From Octopus bimaculoides (Eukaryota): 64,000 nt of DNA. The DNA is taken from the NCBI RefSeq assembly GCF_001194135.2, contig NC_068991.1:8690930-8754929 (forward strand), written 5' to 3'. This document shows, one piece after another, positions 1 through 64,000 of the stretch; within the stretch, counting starts at the first letter, position 1, and each line of letters begins with the position of its first letter. The notes under the pieces were generated by a model. It worked only from the letters and a program-made list of their open reading frames with translations, was not told the origin of the DNA and searched no databases. A program made the translations under genes and the position numbers.

Positions 1-198
1 CTGGTTCGTAATACGGGTGACTAGGCTATAGCCAACACTGCCAGATATTTTGAGCATCTCTGCAGTGATTCCTGATGGGCCGGGGGCTTTCCCGGTCTTC
101 ATACTCTTAATTGCTTTATCTACCCTGGTACTATCAACTTGGATAGCTGGTCCCTCTATTGGGTCGACATACGGCAGGCTCTCTTTCTCCCATTCATT
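1..198 (-). mobile_element. RTE-clade LINE reverse-transcriptase fragment, running off the window edge
   Basis: Manual translation of the minus strand 198->1 gives 66 open codons, NEWEKESLPYVDPIEGPAIQVDSTRVDKAIKSMKTGKAPGPSGITAEMLKISGSVGYSLVTRITNQ. The K-x-GKAPGPSGI-x-AEMLK segment is the typical start of a non-LTR RT domain. The fragment is truncated by (TA)n at about 200-218 and is absent from the ORF track. Confidence 0.85.
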
Positions 199-974
199 CT
201 ATATATATATATATATAAGTATCATCTCATAAAAAGCACCATCCGAATGTGGCTGATGCCAGACTGGCTCCTGTGCCGGTGGTACATAAAAAAGCACCAA
301 TTCATTTAACTAAAATATTCTTCAAGGTGGTGCCCCAGCATGGCCGCAGGAGAGGATAAAGAATAAGCACATAGCCACAAATTTGGTGGAGAGGAAGAAG
401 AATGGTCAATTAAATGAATCTCAATCCTTGCCGAAGATTTTATCGTATTGAAAGACAGAGTTCACTTTATAAGGATTTGAAGTCAAATTAATACAAGACA
501 GAACAAAATCCAACTTGGCATTTTCTTTGATTTTCTTACAATTCTACCAGTCTTCAGTTTAGATAAGCTATGTGTTAGTATAGCAAATGTTTTCCTCTTT
601 TATTTATCCTAATTTATTGTTTTCTTCTTTTCAGAAACCCATCTGTTGTGACAAACAAAGTTGTTTGTCAGCAGGCCTGAAAGTATACCTTCATAATCAG
701 TGACCGTATGGGGAAAAAACCCCGCAAAAAACTCATGAACATGAGTGATTCAGTGGTATTTACAGATTCTTCTGAATGTCTGCTGGAGTATTTAACCATT
801 TCTTTTTCATTTAAAATCCTATAGCTTACATCGTTGGTAATCTAGCAGTCATTTTGCAGTGTATAGAATTTTGTTTTGATATTTGTCACAATGTCCTTAT
901 AAGGTAGATTCCTATAGTTTTTATACTTTTTTTTTTGCCATGTACTTACAGAAACTAGATATCTACATGATTTA

Positions 975-989
975 GACATTTTTTGACAG
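975..989 (+). other. Candidate 3' splice acceptor just upstream of the ZNF ORF
   Basis: ACATTTTTTGACAG|GACAAATTCAAAATG. There is an in-frame TGA at 984-986 and CAG at 987-989, then GAC AAA TTC AAA ATG in frame with the ORF. Confidence 0.5.
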
Positions 990-1001
990 GACAAATTCAA
1001 A

Positions 1002-4000
1002 ATGTCGGCTGTTAATCGGGAGAAGGGCAGAGAGAATTCTTTGAGGGTGAAGGTGAAACGTTTCAAGTGCAATTTCTGTGACAAGGCTTTCTCAACTGCT
1101 AGCAACATGCGAGAACATCAGAGGACCCACACTGGAGAAAGGCCTTACAAATGTGAGTTTTGTGGAAAGACATTTGCACAATCAAGCACACACTCCAAAC
1201 ATGTCCAGATCCACAGAAAAAAGGCATTACTGAAAAAATCGAAGAGTCCATCACAGCTCGACACTGATCTATCGACTGATGAGTTGCAGCTGGGTAGAAT
1301 TTCAATTCCTTCCACATCATTTGACACAGCAGCTCATTTATCTGCTGATGAACATTCTTCAGACCAGTATACAACTGTGATTGGGGATGTAGATTCTGAT
1401 GTTGATGTAATCCATGACCATAGAGCGACTCCTGTCTGTGATAGTGTTGAGAGTGCTGCTATTGTACCTAATGTTGTTAACAATGACCAAATTCAACCAT
1501 TTCTGTCCTATTCCCAATTACCAGAAGTATCAGATAAAGATTATGTAAAACCAGTTATTACAGGAATTTTTAAGAATTTAGCTTGTGAAGTGATGCCCAA
1601 GACTCCTCCTCTCATTGAATCCAGCGTGTGGAATGCAAATGAGCAGATAAGGAATGGAGACATAATATACAGCAATTCTGAATTGAGTATATATCCCCAG
1701 GGCTCAGAAACCAAATTGAAGTCATTTGGCAAATTTTCTGAGGGAAATTTGGCAAATGACTTAGCTGAAAATCTAGAACCTTCTAGAACATTTGAAGAGT
1801 CCCAATCAAGAGATTTTGTAACGATATCACATAACGGAAGCAATGAGGTTATCAACATTGATGATCAGGAAGATGAAGATGACAGCCAAGATAGTTTACC
1901 ATCAAAATCTTTTGATGTCTGGACAAACTCTGCTGGCTCAGTTGCAGGTTATTCTTTGGAAAAATCCTACAAATGTACATTTTGTAATGAAAATTTTGTT
2001 TCTGCTGAAGAAATGGAGGAACACATACAGTGTCACTTGACGGAGAAAGTGTTTAAATGCTGTATTTGTTATCGTGAATTCAACAAGTCTTTCTCACTTT
2101 TACAACACATACAAAGCCATAACACAGAAGAAAAGTTAAGTTCCGTTAGGCCGAGCAAATTGATGCTAAGTCCATCTGGTCAATACGAAGTGATTGACAT
2201 TCAGGAAGGCAGCCGTCAGAAGATTTTGGAATCAGATAGTCCATATGGTGCCTCTGCAAAAAGGACAGTGAAGTCTGTTAATGCCAGAATGCAGTACCTT
2301 GAAAGAGACTACAGATCAAACAATCAGCAACATAATTTAAATGATCCTGTTTCCAGCAGCAGTCTAGACAATTCCAACAGTTCATCATTTGTGGCCCTCA
2401 CATTTGGGGACGCTGAACATTCTTCACATATTGATCTAACTCAAAATAGTGATGAGCCTGTCAGACAGTTGGAAGACGCTTATGACAGTGATGACGACGA
2501 CATTAACCAAGATGTCATTTTGATAGAGCCTGATTTTCCAAAGAAAGAGACAAAGATCGTGTCAAAAGACAGGACTTTGATGCAGGAGGAACCGTCAGAC
2601 AGTTCTTCTGAGAAACTGAATTATTTTGATAGTTACTTTGCTCTGGGAGTACATGAATCAGGAGGTAGTAGCAATAAATCCTTGAAAGTGGAAGAAAGTG
2701 GCAGCACCGACTACTTGCATTCACCGTTTCCTGACCAGTTGATCAAGAATTATAGTGGTTGCTCAAAAGGAGGTATTGTGACAAGTCAACGGAAACATAG
2801 GCAACAGTTTGCCAGTAGGAGAAACCCATTAAAAGTTGCATGCATGTTGTGTCCACGGAGGTTTTCGACTGCTAGTAACATGCGTGAACATATGAGAACA
2901 CATACTGGTGAAAGACCTTTTGTTTGTAAAATCTGCCACAAAAGTTTTGCTCAGTCCAGCACACATTCTAAACACGTTCTCACTCATACAAAGAGTAAGA
3001 TGTTCTGCTGTAATTTATGTGATAAAACCTTCACAAGAGCTAATAACTACAAAAAGCATTTACAGAAACATAGTGCAAAAGAGATTGCTGAACAGCTAGA
3101 GTCTAGCCCAGTGGGTTCCTCTAGTGATGGAACATCTAAAGGGATGGGTATTTGCTCTGAGTTTTTAAGAAATCTGCTAAAGAAAAAGAATGAAATTGAT
3201 CGAAGTAACACGTCCCCTTTGTCTAATTCTAGTGACTTGTCCCATATTGCAGCAAACAGTTTAGAGAAGGAAGCCAAAGTTCAGTTGAAAAAGAAGGATT
3301 TGCAACCAAGATTTTCAACTGGAAGGGAAGACCAAATGTACCAAAGTTATTCTTTCTCAAATAAAGGAGGGAGAAAAACCATCTTTAACAAATGTCGTAA
3401 GCGAAAACTATCACCAGGGGTTAATCATCCAGCGACTGTGCAAGACCAGCAGCAGGAACTGATTGTAGGGGAGAACTTAACTGATGTTGTTGATCACAGC
3501 ATTCATAAAAGTAAGTTGACATCCCTGAAAAGCACAGTTGAAGAACTGCTGAAGACCAACCGTAACAGCTCTAGAGAGACTCAAGTGCTGTTGCCATCCA
3601 ACCCGAGTAAAAAATATTCACAACGTAAAAGAGTGTCGAAATACATTCAGAAACTAAAGAACTACCACCCCCATCGCTGTCTCTACTGTCCTCGAACATT
3701 CTCCACTTCTGGTAACATGAAGGAACACATGCGAACACATACAGGCGAGAAACCTTATGAGTGTGAAATCTGCCACCGAAAATTTGCTCAGTCAAGCACT
3801 CATTCTAAGCATGTTCTAACTCACTCTCACAAAGAACAGCTTACTTGTACATTTTGTTCAAAATCTTTCACCCACCCTGGGCCTCTAAAATATCACATGT
3901 TTCAATGTTATAAAATAAATTATATGAAGAAAACAAAAAGCAGACATCTATCTTCATTAATAGGTGGATCATCATCTTCTAAAAAACAGTCAGCAGATAA

Positions 4001-4871
4001 GGAAACCAACTCTGTAGTTGGTTCAAATTCAAGTTCTTCGGATGGTGAACAGCCAGTGAAATTTGATACTTTTCATAAAAATGATGATGACAGCACCGAG
4101 CAATTACTTCCAAGAAATGCCGAAAACGATCCTGACACTCCTTCTGCAACTTTTGTGGACAGTGAAAATATTTCTAAAATATCTAAGAATATAGATTTAC
4201 AAACATCAAATGTTTCAAAGGATCTTATTAAAAAACTCCCAGAAACGTTTAGATTGTTAACTAAGCAATGCAATGATTCTTGGAGTGGTTCAGAAAGAAA
4301 TTCTCTTGCTGATCAAGACGAGAATTATTCAAAGAAAGACCTGTGCATCTCAGATGTAAAAACTGTAATCCAAACCTCTTCAGATAAAGCAGAAGAGTTG
4401 TCCAATTCTTCAGAATTGGTATCTATTTTGAACAACAACTTGCTTGAAAAAGTTAAGGATGCTGATCTTGACAAAGAAGATTCTTCAGTGAAACAACAGG
4501 ATTCAACGAGTTCTGCTGACAGCAAAATAACTTTTACAAGTCAAGAATCCCTTACATCATGGGCAGAAAACGAAGCCAGTCTGTTCTCTGGAATGAGTGA
4601 AAAATTAAATTATCTAAATTCTTCCAAAGAGAATCAAATAGAATTAAACAAATCTGGTTTATTAGTTGACAGCATTGTAGATTCAAACAAAGACTTGCAG
4701 CCAGTTTCTGTCATGGAGCTAAATTCTCAGGAAAATTTACCGATTAGCATTGAGAATATAAAGAAAGAAATTTGTGAAGAGGACAATAGTGTTGATACAT
4801 TTTGTAACGATAAAACAACACACACAACAACAAGAGCAAACAGGGCAACTGTGCAGTGTGAGGATGATGAA

Positions 4872-4906
<35 letters not shown>

Positions 4907-7900
4907 CGATGATGATGGTGATGATGATGGTGATGATGATGATGATGATATGAAGCATATGTATCAAGTGAAAGTTGAAATTCCTATCGAGTTAAGTAGT
5001 TTCCAGCTGTCTATGACAGCTTCTGAGAACCTTTCAACAGTCAGTGACCAGAATTGTGAAGCTGTAGATGACATAATGGCCCTTAATAGAAACAATCAAT
5101 TGATTAGTTATAAGACTGCTCCCTTCAGCTGCTCATCTAAGAAAACAACCAAGAAGAACTTCCCTAACATAGATAAACAAGTCAGGGGTCTTAAAAGCAG
5201 TTTCCACCCTTTCAAGTGTGACTACTGCCCACGCACATTTTCCACCAGCAGCAATATGAAAGAACACACAAGAATTCACACAGGAGAGAAGCCATTCAAA
5301 TGCGAATATTGTTATCGTACGTTTGCCCAGTCTAGCACACGGGCGAAGCACTTATATACACACATACGGGATCAGAAGTTTGTCTGCACCTATTGTTGTA
5401 AAACATTCACTGATGCTGCTGACCTAAAGGTTCACGTAATGACACACAGCAATGTCAGTGATTCTACGGGACTTCTCTCTACCAATTTTTCAGTCAAGAC
5501 TACTGGCAGCATGTCTACAGACGAGGTAGATTGTCTTTCGGTTGATCGTTCGTTACAAGATATAACGGACACAGACATTCAGAATGATGATGGTTACAAA
5601 GAAGCACAGTATAATAAAGATCTTGAAATTTCAAATGTTGTTGATGCTACTGAAACAGAGCCTGGTCATGTTGATTGGTACCGTAAGAGTCTGGAGATTA
5701 AAGATTTAGATGATTTGAGCAAACTTCAGTCAAAGAAAAATTTGGATAGTTTTCCCATTGAACTTTGCACTAAAATCAAATTAGAAAATGTTGGAGAAGA
5801 TGAACCTGTCGAGGACCAAATGCATGAAGAGGAAGCCTCAGTTGGTATTAATTCTGAGGTAAATTTGACCTTTGAATCCAATAAGGACTTACTTAAAGTT
5901 TCTGCCAAATCACTGAAGAATTTTGGAAATTCAAGAAGTGGCAATGATAAAAAATACTCTTCTCGTTTTGAAAAATCAGGACTATCATCTGAATTCCCAG
6001 TCGATGTAGAATCAGGGTCTTATTCAAAATTAAACCAAAGTGTAGAAAATTTGCCAAAAGTTGACAACTACGAAGGCTTTAGGTGTGTCTTTTGTAGTCG
6101 GACATTTTCATCAGCAAGTAACATGAGGGAACATGTCCGTACTCACACAGGCGAGAAACCATTTGAATGTAAATTTTGTCATCGCAGATTTGCACAGTCC
6201 AGCACCCACTCAAGACACTTAAGAACCCACCTTCATATGAAAAAACACCAATGCTCTGAGTGTGGAAAATATTTCCTACAATTACATAACCTCAAAAAAC
6301 ACATTCAAGTTCACCATAAAAAGAGTTCAACAGCTTTTAATACAATGCTTCCCATATTATCCAATAGATTGGTAAGCAACACAGTAGACAAGACTATACA
6401 ATGTCAGGATGGTTTTAATTCAACAAACAAGGAGCTGAAAGTCACCACTGAAATTTTGTTGCCTTCTTGTGATTTGACATCTGACTTTAGTAGCATTGAC
6501 CATCAGGCAGAACCGGGCTCTGTTGTATTGAATACTACTATTGAAACCCCTAGTGGCTCCACTAAACCATTTAAGTGTACCTTCTGTTATGAAACATTTT
6601 CAAATGCTGTTGATTTTAATGAGCACACATACCTACATACGACCGATGCTTCATTTCAGGATTCTTTGCATTCTCAACAAATATTTCAATGTTCAGAATG
6701 TGACAGAACTTTCCATAATAGCAAAGAACTTGAAAACCATTCTAAACGGCACACTTCCTTTTCTTCATCCATTTTAATATGCAACTCTTGCAATCAAGAA
6801 TTTCCAAACTCTCTTCTATTCCAACAGCATAAAATTCTTTGTTTAGCTCAGTCTGCTACTTTGAAAATGCTTCAGTTTAGTCCCCAGAAATCTGAAGATC
6901 CTTCAATGGATGAGTCTCCCACCTTCAGCCCATATTCTAATCAGCAAGTTGAGGAAAGGTCTTCATTGAATACATATCTGAACTATGCGTTGCCACACAA
7001 AACCGTTAATACAAACCCTGAGACTGATGACTCAGCAGAATTTTTCTCACTACTCAAAGAAGCTGAGTCGGATAAAGCAAGAGAAGATGTAGAAATCATA
7101 TCAATAGCCAATCCCAGTTCACGTTTCAGTATACAAAAGATAAAATTCACCAAAGACAATTCTTATTTGGAATCATCAACTACTGATGTGGCATATCCGA
7201 AAAAACCATCCTTTCCTGATCACCTGAAACTTTATCACCAGCCAGTACAGTCAAATGACATGTTCAATAAAGGAACTGGATTGTCAAATAAAAATCGGTT
7301 AAAGACCCCCAGAAGTAAATATACTCATAAATGTCAGTTTTGTGCCAAACTCTTCAGCACGGCAAACAATCTTCGAGAGCACGTGCGAACTCACACCGGT
7401 GAGAGACCGTTCAGTTGTCGAATTTGTCATCAAAGGTTTGCTCAATCCAGCACACGTTCAAAACATGAAAAAAGTGCTCATCGTGAAACCAAATTGTCGA
7501 AATTTCATCCAAACAGGTCTGTAATCAACTCAGGTAACTCTGTAGCCCACCTGTCGAGAAGCTTGCAACTTAATGATCGCCTGAGACTGCGACGAAATTG
7601 CCACAAATGTGACTTTTGTTTCAAAGAATTTTCATCTTACAAGTCTTTGTGTTTCCACAAACAAATTCACGTGAAGAAATTTGCAGTGAGACGAACAACT
7701 GTGGATTTTAAAGACAAATTAAATGTTTTTAAGACTGCCATTGTTGATACAGATTTGAACCAGAAGCCCATAATGCCAAAGATAAATGACCCAAACATTC
7801 TTGAAAGAAAACGTTCCTGTGCCAAATTACCAAATGAAATTCCACAAGTAGAAGAGTGTTTAGATAGAATATGTGATAAAAGTCAGAAGTTATATTCACC

Positions 7901-10900
7901 GGGAAACACAATTTCTGAAAACCAAGAAACAGGGTTACCCTCTTCAATTGTTAATTTACTGAAATCGAAAGAAAGTTCTTCAGGAAACAACTATAATGAT
8001 GGTAGTAACCTTAGAATATCTGATATAAAATCTAAAAGAAATCTGTATTTGAAAACTCGAAGACTACATCCACGTACTCATAAGTGTAACTACTGTAACA
8101 AATTGTTTAGCACTCGAAACAACCTACAAGAGCATGTACGTACACACACAGGTGAAAGGCCTTTTAAATGTCTGGTTTGCCATCGTAGGTTTGCCCAGTC
8201 GAGTACTTGTTCCAAACACATGAAAACCACCCATCGATTTCACTCGAAACTTGCTTATGAACGGTGCAATAAGACCAGATTATTTGAACCACATACGGAT
8301 TTCTCTGCTACTAACCAATCTACAAAGCTTCCCATGACTGCCAATGATAATACAAAGCCACTGCTAAAGAAGAACCTTTACAAATGTGAATATTGTTCCA
8401 GAAATTTCTTTTCTTATCAATTTCTCTGTCTTCATAGACTGACTCACACCAAGAAACCATTCCAGAAACAAATATTTCAAAAAATGTCACCTGATAATAT
8501 TGTTTTATCATCTAAAAAATCTGATGAATTTTATGAAGAACACAATGTAAATTATAGAGGAGAACCCCCAGACAAATTAGTTGGTAATGGATTAATGTCT
8601 AGTAGTATAGATCCTTTATATCCTGATCCTGACAATAATCACTTTAGCTACAGTTTGCATAAAGGATATGATATAATCCAAAATGAAAAAATTGATAATC
8701 CATCAGAATTATCAAGGTATATGTCTTCTAACTCTGAATCAGATTTTAATCAAGCTCAAACCAAAGACTTAATTATTAATTCTCATCAGAACCAATTTGA
8801 AAACAGCAGGAATAACTCTGGTGAGGAGAACTTACAGAAAATACAAGGTCTAAATTCACGCTTAAAAGAAAAGAAAGACAAAGTTTTACCGAAGATTTAT
8901 TCCGAAAGTGATTCTGTAAGAAACCAGGAAATCGATAACGATGAGGGGAACAGTGATAGCATTTGTTGTGATAGTGACTTGAAGTCTGAAGAGAAATTGG
9001 ATGAGGTAGAAGAATTACCATTGAGTCGGCAGCACAAAAATGGTAAGAGAGAGGATGAAAATTTTAGCAGGAATGCAACAAGTAGTAACTTGAAGGTGTC
9101 GAAGGTTCAGCAGTGTGTTTATTGTCATAAAACTTTCAAGAATGTGAGTAATTTAAAGGAGCATCACCGAATTCATACAGGGGAACGGCCTTTTCAGTGT
9201 TATTTTTGTGCCAAAGTATTTACCCATTCCAGTACGTGTTCGAGACACATGAAACTAATGCATTTTCGAAAAAACGCATATGAGAGCTCAGTACCCAGTA
9301 GTGAAATTTCTGTTCCAATACGTAACAATAACTACGTACGAAGCAAAATGAATCCTAGAACCAAAATTCTAAGACCAACTCATCATTGTTTAACCAAATC
9401 CATAAATCTCATGAGAGACGCTGAAAACTGTGTTTGTCCTAATTGCAACAGAGTATATTCTGATGTAGCTTCATTTGCTTTACATAAATTGTCGTGCAAT
9501 ATTACTTTCAGTGGAAAAAACTTGTCCAAACCTTATTCTCAGAACTTAACTGATTCACTCAACCAAATATATTTAGACATGGATCCATCTCGTAATCCTG
9601 GTTGCTTGCCTGAAAAGTCTTCCAGAAATACCCATCACTCAAGTCATCGTGTTGTTTCTGACTCAAATAAATCTAATGAAAGGTGTGGGAGTACATTTAA
9701 TGCAAACCCTGAAGACAGTGAAGGGGCAGGAGACCCATCAAGTCCAAGGGGTCACTTTGATCATTTAGAAGACTTCTCTGATGAAATTCAGAAACAGTCA
9801 CTGCAATTTAAAACTGAGTGTATAAAAAAGGAATATCTTGAAGAATTGGTTAGTTTCCAATTGACTGAAGAAGACTGGGATATAGATCAGCTGGATTCAT
9901 CTTCTACAGAAGTTATAAAGAATACAGAGAGAGTTAAAAAGGACATGTTCTCTGAAGCAAATCATCTGAAGAAGAGGACCTCTCCAGACAATGTTGAACA
10001 ACAAACACTTAGCATTATGGAGGCTAGCACCACTGATGATTGCAAAGTGAAAACTAAAGTGGAGGCATCAGATTCAGGTCAATACGAATATTTGGATGCC
10101 AGTTCGAATTCAGTGGGCGATTCTGAAGAATGCTTGCAAGTTGATTCAAGGCAGCCATCAGGACTTAGCTTTGATGATGTTATTGTTTTATCAGAAGATG
10201 AATGTTCTGACAAAAGTGAAGACGGAGAGGATCTGCCTTCAACTGATAGCGTTCTGTTGAACTCTGAAAATGCTGGTAAAGTTGTCAAAATGTCTAAGGG
10301 TCATCTAAAGAGAAATTTCATGAAGCCTGAGTCCCCTGAAAGCGATGAGTATGGTTTGAACTTAGGATTAGATGCTCTGGAAAGTGAATCAGTTGGATCT
10401 GATGAGGTAAGGATAATTCCTACAAAGGTGAACGAAACCTTATTCAGTAAACGTTTGCAGTCTCGAAAACGGTTTCCTGCTTCAAACCAGTCTGATGAAA
10501 CAATGAATAAAAAACCTTTAAAATCCACCAAGATCCAGGCATCTTGTGAATCTTTCAGAGTTTCTTCTTCCCTGCAATCCAAACAACATATTTGTCCTTT
10601 CTGTCAGAAGTCTTACTCAAGTGCCAGTAATATGAAGGAACATATGAGAACTCACACAGGAGAAAGACCTTTTTCTTGCCAAATTTGTCTTAAGACATTT
10701 GCTCAGAAAAGCACTTTGTCAAAGCATATGAAAACTCATAAGAAGGGTTCTCTTTCCACAGCTTTACAACATAATCCTGAGTATTTAGATTTCAGTTGTT
10801 CTCAGAACAAGGAATCACTGAAAACCATTACATCTGATGAGGTTGATGGCAATGTAGATATATCTAATGAAGAAGAATTATCTCCAAAGTCGCATTTATC

Positions 10901-11411
10901 CTCTAGTTTATTTACAACACAATATTTCAGAACAGTTTCTTTAGACATTAGTGATACCTCTAGTATTAAAGATAGTAACACTGTTAGGCAGTTGCAGTCC
11001 CATGGTTTAGAAAATGCATCACAATCTGTAGATCGTCTGCAGTCCAATGATAATCTAACTGTGACTGAGGGTGGTGTGACTTCTGTAATCACCAGCGGGA
11101 ACCAACCTAGTACAATAGCTAACTCTTCTAATTTTGCACGCAACAAACATTCTCCCAGTCCCACCAAACAAACACATTCATCTACCAAGAATTCGACGAA
11201 AGCCGACTGTTTTACCAAGCCATTTCAGTGTGATATCTGCTGTAAAACATTCACTACATCAGGAAATCTGAAAGAGCACAGACGAATTCATACAGGAGAA
11301 AGACCATTTGAGTGTCCATTTTGTAGCAGAACTTTTGTGCAAGCAAGCACACGATCACGACACGTTAAAAACCATTTAAAACATTCAGACATTTCTCTGA
11401 TTAATGCATGA
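1002..11411 (+). CDS. Giant multi-cluster C2H2 zinc-finger protein (3469 aa, about 32 fingers, one coding exon)
   Basis: Stop-free 10.4-kb ORF. Ten doublets CxxC..FS(T/S)xxN(M/L)xEHxRxHTGE(R/K)P(F/Y)xCxxC..FAQSSTxS(K/R)H start at 1068, 2841, 3678, 5217, 6084, 7332, 8085, 9114, 10593 and 11229. About 12 additional single fingers, 3 of them C2HC. Canonical TGE(K/R)P linkers within doublets. Confidence 0.95.
4860..4949 (+). repeat. Coding (GAT)n microsatellite encoding a roughly 30-residue poly-Asp tract
   Basis: GAGGATGATGAAGATGATGAT...GATGATGAT translates as EDDEDDDDDDDDDDDDDDDGDDDGDDDDDD. Confidence 0.95.
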
Positions 11412-11709
11412 AACGTCAGCAATATATTTTCAATTGGAAGACAATTAGTTAAAAATCAAATTAAAAATATTGGTCAATTTCTACAAAGAGTCTTCTAATC
11501 AGTCTATTTTTCATCATTTTTTGTTCATTTTGTATTAAAAATATGTGGATCATAACCATTTTTTCATGTTTGATGCACAACAGGCAGGGCAGATTCACAT
11601 TGATTTAGTTCTTTATTTTGTAAACAATGAATGTATAGTATTGATGGTTTGATGACAGTGAATGCATGTTCTATACTTACTGTAGTGTGAAGGGTACAGT
11701 GTTGTAAGT

Positions 11710-11730
11710 AATAAACAAAGAATTAATAAA
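11710..11730 (+). terminator. Candidate polyadenylation signals of the ZNF gene
   Basis: AATAAA at 11710-11715 and 11725-11730, about 300 nt after the stop codon. Confidence 0.45.
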
Positions 11731-11824
11731 TTCTGACAATGCTCTCTAAGAAGGTATTAAAATAAGCTCTAGTCATGTACCTCTACAATTTGTGGCTTTG
11801 TACCAATGTGATTAGTCCACATGA

Positions 11825-12048
11825 CTCCGTAAGGAGCGTAGGGCTGGTTTCTCTGAAGTATATATTCCTCCCTGGATGGGATACTGGTCTGTTAGAGGAT
11901 TATTCATTTTTGTGAACTGAGTGGACTGGAACAGCATGGGAAAAGTGTTTTACTCAAGAACACAATGCATCACCTGGTCCAGGAATCGAAACCACAATCT
12001 TACGATCACAAGTTCAACATCCTCACCACTAAGCCATGTGCCTCCACC
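11825..12048 (-). mobile_element. tRNA-derived SINE with CORE-like central domain
   Basis: The reverse complement starts GTGGAGGCACATGGCTTAGTGGTGAGG...GGTTTCGATTCC (A and B boxes), followed by TTGTGTTCTTGAGTAAAACAC...CCAGTCCACTCAG. The same block occurs at 29740-29915, 30700-30946 and 39905-40060. Confidence 0.75.
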
Positions 12049-13577
12049 TGCACCAATGTGAAATGCTAATATTGCCAGCAGTTTTGAGAGCAGGATGTCG
12101 GTCGATGCCACCAATCCCAATACTTGACTGGTTCTTAGTTTTATTGAACCCTCAGAAGGATAAATGACAAAATTGACATTGGTTGTACTTGAACTCACAA
12201 TGTGAAGAACCACTCCAAAAGAAAAACTGCAAGGTATTTTGTCCAATGCTCTTAAAATTTTTTCAATCTTCTGCTCCCAGTGAAATATAATTGTTTCTAA
12301 TTTAAGCAGAAAACCAACAATTTTGCGGAGTTGGGGGTCAGTCAATGTCATCGGCCCTTGTACTCGAGTGATATTTTATTTGATTGACCCTGGAAAGAAT
12401 AAAAAACAAAGTTGATCTTGGTAGGATTTGAACTCAGAACATAGATCCAAAAGAAATATGACAAGGCATTTTCTCTGATGCTGATGAATCTGCCAACCCA
12501 CTGAGCTGAAATAATTGTTTCTAAGAGGTAATCTTGATCTCCAGGTTGTGTACTTTGCGATGATCTCTCATAAGGACTTGTGGTTCATAAAAACACATGT
12601 AATTTTATTGTCGACAGACGATAATTGTCTGTCGATGATGTAATGTTGAGTGCTGTTTTGCACCATGAGGTCAAGATTATCTTTTGGTAGAAGGAGTCAT
12701 CATCATCATCATCAAGAACAATGGATGTTGATGTTGATGATGATGACAGTTATGATAATGATTCCTTCTGTCATGGTTCTTTTAGATGTTTAAGATAATA
12801 GGGGTGAAATGATATGAGGGAGCTTGCCTGCTATTTCTAGTAGGATTTAAAAAGACAACGTAACTGCTTCTTCACAAGTTTGGTTTTTATTCAATGACTT
12901 ACTATGGTGGTATTTCGAGCTAACATTACAAAGGATGACTGTTTATCTACAGAGAAGTTATCATCATCATTTCCCATCCGTTTTCCATCCTGGCATGGGT
13001 TGGACAGTTTGACAGGAGTCGTCAAGCCGTGAGGCTGTGTTGAGCTCCAACGTCAGTTGTGGTTGGTATGGCTAATGCCAACCACTTTACAGTGTGTCCT
13101 GGGTGCTTTTTGTCATGTCAGTGGCACTAGTGAGGCTACCAAGTGACTTGCAAGACAGAAAAAGAGCAGGGAAAAAATGTGTATAAGCTCCCACAACTAG
13201 GTGAGTGGGGTGGGAGTATTTGGGAGGAGGTAGGGTTTTGTTTTTTAATGCCAGGTGTTGCGAGGCTAAAGTATAACAGAAGGATAAGTTCAGGTGTCTC
13301 ACTGTAGAAGAGATATGTGGCTGGCTACGGCCACCCACATTTTATGAGTGGGTAGGAGTAGCTGAGAAGGTCACGATGGTAGTGTTGGGGGTACCAGAGC
13401 AAACTAAAGGTTTTGGATGGTGGGCATAAGAGAAGATACAGACAGTGGAACAGAGGGAAGGTGAGTGTAGGTAGTATCATAAGAATGTGAAGGGTGGGGA
13501 TTAAAAGATGTTAGATGTGGGGGGTGGGGACAAATACTTAAAGACTGCTTAATTATTAGATTGCTTTTGTCAGGATT

Positions 13578-13935
13578 CTTTTACTTGTTTCAGTGATCTG
13601 ACTGTGGCCATGCTGGAGCACTGCCTTTAGTCAAACAAATCGACCCCAGGACTTATTGTTTGTAAGCCTAGTACTCATTCTATCAGTCTCTTTTGCCAAA
13701 GTACTAAGTTACGGGGATGTAAACGCACCAATAACGGTTGTCAAGTGGTGGTGGTGACAAACACACACACACATATATGAAGGGTTTCTTTCAGTTTCCA
13801 TCTACTGAATCCACTCACAAAGCTTTGGTTGGCCCGAGGCTATAGTAGAAGACACTTGCCCAAGGTGCCACACAGTGGGACTGAACCTGGAGCCATGTGG
13901 ACTGGAAGCAAGCTTCTTACCACACAGCCACTTCT
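13578..13935 (-). mobile_element. SINE-like dispersed repeat (family with internal CA/TA microsatellite)
   Basis: Reverse-complement copy of the element at 55357-55753 (GTGGCTGTGTGG...CCTTGGGCAAGTGTCTTCTACTATAGCCTCGGGCC...CCAGCATGGCCACAGTC). Confidence 0.75.
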
Positions 13936-14229
13936 GTGCCTAATACTTTCTGATACTTTTTTTATTGACTGCAAAAGGATGAACAGCTATGTTGACTTCA
14001 GCAGGATTAGAACTCAGAGCACAGAGAACAGACAAATACTCTGAAATATTCTATCTAACTGTGTAACGACTGCCCATGTTATATGTTGATATAAGCTGGT
14101 GTGGTGTGATAAGATGGAGATTTGGCTGCTATATCTAGCATGTTGAATGATGTGAAGAGGTTTCTTTTTCTGGTTTGTGGACATTGTGTGTCTAGAAAGT
14201 CATAGCACTCCATTGGTTATGATGTCGAG

Positions 14230-14580
14230 TGTTCCAGTTGATCCAATCAACGGAACAGCCTGCTCGTGAAATTAATGTGCAAGTGGCTGAGCACCCCACA
14301 GACACGTTTACCCGTAACATTGTTCTAGGGGAGATTCAGCGTGATAGAGAATGTGACAAGGTGGGCCCTTTGAATTACAGGTACAACAGAAGCAGGAAGA
14401 AAGAGTGAGAAACAGTTGTGGTGAAAGAGTACAGCAGGGTTCGCCACCACCCCCTGTCAGAGCTTCGTGGAGCTTTGTGTTTACACTCAATAAACATTTA
14501 CAATGCCTGGTCTGGGAATCGAAATGGCGATCCTACGACCGCGAGTCCGCTGTCCTAACCACTGGGCCATTGCGCCTCCA
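14230..14580 (-). mobile_element. tRNA-derived SINE (GGAGGCGCAATGGCCCAGTGGTTAGG family)
   Basis: The reverse complement begins TGGAGGCGCAATGGCCCAGTGGTTAGGACAGCGGACTCGCGGTCGTAGGATCGCCATTTCGATTCCC (A and B boxes). Nearly the same sequence occurs at 17418-17764 and 34749-34972. Confidence 0.8.
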
Positions 14581-16975
14581 TGCCTAGAAAGGATGTAACC
14601 TCATTTGTATAGAGAAGTTTACCCGGTTTTATCATCTACAACTAGGCCAATTGAGAGATGAAATTGCTTGTGTTGATAGGCTATCAGTCTAAAGGATAAA
14701 AGCTTCATGGGAGATATTGAGTTGTATCTAAGACAAAGATATTTAACTTTCAATAGTTCAAGCTATCTTGATGTAAACAGGTGCAATGGGAAGATAACAG
14801 CCTGCTGGTGTAAATGGGTGCGAAGAACATTGTTAGCTTGCTGAGTTAGATTCATATTTTCTATGAGTGCCATGAACATGAAGGGAGCTCTGTTATGCTG
14901 ATACTACAAATCCATTTCGATGCACATCCAGAACTTTGTTTTGCTAATGTAAAAGAGAATACGAATGCAGGGAGCGCTATATGTCTTTTTTTCTTTTTTC
15001 TAACCTGAAAACTGAAAATTAATGTTTACTTGAGACCCCCCCCCCCACATCATCATCATCATCATTAGCAATCACTAGATTTGCTGAATCATTGATTGTT
15101 GGATAATATGCCTTGCAACATTGGTTTTGGCTGTTTATGTTCTGAGTTCAAATTCCAGGAAGGGCAGCTCTGCCTTTCATACTTCTGGGTTTCACTAAAA
15201 TAAGATCGACCTCAGCAGAATTTGAACTCAGAAAAAGCCAGAAGAAATACTGCTACGCCTTTTGTCCAACCTGCTATCGATTATGCCAGCTTGCTACCTT
15301 CTTTGTACTACTACTACTACTACTACTACTACTACAACAACAACAAATTATGTAAATAAAAGTAGAAAAACTGCTTGAAAATATAAATGAAAAATTGCTT
15401 TTTTTTTTTGAGAAATCAAAAGAATTACCTCCCTTAGTTTTGTTTTAATCGTTACATCTCTCCATTGTGATAATTTTCATGTAGTCACCCGACCTGTTAA
15501 AAACTTGCAAAATTACCCTCGGATTATATTCTAGCACCCTAAAAGTTAAAAATAATTAAACAAGCTGCTATCTTATTCCTCCCTATACATCATATCATGT
15601 TATGTTGTGTATGTTGTATAGTTTGCTTGCTTCGTTGATGGCGTGCATGTTCAACTCTGGTATTTCAAACCATTTAGTACCATGGTGTACAATCAGTAAT
15701 GTTCACTGAGTAGAATAAAAGAAAATATATTTTTTAAAGCAAGTTATTTGGATATGTGCTACAAGAGATACAGTTAATTGCAAGAAATGAAACCAGTAAC
15801 ACAATTAAGGCAAAACAAATTCCTTTTAAATATTTGTTTAATAAAAGCAGTTCTAGATTCAAATACTGACCATGTTCTAGGTGGTCGTTAGAGCACTACA
15901 AACCGTTAATGTTTATTTGACAACTTTTTGGTTAATATTGGGTCAAACATTTATAACTTCTAGCATCAAAATGAAAGGATGGGCATCCATACTTGCATTT
16001 CTTATACTATAAAACTGTCTCCACAAGATGAACTAAGCAGTAGAACCTCTACGTGGTCGCTGGACTGGATAGAATTAGCAGCACGTATAGCTCACTCAAG
16101 GGGAACAACTTCCCTGTCTGGGAATCGAAACCGCGAGTCCACTGCCCTTACCACTGGGCCTCCACACAGCCACAGTTATGATGGGAACAATAACCAAAGT
16201 AGCGACAATAATACCTGAAGCAGTAACAATAAGAATTGCAACGACGAGGGGTAAATCAAGTGTGCATGTTGAATTTGTTTTTATTCAGATAGAAAATAAA
16301 TATATTAATGTATAAACAAAAATCCATTTCAGTAACAGTTTATGAATGGATTGTTAGCTAAATTACAAACGATTTTCAAAAGGATGAATGAAAGTAGAGA
16401 AAGAGAAGGAGGAGGAGACGGAGGAGAAGAAGAAAAAAAAATGTTGTTGTTTGTTCTTGTTATTTTCATTTATTAGAATAAATTAAAAAGACAGGAGAAT
16501 AAAATGAAGCAATATTCAAGTTCAAAGTCGAAGTTGGCTGGTTGTTGTGGTGTTGGTGGTGGTGGTGGCGACGGCAGCGGTAAAGGAGGAGAATGAGAAG
16601 GAGGAACAATTTATTTGTGTGTGTATGTGTGTGTGTGTCTGTCAGTGGTAGTGGCGAAGTGGGTGGAGTGGGTGGAGCAAGAAAAAATTTGGACAGGTCA
16701 GGTGGGGTCAATAAGAATTTTCAAATGACACAAAATTTCCAGGTCAGGGCCCTTTGTCAATTAACATCAGACACAGTCTGAAGTCTCTCACCTCCTTTTT
16801 GTTAAGTTACTTTTGTTTTTCTTTGTCTTTTTTTTTATTTTTTTTTAAAACTTTCCCCCAAATATTTATAATTTTTTGCTTCTTTTTTTCAACAGATTAT
16901 GAGTTTTCACAGAACTTTTTTTTGTTTTTTTCTTCAGCATGCAGTTTAATTAAGTTCCTAATTTAATCTTAGATG

Positions 16976-17040
16976 CTATTTCTTGAATGTATGTGGAAGG
17001 TCCCTGGGTCCTTTTGGGTGACCAACTCGATGGCCGAAAC
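16976..17040 (-). CDS. PTPN12: PTP-PEST-family phosphatase, last coding exon (CTH motif)
   Basis: TTTTTCAG|GT TTC GGC CAT CGA...AAG AAA TAG = (G)FGHRVGHPKGPRDLPHTFKK*. This matches the GFxxRxxxPKGPRxxP C-terminal homology motif of PTPN12/18/22. The symbol denotes the family, not a one-to-one orthologue. Confidence 0.85.
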
Positions 17041-17417
17041 CTGAAAAATATATAAAAAGAAATTTTAATTTTAAAAATTACAATAGACACGGCTGTGTGG
17101 TTTCAGGTTCAATCCCACTGCACAGTACCTTGGTGTTTTTTACTATAGTCTCAGGCAGACCAATGCCTTTGTGAGTGAATTTGGAAAAGGGGAAACTGTA
17201 AATTTCAATGATGTGATTGTTTATGTTTTGAATGACATTGTCAGGCAGGTGTGAAAGGCTACATGTAACCAGCTTTAACATAACACAGGTAGAATCTTTT
17301 GACTGGATACAGCCAGTTTAAATACTAAAAGGTTAATGAGGTACTGAGACCAATGTGACTGTAATATGTGTGTGTGTGTGTGTGTGTATGAGTCTCTGCG
17401 TTTGTGTATATGCGACG

Positions 17418-17764
17418 ACGAAGGTTCCAGTTGATCCGATCAACGGAACAGCCTGCTCATGAAGTTAACGTGCAAGTGGCTGAGCACTCCACAGACACAT
17501 GAACCCTTAACGTAGTTCTCGGGGAGATTCAGCGTGACACAGAGTGTGATAAGGCCGGCCCTTCGAAGTACAGGTACAACAGCTACAGTAAGAAAGAGTG
17601 AGAGAAAGTTGGGGTGAAAGAGTACAGCAGAGTTCACCACCAGCCCCTGCTGGAGCTTCGTGGAGCTTTAGGTGTTTTCGCTCAATAAACACTCACAACG
17701 CCCGAAACTGCGATCCTACGACTGCGAGTCCGTTGCCCTAACCACTGGGCCATTGCGCCTCCAC
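17418..17764 (-). mobile_element. tRNA-derived SINE, same family as 14230-14580
   Basis: Shares GTTCCAGTTGATCCGATCAACGGAACAGCCTGCTC...CTAACCACTGGGCCATTGCGCCTCCA. Confidence 0.8.
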
Positions 17765-17796
17765 CCGAACCAATATAAAATACAATATTTACTTAC

Positions 17797-17829
17797 CAAT
17801 GATAGAAATTTTCTGATGTTTGTGTTTCT
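17797..17829 (-). CDS. PTPN12: PTP-PEST-family phosphatase, 33-nt symmetric (phase 1-1) exon
   Basis: TTCCTTCTTTTTACAG|AGAAACAC...ATCATTG|GTAAGT encodes (E)KHKHQKISII(G). It joins to give IIGFGHR, like IGFGNR in PTPN12. Confidence 0.65.
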
Positions 17830-18453
17830 CTGTAAAAAGAAGGAAAATGAATTAGGACTTCATGACTAAAGAGACTGTGACACAGGATCTTGCTACACTG
17901 GGTCCCTAAACTCTTATTCAAGGACTTAGTAAGGCAGGAAACGTTTATTTCATTTTTCATGTTGAGAACACGACTGTTTGACAGTTGCTTTCAAGTAGAT
18001 GATATTCAAACAAAAGAAATCTTTACGCACACACACTGATAATAATTGAAGGGAGACAATTCATTTATAGAAGGGAAACAATCCACCCCTAATTCTAGCC
18101 TGCGTCTTCACATTCCATGTTATCTTCAAGGATTAGGTGAATGATGGATTAAGTTCGTCAAATGGAGAATAATGTTACTGTTAAATGTATTTGTTGTTGC
18201 TATCCATTAGATAGCTGTCTGTTGAAGCCAAGCACAACTGTGATAATGACCAGCAGCTTTTTGGTCAAGTATTACAGATGTGAGACAACTAAAATGGCAG
18301 CATGAAGTTTATCATTTTGTCAGTATTTCCTGATGAAGCTATCCTATGTTTGTTGTGTAATATGTTGTCTTAACATTAAAGGATTAAAACGCATCGTTCC
18401 TATGATGTATATTCTTTACATTAGTTGCAGTGTAGTCTTCATCTTGATTATTA

Positions 18454-18580
18454 CTTTCACTGCATTTTGGCTGTTGTATGCTCCAGCCTTCTTTAGGTGT
18501 CTTGTGTTGAACTTGGTGGTTGTTTAACACAAAACACCAGCAGAAGGCTGGAGCGTACAACAGCCAAAATGCAGTGAAAG
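18454..18580. repeat. 39-bp inverted repeat with 49-nt spacer
   Basis: 18454-18492 is the reverse complement of 18542-18580, with a single mismatch (18479/18555). Confidence 0.95.
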
Positions 18581-19088
18581 CAGCAGTTTGACTAATATAA
18601 GGACACCAGTTTGACTAATATAAACAGTATACGCAATATAAATTTCCCATTTCAGAAGTAGAGAGTTGTACATTGTTTCTAATTTGGTAATAATAACCAA
18701 AGATTGAAACAAGTGCTGAATCTTATGATCTGTTTATTGGTTTGTAGTTCTATTTCAAGACATAAGTTCAGTGGTATCCCACTCTTGCTCATTTCTTACT
18801 TGAAAATGTTAAAGAACAGTCAAGACATCTATGTATATATTGATATTGGAAGGCTTACACAGAACATGGGCTCTGTACCTTCCTCTAGACTCAGTAAATG
18901 AAATAGAAGGAAAAACATTCAAATGTGGAGAGTGAAGCCTGTTTATCAGTCAGGGGGACTAAGCCAAGTAGAATAATGCACGTTGACCATACAATACAGC
19001 TGTCACACTTGAACTTAAGACTATTTAGTCAGATATTCAGAGCTTATATTATTCAATGCCACAATGTAAACTGCCAGAAGATGCTTAC

Positions 19089-19116
19089 CAGAATTCGAGC
19101 TGTTCTTTATATGTAA
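19089..19116 (-). CDS. PTPN12: PTP-PEST-family phosphatase, 28-nt microexon (phase 0-1)
   Basis: CTCTTTCTTTTTCTCTTTCTTTCAG|TTACATATAAAGAACAGCTCGAATTCTG|GTAAGC encodes LHIKNSSNS and supplies the phase change the chain needs. Confidence 0.6.
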
Positions 19117-19691
19117 CTGAAAGAAAGAGAAAAAGAAAGAGTGAGGACAAACGTTTCTAAATTTAGTTTTTGTGTAGTTTTCAATTCTACACAAAATGCT
19201 ATAAAATTTGCAGGTTCTTGTGCTGTTACATAGAGAAGTGTGTATGTGTGAGATTATGTGCAGTAATGTGTGTATGTGCATGTATGTGTGCAAGAGGGAA
19301 TTGTGCAGGTGTATGTGCAAAGATGTAGGGTGTGTAACAGCTATACGTTTGCATGGATTGTTGTATATATGTTTGTAAACAGCAAGTAATAGCTTGATGT
19401 GTGTGTGTGTGTGTGTGTGTGTGTTGATGAGTGTGTATGTATATCTGTGTGTGTCCACATGCATGTGTTTGAAAAAAAAAAAAGTTACTGGGTATTGCCT
19501 GGCCTGTTGATTGTGTGCATGTGCCCACATGCAAGTGCATGCGTAGGCACATGTATGCATGCTTTTGACAAAAACTACAGGGGGTTCTTTGGTCTGTTGA
19601 GTGTGTGAGCAGTAGACAGAGATAGACAGAGTATGCGTGTATGCGTGTACACATGAGTGTGTGTAAAATGTCCTTAGAAGGTTTATCTTAC

Positions 19692-19756
19692 CATTTCCAA
19701 CATCTTTCCTAATTTTCCCGTATGTTTTTCTTCCTTTGTTTTCTCAAAAGGTTCCA
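19692..19756 (-). CDS. PTPN12: PTP-PEST-family phosphatase, 65-nt exon (phase 1-0)
   Basis: TTTTTCTTATCTTTTCAG|TGGAACC...GAAATG|GTAAGA. Only one frame is open: (M)EPFEKTKEEKHTGKLGKMLEM. Confidence 0.6.
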
Positions 19757-21322
19757 CTGAAAAGATAAGAAAAACAAATTTATTTATTTATTTTTTTTTG
19801 GTAACTCTAGATAATTTTTTCTACAGAGTAGGAAGAGGGAGTGTAACATGAAACCTCATACTTTCCCTTCTTGCAGTGTAATGTGAAAGAGCATGCTTTC
19901 CCTCTCTGCAATGTAACTCCCTAATGAAAGAAAGTTTCTTACCCTGCAGCATAAATACAAGGGACCGTTCCTTTCACTTCAGCAAAACACAAAGGAGCAT
20001 TCTTTGTAGTATAATGTAAAGGAGTTTTCCAAGCATTCAGCACAACAGAATATTCTGTAATGTAATATGGTTTCAAATTTTGGCACAAGGCCAGCAATTT
20101 TAGGGAGAAGGTGTTTGTCAATGACTTCAACCTACGTGTTCAACTGGTACTTATTTTATCAACCCGAAAAAAGTTTTTGAGTGATAATTACAATAAGTGC
20201 ATTGATGATGATGATGATGACTGTGGTTTTGGTAATGGCAGTTGTAGAGACTTTTTGAATGCAAATAGTGATGGTGTTGATGACATTGATAGTAAATTAA
20301 ATGAATTAAATGAATTTAAACAACAAACATTAAGCATTTCACCTAGCATGCTAACGATTCTGCCAGGTCGACACCTTAAATAAGTATTACATTAGACAAA
20401 ATAATCTGAGTGCTCAGTAGCGGCTCGTAGATAAAATTAGTGGGGATGTTGCTTCAGAAAATTTTTAGCCATTGTTTTAATATTGTGTAAAAGGAAACAA
20501 ACATATAAAATGAAAATTTATACATAAACTTGATCGGTTCATGTTTTAGCCACTGCTGGGTGGTGTGTTTAATTTGTTCACTGAATTCCCCCTTGTTTTT
20601 CAAAAATACCCCCTAAGTCACAAATAAGTGGGGAAAATATGCCCTATTTTTCAAATCCTGGCAACAACACTGAAGCTGGAAGCAGGATGATAATCTCTAT
20701 TTTTGAATGTGGTAAAGTGTAGAATTAAACACGTTTTTAAGCACACCACACATTGAGTCAAAAAGAAGCAATACCTTTCACTGGAACACCAGGGTCGGCA
20801 CTGTCATCCATGCAGTGCTCTCTCTCCCTAGCATGAAGCTTCCTATCTCAGATATGTGAGCATGTGCACAACAGCCAAACACCATGTTGCTGCTACTGTA
20901 AAGCACACAGTTCTATACAAGGATTTTTGTATTTTTTCATAAACTAGGGGATGGTTACTAACATTAAGCTTAAGGATTATATAATGTACAAGTATAAAGA
21001 AAGAATTAAAGAAAAAAAGGACTCGTTATATTGAATGTTATCGATAATATCGAGTGGAAATAGGGGGTGCTGTGAGGGCCAAAGGGTTAAAGGACTGCTT
21101 TGGGAGTCATCTAGGGGCTAAACAACGAGTTAAGCAGTCCAGTCAATTCCTGAATGTTGAAAGATCATAGAAGAGAACAGTGGTGGATTAACAGAAACTT
21201 GGGGTATATCAGATAGACTTCAGTCAGGGTCTCCATCCTGGACTTCCTCTATAAAAAGAAGTATCCATTTGACATTATGTCGCAAGAAAGAAAGAACAAC
21301 GGAAGAAACAGGAAGAACTTAC

Positions 21323-21371
21323 TATCACTTTTGTATTTCCGTGGTGGGAGGTTTGGTGTGAAACCAGTTTC
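21323..21371 (-). CDS. PTPN12: PTP-PEST-family phosphatase, 49-nt exon (phase 0-1)
   Basis: TTTCTTTCCCCCCAG|GAAACTGG...AGTGATA|GTAAGT encodes ETGFTPNLPPRKYKSD, which contains a PxLPPR SH3-ligand-like motif. Confidence 0.65.
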
Positions 21372-21984
21372 CTGGGGGGAAAGAAAAAAGAAAAAGAAGT
21401 TTTTGAGTGATAATTACAATAAGTGGCATTGATGATGATGATGATGATGGCTGTGGTTTTGGTAATGGCAGTTGTAGAGACTTTTTGAATGCAAATAGTG
21501 ATGGTGTTGATGACATTGATAGTAAGGTTGGCAATGGTGGGTGAGATTGATGAGGATGAAGATGATAACGACAGTGAGGATTAGAACGCTGATGGCAATG
21601 GTGATTCTGATGGTGATGGTGATGATGATTATGGGGTTGATGATGATGGTGATGATTATGATGCTGATGATGACGATTATGATGGTGATGACGATTATGA
21701 GGCTGATGGTGATTGCAAGGTTACTACAAATCTGTCTTTACATTTACAATAAAAACAAACTAAAATGAAATTCTATTTCAAAGTGAGTATTGAGGTCAAT
21801 AGGGTAAGCATCTTAGGGGACACTGTGTCGACTGGGTGTGGTTATTATGCTTAAAGTGTATCTCTGGCATCCTGTGTGGGTATGACCTGAAAGTGACATT
21901 GTTTTGCAGGGGTTAGGTTTCCTAAATAAAACAATTTTCTCTGAGTGCAGGTTGAGAAGCCCAGAAATTCGTCAAAAGGACAAA

Positions 21985-22090
21985 AAGCAAAGTCAACCTC
22001 AGTGGAATTTGAACTCAGAATGTAACGGCAGATGAAATACTGCTAAGCATTTTGCCCGGCGTGCTAACGATTCTGCCAGCTCGCCACCTT
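21985..22090 (-). mobile_element. Dispersed repeat (AAGGTGGCGAGCTGGCAGAATCGTTAGC family)
   Basis: The reverse complement is AAGGTGGCGAGCTGGCAGAATCGTTAGCACGCCGGGCAAAATGCTTAGCAGTATTTC...CTGAGTTCAAATTCC. Related copies occur at about 37900-38085, 38120-38205, 38690-38822 and 46425-46536. Confidence 0.75.
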
Positions 22091-22734
22091 TTAAAGTAAT
22101 ATTGGCAATTCTCGGAGAAGTGAGGGTTACACAAACATTTGGGAAATGTTGTGGGTGAGATGTAACCTGATTTGTCTAATTTCTATTATTTTCAGTGAAA
22201 ATAATAGTGGAGACTAAGAAAAGGCAGTGAGGTTTTAAGCAAAGTGCCAAAATACCTGGATCAGGACAACAGATTGAAGTATTTCTGCTATAAAGCTTTA
22301 ACTGAATTTGGTTTATCAAGCTGTCAAGCAACTGGAACCTACTGAAACTGTACTGAGTAAATATTTGTAAGTTATTCAGTTTGTACTGATTTTAATAGAG
22401 CATAATCAAAATTAGTCACTCCCTCTCTCACATGTTTACATACATGAATTGATACACTTGAGTTACATTACTACAAGATTTTTAGATCATTAGTAACCTA
22501 TAGAAATTAGTGGAATATTGAAAGTACTTTTCTAAAAGTTTAACCTGTGACTCAACACAAATGTTTAAATTTCAGTAATGACATTTTGCTAAAAAGAAAG
22601 AGGCTAACATTTTATTTGTATATTAGGCAAATAATTTTCTCTGAAAATGGCTTAACAATTTTAAAAAACAAAAGAACTATAATCTTAAAAACTGAGCATT
22701 TCTGCATTATCTGATAGAAAAAATGTTTTCTTAC

Positions 22735-22757
22735 CGTTTCTCCAAAGTCAACAGAAG
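22735..22757 (-). CDS. PTPN12: PTP-PEST-family phosphatase, 23-nt microexon (phase 1-0)
   Basis: TTATTTATTTGTTCTTCAG|CTTCTGTTGACTTTGGAGAAACG|GTAAGA encodes (A)SVDFGET and is phase-compatible with both neighbours. Confidence 0.6.
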
Positions 22758-23820
22758 CTGAAGAACAAATAAATAATAAAAAAAAAAATTTAATTTAATA
22801 CTGAATCATTAAATCAGATTTTAAAGGAAAAGGAAATGGCTATTATTGTTACAGGTAGGCAGTTTTAAAATATTTCTTGATCAACATCTCTGTTCTTTAT
22901 AGCCCCGTGCTAGGTATATGAGGGTGAAGGGTAAAGACCCCCTTTGGTCATGAATGACCATGGAAAAGCACCTTGAAAGTTCCCCTCTGAGGCACAAGTC
23001 CAGGCAAGGTTGTTTCTGGAAAGCCAGCAGTCACCCATGCAGTCCCATCTTCACACCACTGATGTTATCCAAGGGAAAGGCAAAGGCTGATACAGCTTGG
23101 CACCAGTGATGTTGCTACTCATTTCTACAGCTGAGTGAACTGGAGTAATGTACACACAGCCCGGCCCGAGAATCGAACTCACTACCTCATGATTGTGAGC
23201 CTAATGCTCTAACCACTGATCCATATACCTTGGGTATACACCAGATACACAAGATAGTCATAAAAGTGATGTAATAATTTTATACAATTATTGATTACGA
23301 CTACAGGTCATTGTCGACTTATCTTTTATCTTTTACTTGTTTCAGTTATTAGACTGTGGTCATGCTGGGGCACCACCTTGAAGAATCTTAGTTGAACAAA
23401 TTGACCTCAATACTCATTTTTATTTTGTAAAGCCTGGTTCTTATTCTATCAGTCTCTTTTGCCTAACTGTTAAGTTATAGTGATGCAAACACACCAACAC
23501 AAGTTGTCAAGTGGTTATAGGGGACAAACACATACCCAAAGACACACACGCACACTTGCATATACAATGGGCTTTTTTCAGTTTTTGTCTGTGAAATCTA
23601 CTCACAAGGCTTTTGTTAGCCCAAAGCTACAGTAACAGACACCTGCCCAAGGTGCCATGCACTGAACCTGGAACCATGTTGTTTGCAAGAATACTTGGCA
23701 CACATCCACGCTTGCACCTATAGTAAATCATATGGTACTTTTTGCTCAAATATTAAAATGGCAAAATATTTAGGAAAACAAACCAAAAAAAAATGTTGTT
23801 TGAGAATGTTATTAACTTAC

Positions 23821-24507
23821 CTGGGCTTTTCATGGCAGAGATTTCACAGTAAGTTTTATCAGATTCAGAAAGACTTCTCATGTGAGATTTGCTCACAACA
23901 GAATAAACATGATCATCGTTGTTTTTAGAATTATCTGCTGCCTTACCATGACCGGACATCGTCAAAGACTTTGCCTTGGAGGATGGCATTTCAGAATTCA
24001 TCAGGGCAGCTGCTCCTTTTACACACGGTACTAATTCTTGGTAGGGTGACCGAGAATTATTGCCGTTAAACTGAAGGTGGTCATATCTAGGTGAAACTGG
24101 TGGTGCTTTAGTTGGGATCACATGTCTGTCAAGGTTAGAAATTGTGTCTTGTGAAGATAAATTTTGAGCCTCTTCTTGATTGCCAGCTGATATGCATGTC
24201 ATAAATTTCTTGGTATCTTCGGAAGTATTATTTACATTAGAATATATCCCGCTTGAAGTGACCTTCCATTCTTGCTCAATTGGAGTAACTGGTCTGCAAG
24301 TCAGGGAATTTGAATAAAGTGCAGGACTGGGAGTTCTTTGGGTTGGTGAGAGATTTTGTGGGGACATTTCAACAGGAGATAAACTATTCGAGGTACATTG
24401 TTCAGGGGTTACAGTTAGGTTTTCTGGCTTCTTTTTCCTCTCAGGTGGCAGGGGTGTTTCTTGGCGGGGTTTGCTTTCATAAACAGGAAATGTTGAAATG
24501 GAATTTT
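23821..24507 (-). CDS. PTPN12: PTP-PEST-family phosphatase, 687-nt exon (Pro/Ser/Thr-rich PEST-like region)
   Basis: Lies inside ORF 23753-24517. Acceptor TTTTCTTTGTATTTAG|AAAAT and donor CCCAG|GTAAGT. Encodes NSISTFPVYESKPRQETPLPPERKK...VYSVVSK...AMKSP. Confidence 0.8.
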
Positions 24508-25024
24508 CTAAATACAAAGAAAATAAATTGCATGAGTGAAAACAATGGAAGACTCATAACAATTATATTTCCCTGCAAACAAGTCAAACTTTTCAGACCA
24601 AAACTTACAGCCAAAAAGGATCAGTCAACTTATATACCCAAATAATTCTAAAGGTCCAAAAATTCATTATATACTATGTTGACTTCTGTGTCGAAAAATA
24701 CAGTATATATTATATTCTAAGATAATGTTAAGGGTTAATAGTAAGAACTTCTGTAATGTTACCTATGACTGAGGGCTATTAATATAAATCAACAACAGTT
24801 GTAATTGAGAGACTATCATTGTTATTAAATTGCAGGTTTTAGTAGCATGATTTAATTAATTACCAATGCAGTGAGCATTGAAGAGTAGAAGCTGAACTTC
24901 CTGGCTATCTAAGCTAATGAGATGGTCACGATCTTTGGTTGAAGCCAGTTTCACTCTGAATGTATACTGAACATTGAAATAAGAACAAGGTGTTGTCAGA
25001 AACAGAGATAAGTGAAACAACTGT

Positions 25025-25063
<39 letters not shown>

Positions 25064-25184
25064 TGAGAGTGAGAGTGAGAGAGAGAGAGTGAGAGAGAGA
25101 GAGAATGAGAGAGAGAGAGAGTGAGAGAGAATGAGAGAGAGAGAGAGTGAGAGAGAGAGAGAATTAAATAGGTTAAACATTTAC

Positions 25185-25206
25185 CAACTGAGATGTTTTC
25201 ATATCC
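25185..25206 (-). CDS. PTPN12: PTP-PEST-family phosphatase, 22-nt microexon (phase 0-1)
   Basis: TTTTTCTTCTTTTTCCAG|GGATATGAAAACATCTCAGTTG|GTAAAT encodes GYENISV. It bridges the phase-0 end at 26612 and the phase-1 start at 24507 and repeats the YENI motif of the previous exon. Confidence 0.7.
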
Positions 25207-25451
25207 CTGGAAAAAGAAGAAAAATCATAATTAGAAGAGAACCTTCATTTACAATAATTGTCATTAATACAGTTAAGATATAGGGTAGAGTATGAAAGAG
25301 AGGATATATATATATATATATATATATATGATATTAGGATAAATACTTTATAAGAATTTATCAAGTAGTTAGCGTGAAAAAACCTCATAAGGAAAAAAAA
25401 CAACATTTTTTTCCCCATAAATATATATAATTTAATTTATATAAGGGTTTA

Positions 25452-25546
25452 ACTATACAATAATGCCTCACACTCAGAGGGACTGTGCTTATTTTAGTAG
25501 TTTTGACTTATGGAGTCCCTCTAAGCATGAGGCATTATTGTATAGT
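25452..25546. repeat. 33-bp inverted repeat with 29-nt spacer (hairpin or MITE-like)
   Basis: 25452-25484 versus the reverse complement of 25514-25546: 30 of 33 bases match, and all three differences are transitions. Confidence 0.9.
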
Positions 25547-25567
25547 AATGCCCTTATATAAATTAAG

Positions 25568-25599
<32 letters not shown>

Positions 25600-25906
25600 A
25601 TGCACAGAGATGATATATAATGCATACAGAAATTATATATATATGTATAGAAATATATGTATAGTATACATGTAGATGATATATATATAATGCGTGCACG
25701 CACACACACACAGTGAGCCTCGACATAGTGTGGTGTCTGAAATTTCACTCACAAAGTTTCTGCCAATACTTTGGGCAAGTGTCTTCTGACTACAGAAGAT
25801 GACACTTAGCCAAGGTACCACACACTGATCAAACCCAGTACCATTAGGCTGTGATGTGATCTCCATAAGCACACACCTATTCTTGCACCCGTTTGTCTGT
25901 CTACTA

Positions 25907-26553
25907 CAGGGGTTCTCAACCAGGGTCCATATGGCCCTTCAGGTTGGGGGGGGGGGTCCATGTAAGATTTTGCTGTGAAATAAATTAGTTATACTTCTAC
26001 AATACACAAAACATAAAAAAAAAATTTTTTATATATAATTCCTGATAACATTTAATTATAAAAATATATCTTTTACTTGTTTCAAGTCATTAGACGGCAG
26101 CCATGCTGGGGCACCGACTTGAAGAATTTTAGTTGAATGAATCGACCCAGTAATTTTTTTCTGAAGTCTGGTACTTATTCTATCGATCTCTGTTGCCAAA
26201 CTGTTAAGTTATGGGGATGTAAACACACCAACACCGGTTGTCAAGCAGTGGTGGAGGAACAAACACACACATACATACATAAATAAATTCAGATATATAC
26301 ATGACAGCTTATTTCAGTTTCCATCTACCGAATCCACTCACAAGGTTTTGGTTGGCCTGAGGCTATAGTAGAAGACACTTGCCCAAGGTACCTGGCAGTG
26401 GGACTGAACTTGGAACCATGTGGTTGGGAAGCAAGCTTCTTACCACACAGCCATGCCTGCACCTATGATAATTTTTTGTTTCTAACATGGGGTCCAGTGG
26501 AATAAAATAGGAGTCAAAGATATCCAGACACAAAGAATGGTTGAGAACCACTG
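25907..26553. mobile_element. hAT-like MITE with a SINE nested at about 26070-26462
   Basis: Ends are CAGGGGTTCTCAACC and GGTTGAGAACCACTG. Flanks GTCTACTA and ATCTATAA look like a degenerate 8-bp TSD. Same family as 43645-43987. Confidence 0.6.
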
Positions 26554-26611
26554 ATCTATAACATAAAACCATAATTCCAAAAAAAACAACAAAAACCATT
26601 AAACAACTTAC

Positions 26612-26749
26612 AGGATCATCAAGATCACTGGACTTGGACATGCTGATGGTCTCATAGACATTTATATTTTCGTAGTGACTGATTCCCATCCCTTTCAAAT
26701 GGTTCTTGAAAATTTGCCGCACCACATAATGTGCGAGTTGGTATTGGTC
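26612..26749 (-). CDS. PTPN12: PTP-PEST-family phosphatase exon: end of catalytic domain
   Basis: TCTCTTCACAG|GACCAATAC...GATCCT|GTAAGT, 46 codons: DQYQLAHYVVRQIFKNHLKGMGISHYENINVYETISMSKSSDLDDP. Confidence 0.85.
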
Positions 26750-26794
26750 CTGTGAAGAGAAAAGCAAAATGGACAGGTAATAACACCTCTGGTA

Positions 26795-27210
26795 AATGCA
26801 AGAGATTATCACAGATATATGGTGTTAAATGCAGGTGATTATCACAGATATATGACGTTAAATGCAAGAGATTATCACAGACGTAAAAGCACCCACTACA
26901 CTCTCTGAGTGGTTGGCGTTAGGAAGGGCATCCAGCTGTAGAAACTCTGCCAAATTAGATTGGAGCCTGGTGTTGCCNNNNNNNNNNAATTAGATTGGAG
27001 CCTGGTGTTGCCATCCGGTTTCACCAGTCCTCAGTCAAATCGTCCAACCCATGCTAGCATGGAAGGCGGACGTTAAACGATGATATGATGTTAAATGCAA
27101 GAGATTATCACAGACATATGGTGTTAAATGCAGGTGATTATCACAGATATATGTTAACTGCAAGAGATTATCACAGATATATGGTGTTAAATGCAGGAGA
27201 TTATCTCAGA
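26795..27210. repeat. Roughly 33-bp minisatellite interrupted by an RTE 3' fragment (26883-27089)
   Basis: The unit GTGTTAAATGCAGGTGATTATCACAGATATATG is repeated on both sides. The insert ends in the ...CATGCTAGCATGGAAGGCGGACGTTAAACGATGAT tail. Confidence 0.85.
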
Positions 27211-27603
27211 TAATATGATGACAGTCAGTGAAGGTATGTGGGCTAGTGGTTAGGGTATTTGGCTCACGATCGTAATGATCATGAGTTCAATTCCTGGTGC
27301 CACGTTGTGCCCTTGAGCAAGACACTTTATTTCTCGTTGCTCTAGTTCACTCAACTGACAAAAAGGAACTGTACCTGTAATTCAAAGGGTCAGCCATGTC
27401 ACATTCTGTGTCACACTGAATCTCCCTGAGATATACGTTAAGGGTATGCTTGTCTGTGGATTGCTGTTCTGTTGATTGGATCAACTGGAACGCTCATCAT
27501 TGCCATAACCAATGAAGTGCCAGAGTGAGGCAGTAGATTGCCTCAGACAGAGATATGATGCTAGATGCAGTAACATTAATCTCAGAAGAGGAAAGATACT
27601 TAC

Positions 27604-27681
27604 AGGAGTTTGAACCATTGACTGTCGCTGGGTTCTCATAAATTTAATAATTTCACAAAGGCTAAAGTCTGGAGTGATTTT
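27604..27681 (-). CDS. PTPN12: PTP-PEST-family phosphatase exon (Q-loop)
   Basis: GTCTCTTTGCAG|AAAATC...ACTCCT|GTAAGT, 26 codons: KITPDFSLCEIIKFMRTQRQSMVQTP. Confidence 0.92.
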
Positions 27682-29159
27682 CTGCAAAGAGACAATAAAA
27701 AATGTAAAATTGATGGAGAATTTAAGATAAAATAGTTCCACTTTACAACACTGAAATAAAAGCAATATCTTTTTCTTTCTTCTATAGGCATGAAGCCTGT
27801 TGGGAGGGGGGGGGGCTGGTCAATTACATTGACTCCAATGGTACTTATTTTATCAAAGTTGACCTCAAACATAAAGCCACAAGAAATGCTACTATGCATT
27901 TAGTCCAGCATGCCAACAATTCTGCAGGATCGTTGACTTCAATAGTAGCAATATTAATAGAATGAACATGGATGACTAGTTTAATAGGGCATTGTATAAC
28001 TAGCTGAGAATTTGATAATATACATTATTATTGGCAAGTGTCAGATTTTATGGATAAAATCCAGTCTTAAAAAGTCAATTGATCTACTGGTATAAATTTG
28101 CAGTCCAACATAATTCAATTTCTCGTCTACAATAAATGTAGCTATTTTCTCACTGCCTTTGCTATAATGACCTCTGCTCTTCAGAGTAAATTATTCTCAT
28201 GTCGATACACTTATCTTTACTCATCTTATTCCCTACACTGTTTACTGACCACTATGCCCATTCCTGCCACCCCTAAACAAAGAATTCCCTTCCAACCTAT
28301 GTTTTCTTTTTTAAGTCACTGACTAACAACTGTTCCACAAGAACAACGGTGATCTCTGCAACCTCAGAAAATCATCACCCTTTGTTTGTAAGTCTTGTGT
28401 TTGCTTGTTTAGGGAAGGTTTAACACAAACCACTTTACAGAGTGTGTTAGGTACATTTTTTTTTTGTGGCACCAGCATGAAAGAGAGGTTGTTATGTCTG
28501 CAACAAGACTAAAGGATCCTCAAAACACCTACACTTAGAGTGCACTAGGTGCAGTATCAGGGAGAGAGAGGATAGCGGTGAGAGAACGGTCAATTGCATG
28601 AGGCAGATAAATGTTGATAGTGAATGATGGATGTCATACCAAATGGTCAGTGTGAAGTATAGGAGTGTATGAGGTCCAAGTAGGCCTGCTGATGAAATCT
28701 CTTAGGTGTATACCTCAAGATGGTGAGAGAACAAGGGTGGAAGAGCTGAGAGAGGGATGGTGGTGCATTGGGAAAAAGGTCTGATAGATCCTACGGCATC
28801 TCTAGTTATACTGGAAGCAATGTGTGGTGAGCTGAAGAGATCCACTGTGAGTTTGAGTCACATTATTAGCATAATATGGTGAAGTGGAGCATGAGCATTG
28901 GGTGTGAGTAACAAAGGAATGAGAAGTAAGGGGACAGTGACAAGGATGATTTACAGGTGAATGATGAGATATGTGATAAGAAAGGGTAAGTTATGGAAGG
29001 GTAAATTATATGTGTCTGTGGTCAGATACATATAGTTAAAAACTGCAAAATTGCAGCCTCTCCTACTGAGTTATTTCTGATTCCTGTGTCAGCTGAGCTA
29101 CATTTTCTAAGAGTAAATAAAAAGAGTGTACCAAAGATATCCTAATTTTTAATACTCAC

Positions 29160-29226
29160 ATTTGATTTCAGCAGATTCTGAGCATAATCTATGGCACAAA
29201 TAGTTCCGGTTCGTCCACAGCCAGCA
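29160..29226 (-). CDS. PTPN12: PTP-PEST-family phosphatase exon (P-loop, AGCGRTG)
   Basis: TTTTCTTGCTTTTAG|TGCTGGCTGTGGACGAACCGGA...TCAAAT|GTGAGT, 67 nt. With the previous exon it gives [25 protein letters not shown]. Confidence 0.95.
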
Positions 29227-30067
29227 CTAAAAGCAAGAAAAAGAGAAAGCACAGATCAAAGTCACTGTAGACAATATATCATAGAAACAGCATTTTAAGT
29301 GAAGAAGAAGTGGAAGAAGAAAGTGTCAAAGAACAGAAAGATAGATATGCTTCATGCATCATCATGTCTTTTAATCTCTTTCAGTCATTCACATGTCAAA
29401 TTAATATTACTATCATTAACCACTTTAAATTATTTCCTAATTAAAAGAAAAAATACAAAAAACAAAGAGCAAGTAATCTGGGAGCCCCAGCTTCAAGGTG
29501 GCCTTTTCATTCCCTCATTAACTGGGTTAACTTTATATCCTCCACAAATAGAGCTTAATTTTACTAGCTCCACCGAAAAGGTATATTTCAGAGTTCACCT
29601 TAGAGGTTTTGGATTTCAGGAATACCTCTCAAATAAGTATTAGCAACAAGGGTTGCAATTTTGCAATTGATAAGTCCCTAAATCCCCTGGAGGTCTTTGC
29701 GGTGCTGCAGCCATGCAACGTATTTAGAATGAGAAAGCCTGATGGAGCCCATCCCTCTCCAGGCTAAATTCATTTCTACAGCTGAGTGGACTGGAGCAAC
29801 ATGAAATAAAGTGTTTTGCTCAAGAACACAATGCATTGCCCCAGTCCAGGAATTGAAACCACAATCTTACAATCATGAGCCCAACACCCTAACCACTAAG
29901 CCATGTGTCCCCACGGTTACAGTTTAGGCCCCACCAACTGTGGTTTAATTCGAGGATTTGTCAACAGGTGTTGCATTTTAAACCTCAGTAAAAGGGGTTA
30001 CTTTTCAAGCTAAAATGCCTGTGTGTTTTGATCACTGGCTCATGGAAGTCGAACAAATATTAGTTAC

Positions 30068-30276
30068 CTGCAATGGACAACCACTGGAACATGTGGCCTC
30101 ACTCGTTCTCCTAACATCTGGATGGTCTGCAAGATAGAAGTTTGGTCCTCAACATCTGGCACACCATGGTCAGGCCATTCAGCGAGATGAAGTTGGGTGA
30201 TATGTTGTACAGTGTCCCCTTGTGTAGCGGTCATCTGGCGCACAATGAAGTCGGATGAGTGCTTGATTTCATTGAC
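30068..30276 (-). CDS. PTPN12: PTP-PEST-family phosphatase exon (WPD loop to catalytic Cys)
   Basis: TTAATCCTCAG|GTCAATGAA...CATTGCAG|GTAACT, 209 nt: VNEIKHSSDFIVRQMTATQGDTVQHITQLHLAEWPDHGVP...PVVVHC. Confidence 0.93.
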
Positions 30277-30699
30277 CTGAGGATTAACAAACAACAACAA
30301 GATGAAGGGGCTGTGAGCCTTTGGCAAATGTCTGTATGTGGAAACTTGCTTGGCTGCACCTGTAACAGTTGAACTCATACAGGTGTATACTTACCTGATC
30401 TATACTATAAATATAGAAAGACACAGAGTTACACATTCAGAGAAAGAAAAGATCAGGCAGAGACAAATGTACACATACACCACTGTACATATATACTCCT
30501 GATTGAGTAGTTTTATGCTCAAAGCATTCAAGTGTGACTAACAATCCTAAGATGTTTTTTTAGTTTTTAAGGAGCAGATTATTTAAAACTACAGCATGTT
30601 CTTCATTTCAGATAGTAAAGTTTGATAAGTAGTAATTTAGGCACTACTTCTAACAGGTGAAGTGACCATTTTGAAACTCCCTCATAAATAAAAATAAAT

Positions 30700-30946
30700 G
30701 TGCCCTTTTAAAGCCTAGCCAGGTTCATGGGCCTGGTCTCCCGGTTTCAATGGCGTATGTGTTCCCCAGCTGGACGGGACGCCAGTCCATTGCAGCATTA
30801 CTCATTTTTGCCAGCTGAGTGGACTGGAGCAACGTGAAATGAAGTGTTTTGCTCAAGAACACAATGTGTCGCCTGGTCCAGAAATCGAAACCACAATCTT
30901 ACGATCATGATGCTGACACCCTAACCACTAAGCCACGTGCCTCCAC
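30700..30946 (-). mobile_element. tRNA-derived CORE-like SINE, best-preserved copy
   Basis: The reverse complement is GTGGAGGCACGTGGCTTAGTGGTTAGGGTGTCAGC...GGTTTCGATTTC...TTGTGTTCTTGAGCAAAACACTTCATTTCACGTTGCTCCAGTCCACTCAGCTGGC. Confidence 0.8.
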
Positions 30947-31154
30947 GAAGCTCCCTCATAGGCTTAGTTAATTCTTATTTTATTAGATGGAATGCTCTAG
31001 AATAGCATTAAGGTTTTAGTGTGTTGGGTTAACAATTTGATAACGTTTGCATTTTCTCTCCACTTAATGTTGATTACCACAAAGTATTCCATCCAATGCG
31101 AAATGATTCAATGAATCCATTTCCCTTAGCCAAGACAGAGGAGACAGTACTTAC

Positions 31155-31223
31155 CAATTTAACTTCAATGTTGCCAAATAACTTGGTTTCACTGTCTTTA
31201 GGCCAATATCGCTCACATTTTGG
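31155..31223 (-). CDS. PTPN12: PTP-PEST-family phosphatase exon (KCERYWP)
   Basis: TCTTTCTTTACAG|CCAAAATGTGAGCGATATTGGCCT...AAATTG|GTAAGT, 23 codons: PKCERYWPKDSETKLFGNIEVKL. Confidence 0.95.
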
Positions 31224-31997
31224 CTGTAAAGAAAGAAAGAGAGGAAACTGACTGAAATTTTAATGATGAAAAGGATGATGGGCAGACAGAATGAAGAAAT
31301 GAATCCAGAGAAGATGAGAAATCAAGGGATTAGATAAGGATCAAAGTTAGTTATGTCATTTCTTCCACACCATTTTACATTCGTTTTTCCATGCTTGCGT
31401 GGGTCAGATGGGATTTGTTGAGGCAAATTTTCTACACCTGTCACTTTCACTCCTTTCCAGGCAAGGTAATTTTCCCCATGGATGACTGGAAATGAACAAC
31501 ATTGCTTTTTATGACGGTGGTGCTTGTTTACAACCATCATGTGATGTCAAGAGAAGGGTATGTGTACACAAACACACAAATATGCATGCACATTTACTAG
31601 TTTCCATCTAGCAAATCCACTCACAAGGCTTCGGTCAGTCTGAATCTATTAGAAGAATACACTTGCCTTAGGTGCTGTGCAGTAAGACTGAACTAAAGAC
31701 CATATGGTTGGAAAGCAAACTTCCGAACCAGACAACCATGCTTGCATCTGTAGGACTAGATATTTGCAACACCAATTCTCTCATCTCATTTTCATACAAG
31801 CAAGATAAGCATGCTGATAGCAAGGACACAGAGAACTGCCTTCAAAAACACCAAATTCAAAAGCTCCCAAAACAAGGAGTAGCTTACCATTCACGTTGGG
31901 TAGTTGAGTGGAGTTCAATGAAAATGTTCCTGATTTTAGCACCTTACTCATGCAACAACAACAACAATATAGAACAGAGATTGGAATTTTACTTTAC

Positions 31998-32132
31998 CTT
32001 GTTACCTTCTTCTTCCTTACAGCCCATCACAACAGTTTCAACATCTAGTTCCATTATCATTCGCCAAAAATCTGCAACTGTGTTGGGTAATGGTCCTTGG
32101 CAGGCAATATATCCATGGCCACTAACTGCAGA
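31998..32132 (-). CDS. PTPN12: PTP-PEST-family phosphatase exon (YIACQGP / DFWRMI)
   Basis: GATTCTTCTAG|TCTGCAGTT...AACAAG|GTAAAG, 45 codons: SAVSGHGYIACQGPLPNTVADFWRMIMELDVETVVMGCKEEEGNK. Confidence 0.93.
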
Positions 32133-33044
32133 CTAGAAGAATCCAAACACAACAAATTCCTGAATGTCTAACTAAAACAACATGATTAGTTATAGGTAAA
32201 TATTCTGCTAAGATATTAGTGTAACTACTATTAGACATTGTAAGCACCAATTTTAGATAGAAAACTGCAGCAATACCATCTTTTGTTGTTCACTTTTCAG
32301 CACGAGTCAAACGGAATTTATTGAAGGGGTTTTCTATAACACACTATGTTGTCCCTAACCCTCAGTCTAAAAAAAGCCCAAAATATTTATAGGCACCGAC
32401 CTTCTTTAATTTAAGAATCAAAATTTTATACATATATAGGCTTGGCGATGCAATCAGAAAAAGCGGAACTCAAAACATAAGTATATATATATATTTTTTA
32501 TTATTTGGCAGAAGTAAGAGAATGACTCAAAGCCTAAGTGTTTCATATGTTAGTGATATGATAAGTGCTAACACTCAAAACTCTTGACCTTTGAGTCACA
32601 CTGTTACTTCTGCTGAATAGCAATAACATACACACACACTCACAAATTTCTCCGAGTTGGATTTAAATCTTACTTTATATGTACACCCAGAACCATGCTA
32701 ATAGCTTAGGAGTGAAATTTAGGATTTCTTGGTTTTCTGTGAATTGATTTTGGTAAAATTTTTCCCAACTGGTTTGCACATTATGGCAGAACCATTGTTA
32801 TGTTTTCATTATTCTGTGTAACGTCCTTTCTTCTTTATTTCAGATTCTTCAGTTTTTGGGTGAAACATGCCAATACCGTCTCTCCTCTCTCAGAACAATG
32901 GGACATGGAAAAGGGCTTAACGATGAAGTCTGTGATCATCAAAGAAAGTGCTAAAGGCACCTATCTTCATGTCATTGTGGAGAAGTTAGGTTATCATGTG
33001 GACAAGGTTAGATGATTCCTGAAGGACACACACACACAGAAGCA

Positions 33045-33427
33045 CATACATGGCTATCTGGTAAGAAGTTTGCATCCCAACCACATGGTTCTAGGTTCAG
33101 TCTCTGTGTGAGTTTTGGGCAAGTGTCTTTTACTATAGCCTCAGGCTGACCAAAGCCCTGTGAGTGGATTTGGAAGACAGGAACTGAAAGAAGCCTGTTG
33201 TATAAATATATATGTGCATGTCTTTGTTTGTTCCTCCCTCACAACTTCAAAACCAGTGTTGGTGTGTTTACATCCCAATAACTCAGCAGTTCAACAAAAG
33301 AGACTGATAGAATAAGTACTAGGCTTAAAAACGAAGAAGTAAGTCTTGCGGGTGATTTGTTTGACTAAAACCCTTCAAGGTGGTGCTCCAGCATGGCTGC
33401 AGTCAAACACCTGAAACAAGTAAAAGA
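33045..33427 (+). mobile_element. SINE-like repeat of the 55357-55753 family
   Basis: CATGGCTATCTGGTAAGAAGTTTGC...GGGCAAGTGTCTTTTACTATAGCCTCAGGCTGACC...GGTGCTCCAGCATGGCTGCAGTC...GAAACAAGTAAAAG. Confidence 0.75.
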
Positions 33428-33447
33428 ATATATATATATATATACAT

Positions 33448-33601
33448 NNNNNNNNNNNNNNNNNNNNNNNNNNNNNNNNNNNNNNNNNNNNNNNNNNNNN
33501 NNNNNNNNNNNNNNNNNNNNNNNNNNNNNNNNNNNNNNNNNNNNNNNNNNNNNNNNNNNNNNNNNNNNNNNNNNNNNNNNNNNNNNNNNNNNNNNNNNNN
33601 N
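33448..33601. other. Assembly gap (Ns) inside (TA)n; other gaps at 26978-26987, 46537-46802 and 59011-59103
   Basis: Runs of n in the sequence. Confidence 1.
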
Positions 33602-33709
33602 NTATATATATATATATATGTTCTTTTCTTTTCTTTTACTTGTTTCAATCATTTGACTGCGGCCATGCTGCAGCACTGCTTTTAGTCAAACAAATTGACC
33701 CCCAGGGTC

Positions 33710-34022
33710 ACATACACGTATATATACATATATATATATATATACATACATGTGTATATACACATATATACATGTATATATATACATGTATATATACACA
33801 TATATACATGTATATATACACATATATACATGTATATATACACATATACACATGTATATATACACATATACATATATATATATACACATATACATATATA
33901 TATATACACATATACATATATATATACATGTATATATACACATATACGTATATATACATACATACATACATACATATATACATACATGTATATGTATATA
34001 CATATATATATATATATACATC
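33710..34022. repeat. Compound (TA)/(CA) higher-order microsatellite
   Basis: Repeated TATATACACATATATACATG-type units. Confidence 0.95.
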
Positions 34023-34458
34023 TAATATAAGATCTGAATCCAGCTCTGAGAAATTTCTTTTTATTACCAAGCCTATTTCACATAGTATTATCACAAACAA
34101 TATTTTACTAACTGCTTTTTTCCCACCTGGCATGGGTTGAACAACTCTGCAATATAGTACATCTCCCATTATTTTCACATCAAGCTATTTCCATTTCTGA
34201 AGACTTTCCAATATTCTTGGATTTGACCTGACTACTTCTCAAGTAAAAGTTATGAGAGGTAGTGGCATTATTATTTTCAAAATTAATTTAAATGCATTAT
34301 CTAACGAATTCATTAGAAATATGAGAACAAAAGCGTAAAACTGTAAATATCAGATTAAACATTATAGAATCACAAACTGTCATACTCACCCCCATATATT
34401 CCAATAAAATATTTCCTAAAATTGAGGATTACAAAAGAGATTAAGAAGGGGTACTTAC

Positions 34459-34535
34459 TTGGATATAGTTAGCATTAATGTAATCCGAGCCAGGTACATT
34501 TGGGATGGATTTTAACTTCACCCGGGTGGCATCAT
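34459..34535 (-). CDS. PTPN12: PTP-PEST-family phosphatase exon (DYINANYI)
   Basis: CATTTTTGCCACTAG|ATGATGCCACCCGG...ATCCAA|GTAAGT, 77 nt: (Y)DATRVKLKSIPNVPGSDYINANYIQ. Confidence 0.95.
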
Positions 34536-34748
34536 CTAGTGGCAAAAATGATAATAAAAAGGAATTGGTTGTATAGAAACTTAAAAATGAAGAAACAGAA
34601 ACACAAATGTTGTCTTAGCTGAGAAGAAATGGTGCTCATCTCTGATTTCTTGATGTTAAGGGAATAAGAAATAATAACAAACTTGAATAGGATTCTAAGT
34701 TACTTGAGTTAATCTGATATCTTTTTGTAAGTACTGTACATACAGATA

Positions 34749-34972
34749 GTGGAGGCGCAATGGCCCAGTGGTTAGGGCAGCGGACTCGCGGTCATAGGAT
34801 CGCGGTTTCGATTCCCAGACCGGGCGTTGTGAGTGTTTATTGAGCGAAAACACCTAAACCCCACGAGGCTCCGGCAGGGGATGGAAACGAACCCTGCTGT
34901 ACTGTCTCACCATAACTTTCTCTCACTCTTACTTCCTGTTTCTGTTGTGCCTGTAATTCAAAGGGCCAGCCT
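34749..34972 (+). mobile_element. tRNA-derived SINE, 5' portion
   Basis: GTGGAGGCGCAATGGCCCAGTGGTTAGGGCAGCGGACTCGCGGTCATAGGATCGCGGTTTCGATTCCC carries the A and B boxes. Same family as 14230-14580. Confidence 0.8.
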
Positions 34973-35354
34973 CTCAATGATTAGCCAGAGATGATTTTTA
35001 AAATGAGAGTATCTGCAAAACTCGACTGCTCTCCCAAATGAGAATACTAAAAATGAACCCGACTGCTCTCAAAAGTTAAGTAAAAAAAACCCAGAAAAAA
35101 TAAAAAATAAATCCAGAGTCCTCGTCCGGTACCAGATCGATCCCAAAATCTAATCAGTTTGTGCCAGTCATGAGGACAAACATCTGTGAAAGTTTCATCT
35201 GAATGTACTTTTTAGCACGAGACACACACAGAAATATGCACACACAGAGAAAGAAAGTCATTAAAGTTTATTAATTAAGGATGATTGACAAACACTTTCT
35301 TCTGTCTTAATATGCATAATGAGGAATATGCCCACACACCTCTCTTATTCTCTC

Positions 35355-35394
<40 letters not shown>

Positions 35395-36075
35395 TACTTT
35401 TTCTCTCACACAGCCTTCCTTTCTCCCCACCCCACTTTCTCTCTCTCTCTCACCCAAGACAGTTTCATGACTACTACTGCTGCAGTGATGGTAATATCCT
35501 CACTTGCTCTACAATGACACCACCACCACCACCAACTACAATGACAACAGTAGTGCGGGCCACCCCACTGATGACAACTGCACCATTACCACCTACTACT
35601 ACTACTTCTACTACAGTGACAACAATAGCGCTACCATGCCACTGGTGACAACTGCACCACCACCACCACCACCACCACCACATGGATGACAGCTTTCTAA
35701 ACAGCACAGTGGTAGCAATACAAGAAGAAAACTTATAAACAGTGGTCTGGTGATGGATGTAATTCAGTTAATTAGTCTAGTGACATTTTAGGGAAAACTG
35801 GGGAACAAACAGGAGAACTGGGTGGGGGGAGCAGGGTGGGGCGAAGATAGGTAGGTAGGTGAATAAGTGGGTGGGGGAGGTGGTGGGAGAGGTGACCAGT
35901 GCACTGGTAGTGGGAGGAGGAGAGACAGAAAGAGAGTTGTAGGAAAACAAGTGAGAAATGTGTGTGTGTATGTGTGTGTGTGCATACATGTGTATACTAA
36001 CATAACATACACACATACACCAATACCAATGTGCACAGACACCAGCATATCAATATCATCTTATACATATAACAT

Positions 36076-36112
<37 letters not shown>

Positions 36113-37568
36113 CCAATGTCAACACCATTTCTTTGTTTCACACACATGCCAATCACACCAATATCATCACTATCTTCTTTCTCACACACACATGAAGGGC
36201 TTCATTTAGTTTCTATCTACCAAATCCATTGACAAAATTTTGGCTGGCCCAAGGCCATAATAGAAGATATTTGCCCAAGGTGGCACACAGTGGGACTAAA
36301 CCCAGGATCCTGTGGTTAGGAAGCAAACTTCTTACCACACAACTGCACCTACACCTATAACTGACAAATTTATAAAAAAATTTTTTAAATCTCCCACCTC
36401 AAGTGAAGTAGATATACCTGGCAAGAACCCAAAATGAGCAGTGCTAGTGCCACCTGACTGGCAACACATAAAAGCACTCACTACACCCCCAGAGTAGTTG
36501 GCATTAGGAAGGGCACTCAGTTGTAGAAACCTAGCCAAATCAGATTAGATTCTGGTGCAGCTTCCCGGCTTGCTAGTCCTCAGTCAAACTGTCCAACCCA
36601 TGCCAGCATAGAAAGCACCATTTAATGGTGATGATTACATATATGTAATCACACACACATATATATATATTTTAAAGTCTGGTACTTATCCTATCAATTT
36701 CTTTTACACTGGACTGCTGAGCTTTAGGAACATAAACAAACCAACATCCTATTGTGAAGCAGTGACGGGGGACAAACATAAGCACAAAGAGACACACACA
36801 CACACATGTGCATGTGTGTGACAGGCTTCGACACAGTTTCAATTTACCAAATTCATTCACAAGGCATCAGTCTGCCTAGGGCTATAGCAGAAGACACCTG
36901 TCCAAGGTGCCACACTGGGACTGAACCTGAAACCACTGAGTTGTAAAGTGAGCTTTTTAATCACACATTCATGCCTGTGCCTGTTTATTATTTGTAAATT
37001 ATCAATTTAATGAAATAATTGATTATGTTTAAATTGGTTTTATTGCTTCTTATTAATTTCTCATGCCAAATTTCATCAGTGAGAACATAACCACTATTTA
37101 TAATTAGCCTTTTAATGATTCTTCATTTAACGATGGGATATTTAGAAGAAACTAAATCAAGGTGTTCCTTGTATTTCATTCTCAAAATTTTATTGAATTT
37201 ATATCATTAGTTATCTTCCTTGCTTGTTTTAAGATTTCAAACACCTCTAGAAGGAGTTTGTATTTGCTAATCACATGGATAAACTCAGTTTTCTCAATCA
37301 TGCTACATATGTCAGACCCTGCAGTATTTGTATTGAGTGCTGGTAGCATGAAAAAAGTACCTGGTACACAATGTAAAGTGACTGGTGTGAGGAAGGGCAT
37401 TTAACTTTGGAAAATGTGCTGAAGGTGACACTGGGGCTCAACACAGCCCTGTAGCTTAACGGATCCTGTGAAACTGTCCAACCCATGCTAGCATGGAAAA
37501 CAGATTAAAAAATGATGATGTTATGCTGAGTTATATTTACTCAGTCTTATTACCGAGAGAAAACGAGA

Positions 37569-37599
<31 letters not shown>

Positions 37600-37665
37600 A
37601 ACTGTAATTGTCTGATTGAGAAAGAGGAACAACGAAAGGGAGGAAAGAACAACAGTGCCACTTAC

Positions 37666-37774
37666 ATGGTATGATGTCTTTATATCTGTTCTTTTTGATG
37701 TTAAAGATCTGTTTGCCTTCTTCAGCCGGATATGTGTCCTCTTCCTTGTCTTTGATTCCTTGCAGACGCAATTC
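37666..37774 (-). CDS. PTPN12: PTP-PEST-family phosphatase exon (KNRY motif), most upstream exon identified
   Basis: TTTTTCTGCTGTCTTTACAG|GAATTG...ATACCAT|GTAAGT, 109 nt: ELRLQGIKDKEEDTYPAEEGKQIFNIKKNRYKDIIP. It aligns without gaps to my recollection of human PTPN12 exon 2 (..IYPTATGEKEENVKKNRYKDILP). Confidence 0.93.
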
Positions 37775-38550
37775 CTGTAAAGACAGCAGAAAAATTTCAT
37801 TAACTTTCAATGAGCAAGAGTAGCGACAATGCCATGAAAAATAATCTTTTTACAGGTATGCATGTATTATTATTATTATTATTATTACTATTACTATTAA
37901 TAAGCTGGCAGATTCGTTAGCAGCATTTCATCTGTTTTTACATTCTGAGTTCAAAATGCTGTCGGGGTTGACAGCCTTTCATCCTTTCAGGGTCAATAAA
38001 ATAAATACAAGTTGAACATTGGCGTCGATTTAATCGACTTATCCCCTTCTCGAAATTGCTGGCCTTGTGCCAAAATTCGAAACCATTATCATCACTATTA
38101 TTATTATTGTTATTATTATAAGGTGGTGAGTTGGCAGAATTGTTAGCATGCCAATCAAAATGCTTAGCGGCATTTTATCTGTATTTACGTTTTGAGGTCA
38201 AATTTCAGCACAAGAGCAAATGAAGGAGGAGACATGATAACAAATTAGAAAAGTGTGAGGATTTTACAGAATGAAATTTAAAAAAAAAAAACAAAACAGG
38301 TATGAAAAAATGGAAGAAAAACAGTGAAAAACAAAACAAAAATGCATTACAATAGTGAGGCAACAGTCTGGGGTTATTCAAAGAACTCTACAGACAGTGA
38401 ATTCCCTTGCTGGCAAAGGTAAGATCTTACTCTCAGGTACTTGCTCAGAGCAGATCTATTTACACAGGTCATACTTGACACTCCCACCACCTTTCAGTAA
38501 ATTTACTAGAATACAAAAACACTTCTTTTTCACCTTCAAATGGTACTTGA

Positions 38551-38581
<31 letters not shown>

Positions 38582-38818
38582 GAAATTGATGCAGGATTGG
38601 CCAAAGAGTAGTCCATCTTCATTCCTTTCAATCCTAGTCACAAATAACTTTTTACATCATAGCAACCAGACAAAGGAAAACTGCCTGCCCTTCTTGACCA
38701 ATGGAAAGAAAGGATGGAAGGCAGAGTTGACCTCAGTGGAATTTAAACTTACAACATTGCAACCTGCGAAATACCACTAAGCATTTCGTCCAGCATGCTA
38801 TTCTGCCAGCTCACCGCC

Positions 38819-38869
<51 letters not shown>

Positions 38870-39001
38870 GTAAGTGCTTGGACACTGCATGAATTGTGTG
38901 TAAGATGATCTTGCTGCTCTGCACACATCACAAACAGGTCTGGCTGACAATAATAATGACTAGCTGATGTTTATGATTATGATTAAACAATGATCACACA
39001 T

Positions 39002-39038
<37 letters not shown>

Positions 39039-39739
39039 ATGCATTTCTGAATTGTAATGTATATTTAACTTGAGCTGAGGGTGTGCTAGAAGTAGAAATG
39101 CATTTGTATGGTTATAGGCAACTTCTCAAGCCCATTGGATTAAATATACATGTCCTGAATATATGAACATTTGATATTGTTGGTAGTACCGGTTTTGCTA
39201 AGTCTGGTGAGTACAGGAGTGTAATGGTGATACATCAGAGGGTACACAACACTAATACTAAATACATTTGTTGTGGAGGTGGAGAAAATGTACTAAATTA
39301 TATATGTTGATCATATTCTTTTATTTATTTATGCTGTTATTTTTTTCATAAACATTCCTGGTTGGTTCAGCTGGAATGCGTTTATGCAAATTTAGATGTC
39401 AGCACATTGTTGGAGAAAGCATTTGGCTTTCCAGCCAAATAACCACCCAACTGTTAATGATTCACCTGCGATGCATAACTGGCTTTTGTCAGCCAAGCTC
39501 AAATAATTATCATAATAATAATAATGATAATAATAGTTATGTATTCTCAAGACAACAATGTACCTGATCAGAAAATTGGTTGCTGATTATACCTTGTCAA
39601 TTAGAAAAATACACACGCACACGTATCATCAGCATCTTATATTTATAAAATGTGAAAGGCAGGAAATGAAATTCACAAGACTTCATTCAGAACCACTACG
39701 ACCGTTTCAAATACTGTTGATGAGTTTTAAACAGCATAC

Positions 39740-39808
<69 letters not shown>

Positions 39809-39826
39809 AGAGAGAGAGAGAGAGAG

Positions 39827-39865
<39 letters not shown>

Positions 39866-39870
39866 TAAAG

Positions 39871-39906
<36 letters not shown>
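39740..39906. repeat. Compound (GA)n-(GT)n microsatellite; similar long (GA)n tracts at 25026-25162 and 61300-61432
   Basis: Direct inspection. Confidence 0.95.
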
Positions 39907-39908
<2 letters not shown>

Positions 39909-40061
39909 GGTGCCTGGCTCAGTGGTTAGAACATCAAACTCACGATCATGAGGTAGTGAGTTCAATTCCTAGACCGGGCTGTGTGTTGTGTTCTTGAGCA
40001 AGACACTTTATTTGACATTGTTCTAGTTCACTCAGCTGTAGAAATGAGCCACAGCATCACT

Positions 40062-40272
40062 GGTGGGCATATGGTGTAGTGGTTAAGAGCGTGGGCTACT
40101 AACCCCAAGATTCCGAGTTCAATTCCAGGCAGTGACCTGAATAATAATAATAACCTCGACAGGTTCAAAATTTCCCCAAGACACCTGATGAAGGCTGGAG
40201 GGTATATCAGCTGAAACGTTGTGTTAACAACAAACAAGATGAGGACAAAGATCCTTCAAATGTAAATAATGA
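40062..40272 (+). mobile_element. tRNA-headed SINE whose 3' part carries a hammerhead-like motif
   Basis: A box TGGTGTAGTGG (40072-40082) and B box GTTCAATTCC (40117-40126), then (AAT)n, then GACACCTGATGAAGGCTGGAGGGTATATCAGCTGAAACGTTGTGTT. Confidence 0.7.
40180..40225 (+). ncRNA. Minimal type I hammerhead ribozyme-like motif
   Basis: Stem I GACAC/GUGUU, core CUGAUGA (40185-40191) plus an extra A, stem II GGCUG/CAGCU, GAAA (40213-40216), palindromic ACGU stem III and cleavage triplet GUU. Confidence 0.6.
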
Positions 40273-43200
40273 ACATTTTCAATATCATAAAAAAATCTGT
40301 CTGATCATTCAAGATTTGGTGTGGAACTGGGTCTAACAACAATTTCATCTTTGCAGTGCTTCTTCCGTCCCAAGCCGTGTGAGCGACGGGGTCGATACCA
40401 TGACACGCGGTCCAAACCGCAAAATATGGTTGTCGTTGATTGGATGGGTTGACCGACTCGAAGGGCTGTTCTTGTCTCTCTTTTCTGCCGACGGTTAGCT
40501 CCACGTCACCCGGTGCCCGATCGACTCTACACGGCCGGCGCGTCCCCGGACAGTAGATGACAAACGGCAGACATCAGGTCAGACACAGAATACAGTAGCA
40601 GAACCAGCAGTTGGTCAGAGCACTGTCACAACACAAAAACACTGGACAGATGGTGACAGCAGCATACAAGGATTAGCTCATATCAAGGAGCCCACAACAG
40701 CAACTAAGATCAAACTAGTCCAAGAACAATAAACTTCAAACTATTTCAATGTCTGTCATTCGTAGTAACGACATTTTTTGTTTACGATAAAAATAGGTAT
40801 TTTTAATCAAAAATCTTAAACAAATTTCACTGATCTTTATAATAACAACTTTACAAAAAAAAGTATTGGATGATTCTTCAGAATAATATAAACTTGTTAT
40901 TATTACTTGACATAAAAACTAACATTAATATATTGTAGGAATTGAATTTTTAAATTCCCACAATAAAAACAAATACACCAAGTTTTCCCATTGTCAGAGG
41001 TTACTGTACATAATACACCCTAATTACTTTTATATGCATCTATGTGTGGCTTCCAGCCACTAAATTTCATTCACAAGGAATCAGCCAGCCTGTTTGGTTA
41101 ATGTTCGTGTTTGATAACAGCTCTGTCATTCTTATTCTAACAAAGACCAAGCATAAACATGCACACATATATAAATACACACACACACACACACACACAC
41201 ACACTGAATCTTAAAGCAGAATATGTCTCAGAATGAGTCATACAAACCTAGTTATAATAACCTAAAATTAGGTTATAAATAATAATAATGATAATAATGA
41301 TGATAATAATAATGGAATAAAAAATAATCAAGCTAAGAAGTTATGTGTGTGTGGGGGGGGGGGAGAAAGAGTGCAGGAAATTTTAACCGGGGAAGCTGTT
41401 AGAATGTTCAAGATGTGAAAGGAATTGGTGCAGAGTGGACGGAAGCATCAAGAAGTTGGGGACATAACTATGGCACTTGTAACAGGAAAAGTATGGCATT
41501 GTGTGTGTGCATGCGCGGATGTGTGTGTGTGTGTGGGGGGGGGATGGAGTGGGGGACTTAAGTGTGAAAGGGTAAAATACGGAGATGGAAAGAGTTGCGA
41601 GTAAAAGATGGCAGGGGGAAAAGACAGGGAGATAAAAGTAGTGGAGAAATGGAGAGATAGGAAGAAAGAGGGCATGGTAAGACAATAGAAAAGAAATGAC
41701 AAAAAAGAAATGAAGTGAGCATAAAAAAAAAGAGTGTGGGGGAGGGTGGGGGAAGACATATACATACATACACTCATACATATACACACACATGTAAAAA
41801 GACAAAAGAACTGTTTGAAAAACAATAATCATAGAGAGAAAAACAAAACATCACTGAGCAAGTTGGCATGAGAAAGGAGAGAGTTATGGCAGTGAATTCT
41901 TTCAAAATAAAGTTCTCTTTCTATCTTGCCCTCTTTCTCTCTCTCTCACACATATACATACATACACACACACACAGGACTAATAATAGATTGACCTTTA
42001 ATTGGGGTTATTCAAGTGCTGGCTCTTAAGTTACTTAAGTTTCTCAAAATGCTTTAGAGTGCTGCACGTGGCTTTCAGCTAAGATACTTTCGCAATGTAC
42101 CAAGGCCAAACCCCACGAAAAAGTGCAGTCAAGTTTAGCCTTTTGTGCACACAAACCAATGGGTTAGTCCACAATCAGTCCTGATTGAGTAGATCTATGA
42201 TGAAAAACATGATTATAGTGTATGATATATTCAACTCTCCAAGACTGGTTTTCAACAAGTTTTTATACCATTCTTTTTATACCCTTTTTCGGTACTTTTT
42301 GGTTATCTCACCGGCTCAAAAATTGGGTTATCTCCCCCCTCGTTTTACAAGAAATATTGGTACTTTTGCTAACCTCCAACTGCTGGCCAATTTGTCCCAA
42401 AGTTCTTATCTCGACATAAAATTAATGAAACGAGTGTCATTTATCTTCCCCTTGATCTCTGACATCATCTGACAAACACCAACCAAGATGGTGTGAATCA
42501 GCCAAGCTTTACCTGCTAGCAATAGCAACCCAAATGCTTTTAAATCAGATCCCAGTGCTGGATGTTCAAGAACCAAATGAAGGGCAAATTTTCAATCCCA
42601 GGATCATCCCGATTCCAAAAAGGTATATGTCTATGTAGAGAAAATGTAGGATGAGATACAGAGATCCCAGACGGACAGACAGAATTTTGCTTTTATTATT
42701 ATAGATGGCAATCTAACTATCATTTCAATTTTCCACAGCCACTCCAGTTTGACAATTACTGACCTGTTGTATAGTACATCCAGGAAAAGTAAAATAGAAT
42801 CCAAACACAAAACAGAGAAACAGGATCCACTTCAAATAACAAAAACTGTCAATTTCAGGAAAGATGCATAAACTAGAAACAAACAATTGATAACCTAGAA
42901 ACTTACCAATAAACATACACACACCTAATTGTATATATAAATTTACGCACACATTCACATACATATAGAGAATATATATGAATACACATTCACACATATC
43001 AATGAGGAATCAAGAGTCTTTTCTCCTAATGGAAGCCAATCATTTCAGACTCGTCCACTCTTCTATGGGATAATTGTCTCCAACACAAGTCGTATTCTGT
43101 CTCGTCAGAGTTTATCTCATGTCACATCTTGAGAGGAGCATGGGCATGGATGTGCGATTGAGAAGCTCGCTTTGCAACCACATGGTTTCAAGTTCAGTCC

Positions 43201-43644
43201 CATTCTATGGCATCTTTGCCAAGTGTCTTCTTCTATAGCCTCCGAGCCAACTAATGTCTCATCAGTGAATTTGGTAGTGAATTTAGCTACTCAACACCTG
43301 ACACAAAGCTACCTCACTCTACTACTACTATTACTACTACTCAATTGAGAAGAGCTTTTTCTTTGTCTTGTATGTTTTTTTTGGTGACCTGACTGGTCCC
43401 AGTGCTACAATAAAAAGTACCCACAACATTCTGTAAAATGGTTGACATTAAGAAGGGCATCTAACTTTAGAAACAGACCCTAGACTTCAATGCAGTCCTC
43501 TGGCTCATCGGATGCTGTTGAACCATGTAGCCCAAGCCAGCATGGAAGATGGACATCATAAGAAGACTTCACTGCCCAATGCTTCCTTTTCTTAAGATGC
43601 GAGTTTGTGATCAGAAAAAATTTGGTTTCAAATATCCAACAGAT

Positions 43645-43987
43645 CAGGGGTTCTCAACTGTTTTTCATTTATGGAGCCCTTCGATTACGATTTTATTCTG
43701 GCAGAACCCCGTAGCCATTCAATGTTTAAAAACTGGTTTTATAGAAATTTCTTCGAAAATTCCTGTTGCGTTTTCTGCACATTAACTTGTTTAGGTTGAG
43801 CTATGTAAAATGTTAGAGAAAGAAACCTGTTTCTTGCAATACATACCAATACATAACCTAAAACAACATTTTTTCAGGGGCCCTTAATATACTATTGTAG
43901 ATCCCCAATTTACTGTTTTGTTGCGTGGACCCCTAAGAATTTTACATAGATCCTCGGGGCCATATGGACCCTGGTTGAAAATCACTG
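43645..43987. mobile_element. hAT-like MITE (343 bp)
   Basis: Termini CAGGGGTTCTCAAC and GTTGAAAATCACTG. Flanks CAACAGAT and CAGTAGAT match at 6 of 8, a degenerate 8-bp TSD. Confidence 0.65.
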
Positions 43988-46802
43988 CAGTAGATAAACC
44001 AATCAAGCAGAGACCACCTGACTGGCTCAAAAACAGTAATCAAGAGCGAAGACTGCACAAGCTGGTCACAACCAATGTGGTCACTCGGTCAACATGCTAG
44101 AAATAACAACCAAATCTCCCTCAAATCACATCCTAGTGGGTTTAAACAGAGAAAAAAAACCCCCAAATAAAACGAGAGAGGGTAACAAAAAGTATATATA
44201 GTATAATGTGTGTCTGGAAGAAGCCAGGATTTCCTCAGATGGAACATCTTTGATCAGTCAGGGCTGCCCTGCTGCTAAATCACTTTGAAATAAGGGAAAT
44301 TGAGACTGAATTGAGAGTGAAAGAAAAAGGTATGTAGGTATGTATGTATGTATGTATGTATGTGTAAACGTGCATTTATGGACACACACACACACAAGTA
44401 TGTATGTAAGGAAAAAGTGAGAGAGAAAGAGACAATGAGTATGTATGTGTGTGTGTACAATATGAATAGACAATATAACTGTAAGAGAAAGACAGAGTGG
44501 AAGGAATATGTAAAGTTTTCTTTATGTAATGCATACAATTGTAAATAAACATGGACAGAAAGAGAAGTATGTAGTTGAGAGAGTGAAAGAGAGAGGCAGG
44601 CAGGCAGATAGAGGGGGAGGTACTTCTGTAGCATTAGCATTATTTCTATAATAAAATTAGGGATGAGGGTGAGGGTGAGTTATATGATGGAAGGAGAATA
44701 AGAGAGAGAGAGAGTAATTAATATCAAAGGGGAGAATAGATGTTAGGAAAAGGAAGGAAAGGAGAAAAAAAAATGGAGCAGATGAGGAAAGGGAAAAGTA
44801 GTAAGAGTTAAGAATCAATGAAAGTGGGAGGGAGAAGAAACAGCTGGTGGGGTGGGGAAGCAAAAAGCAAAGAGAAAGGTGTTGAATGGAAGTGGGGAAA
44901 GTAGAAGATACATCCCCAGAAGGAGGTAGTTGTAGGTAGAGGAAAGAAGTGTATAAAAGAAACCATTGATAAAAAGCGTTTTTTCCTTCCTCCTCCATCA
45001 CTCTCTCTTTCACGCACACACTATTCCCTCCTTCTCCTCCCCCCCCTCATGCCTGCCATGATTCTGCAACGTTTTTAGTATCCCCCCTCCACCTTCCATT
45101 CTAATCTATCCTTTACAGTCAACTGCTCAGCCATGAAAGCGGAGGTTGTCAGCTTGTTTGCTTTGATGAGGATAATGATGATAACAGAAGTTGCTTTGTT
45201 AATATACATAAGAGTGGGCTGGCCTATAAGAGTATCAAGAAAATTAGGAGAGGGAGGAAGAATGAGAGAAATGGTGGGAGTGGGTGGGGTGGATTGGAGA
45301 GAGAGAGAGGGAGAATTAGGTCAGCTGGAAAGTCCATTTGTTGTTATTGCCATTGTTTAGCCACAGGTTGGCTTGAAGGAGCAGACCTATGATCAATAGC
45401 ATTCCAGCCATGCCAATCCCTGTTGTTTTATTTTATCCCAAGAATCTATCAAGGACTTGATTATTTAATGTGCCATTCTGTTTTTAAGATACAAGGGTGC
45501 AATACGAGGGAAATTTTATTACTATAGCCTCGAAAAAAGGGAGAGAAAAACCCCCCAAAAAACAAAAGGACTCAATACTGTTAGAGTGGGTACATGATAG
45601 TTACTCACCTGCTACTGCACAGTTTCACAAATGTAGATTGTAATAAAAATCCACACTGGTAAAACTGTGCGGTAATGGATAAATAACCTATTATACTGTA
45701 TAACACACATATCTTACAACACAACACCTTCCTTCTTCACTGGACCCTAGGGTACTTTCAAATTAGCTGAATAGTTGGTGCTCCATCAGTTATTACTCAA
45801 GTTATTCCGGGTAGTATATATGCTTTACTCTTGACCCATCAAAAACAACTAGACAAGTGACTGAAACCATTCTTTCAGGCATGTGCCTTTACAATTTCCA
45901 CCCAACAAAAACCCCATTGTTCCAAGTAGTTTAACTCATAGCAACTGTGGCATTTCATCTGGGGGAAATCCCTATATCCCTTTGGCATTCAGAATATTTA
46001 TTTACACTGATTTGATTTAGTCATGCATTTAACTTTGTGGCTTTGAGATTTCAATGATGTCATTGTTTATTTTTATAAAAATATTGTAAGGTAAGCATGA
46101 GATGCTGGATCTGCCCAGTTTGAAGATTAAACAGGCACACTATTTTGGCCAAATACGGCTGGTTTAATTAAATGCTAAAGGGTTAAATATGATAATATGA
46201 AACGAAACTGCTCTGGAAGTAAACAAAGAATACAATATTTTACAGATTTTGCTGCTTGTTGGCATTGTGTAGTCACCCCACTTCTGAAATAAACTTGAAA
46301 TAGCTAGGTAGAAGCATATATAAATAATGTAAAATCTATTTGCTGATATGAAATTGTGCTGCACAAGTAGAATAAAATTCAAATATTGTTTGTGTGTGTA
46401 TGTGCGTGTATGTCTAAGATAGCAAGCTGGCAGAATTGTTAGCATGCCAGACAAAATGCTTAGCAGTATTTCATCCATCATTGCATTCTGAGTTCAAATT
46501 CTGCTGTGGTCGACTTTACCTTTCATTCTTTTTTTTNNNNNNNNNNNNNNNNNNNNNNNNNNNNNNNNNNNNNNNNNNNNNNNNNNNNNNNNNNNNNNNN
46601 NNNNNNNNNNNNNNNNNNNNNNNNNNNNNNNNNNNNNNNNNNNNNNNNNNNNNNNNNNNNNNNNNNNNNNNNNNNNNNNNNNNNNNNNNNNNNNNNNNNN
46701 NNNNNNNNNNNNNNNNNNNNNNNNNNNNNNNNNNNNNNNNNNNNNNNNNNNNNNNNNNNNNNNNNNNNNNNNNNNNNNNNNNNNNNNNNNNNNNNNNNNN
46801 NN

Positions 46803-46841
<39 letters not shown>

Positions 46842-47334
46842 TATACACACGCACACACACACACACGCATTTCTATTTCAAATAGCTGGGTGTGATTTGG
46901 AGATCTGACTGCTATTTCATGCATGTTGAGTGACCACTCTGAGGTCCCATGATTACATTAATTGTTTAACGTTTGCGATCTGACTGCTATTTCTAGCAGA
47001 TCCAGTATCCACATAAAAGTTCTCTCATTAAACTCAAACTAATTGTGATTGTTTATTTAGATGACAGAACAACTGGAAAAGAAAGAAAAGTAAACATCTA
47101 AACTGATTGGTCAGAAGTATGTCAGAGCGAGAGAGTGAAGTGCTCAACATTTTGTGACTGGCTGCTGACAGAAGAAAGTCATTGATAAGTAATTCTGATT
47201 GCATCCTATCAACTAAAAATCGTGAATGCAACGCAATTCTATTTCAAAATATTAGTTTCCAATATTCTTGCAGACAGAGCTTCATATTCAAACATTCATT
47301 GACCATACCTAAAAGAATTCATTAAAAGGAAGCC

Positions 47335-47727
47335 AAGTGAGATCGTTGCCAGGGCCCCTGGACTGGCTCTTGTGCGGGTGGCACATAAGGTGTACCATCC
47401 TGAGCGTGACCGTTGCCAGTACTGCCTGACTGGCCTTGTAGGGTTTTCGAGCGAGATCGTTGCCAGTGCCCCTGGACTGGCTCTTGTGCGGGTGGCACAT
47501 AAAAGACACCATTTCGAGCGTGGCCGTTTTCGTGCGGGTGACACGTAAAAGCACCCACTACACTCTCTGAGTGGTTGGCGTTAGGAAGGGCATCCAGCTG
47601 TAGAAACTCTGCCAAATTAGATTGGAGCCTGGTGTAGCCATCTGGTTGCACCAGTCCTCAGTCAAATCGTCCAACCCATGCTAGCATGGAAAGCGGACGT
47701 TAAACGATGATGATGATGATGATGAAT
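47335..47727 (+). mobile_element. RTE-type 3' UTR / non-autonomous element with (GAT)n tail
   Basis: Internal ~114-bp duplication, then GCACCCACTACACTCTCTGAGTGGTTGGCGTTAGGAAGGGCATCC...CATGCTAGCATGGAAAGCGGACGTTAAACGATGATGATGATG. Related copies occur at about 12960-13140, 36430-36635, 57355-57560 and 59990-60170. Confidence 0.75.
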
Positions 47728-49421
47728 GCAAAGAGTCAAGGAAGCATGGCTGTGTGGTTAAGAAGCTTGCTTTGCAACCATGTGGTTTCAGGTTCAGTCC
47801 TACTGTAGCTCCTAGGTTGACCAATGCCTTAGCCTGTTGTATGTATGTGTGTGTATATTGATAGAAATGGCAAGACAACAAAAGAACGAAGGAGAGTATA
47901 TTTTAGATTAAAAAAGAACTTTGCTTATCTTAACTTTGACAAATAAAAGAAGTATAAAAAAACTGCATTATTTAAAGATGACCCAATATATATATATATA
48001 TACACACATACATGTATGTATATGTGTGAGTGCCTTTGTATTTGTGTATGTTCCTCCTATCACTTGACAACCAATGTTTGCTTGTGCACATCCCCATAAC
48101 TAAATGGTTCATTGGGAGTCAATTTGAAGGTTTCAAAATAGACACTCATGAGGTAGATTGAACCTGGTGGCCTTGGGATTTCAAAGCAAAGCTTCTTAAC
48201 TACATGACTGCATGGCTAAGAAGGTCATCTTGCAACCATGTGGGTTTGGGTTCAGTCCCACTGTATGGCACATTGGGTAAGTGTCTTCTATAACTCTGGA
48301 CAGACCAATGCCTTGCGAGGGAGTTTGGTTGATGAAGACTGTGTAGAGAAAGGGGGTCTTTGAACTTGCTTCTCTCACTGGTTTGTTTACTTCTCCAGTG
48401 CTTAATAGTTTGGTGGAAAAGATTGATAGAATAAATATCAGACTTATAAAAAAAAGAGTAGTACAGGGGTTGAGTCTCTACTGTGGGAAGCACTTGGACC
48501 AGGTTTCCAGTTAGAGAATAAATGGTTTGAAATTTTGGCATAAGTCCAGCAATTTTAAGGGAAGCGGGTTAAGTTGACTACGTCAACACCAGTGATCAAC
48601 TTGTCTTTCTGACCTGTAAGTATGAAAGGTAAAGTGGAACTTTGGCAGAATTTGAGTCTGGAATGTAAAGAGCTGGAAGAAATGCTGCTAAGCATTTTGT
48701 CCAATATGCTAATAATTCCAACAGCTTACCATCTTCAATGAGACAATAAATAATTTCGTTTATTGTATTTGGTTTGCAAGATTCTTGATGTGAACTCATC
48801 TGTTGAAATACATTTTGTTGTTTTTCTTGGGTGGGTCATTGTGTCAAAAAAAAAAACAACAACATAAACACTGATCCTGTTTCACTTCTTTATTTTTATT
48901 ACTCAGTTAATCAGTTAGATGGTTAACTAATTTGTTAATAAAAATGTCATGAAACAGAATCATTGCACGTTTTAATTATTGGCATAAAGACCCTCCAGAG
49001 ACGCAACAAGATAAAATAGCTTGATATTTCAATATACTCTATTCTACAGAGGAAACCAAACAAACCTGGGCTGCTCCTTCTCCCTCTTCTTTCTAGCCTT
49101 AAAGACCATGCTAGATATCACGGATATTATCCTTGCTTCCGTCTGATTGAGCCATAAGCAAAAAGCTGAATGACATAACTATCCCATTGCTATGTAGTGC
49201 AGTGATGATATACAGTATATTGGCAAAACAGTACAGTAGTATTTATTTAATTATCACGCAACTAGGGCAAGGCAGGGTGGTGTCTCTCATTTGAACCTAA
49301 TTTCGTGATGGTGTTCATTTTTTGAAGGACATTTTGTTAAATAGGTCGAGTGTTTGACTGTGATTTCATGGCTTTCTAAATCTTTATGTGTGCATGTGTG
49401 TGTGAATATGCATGTGCATGT

Positions 49422-49452
<31 letters not shown>

Positions 49453-52400
49453 CATGATTAAATGCAGTGTTTACATTTCTCAGTTTATAAGGTACATGTG
49501 ATTCGTTTTATGCAGTTAGCATACATATACCATGTGTAGTTGAAAGAAAATACTGAGCGTGTGTGTGTGTGTGTGTGTGTATGCATGCACATATACTTTC
49601 AAAAGCATATGTGGGCGTGCACTTCTAAACACATGCTTGTGGCATGGTGGTGGTGATGGTGGTGGTGGTGGTGGTGGTGAGTGCTGGAAATGGAGAAGGG
49701 ATGTAAAAGAAAGAGAAAGAGAAAAAAGAGATGCAGTTTGAAGGGAAATAATGTAATTAGTTATGTTTGTCAGCCTTCCCACATCATCCAGATACAACTG
49801 ACAACGCATCAACAAAAACCCACTGCACACACACCCACACTACTCCATCCATCCACCCACTCCTACTCCAGAACACTTTCCTTAGGTCAAAGGTCATTCT
49901 TGTAGAATTGACGGCAGGTGATGTGGAACAAGAAATAAAGGCAGGTGCTCATAAAACTACATGCAAATCAGCACCATGACCACCACCACTACCACCACCA
50001 TTATATGCAATACACTACCACCACCACAACTATTACAGCTACATACAAGACACCACAACAGGCAAAGCACCACCACCACCATCACACACTCACAAAACAC
50101 TATTATCAGTGCCACACACACAAAACCCCACTGCTACCACCATTACTACACCACAAAAACATCTGCTATCACTAACACTACTATACATAAAACACTATCA
50201 CCACTACCAACACTACCACCACTACCACCATCATACACCAATAAGAACAGACTAAATTCCCCTGGTTCAAACATGTTACAAGTATTCGTTTATACACACA
50301 CAAAAGGACTAATTGGAAATCTAACCCTGAGTAGGTTTGAACTCACAACAGTAAGATCTTGAAGTAGATGTTAATCAACTCTAGCATGTGTATTGTTCCA
50401 ATCCATACTGAACATAGAATCCCACCACCACCACCACCACCACCACCACCACCACCAGGTATGGATTAAATTTCTTCAGAACATAAGTTATATATATATA
50501 CATATATACCACAGACTACTCTTCAGGCCAAGGATATCTTGATTAAATACAAGTTTACATTGTCGCAAGGAAGCATATGTTAACGCATGGAAGATTCAAT
50601 CAGATGTGACAAGTACTTTCACCAAAACAGCATTTAAACTTGGATTGAGGGCTGGTGTTCTCTGAAAGCATGGGCACACTGGGCAGTTGCCCTGGGACCT
50701 CATGGGTCTTGGGGCCCAATTCTCATCTAAGTATGTTGTGGCTTGCTGTCAATAAATAAATACTACAGGACCCAGTGCATTGATTTGGCTGGGGTCCTCA
50801 GTCCGACTGAGAGCAATGTCCTCAGTTCATTCCTGTTTCAGTCATCTCCAATGCCCTTTAAATGAAGATTTCTTAGCTTAGCATTGAGGAGGTGTAAAAC
50901 CATAGGTATTTGAGGGAGCATAGTTAATTAAATCGGTTTTCAATATGTTACAGGTATTTAATTTTATTTAACTCCAAGAGGACGAATAGCAAGGTCCACC
51001 ATGACTTTGTTAAGCAGGATTTAGACTTAGAACTGAGAGAGCGCAAGAGAGAAGGGGGAGGGATTAGGGATACTCAACCAGAGAGGGTTGCAGGGGATAA
51101 GCCTAAACAGAGTAATCTGAATGCTAAAGGGTTAAAACACTTGCTTTGCAACCACACGTTCCTAGGTTCAGTTTCACTGCATGACACCTTGGGCAAATGT
51201 CTTCTATCAAAGACTTGTATTGATCAGTCAATGCCTTGTAAGCAAAATTTTGTAGATGGAAATAGTGCAGAAGTTTGTCATACAGATAATTAAAATTTTT
51301 TTTTTTTTTTCCCCCCCAGAGAAAAGTTTTATAAATCATGTAAAGCAGAGCAAAAATAAATAAAATTTAATCTGTTAAATGCTGTGGTAATGGAAATCAA
51401 TTGTAAAAACAAAAAGCATTTAAAGAAATACAATAATGGTAATAAAGAATCTAATAAAAGAAAAAAAAATTGTAACAACCAAAAACCTAATTTCAAAAAT
51501 TGCATTAACAGCTGCAAATCTTTCTGCATGAATGTAAGTGAATGTCTATATGCACACATACATATATACATGCACACACACATACATATATATATATGTA
51601 TGTACACACATTTGGCTCATCAATCAACACATTTTTAGTTCAAAAGTTCTACAGCTTTAGTATTGTTACTGAAAGCCATCTCACTTCTCTCAAAAAGCAT
51701 CTTGGGTATATACAGAAGAAAAAAAAGCAGACAAAAAAATAACCCATATACATCAAGCTGTAGCAATCAGTAGGAAATTATTCATTTTTTGCTATTATTA
51801 ATTAATTAATTAATAATCATTACCAACAATTCTACTGTTATTATTTAGGTATGGTCAATGTTGAAATACATCTGCAGAGCTGAACTACATCAACAACCCC
51901 ACTTACCCATCTTCCTCTACTCTACCAGGGTACATTGCCAATACCTTCCCTACCTTTATCGCCTGACATGCTCAAGGTGACCTTTTATTCTTGACAATCT
52001 GTCACTATCACTTCCTTGGTAGCTAAACCCTCTTTCTATACATTGTAGCTTAATGGTCAGAGTATTCAGCTTATGATGGTAGGGTCGTGAGCTCATTTCT
52101 CAGTGGTGTATTGTGTCCTTCAGCAGGATACTCTGTCTCACATTTCTCCAGTCCACTCAGCTGACAAAATTGAAAAGTACCTATATTTTAAAAGACCAGC
52201 CTTGTCACATTCTGTGCATGCCGAATCTCCCTGAGAACTAACTACATTAGGAGTATGTATGTCTGTGGAGTGCTCAGCCACTTGCACATTAATTTCACGA
52301 GCAGGCTGTTCTGTCGATCGGATCAACTGCAATACTCATCATCATAATCGACAGAATGCCAGTCTTTTTCTTTTTGTTTTTGATACTTCATACAGATACA

Positions 52401-52659
52401 TGACCTCTCAGCTTCATAGAAGAAAATCTGTTTGGAAACTGAGTACTCTGAACAAGAGCAGAAGTGTTGGCATAACCATTATAGTGCCATCTATCTGCCA
52501 TTGATGATTCAATGCTGACTTATTTGACATCAACTGCTTTAATGTTTCTCTCATTCTCTCTTTCTCCCTCTCTGTTTATGTGAGCTTAAATACATGAGAG
52601 GGAATGTATTTATAGCAATCATATTCAATTGATATATTGTAATGTATCTCTCTCACTCT

Positions 52660-53250
52660 GTCACCATCATCATTTAACATCTGTTGTCCATGTTGGCATG
52701 GGCTGGATGGTTTGACCAGGGCTGGCACGCTGGAGAGCTGCACCAGGCTCCAGTCTGATTTCACATGGTTTCTATGGCTGGATGACCCTCCTAACACCAA
52801 CCACTTTACAGAGCATGCTGGGTGCTTTATGTGGCACTACATGATCACTATTACGTGGCACTACACGAGTGCTTTTTATGTGGCACCAGTACTGGACTCA
52901 AGCAAACCAATCCTCTTCCCTGGGGGGACTGGCCTTAATACTTTTGCTGTGGAGTACAAGTTTTCTTGAGTATATTAAGGTGCGAGGTATCTTGATCCTT
53001 TGTCCTTTTGTCTGAAAGGTTCAGCATCCTGACGCCATCCTTCAGTACTTTGTGCCACTCCTTCCTAGGTCTCCCACTTCCATGCGCTCCGTCTACTTTA
53101 AGAGGTCGGCACTTTTTTATGGAGCTGTCATCTTATGTGTATGCACATATTTCAGCAAGTGTGTTTGTTTGTCTCTAGTGCCAAAAATAGGTTCAATGTC
53201 CGATCAGCCATGCCAAACACCAACGGCCAGCCATCTCATTCCATCTGAAG
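52660..53250 (-). mobile_element. Degenerate RTE LINE 3' end (ORF C-terminus plus 3' UTR)
   Basis: The minus strand from 53120 reads IKKCRPLKVDGAHGSGRPRKEWHKVLKDGVRMLNL (RTE GRGRPRKxW C-terminal motif). It runs into the dispersed 3' UTR family ending ...ACAACAGATGTTAAATGATGATG. Confidence 0.75.
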
Positions 53251-54859
53251 ACTGATACAGGCAAGAAGAAATCCTTTATAGTCTTGCTATAGACAATTTC
53301 TCTAATGGCAGTTCATATTGTAAAGTGGTTGGTGATAGGAAGAACACAAGTCACACCAACCTTGACATTCACAACAACAAAGCTGTCAGTTTTATCTGTA
53401 AGTGTATCTGATGACAAACAACTGCAATGAATGACAAGCCATGGTGATAACCACCCAACACATTCTCACATGGAGAAGAATGCATAATGATAATGAAAAT
53501 TTATTTGTATGTGTATACAAGTTAACTTCATTTATCACTGATTCATTCATTGCTGATCTGGGACAACATAGCACACCCAATTGTGAACCATATCATGCTT
53601 ATCACAGATTGCTGAGTGATAAAACAGGTCAGTGATCAGTTCTGCTTGTACACCATCCCACCCACTGTGATCATGTGGCTGCTTCTGTTTTTTTTATAAA
53701 GGTTTATGTAATTTTTACCTATCAAAATGACACCAGTGAACAGACAAAATATGAAGTTGCATAGTCTAATAAGCTACACAGGCAAATGTACTCTCTACAG
53801 AAAGAGAGTATAGATCAGTGGTTCTCAATAGTTTATTTTTACCTAAGGACCCCTTTGATTACTATTTTACTCTGGTGGACCCCCATATTTATTTGATATT
53901 TAAAAACTAGTCTTATAGTACAGAGGTTTTCAAACTTTTTGACTTGCGGACCCCTTTATATTTCAGGCTTTACCTTAGGGACCCCCTTATAAACGCTTAT
54001 GAAATTTATACATAAATATTTGCTTAAAATAACATATTTTTACATTTATATGCTGTCCAGGAGTGGCTAGTGGCTGTGTGGGAAGTAGCTTGCTTACAAA
54101 CCACATGGATCTGGGTTCAGTCCCACAGCGTGGCACCTTGGGCAAGTGTCTTCTGCTATAGCCTCAGGCTGACCAAAGCCTTGTGAGTGGATTTGATAGA
54201 TGGAAACTAAAAGAAGCCTGTCCTACATATATATGTATATATATATGTATGTATGCATATATATGTGTGTGTGTATGCATATGCATATGACGCACTGCAG
54301 GGTATTGAACTCATGACCTAATGATCACGAGCCATATGCCCTAACCACTTGGCTACATGCCTTCACTTACAATAAACACAGCTATAATCACTACGACAAA
54401 AACTATAGCTAGGGCTGCACCTACAACAACAATGCACACAGCTAAAATAGGGTTCATCACCATTGTCATAATCACAGTTACATCCACCACCACCACCACC
54501 ATCATCATCACCAATATAACTGTATTCCCCACCACCACCACCACCATTGTTAGTATTGCTTTCAGCAAGGCCATGGTTTCTTGCCTCATCAAAACTTTAT
54601 TATTATACTGCAATGACAATGGTGGATAGAAAACCTGAGGACGTTTCCACACTTTTCACAGAGCTCAATTCATGTATTAAGGCTTATAGATATTTCCAGA
54701 CAGCATCGAAGATCTCACGCATAAAAAACCCAAATAGATATAGAGTGAATCATCAACTTTACACACACACACATACATGTACACTACAGGCATATACATT
54801 ACATATTATGTACACAAACAAATATGCATTAGACACAAACAGGTACAGCTTCACATTCA

Positions 54860-54891
<32 letters not shown>

Positions 54892-55356
54892 TCAGTAAAC
54901 AGGAAATCAAACTGAGATTTCACTAAGGAAAACAAAGTTACAGTAGAGGATTGTCACTGTTGACGGTAATTCTAGGATTGAAATCGTATGTTATTAGGTA
55001 AAAACTTAAAGAACGATATGAACTAAAAAAATAAATTTGTGGTATATAAATATAGTATATATAGGGCATAAAAACTATGAATATAATCAGTATAGCTTAT
55101 GGGTCTCATTTTTGTTACTATGATTGCAATTATGTTGAGGTCTTGTTCCTGTTTTGTTAGTCATAAGTAACGCTTACCAATGCAATGAAATATTTTGATG
55201 AGTGGAGAGAACTGTACGTCCTTGAATTGATGAATTCTCTGTAAAATTTGGCAGTCTTTCTCAGAATTCCACCAATGATGTGACCATGTGGGGTTGTTGT
55301 TAAAAAATATTCAAATACATAATTACTACTGTAATTTTAAATAATATATATATATA

Positions 55357-55753
55357 GGCGCAGGAGTGGCTGTGAGGTAAGTAGCTTGCATACCAACCAC
55401 ATGGTTCTGGGATCATTCCCACTGCGTGGCATCTTGGGCAAGTGTCTTCTGCTATAGCCTCGGGCCGACCAAAGCCTTGTGAGTGGATTTGGTAGACGGA
55501 AACTGAAAGAAGCCTGTCGTATACATGTACATATATATATATATGTATGTGTATATGTTTGTCCCCCCAGCATCGCTTGACAACCGATGCCGGTGTGTTT
55601 ATGTCCCTGTAACTTAGCGGTTTGGCAAAAGAGACTGATTGAATAAGTACTAGACTTACAAAGAATAAATCCTGGGGTCGATTTGCTCGACTAAAGGCGG
55701 TGCTCCAGCATGGCCGCAGTCAAATGACTGAAACAAGTAAAAGAGTAAAAGAG
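55357..55753 (+). mobile_element. Near full-length SINE-like element, reference copy of the most abundant family in the window
   Basis: GGCGCAGGAGTGGCTGTGAGGTAAGTAGCTTGC...(TA)n...GGCGGTGCTCCAGCATGGCCGCAGTCAAATGACTGAAACAAGTAAAAGAG. More than 10 partial copies are present on both strands. Confidence 0.8.
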
Positions 55754-55763
55754 ATATATGTAG

Positions 55764-55923
55764 ATAATATGTGACAATTAGTTGGTTGTCATAATAAAAC
55801 ACAGAATTTTAGAAAGACAAAACGCGTTTTGTCTTAATGACTGATGAGATGCCGGAGCAGACTTCATCCCTGGTATCCGAAACTGAGTTTTATTATGACA
55901 ACCAACTAATTGTCACATATTAT
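55764..55923. repeat. Perfect 37-bp inverted repeat enclosing a 22-bp palindrome and a hammerhead-like core
   Basis: 55764-55800 is the exact reverse complement of 55887-55923. The palindrome AAGACAAAACGCGTTTTGTCTT is at 55814-55835. Confidence 0.95.
55835..55894 (+). ncRNA. Minimal type I hammerhead ribozyme-like motif
   Basis: Stem I UAAUGA/UUAUUA, CUGAUGA (55841-55847), stem II GAUGCCGG/CUGGUAUC with one unpaired C, GAAA (55879-55882), stem III AC-UGA-GU and cleavage triplet GUU. Confidence 0.5.
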
Positions 55924-56989
55924 ATTTTCGATAAATTCCTCTATTTTACATAATATCAATGTCCATTTTCCATGCTGGCATGGGTTGAATGGTTTGACTG
56001 GGGACTGGTGAGCCAGATGGCTGCACCAGGCTCCAATCTGATTTGGAGGAAGGGGACATTCTTAGCTCTACCTTGGATCAACTCCTCACAGCAAAGTATG
56101 GCTTCTAATTTCCAAGGAAAGAAGGGCAAGTTTTGTTATATCTTGGATAACTTTTGCCATGAAATAATTTTATATTGTCTGCTACAGAAATACAAAAGAC
56201 AATCATGTCTTATTTGGAGTAACTTCTACAAAACAATACTTACCTCTATCTCATTGATGAATGGTATTAAAGTGTTGTCACATAGTTAGGGGTGAGGGTT
56301 AGAGAGAAAATGGTCCTCTCCAGGGGACACTTTTATGGTGGAGTGGCACTTTTGTGTCTGCTTTTACAGTAGAAGCACTTTTGAGGTGAGGAAGATGTGG
56401 AAAACTCAAGGGCTGCCTCATGTGGCACCTAATCTAGCTATATCACAGGTAAAGTAAAATCTTTACAGGTCAAAATCAATCCAAACCTGAAAGCAATTCA
56501 CACAACTTTTACCCCTCCCCTCATCTCTGTAATTCTACTCACAAAATCTGCGCCAACATTCTTGGCATTTCTCTTTTTCTTTTTTCTTTATATAATTAAA
56601 GAAAATTCTATTTGTAATTAAAGCAAATTAAACAAACTGGTAAAGGGTGGTGCCAGTAGTGTGGTGGTGGTGGTGGTGGTGGTGGTGGTAGCAGTAATGT
56701 CAATGGTGGTTTAGTGATAGAGGCTGTATTACTAGTAGTGGCAGTGCTGCTAGAGAGGCTTGTGAAGATGGCATGTTGGGATTGGTACTGATGCAGGTAA
56801 AGTAGGGTTACTGTTGTAGTAGTAGTAGTAGTAGTAGTATTGTTGTTGTTGTTGGTGGTGGTGATGGTGGTGGTGGTGGTAGTGATGGCAGCAGCAATAG
56901 AAGGAGTGGTGGTGATGGCAGTCATGGTAGTATAGGTGGTTGTGGCGATGGTAGTGATGGTGGTAGTAGTGGTAGTGGAGATGGTCGTA

Positions 56990-57350
56990 GTGGTAGCAGT
57001 GATGGTACTAGTGGTAGCGGAGATGGTACTAGTGGTAGCGGAGATGGTACTAGTGGTAGCAGTGATGGTACTAGTGGTAGCGGTGTTGGTACTAGTGGTA
57101 GCGGTGTTGGTACTAGTGGTAGCAGTGATGGTACTAGTGGTAGCAGTGATGGTACTAGTGGTAGCGGAGATGGTACTAGTGGTAGCGGAGATGGTACTAG
57201 TGGTAGCGGAGATGGTACTAGTGGTAGCGGAGATGGTACTAGTGGTAGCGGTGTTGGTACTAGTGGTAGCGGTGATGGTACTAGTGGTAGTGGAGATGGT
57301 ACTAGCGGTATCAGAGATGGTACTAGTAGTAGCGGTGATGGTACTAGCAG
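56990..57350. repeat. 21-bp minisatellite, about 17 units
   Basis: Unit GATGGTACTAGTGGTAGC(G/A)G(A/T), preceded by a (GGT/GTA)n triplet region from about 56660. Confidence 0.95.
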
Positions 57351-59701
57351 TAGCGTTTTCCATGCTAGCATGGGTTGGACAGTTTGACAGGAGCTAGTCA
57401 GCTGGACGACTGCTCAGGCTCCATGTCTGTCTTGGAATAGTTTCTATGGCTGGGTGCTCTTCCTAACACCAACCACTCAACAGAATGTACTGGGTGCTTT
57501 TATGCAGCACCCGCACAGGTACTTTTACATGGCGCCAGCACGAGCGCATTTTATGTGGCATCAGCATCCTTGAGTAAAAGAGCTAAAATAAAAAAAATAA
57601 AAAACCCTAAAAAGACCCATAAAGGATCCCTTCCAAAGTTGTTGCTATTACTCTTAGGTGTAGAGATGTTGACAGTAAAGTGTGTTGGGTGAAAGTGAAT
57701 GTTGCTATCTGTAATGATTAAGCTGCTGTTATGGAGACATACAACAAAAAAAGCTTCCAACCATGACAATCCAATCTGAACAGATCTATGATCAAAGAGT
57801 CTAAGATTAAATTACCTAAATTTCTTTTTATTTTTTCGTTTGTTTTAAGATAAGATATCACTCAATGGAGATTTGGTTGCTATTTCTAGCAGGTTGAGGT
57901 TCTTTAGCAGTAAGTGCAAATGGCAGTAATGGTTGAAGATGGTAGTGATGTTTGGGTGCTGATGCTAATGTTCTATGATGATGTTGGCATTGATGATGGT
58001 GATGTTGGCGTTGATGACGGTGATGTTGGCGCTGATGACGGCGACGTTGGCGCTGATGATGATGTTGCTATTGATGATGATGCTAGTGCTGATATTGATG
58101 GCAGTGGTGCCGATTGCCGATGTCTGTGGCGGTGCTGATGCAGTTGACGCTTTTGGTGGTGGTGCAACTGGTACAATTGTCTACTAACTATGATAGAAGG
58201 CAAATAAGTGTGGTAATAATAGTTGAACAATCCAGATGGTAGCTGGATGAACGATATCGATGATCATACCATTGACAAGCTTTAATAACACATTGGTAGT
58301 AGCGTTAATTATGATAATGACGATGGATTTATAGTGTTTATAATTCTTGGACTAACGTATTTAGTCAGACTAATATCTCTGCCTTCTCCTCTACTGCTTT
58401 CTCTTTCCTTTTCTTTCTTTCATCCAATCCAAAATATTGGGTTTCATTTTGTTTCGGAAAACTTTGGGTGCTCCCCCCCACACTTCGTCTTCCATTCACG
58501 ACTCCAACCGCAACACATCAAGCAACGTCTCTGCCCTGTCTATCGTTTTCATGTCTCTTCAAGTAGTTGTACAGTTTTCCGAACCATTCGACTTCACCAT
58601 CACCCTGTATACACATACACAACTTTACTCACATGCACACATTCACACACAACTGCACACACATGAACATAACTGCACTCACACACACACAAGTGCACTG
58701 GCATGCACACACAATTGCACTGGCATGCACACGTGTCCATGCACACACAAGCACGTGCGCACACGCATACACATAAATAATGTGAGTCATCTCTTACTCC
58801 ACCCTGGTGTAAAGATGAGCAGAAGGGGAGGGAGAGAGAAAAAGAGGAAGGAGAGAAAAGGGGAGAGAGAGGAATGGTGGGAGAAGAGAGGGGGAGGGAG
58901 AGGGAGAGAGGGAGAGGGAGAGGGAGAGAGAGAGATAAAAATCAGCCAGACATGGAACACCCATGTTTTAAACCACTACCCCACCACCACAACCACACAT
59001 CTACCCTCCCNNNNNNNNNNNNNNNNNNNNNNNNNNNNNNNNNNNNNNNNNNNNNNNNNNNNNNNNNNNNNNNNNNNNNNNNNNNNNNNNNNNNNNNNNN
59101 NNNAAATGAAAAACTCAACCGCCTGCAGCATGCAACGGACTCTTCTCCAGTTCAGTAAACAACAAGGACAGATTCCACAGGATTTTGGCAATTCCGTTCA
59201 GCAATTCCAGTTACAGCAGTAACAGGCTGGCAGTGGGTAGGAAGAGATTATTAGCAGAGATTGCAGAGATTAAGCAAAAAAAAAAACACACACACACACA
59301 CACACACATACATATACATAAAGTGAAGGCCACAACTTGAAGGATAAGCTTCTTTCTCCCCCCCCCCTCTCTCTCTCTCACACACACACCTAAAAGATAC
59401 ACAGAAGGACAGATGAAGAAATATTCAAAAGGAAATATAAAACCATTTTCCTAGTTGAAAGCACTAATGAAATTTGATGCTAATTGCACTCTTTTAGATT
59501 TACCCATGTTCCCTAATTCCATCCTCAACATACTTGCAGTACAAGTCGTTCTGGCACAGCCATTTTGGTGCTTACGATTAGGTGCTGCTGAGTCAACGCT
59601 GACTTATTTGACATCAGACCTTTTAATATTTCTCTCATTCTCTCCTGCTCTCTTTCTGTTTATGTAAATATTCAGTTATGACTGTAACATCTCTCTCTCT
59701 T

Positions 59702-59732
<31 letters not shown>

Positions 59733-61296
59733 ATGTACTAATGTATATTTCTGTGCATATATGCGTGTGTGTGAACCAGTGCCAAAACAGGCTGAATATC
59801 CAGATAGCAGTGCTAAACAGCAAATTTCTTAGTCATTATATGCAACAGAAGCAGCAGTAGATTAAAACAGCCATTTAGGTATCATACTAAATGTAAATAC
59901 TTTGTGAAAAGCAAAATTTACTGCAGTATTCGTCAGGAGACAGTATCTCCTATGGATGTAGTGTTTAAAAATGAAATACGTATATATAAGTATTGGTGCC
60001 ACATAAAAAAGCACCCAGTACACTGTGTAAAGTGGTTGGCGTTAGGAAGGGCACCCAACTGTAGAAACCAAGTCAAAACAGATTATGGAACTTGGTGCAG
60101 CTCCTGGTATCAAACCGGACAACTCAGTGCTAGCATGGAAAACAAACATTAAATGAGGACGATGATGGAGGTGACGGAACTCGTCCCAGCAGGGTGAATG
60201 GGAACGTTAGATGCATTTCGGCTTCATTAGGTGTTATCAATAATGTCTACTCACTACCAGTATGCTCAAATGAAATCCATCACCACAGATATACATGAAA
60301 ACAATTAAGAACAATCACTGGTGTTGCTGACGTAAGCAGTACTAGATATATTTACATTAAGTATGATATACAAATGACTCTTTGAACTCCTTCAGTAGTA
60401 CCGTCAGCTCAGGACTGACCTGGAGCGATATAAAAGCAATACTTTCTATGGTTTCCTTAGATTATGGCTGCCTTGAGACTACTTACACATCGATATCATT
60501 CGTTTGGTCATGTCGCCTCTTAAAGGATCTTAATGTAATTAACATTGGGACTATAAGCAAAAGGTGCCCCTCTTCAAGATCACTATCATCAGAACGATGG
60601 TCACCTCTCATTTTCAATCAATCTAGTCCAGAACTATTTCCACAAACAACAAAATTACATACAATAAGATTATTGGCGGTTGGTTGATAGTGTCAACTAA
60701 AATGCCTTACGATATCTGGTTATGGGCCTTCACGTGTTACGTTCAAATGCTACCAAGATCCAACACAACCTTTCAATACTTCTAGAATAGCCACGGGCAA
60801 AATGCAACCCGTGGGACTTACTATGGCACGCCTAGCGAAAAATTACCTTGAATTTTTTTTTTAGTAAAGCGACTCGCCTGATGCGAAAGAAGGTTGCCCA
60901 TGCCTATCTAGAGGGTCAATAAAATAAAGTATCAGGCAAAAAAATAAAGCACTCGCAGTGGGTCGATTTAATATCATTCCTATGAATCATTCTGGATGTC
61001 AATGGAATTATATAATTACAAAACAGTCAAAACATGGTCGTCGTTACTATCATGGCTATTTCCACCACATCTACATGTCCCCACGTTAACCATACCACCA
61101 CCACCAAGACAATCGTTAGATCAGAGATGTTATCATCACCGATCATTACAACACATCTCTGTCCTTCCCATTACCATCCCCACCAAACATCGCTTTCTTC
61201 CCCCTTAACCATACTACAGATGGTCGTTAAGTTGAATATAAAACGAAACATACCACGTCTGATTATTGCTACAAGTTGAGTGTAGATGTGTGAGTG

Positions 61297-61417
<121 letters not shown>

Positions 61418-61656
61418 TAGAGAAAGAGAGAGATACATAAATCTATCGCCCCCATTTCTCTTCCTCTATAAACATGCACCTTCACTCCCATACACACACA
61501 CACACAGACTCCTCTACCTACTCAGGCACACTAACACACAACATTCCTCCAAACCTATGTACACAACCGACTCACCCACTTTCCTATTAATTCACCCCCG
61601 ACTAACATACACGTAAATCCACCTACCCTACATATATTCAAGCTTCCATTCTTCTT

Positions 61657-61689
<33 letters not shown>

Positions 61690-62444
61690 AAACATTCATA
61701 TATAAGTAAAAATGTATGTGCATAACTCTTTTCACGTGTACTAATCCCACCACAACCACGACAACTGAAATATAAAGCTGATCAAACAGAATGAAGTAAA
61801 ACCAGTTGGGAAAGTTTCTTTTCTGATATCTCCGCTGCCACCGCCATCATCGCCACTGCTGCTCATGACGGCGACGACGACAACGCAGACTGAGACAACG
61901 TGTCTTGGACAGCAACTGGGCGATTATTATAGAAAAAACAACAAAGACACCATTTAATAGGATTTTTCTTTTTCTTTCCATTAGAAACAGGATTGGCAAT
62001 AGAGCAGCCGAAGCAACAACCAAAACACTATAACAACAGTAGCAATACTAACTTGACTGGATAATTTATATTTACCGTTGTATGGCTGTAAGGCCGAATT
62101 TTGCTGTAGTGTTGTTGCTAGTAACCCATCGATCGTCACCACCATCATCGATATTCTCATTATCAATCATTATGATTGAGAACTGACCTATAGTAGTATA
62201 AAACCCATGAGCGTCATTCCAAGACCGTGATGGAGGACGCGACTGCTGATGATGGAAAGGAATACTGAACATCCTTCATTGTGTTCGGCTCGAGTGCAAG
62301 TTGCAGACGATAAATAATGGACCTTTATAGAACTCCGTCCATTTCCATACAACTTTTGCAACTCAGTACAAGTTGAAAACACCAAGACACAATTTCTAAC
62401 ATCTGTGTCTTATTTTCTAGCATAATATCTACAGGACAGAGTTA

Positions 62445-62847
62445 GGCGATCTTTCGGTACGAGTTCCTAAATATCGGCCTTTTCCGTAAAAAGTGTCTTC
62501 GGCGATCTTTACCAAAGATCGGCCTTTTCCGTAACACCCGCACGATCTTCACTACGGTGTTAGGGTTAGGGTTTTAGTGTCAGGGTTAGGGTTAGTGTTT
62601 AGGGTTAGGGACGGAATTCCCTAACGCAAACCCTAAAACCCAAACCCTAACCGTAAACCTAACCCCAACCCTAACTCTAAACCCTTCAAAATAAATCGTG
62701 CTCTCTGTATGTCTTTCGCTGTTATGACATCGTTTCCCTGTTTCTCTCCAACACTGTTTACGGAAAAGGCAGATCTTTGGTAAAGATCGCCGAAGACACT
62801 TTTTACGGAAAAGGCCGATAATTAGGAACTCGTACCGAAAGATCGCC
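62445..62847. mobile_element. 403-bp non-autonomous DNA transposon (Merlin-like) with 90-bp TIRs and an exact 8-bp TSD
   Basis: TIRs 62445-62534 and 62758-62847 have 2 mismatches and start GGCGA. CAGAGTTA is duplicated at 62437-62444 and 62848-62855. Internal TTAGGG-like and CCCTAA-like arrays. Confidence 0.85.
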
Positions 62848-63062
62848 CAGAGTTATTCAGTGTATTCTATACGTTTTTAAAACGCGAAGTTTCCTATTCA
62901 ACCTCGTAGACAACAACCGAAATGTAGCTAACACTGTACCTTTAGCGTTGTGCTCTCCCCATACCACCTTTATCATTGTTTCCCTCACATCACACTCGTA
63001 CTTTCTACTCATTGACCTTCCTGGTCATCATTTTCTTTTCACACACCTTTGCCTTGAAAGAA

Positions 63063-63074
63063 CGGAAGTGACGT
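63063..63074 (+). promoter_or_regulatory. Overlapping ETS-CRE-like motif CGGAAGTGACGT
   Basis: Exact string present, in a region (about 61800-64000) that looks visibly less CpG-depleted than the introns. Confidence 0.3.
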
Positions 63075-64000
63075 AGTCTTGCAGCAAAGTAACAGCTCTT
63101 TCGGTGTTATGACTAACACTAGAACAGTTGCCTTTCCCCTGTAAGACTAAAGAGTATTTTATCGGGGCACTAACATTACTATGGTAAAATGCTCCTTGTG
63201 CACTCTATATAAAGTGGCTGGTAAACGAACAGAGACTGGAGAGAGGACTCATTAATTTTGCTAAGTGCATGACAACTTCTCTATAACCGATTCCACGGTA
63301 GAATGCACCAAGTAGTTGGTGTTAGGAAGGGCACCCAACCTCAGAAACCCTGGAAACTTTGGGACATACGAGTGACACGTGTTCCGGATCTTCTAAGATG
63401 GTAGTAACTCCAAATGGGAACTGACTAGGATAGTGGCGAATTTACTCCAGTACAGGACTGGTATTTTATTTATCGATCTCAAAAGGAACAAGAGCGAAGT
63501 TGATCTTGGCGAGATAGGCGTTCAATGTGTGGAAAACCGGAACGATTGCCGTAAAGCAATCTATCTGACGCTCTAACGACTGAAAAATCAACCGTCTAAG
63601 CACCAATCGCCTCTTGCCAAAGCAGTTGCTCCTAAATAGTTATTTAGTGGTCCAATTTCTCTTAAATTTTGTACTATCTTTAAAAGAGGAAGTATATGTA
63701 TACTTTATGATCGGATGCTCAATAAAAATAGGATTGTTTTACAGGCAATTGAATTGTATGGTGAAAATCAAGCGTTCCCACTGTAGCAACTATGACGTAC
63801 TTGAACACTAGTTTACTTCTATGTAAATGATATGTTAACCGTAAACCAAAGGTCAAAATGTAAAATTTCAAATTGTTAGGGTAGAGGAATTGCTCTTTAG
63901 ATCTGGTTTCATAGCATTAACCCAATGAGACAGCTCTCTCTTCTATCTCCCGGATAACGTTACGAGATCATCTATCCCTGTTAGCTAAGGGAACCGAAGT

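What the first reader, a model, noticed from the sequence alone, without database searches (positions are those of the whole stretch)
1002..11411. 3469-aa protein carrying ten copies of one conserved zinc-finger doublet on long spacers
Sequence: the same two recognition helices recur ten times. Finger A is T/S-A-S-N-M-R/K-E-H and finger B is Q-S-S-T-x-S-K/R-H, at residues 23, 614, 893, 1406, 1695, 2111, 2362, 2705, 3198 and 3410. The spacers (doublet starts 212-591 aa apart) show no obvious similarity to each other. Established: octopus has a large C2H2 expansion, mostly tandem arrays, and Spalt/Schnurri-type factors carry only a few dispersed doublets. Inference: selection has kept ten binding heads of identical specificity on flexible tethers. 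This is the design of a multivalent DNA (or RNA) bridging or looping protein rather than a long-site reader, and I do not recognise it as a named family.
Basis: partly seen in the sequence, partly recalled or inferred. Interest (0 to 1): 0.82.

Follow-up and report, generated by a model that had tools for sequence, protein, structure and literature searches.

The report
Giant octopus protein with ten finger-pairs
One uninterrupted 10.4-kb reading frame in an octopus chromosome encodes a 3,469-residue protein, probably mostly unstructured, with ten widely spaced zinc-finger pairs that share almost the same DNA-reading residues, which suggests that one molecule grips many copies of one short DNA motif.

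Summary
Window 1002-11411 (+) is one 3,469-codon ORF.

The pairs are a distinct subtype. They score 80-102 bits against a leave-one-out profile. Generic finger pairs average 51 bits (maximum 81), BCL11A scores 68, SALL4 57 and HIVEP1 37.

Base-contacting positions are 72-83% identical among the ten pairs, against 13% in control poly-zinc-finger proteins. Synonymous sites between pairs are fully randomised (same codon 0.443 observed, 0.438 expected). The copies are therefore old, and each is held by purifying selection, not by gene conversion.

The spacers (163-542 aa) are Ser/Asp/Lys/Asn-rich and show no detectable similarity to each other.

Best reading: a real gene for a multivalent binder of one short (~6 bp) DNA motif, resembling Sall or PRDII-BF1 taken to an extreme, and working like the ten-AT-hook protein D1. 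DNA binding, bridging, expression and conservation in other species are untested. The homology tools could not return proteins this long, so the lack of orthologues is not evidence of absence.

Verdict: new variant of a known kind, moderately interesting.

The parts
1002..11411 (+). Single coding exon, 3469 codons plus TGA stop. It is annotated as one gene with exactly this product in GCA_001194135.2, CM046611.1.
   Evidence: P(no stop in 3469 codons) is about 1e-103 at 38% GC. The longest other ORF in the window is 266 codons. AT skew is +0.11 to +0.15 across the ORF and near 0 in the flanks.
980..989 (+). Splice-acceptor-like tttttgacag directly before GACAAATTCAAA-ATG. An in-frame TGA lies at 984-986.
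   Evidence: Read. An exon starting at 990 would be in frame, so an upstream coding exon cannot be excluded. None was seen in 10 kb upstream, which includes a 1793-N gap.
1068..1214 (+). Finger pair D1 (aa 23-71), plain pair
   Evidence: (96.3 bits)
1974..2120 (+). Atypical finger pair (aa 325-373) with degenerate linker HLTEKVFKC. It may be a decayed copy of the pair.
   Evidence: 32 bits, which is within the generic range, so kinship is unproven
2841..3071 (+). Module 2: pair D2 (aa 614-662) plus adjacent third finger (aa 670-690)
   Evidence: (94.3 bits)
3678..3908 (+). Module 3: pair D3 (aa 893-941) plus adjacent third finger, C2HC type (aa 949-969)
   Evidence: (96.1 bits)
4860..4949 (+). 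Poly-Asp tract (aa 1287-1316) encoded by a (GAT)n microsatellite
5217..5447 (+). Module 4: pair D4 (aa 1406-1454) plus adjacent third finger (aa 1462-1482)
   Evidence: (94.8 bits)
6084..6314 (+). Module 5: pair D5 (aa 1695-1743) plus adjacent third finger (aa 1751-1771)
   Evidence: (92.9 bits)
6576..6842 (+). Three isolated atypical fingers (aa 1859-1879, 1897-1917 and 1927-1947, the last C2HC)
   Evidence: 17 bits or less against the pair profile
7332..7670 (+). Module 6: pair D6 (aa 2111-2160, HxxxxH in finger B) plus distal finger (aa 2203-2223)
   Evidence: (92.2 bits)
8085..8447 (+). Module 7: pair D7 (aa 2362-2411, HxxxxH) plus distal finger (aa 2462-2482). It is the closest relative of module 6 (75% identity).
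   Evidence: (93.2 bits)
9114..9497 (+). Module 8: pair D8 (aa 2705-2754, HxxxxH, the most divergent pair) plus distal C2HC finger (aa 2812-2832)
   Evidence: (87.9 bits)
10593..10739 (+). Finger pair D9 (aa 3198-3246), plain pair
   Evidence: (93.6 bits)
11229..11375 (+). Finger pair D10 (aa 3410-3458), plain pair, 11 residues before the C-terminus
   Evidence: (88.6 bits)
11710..11730 (+). Two AATAAA hexamers (11710-11715 and 11725-11730), about 300 nt after the stop. These are candidate polyadenylation signals.
   Evidence: Read. Function is inferred.

Best explanation
This is a genuine protein-coding gene of Octopus bimaculoides. Its 10.4-kb single coding exon encodes a giant nuclear C2H2 zinc-finger protein. 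The protein grew by old, serial internal duplication of a module consisting of a finger pair, an optional third finger and a spacer of about 200-500 residues.

The spacers have since diverged beyond recognition and are compositionally disorder-like. The ten TGE(R/K)P-linked pairs have each been held by purifying selection with nearly the same base-contacting residues.

Most likely mechanism (inferred): each pair is a weak, autonomous reader of the same motif of about 6 bp. The recognition code suggests roughly 5'-GTACAT-3', with low confidence. Because such a motif occurs by chance about every 1.6 kb, useful affinity and specificity would come only from avidity, that is, from several pairs of one molecule engaging clustered or tandemly repeated copies. 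Long tethers would also let one molecule hold motif copies on separate DNA segments, which would compact or bridge them. The 12 other fingers may add context.

Shown here: the gene is real, the architecture is as described, selection acts on the pairs, and the pair has a canonical DNA-type fold. Inferred: DNA binding, shared specificity, avidity and bridging.
For: Reality of the gene:
- The ORF has 3469 codons, while the next longest ORF in the window has 266. P(no stop) is about 1e-103.
- The public assembly annotates a gene with exactly this product.
- There are no Ns in the ORF. The repeat units are only 55-78% identical at DNA level, so misassembly by repeat collapse is implausible.

Selection:
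- At 1253 identical-residue comparisons the same codon is used in 44.3%, against 43.8% expected from codon usage.
- pS is saturated while pN is about 0.24.
- Recognition positions are 0.72-0.83 identical, against 0.13 in 82 control ZNFs and 0.08 in the protein's other fingers.

Distinct subtype:
- Leave-one-out scores are 80-102 bits. Generic pairs average 50.6 and reach 80.8 at most (n = 789).
- The best single PDB domain scores about 46 bits.

DNA-type pair:
- The HTGE[RK]P[FY] linker is invariant.
- The AlphaFold2 model has pLDDT 92 with a beta-beta-alpha x2 fold.
- It superposes on DNA-bound BCL11A ZF4-5, SALL4 ZFC4/ZFC1, ZNF217, Zif268 and ZBTB24 at TM 0.80-0.96 and rmsd 0.6-1.7 A.
- Several of these are two-finger units that bind DNA on their own.
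- Asn at +3 pairing with adenine is a well-defined preference (PMC3668361).

Tethers:
- The 2533 spacer residues are 15% Ser, 8.8% Asp, 8.4% Lys, 7.7% Asn and 0.2% Trp.
- No order-prone segment was found on the TOP-IDP scale.
- There is no spacer-to-spacer similarity.

Precedents:
- PRDII-BF1 has two widely separated finger pairs that recognise the same sequence (Fan & Maniatis 1990, cited in PMC5892016).
- D1 has 10 AT-hooks and an acidic domain, and bundles satellite DNA through multivalent binding (PMC5957525).

Low information of a 6-mer: GTACAT occurs 39 times in 64 kb, against 40 expected.
Against: - No expression data and no orthologue could be obtained, so conservation beyond this genome is unknown (see Tried and rejected).
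- Finger B carries His, Arg or Cys at helix position 4, where canonical fingers have a hydrophobic residue. This is atypical and could mean a non-standard docking mode or a non-DNA ligand.
- Pfam also matches zf-C2H2_jaz (dsRNA type), though much more weakly.
- The twelve other fingers have unrelated helices and could dominate targeting.
- The code-derived motif is a guess and is not enriched locally.
- Disorder of the spacers rests on composition only. The AlphaFold run on aa 1-1000 failed even on the fingers (mean pLDDT 34).
- Nothing tests bridging.
Confidence: 0.5

Rival explanations
1. It is an ordinary sequence-specific transcription factor. The repeated pairs are redundant or alternative DNA-binding heads, as in Sall or Schnurri, that bind single sites one at a time. 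The long spacers carry cofactor-docking motifs, and no avidity or bridging is involved.
For: Dispersed pairs in Sall and HIVEP/Schnurri work within conventional transcription factors (PMC5892016; PMC10853822). The spacers hold acidic tracts and a few SUMO-interaction-like motifs.
Against: Ten copies kept under selection with the same contact residues is hard to explain by redundancy. A 6-bp site alone is uninformative in a genome of gigabase size. The SIM-like motifs are not significantly enriched: 3 observed against 0.95 expected, and 39 of 500 shuffles reach the observed count.
Confidence: 0.2
2. The pairs are not DNA readers. They are repeated RNA-binding or protein-binding modules, for example docking sites for one partner, and make the protein a scaffold.
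For: C2H2 fingers can mediate protein-protein contacts (PMC12774644, abstract). Finger B lacks the usual hydrophobic residue at helix position 4. There is a weak Pfam match to the dsRNA-type zf-C2H2_jaz.
Against: The invariant TGE(R/K)P linker and the C-x2-C-x12-H-x3-4-H spacing are the DNA-binding tandem type. The model superposes on DNA-bound pairs. The conserved residues are exactly the base-contacting positions -1, 2, 3 and 6. Jaz-type fingers have a different spacing and long linkers (established knowledge).
Confidence: 0.15
3. It is a highly expanded, divergent orthologue of a named dispersed-pair family (Sall, HIVEP/Schnurri, BCL11 or another) and therefore already known in kind.
For: The layout of pairs, some with a third finger after a non-canonical linker, resembles the Sall and BCL11 clusters. 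BCL11A ZF4-6 is the top structural match. One finger A reads FTTSGNLK, 7/8 identical to the Sal-box.
Against: - The Sal-box is absent from every C-terminal finger, and there is no RRKQ N-terminal motif.
- Profile scores for BCL11A (68), SALL4 (57.5) and HIVEP1 (37) fall inside the generic range (mean 51, maximum 81) and below the octopus pairs (80-102).
- The structural matches are equally good for Zif268, Aart and ZBTB24, so they are generic.
Confidence: 0.1
4. It is not a functional gene: a pseudogene, a transposon-derived ORF or an assembly chimera.
For: No expression evidence could be obtained. An assembly gap lies 1-2.8 kb upstream, next to a LINE reverse-transcriptase fragment.
Against: - A 10.4-kb open frame in 38% GC DNA cannot persist without selection.
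- The internal copies are ancient yet all intact.
- There are no Ns or near-identical repeats inside the ORF.
- No transposon domains appear in Pfam.
Confidence: 0.02

Closest known systems
Sall / Spalt proteins
   Same: They carry several TGEKP-type C2H2 pairs dispersed along a long protein. The pairs resemble each other, and one has an attached third finger. SALL4 two-finger clusters bind short AT-rich DNA on their own (PMC5892016; PDB 8a4i and 7y3i).
   Different: Sall has 3-4 pairs, not ten. Every Sall C-terminal finger has the Sal-box FTTKGNLK, and the N-terminus has a 12-residue NuRD motif. Both are absent here. SALL4 ZFC4 scores 57.5 bits on the pair profile, in the generic range.
HIVEP / Schnurri / PRDII-BF1 (MBP-1)
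   Same: This is the classic case of widely separated finger pairs in one very large protein that recognise the same DNA sequence (Fan & Maniatis 1990, cited).
   Different: It has two such pairs rather than ten. The pair sequence is unrelated: 37 bits and 29-40% identity.
BCL11A/B
   Same: It has two similar pairs, the second followed by a third finger after a non-TGEKP linker, and an acidic tract between them. It is the best structural superposition and the highest-scoring named pair (68 bits).
   Different: The score lies within the generic distribution. There is no N-terminal C2HC finger or MSRRKQ motif here. It has two pairs rather than ten.
Basonuclin / disco
   Same: It has three separated pairs of zinc fingers in one protein (PMC2200026, abstract).
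   Different: No sequence comparison was run here. From memory, basonuclin pairs lack the TGEKP linker and have a different second finger.
Multi-AT-hook proteins D1 and HMGA1 (functional analogue, not a relative)
   Same: They carry many copies (10 in D1) of one short, low-information DNA-binding head on a flexible chain with an acidic region. They bind tandem repeats multivalently and bundle DNA from different chromosomes (PMC5957525).
   Different: The head is a different fold and binds the minor groove, whereas these fingers would read the major groove. No AT-hook (GRP) motif is present here.
Coleoid-expanded tandem C2H2 genes
   Same: They are from the same superfamily and the same genome, where C2H2 genes are greatly expanded (PMC12513265).
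   Different: Those are tandem arrays whose recognition residues vary from finger to finger: control identity 0.13, against 0.72-0.83 here.

Membership tests
C2H2 zinc-finger superfamily | C-x2-4-C-x12-H-x3-5-H fingers that pass the Pfam zf-C2H2 threshold | tested here: met
   PF00096 scores 246 bits against a cut-off of 25.2, and PF13465 scores 236 bits against 40. The regex finds 32 fingers.
C2H2 zinc-finger superfamily | Canonical TGEKP-type linker and beta-beta-alpha fold in tandem fingers (DNA-binding type) | tested here: met
   HTGE[RK]P[FY] is invariant in all ten pairs. The model has pLDDT 92 and TM 0.80-0.96 to DNA-bound pairs. Actual DNA binding is not testable here.
Sall / Spalt | Sal-box FTTKGNLK in the C-terminal finger of each pair | tested here: not met
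   There is no TKGNL anywhere. The nearest string, FTTSGNLK, lies in the N-terminal finger of pair 10. The definition comes from PMC5892016.
Sall / Spalt | N-terminal 12-residue NuRD-binding motif (MSRRKQ...) and a poly-Q region | tested here: not met
   There is no RRKQ. The longest Q run is QQQ. The N-terminus reads MSAVNREKGREN.
HIVEP / Schnurri | Pair sequence of the MBP-1/PRDII-BF1 type (KKPSMLKKH ... KTKGNLTKH) | tested here: not met
   The 1BBO sequence scores 37 bits on the pair profile and is 29-40% identical.
BCL11 | Pair sequence closer to BCL11 than generic pairs are; N-terminal C2HC finger and MSRRKQ motif | tested here: not met
   BCL11A scores 68 bits, against a generic mean of 50.6 and maximum of 80.8. 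The octopus pairs score 80-102. The motif is absent.
Tandem-array (KZFP-like or coleoid-expanded) C2H2 | Contiguous finger array with variable recognition residues | tested here: not met
   The pairs are separated by 163-542 residues. Recognition identity is 0.72-0.83, against 0.13 in controls.
Multi-AT-hook proteins (D1/HMGA) | AT-hook core (R-G-R-P) | tested here: not met
   There is no GRP tripeptide in the protein. The resemblance is functional only.
Conserved cephalopod or molluscan orthogroup | Orthologue with the same pairs in another species | not testable with these tools
   The word-index search never lists proteins longer than about 1.75x the query, and the full-length query timed out. 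The exhaustive library lacks even the window's own protein.

The most novel reading that the evidence does not exclude
The protein is a cephalopod-lineage zinc-finger counterpart of the multi-AT-hook 'DNA bundlers'. It would be a single chain whose ten equal-specificity finger pairs on disordered tethers tie together many copies of one 6-bp motif, for example in satellite or tandem repeats of the repeat-rich octopus genome. It would thereby organise chromatin in three dimensions. No named C2H2 family has this architecture.
Probability: 0.2. Interest if true: 0.8.

Novelty: new variant of a known kind. Interest (0 to 1): 0.55.

Why it matters
Zinc-finger proteins normally gain specificity by stringing different fingers into one long reader. 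Here selection has done the opposite. It has kept ten copies of the same two-finger head apart on long linkers for long enough to erase all synonymous-site similarity.

If the heads do share one motif, the protein would be a natural experiment in avidity-based DNA recognition and possibly in DNA bridging. It would be a zinc-finger analogue of D1/HMGA1 and an extreme of the Sall/PRDII-BF1 design.

It would also give a concrete, testable candidate for how the repeat-rich, heavily rearranged cephalopod genome is organised. It shows too that the cephalopod C2H2 repertoire holds architectures other than tandem arrays.

Tried and rejected
1. Full-length homology search: timed out.

2. Word-index searches gave only generic ZNFs. 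The queries were spacer aa 60-612, the pair profile and a synthetic concatenate of the ten pairs without linkers. In all three the listed proteins never exceeded about 1.75x the query length (936, 91 and 874 aa). A 3.4-kaa orthologue could therefore not appear, and these negatives say nothing.

The window's own protein is absent from that collection, so this too is uninformative.

4. A degenerate DNA pattern for N-M-[RK]-E-H...HTGE[RK]P[FY] hits 6 of the ten pairs in the window. Both metagenome contigs it hit were ordinary tandem ZNFs.

5. A full-text search for the helix strings in papers found none.

6. BCL11-like origin: I considered it because of the AQSSKLTRHMKTH resemblance. I rejected it because the score lies inside the generic range.

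7. Cryptic decayed pairs in the long spacers: none. The atypical pairs at 325 and 1859 might be decayed copies, but they score no better than generic fingers.

8. SUMO-interaction-like motifs in the spacers: 3 observed against 0.95 expected, not significant. No CtBP (PxDLS) or HP1 (PxVxL) motifs were found.

9. AlphaFold2 on aa 1-1000 without an alignment: mean pLDDT 34, and even the fingers were unfolded, so it gives no information on disorder.

10. The code-derived motif GTACAT is not enriched in the window.

11. Rfam and tRNA scans of the window found nothing.


Full report
**What is there.** Window 1002-11411 (+) is a single ORF of 3469 codons. It is the only ORF of 150 aa or more in the first 14 kb (translation). 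Elsewhere in the 64-kb window the longest stop-free stretch is 266 codons. At 38% GC the chance of 3469 codons without a stop is about 1e-103. The ORF region also has a uniform A-rich sense-strand bias (AT skew +0.11 to +0.15) that the flanks lack.

An exact look-up places the ORF on CM046611.1 of assembly GCA_001194135.2 at about 8.69 Mb. A gene with exactly this 3469-aa product and exactly this span is on record there. From memory, that accession is the Octopus bimaculoides chromosome-scale assembly.

There are no Ns inside the ORF. The internal repeats are only 55-78% identical at DNA level, so collapse or chimerism is not a concern.

**Gene ends.**
- Immediately upstream lies an acceptor-like tttttgacag (980-989) that contains an in-frame TGA (984-986). 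An exon starting at 990 would be in frame.
- Ten kb of upstream sequence shows no convincing coding ORF. It does contain a 1793-N gap and a LINE reverse-transcriptase fragment, so a 5' exon cannot be excluded.
- Two AATAAA hexamers lie about 300 nt after the stop.

**The fingers.** Pfam finds only C2H2-type domains. A regex scan finds 32 fingers. Start-to-start distances are 212-591 aa, and the spacers between pairs are 163-542 aa.

All ten pairs share C-x2-C-x12-H-x3-H, then TGE(R/K)P(F/Y)-x, then C-x2-C-x12-H-x3-4-H. Seventeen columns are invariant.

In standard helix numbering:
- Finger A reads T/S(-1)-x-S/G/N(2)-N(3)-M/L(4)-x-E(6).
- Finger B reads Q(-1)-x-S(2)-T(3)-H/R/C/L(4)-S/A-K/R(6).

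- an atypical pair at 325/353;
- third fingers directly after pairs 2-5 (at 670, 949, 1462, 1751) behind non-canonical linkers;
- three singles at 1859, 1897 and 1927;
- distal fingers 40-60 aa after pairs 6-8 (at 2203, 2462, 2812).

Pairs 6-8 also share an HxxxxH ending in finger B. The modules therefore fall into three contiguous sub-types: 1, 9 and 10 are plain; 2-5 are triplets; 6-8 are a pair plus a distal finger. A distance tree groups pairs 6 and 7, pairs 1-5, and pairs 8 and 10. This is the signature of serial internal tandem duplication.

**Is the repetition more than chance, and is it selected?** A profile of the pairs scores the ten at 88-96 bits and every other finger of the protein at 32 bits or less. 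Other scores against the pair profile:

| Sequences scored | Bits |
|---|---|
| Ten octopus pairs, leave-one-out | 80-102 |
| 789 generic TGEKP-linked pairs (a set biased towards similarity) | mean 50.6, maximum 80.8 |
| Best single domain in the PDB | about 46 |

Identity at the four base-contacting positions is 0.72 (A) and 0.83 (B). Within 82 control poly-ZNF proteins the mean is 0.13 (maximum 0.40), and among this protein's other fingers it is 0.08.

At the DNA level the copies have no residual ancestry. Nei-Gojobori pS is saturated while pN is about 0.24. At 1253 comparisons of identical residues the same codon is used 44.3% of the time, against 43.8% expected from the gene's codon usage.

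So the duplications are old and gene conversion is not homogenising the copies. Each pair has been kept independently by purifying selection on the protein sequence, including the specificity residues. That is the opposite of what tandem arrays show.

**The spacers.** With fingers masked, self-BLAST finds nothing better than E = 0.03. A permissive profile scan finds no decayed pairs hidden in the long spacers.

The 2533 spacer residues are 15% Ser, 8.8% Asp, 8.4% Lys and 7.7% Asn, with 0.2% Trp and net negative charge. No order-prone segment appears on the TOP-IDP scale. A (GAT)n microsatellite encodes a 30-residue acidic tract.

This composition is disorder-like, but it is the only evidence. 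AlphaFold2 on aa 1-1000 without an alignment gave pLDDT 34 and did not even fold the fingers, so it says nothing.

Short-motif scans:
- SIM-like motifs: not significantly enriched.
- CtBP and HP1 motifs: none.
- One basic cluster at 797-805.

**Structure of the head.** AlphaFold2 on pair 1, with the ten paralogues as alignment, gives pLDDT 92 and two beta-beta-alpha units. Foldseek superposes the model on DNA-bound tandem fingers at TM 0.80-0.96 and rmsd 0.6-1.7 A. The matches are BCL11A ZF4-5 and ZF2-3, SALL4 ZFC4 and ZFC1, ZNF217, Zif268, Aart and ZBTB24.

The matches are generic to DNA-wrapping C2H2 pairs. Several of the targets are autonomous two-finger DNA-binding units, so a pair alone can in principle read DNA.

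The unusual feature is helix position 4 of finger B (His, Arg or Cys instead of a hydrophobic residue). From memory, GLI and ZIC fingers of the SDRAKH type share this.

**Mechanism (inference).** From the classical recognition code, Asn+3 reads A, Gln-1 reads A and Lys/Arg+6 reads G, with Thr and Glu giving weak T and C. The Asn+3-adenine rule is cited in PMC3668361. The rest is textbook knowledge (Wolfe et al. 2000) recalled from memory.

On that basis the pair would read roughly 5'-GTA-CAT-3'. This is low confidence. Any 6-mer is uninformative: GTACAT occurs 39 times in this 64-kb window, as expected by chance.

Ten such heads kept under selection make most sense if affinity and specificity come from avidity for clustered or tandemly repeated motif copies. 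Spacers of 163-542 disordered residues would let neighbouring heads reach sites roughly 10-20 nm apart on average and far more when extended. That estimate is rough polymer scaling of my own. It would include sites on other DNA segments, so bridging or compaction is plausible but untested.

Precedents for parts of this logic:
- PRDII-BF1/HIVEP1 has two widely separated pairs that bind the same sequence (Fan & Maniatis 1990, cited).
- Sall proteins have 3-4 similar pairs, some binding AT-rich heterochromatin (PMC5892016).
- Drosophila D1 has ten AT-hooks and an acidic domain, and bundles satellite DNA through multivalent binding (PMC5957525).

**Comparison and membership.** The protein is a C2H2 zinc-finger protein (criteria met). 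It is not a Sall: no Sal-box in any C-terminal finger, no RRKQ N-terminal motif and no poly-Q. The only near Sal-box string (FTTSGNLK) sits in the wrong finger of pair 10.

I recalled the sequences below from memory and then verified them against PDB entries 8cuc/7y3i, 1bbo and 8tho. All three score inside the generic range.

| Known pair | Bits on the pair profile |
|---|---|
| SALL4 ZFC4 | 57.5 |
| HIVEP1/MBP-1 | 37 |
| BCL11A ZF4-5 | 68 |

The protein is also unlike the tandem arrays that dominate the cephalopod C2H2 expansion (PMC12513265). It has no AT-hooks. I therefore file it as a new variant of a known kind (dispersed-pair C2H2 proteins), extreme in copy number and in the uniformity of its heads.

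**What could not be settled.** Whether orthologues exist and whether the gene is expressed.

- The word-index homology tool never returned proteins longer than about 1.75x the query and timed out on the full protein.
- The exhaustive library returned nothing for a 443-aa spacer, but it does not contain the window's own protein either.
- A DNA-pattern scan of metagenomes found only unrelated ZNFs.
- A literature string search found nothing.

These negatives are limits of the tools, not evidence that the gene is an orphan.

**Verdict.** Interest is moderate (0.55). The architecture is unusual and gives a directly testable model, but function, expression and phylogenetic depth remain open.

Noticed in passing
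window 16976 to at least 21411 (-); L002 25975-30410: The downstream neighbour is a multi-exon protein-tyrosine-phosphatase gene (Pfam Y_phosphatase, 657-aa product on record) on the opposite strand. It could serve as a synteny anchor for orthologue searches. The Ser/Pro-rich 254-aa ORF at 23753-24517 (-) may be one of its exons.
   Followed up: no
L002 7200-9000 (just upstream of window position 1) and L002 7206-9197 (-): A 1793-N assembly gap ends immediately before the window. It is flanked by a LINE-type reverse-transcriptase fragment (KAIKSMKTGKAPGPSGITAEMLK...) on the minus strand. The promoter or a 5' exon of the zinc-finger gene could be hidden there.
   Followed up: partly
window 4859-4953: A (GAT)32 microsatellite inside the coding exon encodes a poly-Asp tract of about 30 residues. 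Its length is likely to be polymorphic.
   Followed up: no
window residues aa 1333 and 2951 (nt about 4998 and 9852): A short motif E-L-x-S-F-Q-L-[ST] occurs in two otherwise unrelated spacers (IELSSFQLSMT and EELVSFQLTEED). It may be a linear motif or chance.
   Followed up: no
window aa 283-297, 503-510 and 3058-3077 (nt about 1848, 2508 and 10173): Hydrophobic cores flanked by acidic or Ser runs (EVINIDDQEDEDD, DVILIEPD, DVIVLSEDECSD) resemble SUMO-interaction motifs. The scan's rule flagged three (aa 134, 283, 3060), not significant against shuffles (3 vs 0.95 expected; 39/500).
   Followed up: yes
window 56949-57355: A 21-nt minisatellite, 19 copies at 91% identity (unit TGGTAGCGGTGATGGTACTAG), creates long spurious ORFs on both strands.
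   Followed up: no
window 33712-34029, 39741-39874, 61301-61433; N-runs near 46.5 kb and 59.0 kb: The intergenic and intronic sequence is rich in (TATACA)-like and (AG)n microsatellites. It holds two further assembly gaps.
   Followed up: no
The search for homologous proteins behaviour: The proteins listed never exceeded about 1.75x the query length. Short queries therefore cannot retrieve very long homologues, which matters for any giant protein examined with this tool.
   Followed up: partly
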